Part shown: positions 1 through 11,083 of the stretch, piece by piece
Layout of the letters: each line of letters starts with the position of its first letter
Position numbering within the stretch: position 1 is the stretch's first letter
Source of the DNA: Candidatus Hodarchaeota archaeon
Lineage (GTDB): Archaea > Asgardarchaeota > Heimdallarchaeia > Hodarchaeales > Hodarchaeaceae
DNA length: 11,083 nucleotides
Assembly (NCBI GenBank): GCA_016839815.1
Contig: JAEOTM010000021.1
Span: 1 to 11,083, forward strand
Reading direction: 5' to 3'
Position numbers and translations under genes: made by a program
The notes under the pieces: model-generated
Seen by the model: only the letters and a program-made list of their open reading frames with translations
Database searches by the model: none
What the model was told of the DNA's origin: nothing

Positions 1-47
1 AGCTCGTCACCTTTCCCGGTGAGTGCTTCTCCAATCAAATATGTCAT
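1..47 (-). CDS. fae: 5' end (partial, runs off window) of formaldehyde-activating enzyme or bifunctional Fae/Hps
   Basis: Reverse complement of 1-47 reads ATG ACA TAT TTG ATT GGA GAA GCA CTC ACC GGG AAA GGT GAC GAG CT = MTYLIGEALTGKGDEL, matching the Fae N-terminus (xIGEALxGxGxE[L/V]AH). A GAGG RBS-like motif lies just upstream on the minus strand. Only about 16 codons are visible. Confidence 0.75.
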   Translation of the reverse strand, partial: MTYLIGEALTGKGDE

Positions 48-193
48 GAGCTTGCCTCAGGGTGCCTTCAAAGGAGCTACTTTTAACCCTATCGGAAACA
101 TTCAACAGTTGCTATCAGGATTATAAAGGATATCAACTATCTTGATCGTTCATATCGGAGCACTTCTTATTGCCATTTTAGCTAAGTCTGATC

Positions 194-201
194 TTTTATA
201 A
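194..201 (+). promoter_or_regulatory. Putative archaeal TATA box for the GNAT gene
   Basis: TTTTATAA ends about 25 nt upstream of the GTG at 226, consistent with leaderless or short-leader archaeal transcription. Confidence 0.4.
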
Positions 202-225
202 GCTCCAAAATTATCATTAAATACC

Positions 226-1077
226 GTGGGAATGCTCATGCAGATTAGAAAAATGGTCCTTGAAGATATTGAATTTGCTCTTAGTTTGACTACTGGGGAG
301 GGTTGGTCTGATTTGCATAGTGATTTTGTTGCTCTAATTTCTCACACCCCACCAGCGGCATTCGTAGGGGAAAAAGCCGGTACGTCAATTGGAATGGTCA
401 GTACCGTCTCTTATGGTGATTTTGGGTATTTTGGAAGCCTCATAGTTAGTAAAGAATATAGAAACCGTGGTCTTGGAAGAGCTCTCCTGGAACATGCGAT
501 TGCATACCTCCGAAGTGAGGGTGTAAAGGTGATGATGCTCGATGGAGTATCTTCTGCATTATCACTTTACAAACGACTTGGATTTAAAACAGTTTGTCAT
601 TCACTTAGAATGGAGGGAATAATTGCTGGGTATAGTTCAGGACGGGTTCGATCTATGCAGGTTAACGATTTAAAGAAGATATTTAACATAGACCTGCACA
701 ATTTCGGTGCAGATCATTCATATTTCCTTAAACGAATTATAAAACAATTTCCAGAACTTTGTAAAGTTTTAGAAGATGAGCGGGAGATTAAGGGGTTCGT
801 AATGGGAAGTCGAAGGGGTAATTTCACCAGAATTGCACCATGTGTGGTTAAAGATGGAGCAGTTGAAGCAGCATTGCTAATAAAAGCAGTATCTACTCAA
901 TCCCCAAAAGCTCTTTTGCGATTGGGAGTACTTGAGAGCAATATTGAGGCAGTTATAATGCTGAAGAGGCTCGGTTTCACGGTTGTCTCGGCTTCTTATC
1001 GCATGGTCCAGGGAAATCCTAATGAAATTTCATTTTCTAATGGAATGTATGCAATTGGCTCTCCTGCCAAGGGTTAA
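226..1077 (+). CDS. GNAT family N-acetyltransferase (tandem GNAT, YitH-like)
   Basis: Acetyl-CoA motif A LIVSKEYRNRGLGRALL and LYKRLGF. A second degenerate GNAT repeat (VRSMQVNDL...LKRLGF) and the C-terminal GSPAKG are typical of this family. The start could also be ATG 232 or 238. Confidence 0.9.
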   Translation: MGMLMQIRKMVLEDIEFALSLTTGEGWSDLHSDFVALISHTPPAAFVGEKAGTSIGMVSTVSYGDFGYFGSLIVSKEYRNRGLGRALLEHAIAYLRSEGVKVMMLDGVSSALSLYKRLGFKTVCHSLRMEGIIAGYSSGRVRSMQVNDLKKIFNIDLHNFGADHSYFLKRIIKQFPELCKVLEDEREIKGFVMGSRRGNFTRIAPCVVKDGAVEAALLIKAVSTQSPKALLRLGVLESNIEAVIMLKRLGFTVVSASYRMVQGNPNEISFSNGMYAIGSPAKG

Positions 1078-1211
1078 CTTTCGACGTGTACTTTTCGCTT
1101 TAAGGTTAATAGCGAATTATATCGTCCGTTGGATAATCATGTAAGTTTCTTAAATATCTCGCTTTCTTGGAATTACTATGCAACATTAAAGTTGTTTGCT
1201 GAATAAGATTA

Positions 1212-1541
1212 TTAGATTTGGTGTTTTTCTGCCTCTGAGAGTTCCATTGCTGAACCCTGAGTACAATAATGATCCCACCGGAGACTCATTGTTCGCGAAA
1301 TTGGACATTGGGAACACAGGCAGCCTTTTTGCTCTTCGATCACTGAGCTTTTTCCTAAGGTACAAAAGCCTAACTTTGTTTCCCCTGTTCCTTTATAAGT
1401 TGGACATTTGCCACAATAATCCTTACAGAAACCGATTACATTTTCCGCATTTCTCTTCTGATCTTTTTCGGACATGTGAGCCATTATCTTTACCTTATCT
1501 TCAAAAGTGGCTGTTGACCAGCTTTCCTCCAAATTCGCCAT
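1212..1541 (-). CDS. DUF2769-like cysteine-rich metal-binding protein
   Basis: Eight Cys in two similar halves: CKDYCGKCPTY...FCTLGKS and GCLCSQCP...HYCTQG, the DUF2769 pattern. ATG start. Confidence 0.8.
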   Translation of the reverse strand: MANLEESWSTATFEDKVKIMAHMSEKDQKRNAENVIGFCKDYCGKCPTYKGTGETKLGFCTLGKSSVIEEQKGCLCSQCPISRTMSLRWDHYCTQGSAMELSEAEKHQI

Positions 1542-1771
1542 TTATTACACCAAAATTATACTAATTTCACGAAAATTATACAATCTCTTAATTATTCTCG
1601 GTTCTTTCGTTCCAAGATAATTAAGATTCTCATTTCATTGATAAGATGCAGGATTGAAGTGATCAGATATCACATACAATATAGAATCATATTGCTTTCT
1701 TAAGATGGAAAAATGTGCTGTAACAGATTTCGTATAATTCCTTGATTAATGACGAAAACTAATGGTCAACA

Positions 1772-1792
1772 AGTTTACATACAGTTTACATA
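1772..1792 (+). repeat. Perfect 10-bp direct repeat AGTTTACATA x2 with 11-bp period; putative regulator binding site
   Basis: agtttacata-c-agtttacata in the divergent intergenic region between the DUF2769 and GDPD genes. Confidence 0.45.
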
Positions 1793-1926
1793 AATGAGCT
1801 CTAAAAAATATGGTAAATGATTATCTATTTGTTATTGAATCAAACATGATAGTACGTGTGGATGCTTCAGTCCATTGTTGAGATGATTCAATCTCACGAA
1901 TATTGGGCTGAAATAAAGGTGATATT

Positions 1927-2676
1927 ATGAGGTCATTACCTTGGATAATTGCTCACCGAGGAGCATCAGGTCATTATCCCGAAAATACTTGGCCTTCCTT
2001 TCTGGGGGCAGTAGAGTTTGGTGCGACGTGTGTAGAAATGGATATTCAACCAACTGCAGATAAACAATTGGTCCTCTTCCATGATCGGACTATGGAACGA
2101 ATTGTTGGAATTCCGAAGAGAATATATGAACTTTCATATCTGGAAATTCTCCAATTTGATGTTGGGCAATGGAAAGATTCAAAGTGGAAAGGAACAAAGA
2201 TACCACTCCTTCAAGATGTATTGAAAAATCTTCCATCATCCATAAAGTTGAATTTAGAGCTCAAATATTATTCTTCACAAGATGATTGGTTTGAACAAGC
2301 AGTGCTTGAAGTTGCTCTAGACAATGATCTTCCTAATAGAGGCTATTTAGCAATTAAAAATATCGAAACAATTCCAATTATCAAAAAAATCGCTCCAGAA
2401 TGCCCCATGGGATTACTACAGAAAAAAAGAACTCCCCAAGAAGTGTTAGATCTTTGTTGTAAGTGGGATCTATCAATCGCACAAATTAGGAAATCAACAG
2501 CAACTAGTGAATGGATCGAACAATTTCATGAGCAGGGCATCAAAGTTAATTTCTTTTTTACAGACGACCCCAAAGAAATGATTCATCTTATTAAAGATCT
2601 AAAAATTGATGGAATTTTGACGAATTATCCGGAAAGAGGGGTACATGTACTCCAAAAACTTGATAATCCGAATTAG
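1927..2676 (+). CDS. ugpQ: Glycerophosphodiester phosphodiesterase (GDPD, UgpQ/GlpQ family), cytoplasmic
   Basis: IIAHRGASGHYPENT, VEMDIQ, LFHD, NLELK and DGILTNYP motifs. AGGTGA RBS upstream of the ATG. No signal peptide. Confidence 0.93.
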   Translation: MRSLPWIIAHRGASGHYPENTWPSFLGAVEFGATCVEMDIQPTADKQLVLFHDRTMERIVGIPKRIYELSYLEILQFDVGQWKDSKWKGTKIPLLQDVLKNLPSSIKLNLELKYYSSQDDWFEQAVLEVALDNDLPNRGYLAIKNIETIPIIKKIAPECPMGLLQKKRTPQEVLDLCCKWDLSIAQIRKSTATSEWIEQFHEQGIKVNFFFTDDPKEMIHLIKDLKIDGILTNYPERGVHVLQKLDNPN

Positions 2677-2863
2677 TTTACAAAAAATCGGTATGAACCA
2701 TCAGAAAGGGTAAGTCGTATATTACCACAACACACTTTAGAATGTTTAAAAGAAATAATGATAAGAAGGGAGTAACGTTCATTGATTTGAAACGTCTAAG
2801 AACATGTTCTAAGCCACGGATTTCCGTAATGTTCATTTAATGATCTAGTTGTGGTGAGATAAA

Positions 2864-3934
2864 ATGAAATTACTAGCGATTGATGTTGGAGCAGGGACTC
2901 AAGATATTCTCTTTTATGATAGTAGTATTGAAATTGCGAATGCCCTTAAAGCAATTTTACCTTCTCAACCAAAACTATTAGCATCCGAAGTAGAAAAGCT
3001 CACTCAGTTAAGAAAGAATATTGTGGTATATGGGGAGACTATGGGAGGATATCCCTTTGGTTCTGCAATCAAGAAACATATAGAAGCCGGATTGAAAATT
3101 TCAATGACGCCCAAGGCTGCAAGAACCATTAGAGATGATCTGGATATAGTAAAGAGGATGAACATTGACATTATCTCCGATGAAACGCTTATTGAATTAG
3201 TTTCTAAAGGTTATACACAGGTAAAAGTGGGTGATCTAAACCTAGATGCTTTAGAGGCGGCCTTTACTCCATTTGGGATGGATTTAAGTTCTATCGATGG
3301 AATTGCTGTTGCGGTTCAAGATCACGGGGAGGCCCCGAAAGGGGAAAGTGAGCGAAAATTTAGATTTGAACGACTTCTTAAACCTGGAATTAAAGCAGGT
3401 GGTTCTATTGAGGGATTTGCATTTAAAACTAGACATATTCCTCAAGAATTCACCAGAATGTGTGCTGTGGATCGATTAATTACAGAACGCGGATTCAATG
3501 GTATAGTAATGGATACTGGTCCTGCAGTACTATTTGGGGCTTTAGAAGATGAATATCTTAAAACTAAGGATGTTGTGGGAGTATTAAATTTTGGAAACCA
3601 ACACACGCTTGGAGGGATAATTAAGAACAATCGATTGGTTGCAGTCTATGAACATCATACTGGATTGATGGATGGATCCAAGGCGATGAAGTATCTCTTG
3701 GCATTAGCTGATGAGAATTTAACAAGTGAAGAAATCTTTAATGACCGGGGCCATGGAGCTTTTGTCCAAGAACGGGTGGGTTCCAAGAACATTGAGGCAT
3801 TAACAATTCTTGGCCCTCGAAAAACTGAGATGAAATTCTCATCTCAGAATAATCTTCATCATGCGGCTCCATTTGGTGATCAAATGATGGCAGGGCCTGC
3901 TGGTCTAATTTTAGTTGCGCAAAAACTACTATGA
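2864..3934 (+). CDS. DUF1786 family protein (ASKHA-like phosphate-binding motifs)
   Basis: LLAIDVGAGTQDIL, GETMGG, AVAVQDHG, MDTGPA, NFGNQHT, YEHHTG, GHGA and APFGDQMMAG motifs match DUF1786. GGTGAG RBS. Confidence 0.88.
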   Translation: MKLLAIDVGAGTQDILFYDSSIEIANALKAILPSQPKLLASEVEKLTQLRKNIVVYGETMGGYPFGSAIKKHIEAGLKISMTPKAARTIRDDLDIVKRMNIDIISDETLIELVSKGYTQVKVGDLNLDALEAAFTPFGMDLSSIDGIAVAVQDHGEAPKGESERKFRFERLLKPGIKAGGSIEGFAFKTRHIPQEFTRMCAVDRLITERGFNGIVMDTGPAVLFGALEDEYLKTKDVVGVLNFGNQHTLGGIIKNNRLVAVYEHHTGLMDGSKAMKYLLALADENLTSEEIFNDRGHGAFVQERVGSKNIEALTILGPRKTEMKFSSQNNLHHAAPFGDQMMAGPAGLILVAQKLL

Positions 3935-4194
3935 ATTTATTAAATATTATTATCCATCAAAAAGTCGAAAATTCTACAGAAAAAATAGCAATACCTAGTC
4001 TGATGCAGTAAACAATCCGATTAATGTCTCTACAGGGATTTGTAACAAATTATTAATTTCCGTTTTCTTATTACGCCAACGAGTTTCTATTTTTTGAAGA
4101 AACGAAGAATTTCTCGATCGCTCAGGAATACTCGTTCCCTCAACCTGTTTGAAAGGCTTTTTAGGGAAAATGTAAAATAATCTAAGCAAGGAGT

Positions 4195-4956
4195 TTGGGT
4201 CAACTGCAATTCGATCCCGTCGAACAAATTCTCGAAGTGATCATCGCACACCCTGAACTATTTCAAGAACATGGAGATAAACGAATCCTAAACCTTTTGT
4301 TTGGTGAGAAGAAGTTTTTGATGGAAAAGAAACGATTACTTCGCGAAACAATGCATGTCATTGATATTTCAAAAGTGAGAACTTATCTCGAAGAGTATCG
4401 AGTGTTTCATTCAATAATAATAAGGGCAAGGGACTTACCACTCTGGATTTTAGAAAAAGAAGAGGGAAATGGAGTTGAATGGGATCGAGATTGTCTCTAT
4501 TTGGCAGTTAGTCGGTTGGAAACTGATCTTGATCTATTGAATAGACGGATTCCCCGCTTTATGAATGACGTCAAAGGTTTTTTTCTTCGGTTTTCACTGA
4601 AACCCAATTGGCCTATGGCAACCCGCGAACTTGAAACCCTCTTTGATCGCATCACAAATAATTTGGTAATTGTTCAATATGGAATGCAGCAACTTGCGAA
4701 TTCTTCTATGGGCCGGACAATGATCATGCCTGAAACTGATGAAATAGCCATCTTTAATGAATTATTACATGAGATATTGAATTTACTTGAGCGTCTTGAA
4801 GGATTTATTCGGACATTGTTTCTTCCATTTCTAGAAACTTCGCCAATACGCTTGCTGGACGGAGAAGGTCTCCAAGAGCTCGAAACTCAATTGATTGATC
4901 TGACAAAAAATACCCTCAAAATACAACAATTAGCTGAAGCAGATGATAAGAACTAA
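4195..4956 (+). CDS. Hypothetical, predicted all-alpha-helical protein
   Basis: 253-codon ORF rich in Leu/Glu with amphipathic periodicity. AAGGAG RBS-like motif before the TTG and an in-frame TAA at 4183-4185 bounds the start. No recognisable motif. Confidence 0.75.
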   Translation: MGQLQFDPVEQILEVIIAHPELFQEHGDKRILNLLFGEKKFLMEKKRLLRETMHVIDISKVRTYLEEYRVFHSIIIRARDLPLWILEKEEGNGVEWDRDCLYLAVSRLETDLDLLNRRIPRFMNDVKGFFLRFSLKPNWPMATRELETLFDRITNNLVIVQYGMQQLANSSMGRTMIMPETDEIAIFNELLHEILNLLERLEGFIRTLFLPFLETSPIRLLDGEGLQELETQLIDLTKNTLKIQQLAEADDKN

Positions 4957-5061
4957 ATACACTAAATAAATGACATAATGCACACCTTCATTATATGAGG
5001 GGAATCTTTGGCATAAATAGGACATAATACACAGAGGAGCTTGTGTTCACACCCGAATTTG

Positions 5062-6198
5062 ATGTCTGACAACCCTTTAGGTGAGATAAATTTGTCAGAA
5101 CCTGACGATACAGCTAAAGAAAGAATTCTTCAAAAAATTCAGTTAAAAGAAACACTTGGTAGAATATCTGAAAACTTTCAAGATTACCTTTTCGATTGTG
5201 TTGAAGCTGAGACTGGTCAAAGACCCCGTGTTTTCGCAATTAATGATGTATCTCGTGTGAAAAAATTTGGACGAACGGGTTCTGTTGATCTTATCTCCGT
5301 CCTCTTTGGAACTGATGTGGGCCAGCAGTCTGCAAAAATTGCGGTTAAATTCTTCCGATCTGGTTCTTTGGAAGAGCCCCAAGAGGAAGCTCGGAAATCG
5401 CGAATTCTTCAATGGCGTTTTGACAGTCGGGATCCTCCGGTTCCCAATACAAAAACTCCAAAGATCCTGTATGCTGGCTCTAAATCTGCATTTCTTGTTT
5501 ACGAAGGTATTGATGGATACTCGTATGCCGATGCTAATATTCCAAATGAGACAAAAGCCTTTCTAGTAGGCAGAGCGTTAGCAGCTATTCACGGGCCAGA
5601 ACTTGGAAATATCGAATTAGAGCGATACGAAGGTCTTGTGGCGATTTCAACAATCCAACTTCCTGGAGCGAGCTCACAATTAAAAGATATTTTTCTTAAC
5701 CTGTTTGGGAAGCACTTGAAAGTGTTAAAGGAATCTCCTGGTGGTACTACTCCTTTCGGTGATCTCCATGATGGAAATATCCTTTTTTCACAACAATCTT
5801 CTGATGAAGTTACTCCTGAAAATGTAATTACCTGGATAATCGATCCCGAATATCTGGAAGAGACATCTGGTGTGTCTCGGATCGAAGACGTTGGAGTATT
5901 CTTTTCAATTTTCTTTTACGAGGAATTTGAGAATACGAATGATATTTCTGAAACTGTAAATCATTTTAAACACTTTATTCGCGGTTATGATGGTGTTCTT
6001 CAGACGTGGGGGGCTCCTAGTCTAAGTGAAATCTACCCTAATGGAATACCAATTAATTTTGATGTTAGTTTAGCTCTTCTCGTTGAGGGGATAGATCTCA
6101 TGAAACGTTATGGTGTCACTGAACATACAAAGACTCAATACAAAAAGCGAGTGAAATTTGCTCTAAAACTTCTAAATGAGGATTTGATCCAGCTTTGA
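5062..6198 (+). CDS. Protein-kinase-like phosphotransferase (APH/choline kinase family)
   Basis: IAVKFF (beta-3 Lys), helix-C Glu (QEEA), TPKILY, LVYEGIDG hinge, GRALAAIH, catalytic loop FGDLHDGNIL, metal-binding WIIDPE and downstream EDVG. Alternative start TTG 5041. Confidence 0.85.
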   Translation: MSDNPLGEINLSEPDDTAKERILQKIQLKETLGRISENFQDYLFDCVEAETGQRPRVFAINDVSRVKKFGRTGSVDLISVLFGTDVGQQSAKIAVKFFRSGSLEEPQEEARKSRILQWRFDSRDPPVPNTKTPKILYAGSKSAFLVYEGIDGYSYADANIPNETKAFLVGRALAAIHGPELGNIELERYEGLVAISTIQLPGASSQLKDIFLNLFGKHLKVLKESPGGTTPFGDLHDGNILFSQQSSDEVTPENVITWIIDPEYLEETSGVSRIEDVGVFFSIFFYEEFENTNDISETVNHFKHFIRGYDGVLQTWGAPSLSEIYPNGIPINFDVSLALLVEGIDLMKRYGVTEHTKTQYKKRVKFALKLLNEDLIQL

Positions 6199-6319
6199 AG
6201 CGTCTCATATTTTTTTCGCTATTGTAGTTTATTTGTAAATCGGCATCTCATGAAAATCATAAAGTACATAGATATTTGATTGCAACGGGACTACTATATC
6301 AGAATTAGAGGAATTTACT

Positions 6320-7063
6320 TTGTTCAGTGAGGAAGAAATCAAAGACTACTTTCAAAGTGGATTCTATGAGAACTACTATGGATGGCGTTTTACAGAGGAT
6401 GAATCCCGAAGAGAAGCGGATCAAATACTTGAATTATTGAACGCGAAAGAAGGTCATATTTTGGATTGGTGTGGAGGCTGGGGTAGGCATTCACTTTATT
6501 TTGCAAAAAAGGGGTTTCAAGTAACAATATTGGATTATATCCGAAAATATCTTGATTTAGCAAAAAAGAGATTCAACGAAAACGGCCTTTTGGTTTCTAC
6601 CATAGAATCTGACTGCCGAGATACCCCATCGAAGGTTCAGGCCGATTTTGGGACATGTTTGCTTAATAGTATTGGGCTTCTAAAAAAATCTGAGCAATTA
6701 AAGGCTTTTATAAGTCTTAATAATGCCTTAAAGCCGGGTGCTAAAATTATTATTGATTGTATGAATCTTCTCGCAATAAAACAATTCATAAAGACAACAG
6801 AGAGATCTGGGAAGGATGGCAGCATTTACAGATCCTACAAGAGGTTTGATTTTCGAGAAAATGTAGAATATATGGTCTTTGAGATCATCAAACCAAATGG
6901 TGAAATACAAAGAAAGGAATTCACCCAGATGCATTTTACCCCTTACGACCTTAGTGAGTTAGTTGAAAAGGCTGGTTTTCAGATTGATGACATATTTGGA
7001 AATTTTGAAGGCGACCCAATATCCTTTGACTCGACAAAGATTATTCTTATAGCTCAAAAATGA
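6320..7063 (+). CDS. Class I SAM-dependent methyltransferase
   Basis: Motif I ILDWCGGWGRH, acidic end of beta-2 (VTILD), SDCRD, LKPGAKIIID and C-terminal AGF..FGNF typical of Methyltransf_25-type enzymes. GAGGA RBS before the TTG. Confidence 0.9.
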   Translation: MFSEEEIKDYFQSGFYENYYGWRFTEDESRREADQILELLNAKEGHILDWCGGWGRHSLYFAKKGFQVTILDYIRKYLDLAKKRFNENGLLVSTIESDCRDTPSKVQADFGTCLLNSIGLLKKSEQLKAFISLNNALKPGAKIIIDCMNLLAIKQFIKTTERSGKDGSIYRSYKRFDFRENVEYMVFEIIKPNGEIQRKEFTQMHFTPYDLSELVEKAGFQIDDIFGNFEGDPISFDSTKIILIAQK

Positions 7064-7160
7064 GTTATATTCCCGTAAATATCGTTATTAAAGATAAAAA
7101 CCTTCTTTCAAAGAAAAGAATAATAAAAAAATCATAATTGAAAAAAAGGCGGTAAACCCG

Positions 7161-8453
7161 TTGCAACAGAAGAACAATATTCGTCAAAAACAAGAGAAAA
7201 CGTCAAAAATTGCAATTCTTGCTCCAATTATCTTTTTTCTTGTGATTTATAGTTTAATCGCGGTTGGAACCTCCAACTTAAGGCCTCTCGAAGTTGTAAT
7301 GTCCCCCAGTATGGCCCCATCCTATGAAGTAGGGGATCTGATCCTTGTACGTACGGTTGATCCGGCAGATCTTCAGATTGGTGATGTAATTATATATGAA
7401 ATTGATTATGGTTATATTCAAGAAAGAATTCTTCATCAAGTCTGGAATATTACAATTATTGATGAAGAGCGATATTTTGCACTTTATGGAGAGATGAACA
7501 GTAGACCAGATGTTCATAAAACTGCTCGAGACGTTATCCACGTACCAACTTATGATGTAAATGGTAGACGCATCATTATTTCACTTGTCCCTGACAAAAC
7601 GATTCAGGGACAAGTTATTTATAGAATCCCATACCTTGGATGGCCGATTGCGATCTTGATTTCATTCTATGGGTTTTTCTCATTAATTTTTGTGGCCACC
7701 CTACTTTATTGGATGTTATATGGGAGAATAACTTTCTCAAAGATTAAAGGATTGGGTAGTCTAGCGGTCGCGGGTATAATTATTATTATCTTACTCCAAG
7801 TATTTAGTTGGAGTGATGGTAGGGTCGTAGAATCTATTGAACTTTCAAAAAATGAATTTGGAGGCTCTATTGAACCTGGAGAGAGTGCGGAATATATTGT
7901 TTTAGGTGAAACGAAACAAATCTGGGGACCCACATATCCAACTAATGGCACAATAGGAGTTCAAGTCCTGACAAAATATCCTCAAAATATGACTATTCTG
8001 TTGAATAAGAATGTCCGCCAATGGAATGGTACAACAATTGAGGATTTAAATTACACCGAAGTCCTTGTTATTGATCAAATCGGATTAGTTATTGCTTCAA
8101 ATCGAGTAAGTTCTGAATACCTGGGATTTTATTTTCCATTTATTACTTCAGTGCAGGATAGCTATATTACTGTGGATGCATTTGCATATTCAACTCGGCT
8201 TACACCAGACGGAATTATCGGTGAAGAAACGTTACAGTTTGTCCAAGATATGCAGAAATGGGATTTCTATGTACGATATAAGTTTGCAGAACCGGGATTT
8301 CTTATTAAATATGAATATCATGTAGTTGTTCATCCCTATGTACGTCCTCATCTGTTATTCATTGCTATTGCTTTCGTATTCATAGGTTTAGGGTATTGGA
8401 AAGTCGATCGTACTCCGTTTTTCTGGAAGAAAAATGAAATTCTCGAAGAATAA
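7161..8453 (+). CDS. Signal peptidase I, archaeal/ER type (S26B, Sec11-like), with long C-terminal membrane and extracellular extension
   Basis: N-terminal TM (aa 17-36), box B VVMSPSMAP (Ser50), GDL, GDVIIY, box D ILHQV (His92), box E GEMNSRPD (Asp117) and RIPYLGW. Two further TMs, a roughly 180-aa domain with four N-x-T sequons and a C-terminal TM follow. Confidence 0.87.
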   Translation: MQQKNNIRQKQEKTSKIAILAPIIFFLVIYSLIAVGTSNLRPLEVVMSPSMAPSYEVGDLILVRTVDPADLQIGDVIIYEIDYGYIQERILHQVWNITIIDEERYFALYGEMNSRPDVHKTARDVIHVPTYDVNGRRIIISLVPDKTIQGQVIYRIPYLGWPIAILISFYGFFSLIFVATLLYWMLYGRITFSKIKGLGSLAVAGIIIIILLQVFSWSDGRVVESIELSKNEFGGSIEPGESAEYIVLGETKQIWGPTYPTNGTIGVQVLTKYPQNMTILLNKNVRQWNGTTIEDLNYTEVLVIDQIGLVIASNRVSSEYLGFYFPFITSVQDSYITVDAFAYSTRLTPDGIIGEETLQFVQDMQKWDFYVRYKFAEPGFLIKYEYHVVVHPYVRPHLLFIAIAFVFIGLGYWKVDRTPFFWKKNEILEE

Positions 8454-8496
8454 TGTTTTTAAGTCCATACTGTGGATAAATAAATAGGTAGATAGT

Positions 8497-8634
8497 ATGG
8501 CAACTATTGGATCTCATAAGTTTACACTGCCTGTAAGTACGAGTCTTCTCATTGGAATGGGATTAGTTCTCGCACTAGCAGCACTCTTGGCGACCGGGGC
8601 TCTTGGTGCTACAATGATCCCAAAACCCCTTTAG
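8497..8634 (+). CDS. Unannotated 45-aa hydrophobic signal-peptide-like micropeptide MATIGSHKFTLPVSTSLLIGMGLVLALAALLATGALGATMIPKPL
   Basis: ATG 8497 to TAG 8634, translated by hand (below the ORF track cutoff). AGGTAG RBS-like motif upstream, TTTTTAAG TATA-like element at 8456-8463, visibly more GC-rich than its flanks, one clear hydrophobic helix, and a T9 tract just after the stop. Confidence 0.75.
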   Translation: MATIGSHKFTLPVSTSLLIGMGLVLALAALLATGALGATMIPKPL

Positions 8635-8643
8635 GTCGTCCAC

Positions 8644-8685
8644 TTTTTTTTTGATTTTCTTTCTTATTTATTGGTTTTGTTTTTT
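8644..8685 (+). terminator. Archaeal oligo-T terminator
   Basis: T9 run at 8644-8652 followed by further T tracts, beginning 10 nt after the micropeptide stop. Confidence 0.65.
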
Positions 8686-9015
8686 GTGATCTAAGAATCT
8701 TTTATAAATTAAAATATATCTTGCCGACTTCTTATTTGTATATTCACTAGAAATATGATAATCTCTTTTCTAATATTTTATGGCCAAATAATAAAAATTT
8801 AGGTACCTTTAAATAGGGTAACCGGCTGGTTGCTTGTATCCTGTTGCCTAAGAGATTGGTGGCAGATCAAATTATTGTTATCTATTTTCGATTTAATGAC
8901 CTATTGAATCGCCTGTGAAGTCCCTTATGGGTTGTTTGGAAACTATTTATGACGTATTCGCGTGTGAGATGAGATATTCGCAGATATGTTGTATGTTAGG
9001 CTAGGAGGTCAATTC

Positions 9016-9273
9016 ATGAAACTTAATAAAATCATGTTTAACTGTTCCAGCTGCAATGCAGTACTCTCAATTACCGATCAAGGCGGAGGCCATCATAATA
9101 TTGACACATTGTGTCCCACTTGTGGCCGAAAATTCTTTATTAATCTTTATTTGACCGGTGGATTACTGAAGATTGAAGTAAACGCTGATGGGGATTTGTA
9201 TGATTCCCCACAATTGAAACAAACTTATGGTAGTCGAGCACTTTCTATTCCAAAATATAAGAAAAAACGCTGA
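9016..9273 (+). CDS. Small zinc-ribbon protein (CxxC...CxxC) with basic C-terminal tail
   Basis: CSSC and CPTC knuckles. A strong GGAGGT RBS at 9004-9009 favours ATG 9016 over 8986. Tail PKYKKKR. Confidence 0.75.
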   Translation: MKLNKIMFNCSSCNAVLSITDQGGGHHNIDTLCPTCGRKFFINLYLTGGLLKIEVNADGDLYDSPQLKQTYGSRALSIPKYKKKR

Positions 9274-9411
9274 TAATTTATCTATGAATTTCTGGGCATG
9301 TGAGCGAACAGTTTTTCGCGAAAGATCAATATTTCTATCAGTATTTTGACGTTTGAGCTTTTAGAAGTGTAATATGCCTTCGTTGGTACTCTTGGGTATT
9401 GTTAACTTAAC

Positions 9412-10212
9412 CTAAATGTTTGGTTCAGCAGCTTTCAGTAATCTATCAAAGATTTCAATCGCCTGGTTAATAATCCCATGTAGAGTATCTTTATCATCTT
9501 TTTCAGAGGATAATGAAAACCAAAACCGGATTATATTTGATGTTCCATATGCCGGCGGTAATGATTTCACCCACAAGTTGGGAAAATCGGTCATGATACG
9601 ATCAATCAACGGCGCAATCATTGACTCATCCTTAACCTCACGTTCAATTACTACTTCAGAATATGCTCTGGAATATCTCTTCAAAAGTAATGACTCTACT
9701 TCCATCTCATAAATGGATTTGAGTTCTGAAGGAACGCCGGGGAGGGCAAAAATTTGAATATCATTGTGCTCAATTAATACTCCTGGGGCACCCCCGACTC
9801 TATTATCCAACGCTATCGCGTTTTCTGGAAGATGTGCCATCTTTTCTCGGGGTTTAGTAATTGTTGGGGTATCAACAAGTCCTTTCTCATATAGCCATTG
9901 GTATTGCCGCTCGACAATGGCAAGTGCTTTTGTATCAAGTTCCAGTTCCACATTAAGTGCTTCAGCAAGACCTTGCAAAGTTATATCATCGTGAGTGGGG
10001 CCAAGTCCTCCAGAAACAATGATTACATCACATCCTTCACTCATTAATCGAAAAATAGCTCCTGAAATGGCATTGAGCTCGTCACGAGTTGTTATTCGCA
10101 TCTTAATTTGTGCACCAAGTTTGACTAGACGCCTTGCTAACCAATTTGAATTGGTATCCAGTGTAATTCCATCTAATATCTCATTTCCGATGATTAGCAT
10201 ACCAACTTGCAA
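9412..10212 (-). CDS. CinA N-terminal-like / COG1058 molybdopterin-binding-domain protein (putative ADP-ribose/FAD pyrophosphatase), without PncC domain
   Basis: IIGNEILDGITLDTN, SGGLGPTHDDIT, GGAPG and LPGVPSEL motifs. At 266 aa it lacks the C-terminal NMN deamidase domain. Confidence 0.9.
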   Translation of the reverse strand: MQVGMLIIGNEILDGITLDTNSNWLARRLVKLGAQIKMRITTRDELNAISGAIFRLMSEGCDVIIVSGGLGPTHDDITLQGLAEALNVELELDTKALAIVERQYQWLYEKGLVDTPTITKPREKMAHLPENAIALDNRVGGAPGVLIEHNDIQIFALPGVPSELKSIYEMEVESLLLKRYSRAYSEVVIEREVKDESMIAPLIDRIMTDFPNLWVKSLPPAYGTSNIIRFWFSLSSEKDDKDTLHGIINQAIEIFDRLLKAAEPNI

Positions 10213-10397
10213 TTCTTAAGCCTTCATTATGCCTTATCTTTCAATGTAATTTTCTCAAACGCACTTGAAACATCCTGTGACTATTTAACATTTTATGATA
10301 AAGTTTTTGTAGAAACAACAAAATTCTCCTATGTATGGATAACATATAAAATGCTTAAATCATTGAAAATGAAACTTATCCAACCTGGTGCAGTTTA

Positions 10398-10682
10398 ATG
10401 CCGAGAGAGGCCAAGAAGCAGTATTATGTTTACATTCTACGGTGTCGTGGTGGATCCTTTTATACTGGATACACAAATGATTTAGAACGACGAATACAGG
10501 AACATAATAATGGACGTGGTGGAAGATATACACGAGGGCGTTATCCAGTCGAACTAGTTCACTCTGAAAGATATACGACAAGAAAAGAGGCCATCAATCG
10601 GGAGCTTGAGATAAAAAAATTCTCACGGAAAACAAAACGCGAATTAATAAAGGGATATGACCCTACCACGGGGAATAAATGA
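10398..10682 (+). CDS. Stand-alone GIY-YIG nuclease (UPF0213, YhbQ/YazA-like)
   Basis: YYVYILRC...FYTGYTNDLERRIQEHNNG.GGRYT...PVELV..E...EA..RE..IKK pattern. Confidence 0.92.
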   Translation: MPREAKKQYYVYILRCRGGSFYTGYTNDLERRIQEHNNGRGGRYTRGRYPVELVHSERYTTRKEAINRELEIKKFSRKTKRELIKGYDPTTGNK

Positions 10683-11083
10683 TTTTTATCGGCAATTTAA
10701 GGATATTTTTGTCATTTTACCCGACATAATGGAAGACCATCTAAAATATAATTGATCGGGTCTTAGATCTGGATTACCTCTTGTTCAATCCGTCCTGTTT
10801 CATTCAATAAAAAGTTCACCAAAACTGTTTTTTTAGCCAAGAAACTATCTGAAACTGCCATTTCTTAATTTTTAAAAAAAACCTAGCTTTCTGATCCCCA
10901 AAACAGTATATAGCCAGAAATGAAATGTAATTTGGGCAATTCCCCCAGTATTATAATAAGTCATTTTGAGCTCAACCCTTGATTGTCTATGTCACCTATA
11001 GACTGACCGATATCAAGGCGTAAGGTTTAAAAGCATGAACTGCACATGATAGGCCTAAGCTCTATCATATTTTGGTGTTCTCG

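Follow-up and report, generated by a model that had tools for sequence, protein, structure and literature searches.

We describe a pair of adjacent genes in Asgard archaea that encode an accessory signal peptidase of the S26B (Sec11/ER) type and a conserved micropeptide of 45 to 49 amino acids. The two genes recur together in 3 deep lineages and are very probably paired in function in some way. Our best reading, to which we give a probability of roughly one in three, is that the pair is a two-gene processing cassette that would release the short C-terminal tail of the micropeptide as a signal. The stretch of DNA analyzed (the window) has 11,083 nucleotides, and the features of the pair within it are collected in Table 1.

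In bacteria and eukaryotes, signalling by peptides is well established, whereas in archaea it is, to our knowledge, barely documented. The pair thus offers a heterologously testable, two-gene candidate for peptide signalling in Asgard lineages, close relatives of eukaryotes, and it comes with a predicted cut site, a catalytic mutant, and exact product masses. If the reading is true, it would show how a Sec11 enzyme gains a private substrate specificity and would bear on the question of why archaea retain extra Sec11 paralogues. The hosts are known from metagenomes only, and the accessory peptidase, and with it the pair, is rare (4 of the 400 Asgard genomes searched). A literature search that left most subscription journals outside found no signal peptidase dedicated to a micropeptide in archaea, in agreement with the earlier reading made from the sequence alone (the sequence-only reading), which knew of no description of such a module.

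Table 1. Positions in the window of the peptidase gene, the micropeptide gene, and their predicted signals.
Feature	Positions	Strand	Basis
Accessory S26B (Sec11/ER-type) signal peptidase, 430 aa, TTG start	7161..8453	+	TIGR02228, SEC11A/C profile matches, hydropathy
Predicted catalytic triad Ser50 (7308-7310), His92 (7434-7436), Asp117 (7509-7511)	7308..7511	+	alignment and invariance
Subfamily-specific all-beta domain, residues 217-395, between TM3 and TM4	7809..8345	+	profile searches
TATA-like T-run TTTTTAAG after a purine-rich stretch	8456..8463	+	recurrence upstream
RBS-like motif AGGTAGA	8486..8492	+	GAGG[TC]TGAT in four homologues
45-aa micropeptide	8497..8634	+	homologue alignment, coding signature
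RNA hairpin, final 14 codons plus stop	8590..8639	+	pairing in 7 sequences
Predicted cleavage site A35-L36-G37 (8599-8607) and tail ATMIPKPL (8608-8631)	8599..8631	+	-3/-1 rule
T9 run, terminator-like	8644..8652	+	T-run past the stop in all clade-1 loci

The peptidase and the micropeptide occur together in three lineages

The accessory peptidases fall into 3 lineages that are 21-30% identical to each other, and each lineage carries a 45- to 49-aa hydrophobic micropeptide within 21-360 nt of the peptidase gene on the same strand. In clade 1, to which the window belongs, the micropeptide lies 37-75 nt downstream of the peptidase, with homologues in this place at the loci L019 (from the genome G397), L021, L022, L023, L027, and L028. 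In clade 2 (G022, L150), in which the enzyme has 500 aa, a 49-aa hydrophobic ORF is found about 340-360 nt upstream, between a gene for an SMC-like ATPase and the peptidase. In clade 3 (G023, L216; 488-aa enzyme), the micropeptide lies 21 nt upstream, past DNA methyltransferase genes. Altogether, a micropeptide stands beside the accessory peptidase in 10 of 10 assessable loci. Locus P0010 was left out of this count because its contig begins 83 nt before the gene, and the L150 peptide was read by hand because an upstream Met had caused the motif scan to miss it. Since the loci within each clade are related, the independent evidence amounts to 3 lineages and not 10.

No micropeptide of this type was present at about 60 other Sec11 loci, and none was found without the accessory peptidase in the 400 Asgard genomes. 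The linkage of the small ORF to this peptidase subfamily, on which the sequence-only reading had staked its proposal, was thus borne out: the ORF was found solely beside members of the subfamily, and this across 3 deep lineages and in different contexts. Weak micropeptide matches in G015, G030, G129, G271, and four f31 genomes were spurious, as they lay within other genes, and no viral copy was found. The neighbourhood comparison revealed no further neighbour gene common to the clades. A search of G397 for the SMC-like neighbour of clade 2 gave no match, and the Zn-ribbon neighbours of clades 1 and 3, considered as a common gene, bear no detectable relation to each other.

All 10 peptides contain an alternating [FW]-x-L-x-[VL] stretch, a single hydrophobic helix, an [AV]-L-G box, and a tail that begins with a small residue and is 8 residues long in clade 1 and 6 in the other clades. 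This motif, which was defined post hoc from sequences already seen, matched 1 of the bin's 7412 small ORFs, and within the 885 kb of loci fetched it occurred only beside accessory peptidases. A profile built from clade-2 peptides only retrieved the clade-3 peptide with an E value of 2e-4. With a profile of clade-1 peptides only, the clade-2 peptide ranked 12th among 2025 small ORFs, at a non-significant E value of 1.5. The clade-1 peptide profile matched solely its own cluster among 1.84 billion representatives. Homology of the clade-1 peptide to those of clades 2 and 3 is no more than suggestive, judged from these profiles and the common motif. The micropeptide genes also share their stop codon, which is TAG in 10 of 10 cases versus 4 of 45 long ORFs at the same loci. 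Pyrrolysine read-through of this common TAG was considered and rejected: no PylS scored over the cut-off in G000, G022, G023, or G397, and the read-through frames are not conserved.

These data bear on the simplest alternative, namely that the 2 genes are independent neighbours, the linkage in clade 1 being ordinary synteny and the ORFs of clades 2 and 3 unrelated look-alikes. A whole gene block is indeed common to the clade-1 loci, the small gene has a promoter-like element of its own, the motif is post hoc, and the clade-1 profile does not reach clade 2 significantly. However, the clade-2 profile does find the clade-3 peptide, the peptide stays within 21-360 nt of the peptidase and on its strand in 3 differing contexts and was not found without it in the 400 genomes, and TAG is used throughout. 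We consider chance neighbourhood very improbable.

The peptidase belongs to a rare accessory subfamily

The 430-aa product scored 66.8 bits against TIGR02228 (cut-off 51.85) in the family-model search and its profile matched human SEC11A/C (best E 4e-13), and it missed the SipW cut-off (NF046067, 30.4 versus 190 bits). Hydropathy predicts 4 membrane helices (at about residues 17-35, 163-181, 197-215, and 388-415). By alignment to the structure 7p2p, S50, H92, and D117 correspond to Ser56, His96, and Asp122 of human SEC11A, and these 3 residues are invariant across 11 accessory peptidase sequences, from which catalysis by the accessory enzyme is predicted. The database gene call P0001 (380 aa) begins the peptidase at Met51 and so loses the catalytic Ser50; the TTG at 7161, also seen as start in L021, L022, and L027, is probably the true one.

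In human SEC11A, D122 is catalytic, and R97-D116 is structural (bioRxiv 10.1101/2020.11.11.378711). The Arg97-Asp116 pair corresponds to Gln93 and Glu111 in the window peptidase. Clade 1 has Gln or Met at position 93 and Glu111, and hence no Arg-Asp bridge, whereas clades 2 and 3 retain HR and GD. Because the human D116 mutant retains activity (bioRxiv 10.1101/2020.11.11.378711), the loss of the bridge in clade 1 does not exclude catalysis. The sequence-only reading had called the peptidase atypical. This description holds for its C-terminal domain and for the changes of HR to HQ and of KGD to YGE, but not for its length, since the housekeeping Sec11 proteins of the class are mostly open frames of about 335-430 aa.

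As judged from profile comparisons, the subfamily is marked by its fourth helix and by an all-beta domain with the motif L-x-F-[VI]-Q-D-[ML], which probably sits outside the cell because it bears many N-glycosylation sequons. Profile searches found this domain in all 3 clades (E 1e-5 to 1e-7). A profile of the clade-1 C-terminal region reached clade 2 (E between 7e-7 and 3e-5) and none of the housekeeping Sec11 below E 0.5, and a profile of clades 1 and 2 detected the clade-3 enzyme, which had been left out of it, at E 1.4e-6, the next match being at 0.015. The catalytic domains of the subfamily also cluster in a tree (96/68, long branches). The domain is present in 3 of the 400 Asgard genomes, the G023 contig ending before it. 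Its structure model is a beta-meander with a pLDDT of 59 (the full-length model is poor, pLDDT 44). With this model, the best match in the fold search was VIA (Z 6.6, rmsd 3.7 over 106 residues), no Foldseek match had an E value below 0.001, Atlas TM scores by query stayed below 0.5, and Atlas feature matches were all below 0.85. A lipocalin, DUF3108, or LolA-like fold was considered, and the searches gave generic beta-meander matches only.

G397 and G023 each encode a second, ordinary Sec11 besides the accessory enzyme. In G022, which is 85% complete, the accessory Sec11 is the only one above the cut-off. The housekeeping Sec11 of G023 (L148:976-1200, G023:C678) is frameshifted near the catalytic serine, probably through an assembly error. 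The housekeeping Sec11 proteins of the class (e.g., L031:1720-2745) have a conserved extra membrane helix and a beta-rich C-terminal domain of ~130 aa of their own, which is homologous across families (HHalign 91-98% for most pairs) and was rejected as being the same as the outer domain (HHalign probability <1%). Their layout is reminiscent of eukaryotic SPC22/23, for which Pfam gave no supporting match.

The micropeptide gene is conserved and has putative signals of its own

The sequence-only reading had proposed the small ORF 43 nt past the peptidase stop, together with its TATA-like box, RBS-like motif, and T9 run, and all of these were confirmed in place, as were H7, K8, and the hydrophobic core of the product. 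It had also described the ORF as unannotated. Gene callers do call it in related assemblies, and no family is assigned to it there. The ORF is 73-80% identical in 6 other loci, its NG86 dN/dS against these homologues is about 0.1-0.3, and pairwise base differences concentrate at codon position 3 (350; positions 1 and 2 have 157 and 58). This conservation, on which the proposal of the earlier reading depended, indicates a protein-coding gene that is probably translated. The product, which has no Pfam or NCBIfam match, begins with an n-region (residues 1-16) that contains an alternating F-x-L-x-V strand, followed by a single hydrophobic helix and an 8-aa tail.

The element TTTTTAA occurs 34-45 nt before the ATG in 7 of 7 clade-1 loci, with similar elements in clades 2 and 3, and is a putative promoter element of the small gene. 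The T-run TTTTTAAG may also terminate the peptidase transcript. Since the small gene thus apparently has its own promoter and terminator, the level of the peptide could be set independently of the enzyme.

In clade 1 only, the 3' end of the gene can fold into an RNA hairpin in which GCGACC pairs with GGTCGY and inner Gly codons pair with Pro codons. All cells (100%) are paired in the 7 clade-1 sequences, the wobble pair of Gly34 and Pro44 takes 3 forms (G-C, A-U, and U-A) at synonymous sites, and the G of the TAG stop (8632-8634 in the window) is itself base-paired. The covariation is modest evidence, as it comes from a single covarying pair in related sequences. The hairpin is not evident in clades 2 and 3, and Rfam contains no credible match to it. 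Because of this pairing, some invariant Gly and Pro residues may reflect RNA structure.

Cleavage is predicted after Gly37

A manual n/h/c layout and the -3/-1 rule both fit a signal peptide in the micropeptide. The rule alone permits several sites in the window peptide, of which the sequence-only reading had proposed 2. The cut after A35-L36-G37 fits all 10 peptides, while the alternative after T33-G34-A35 does not, since it would demand Val at -1 after Pro in clade 2. A cut one residue past Gly37 is disfavoured because it would place Pro at +1 in L022 and L028. All 10 peptides have [AV]-L-G followed by A, S, or T, with Pro never at +1, which singles out the cut after Gly37. From the known specificity of signal peptidases, we consider it probable that the micropeptide is cleaved, the predicted site being this one. 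Modelling of the peptide in complex with the catalytic region scored 0.16 (mark 0.32) and was counted neither for nor against cleavage.

The predicted tails are mostly hydrophobic and vary between lineages (ATMIPKPL in the window and SFQLPT, AFSWSI, and AAQYLR elsewhere), and no tail residue is common across the clades. In clade 1, residues 28-37 are 100% invariant, and conservation is 80-85% over residues 1-37, 86-89% in the n-region, and 64% in the tail, versus 72-76% in the catalytic domain of the peptidase. In clade 2, 37 of 43 leader residues are identical but only 1 of 6 tail residues, the enzymes being 52% identical.

Possible functions of the micropeptide

How the released-signal cassette might work can be outlined as follows. 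The micropeptide would span the membrane once, its N-terminus facing the cytoplasm and its short C-terminus the exterior. The accessory Sec11 would recognize the conserved leader and cut after Ala35-Leu36-Gly37, setting free outside the cell a peptide of 6-8 residues, whose output could be separated from that of the enzyme by the predicted promoter and terminator of the small gene. In the least certain step, the tail would serve as a signal between cells, detected either by a receptor whose gene lies elsewhere or by the outer beta domain of the peptidase itself. We place this reading first because a conserved leader with a variable core (37/43 versus 1/6 in clade 2, 85% versus 64% in clade 1) is the pattern of signal precursors, and because the size is like that of RRNPP propeptides. 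In size and layout the micropeptides resemble propeptides of bacteria, which have 21-50 aa and carry the signal in their final 4-10 residues (PMC10075063). The pairing in every assessable locus, with the peptide gene upstream in 2 clades and downstream in 1, the invariant -3/-1 box together with the small residue at +1, and the second, ordinary Sec11 of G397 and G023 also speak for it. Against it, genes for TPR proteins, histidine kinases, or transporters are not conserved next to the pair, the tails of different clades have no residue in common, the RNA hairpin and not protein function may be what keeps Pro42 and Pro44 invariant in clade 1, G022 shows only the accessory Sec11, and the cytoplasmic n-region is about as conserved as the catalytic domain or more, which goes beyond what a disposable leader needs. 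Taken further, the pair could tentatively be seen as a pheromone-production module of Asgard archaea, in which a Sec11 paralogue with a new outer domain releases, and perhaps senses, a lineage-specific signal of 6-8 residues cut from a precursor that consists almost wholly of signal peptide. With similar reserve, such a module might be regarded as an archaeal counterpart of AgrBD or Phr logic built on an ER-type peptidase.

The strong conservation of the leader is what one would expect if the same cut served the opposite end, the product being the membrane-embedded part of 37-43 residues and the tail being discarded. This part could be a small membrane or filament subunit, the cut could serve to ligate the acyl-enzyme to an acceptor, or, after the site-1 cut, an intramembrane protease could free the cytoplasmic strand as a regulator. 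Residues 1-37, and the n-region above all, exceed the catalytic domain in conservation, the inner-side [FW]-x-L-x-[VL] strand is kept in all clades, the clade-2 tail is almost free to vary, the promoter and structured 3' end would suit an abundant product, and TrhF/TraF set a precedent for tail removal (PMC12037004). However, a conserved leader with a variable core is usual for signal precursors too, a single helix with its ends on opposite faces makes head-to-tail cyclisation implausible, no class III pilin cleavage motif is present, and the nearby annotation is without conjugation or pilus assembly genes; we regard this possibility as rather unlikely. Linkage and high conservation would be accounted for equally well if the micropeptide remained uncut, either as a partner of the peptidase that crosses the membrane once (as a small accessory subunit, a pseudo-substrate inhibitor, or a stabilizer), loosely resembling the small subunits of the eukaryotic signal peptidase complex, or as a self-oligomerizing microprotein. 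Its helix contains small-xxx-small packing motifs, and a peptidase that has lost the core Arg-Asp bridge may require a stabilizer. Yet only one C-terminal element is strictly invariant in every clade, namely an ideal -3/-1 box that is followed by a small residue at +1, the enzyme retains its triad, and there is no Pfam or NCBIfam match to signal peptidase complex subunits, which makes an uncut partner unlikely.

A different set of genes on one strand was observed in G044 (L218:4120-7844; G044:C206, L111). It comprises genes for a 46-aa precursor that carries a signal peptide and a tail with two Cys, a 72-aa ORF, a second Sec11, which has 340 aa and lacks the accessory domain, and a regulator of 753 aa with receiver-GAF-TrmB architecture. 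This cassette, known as one sequence type only, is a possible peptide-signalling operon, and by analogy its regulator hints at a signalling role for the accessory pair.

Comparison with known systems

In its predicted mode of action the pair resembles SipW-TasA and TraF-TrbC, and in appearance the micropeptide resembles an RRNPP propeptide; a defining trait of each of these systems is lacking. With archaeal and ER-type signal peptidase I (MEROPS S26B; Sec11, TIGR02228), the enzyme shares the boxes, the triad, and the N-terminal anchor, and like the dispensable paralogue Sec11a of Haloferax volcanii (PMC6098224) it is a second copy beside a housekeeping enzyme. Unlike an ordinary Sec11, it has 4 helices, an outer beta domain of 180 aa that belongs to no recognized family, a fixed micropeptide partner, and, in clade 1, a replaced Arg-Asp core bridge. 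The tapA-sipW-tasA operon of Bacillus subtilis likewise places an ER-type peptidase beside a substrate with a cognate signal peptide (PMC9245690), but the mature domains of TasA and TapA are large and folded, whereas the mature part predicted here has 6-8 residues and no family match.

In IncP TraF/TrbC and IncH TrhF/TrhA, an S26-family enzyme also acts with a small hydrophobic substrate (PMC12037004). These enzymes trim 4-5 residues from the pilins, removing a short C-terminal tail that starts with Ala, as predicted here (PMC12037004). Their pilins, however, are hairpins of about 70 residues with both ends on one side and are encoded in conjugation operons (PMC12037004), whereas the micropeptide has one helix. 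No conjugation (T4SS) operon was found at the pair, the annotated neighbours being a kinase-like protein, CinA, methyltransferases, an SMC-like ATPase, and a nitroreductase. The head-to-tail cyclisation after the model of TraF/TrbC that the sequence-only reading had raised is accordingly unlikely, because the single membrane helix splits the ends across the membrane and conjugation genes are lacking nearby. The RRNPP propeptides (Phr, PapR, NprX, AimP) resemble the micropeptides in their basic start, hydrophobic core, and released C-terminal residues, and the 45-49 aa of the latter fall within the 10-100 aa range of that family (PMC10075063). There, the neighbour is a TPR receptor of 250-500 aa and general peptidases make the cut (PMC10075063), whereas here the neighbour is the peptidase. 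The direct neighbours of the pair gave no match to a TPR receptor in any clade.

In AgrB-AgrD and ComQ-ComX, too, a dedicated processing enzyme of the membrane is encoded next to its precursor, which has ~45-55 aa and yields a variable mature peptide, and receptor-less agrBD loci, with enzyme and precursor only, exist in clostridia. Their enzymes are unrelated to Sec11, AgrB being a thiolactone-forming peptidase and ComQ a prenyltransferase. The accessory-pair tails differ in having no conserved Cys or Trp.

Origin of the contig and gene neighbourhood

The window corresponds to the complete contig C121, which belongs to an Asgard bin (G000) of 4.2 Mb with 7.8% contamination. The genes that C121 shares with a contig of G397 (the MAG b1.sp2_bin.26, which its depositors labelled Ca. 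Heimdallarchaeota) are 49-74% identical to those of G397, versus 21-43% to the bin's own paralogues or to the genus. In tetranucleotide use, C121 is the second most deviant of 35 contigs of similar size and closest to the G397 locus; another contig, C119, is similar to it in composition. G397 is the sole family member among the 400 genomes and lies outside the bin's class. C121 is probably misbinned and comes from a rarer Asgard lineage, so the genus of the bin was not taken as a comparison and absence from its 21 genomes was not counted.

In other Asgard families, two-helix ORFs of 71-76 aa adjoin Sec11 (L177:1179-1394, L178:939-1169), and the one in L177 resembles the oligosaccharyltransferase subunit Ost5 (E 4e-4, below the cut-off). 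Downstream of the pair, a zinc-ribbon gene (8986-9273; 85-95 aa) is about 65% conserved in clade 1 and was not found in the 4 other Asgard genomes tested. Upstream, an APH/kinase-like gene (5041-6198), of a family with 1-3 copies in all genus genomes, directly precedes the peptidase in the 6 clade-1 relatives and is not beside it in clades 2 and 3; only in the window does an SAM methyltransferase gene (6320-7063) stand between the two. Since the micropeptide is rich in Ser and Thr, its modification by the APH/kinase-like product is conceivable.
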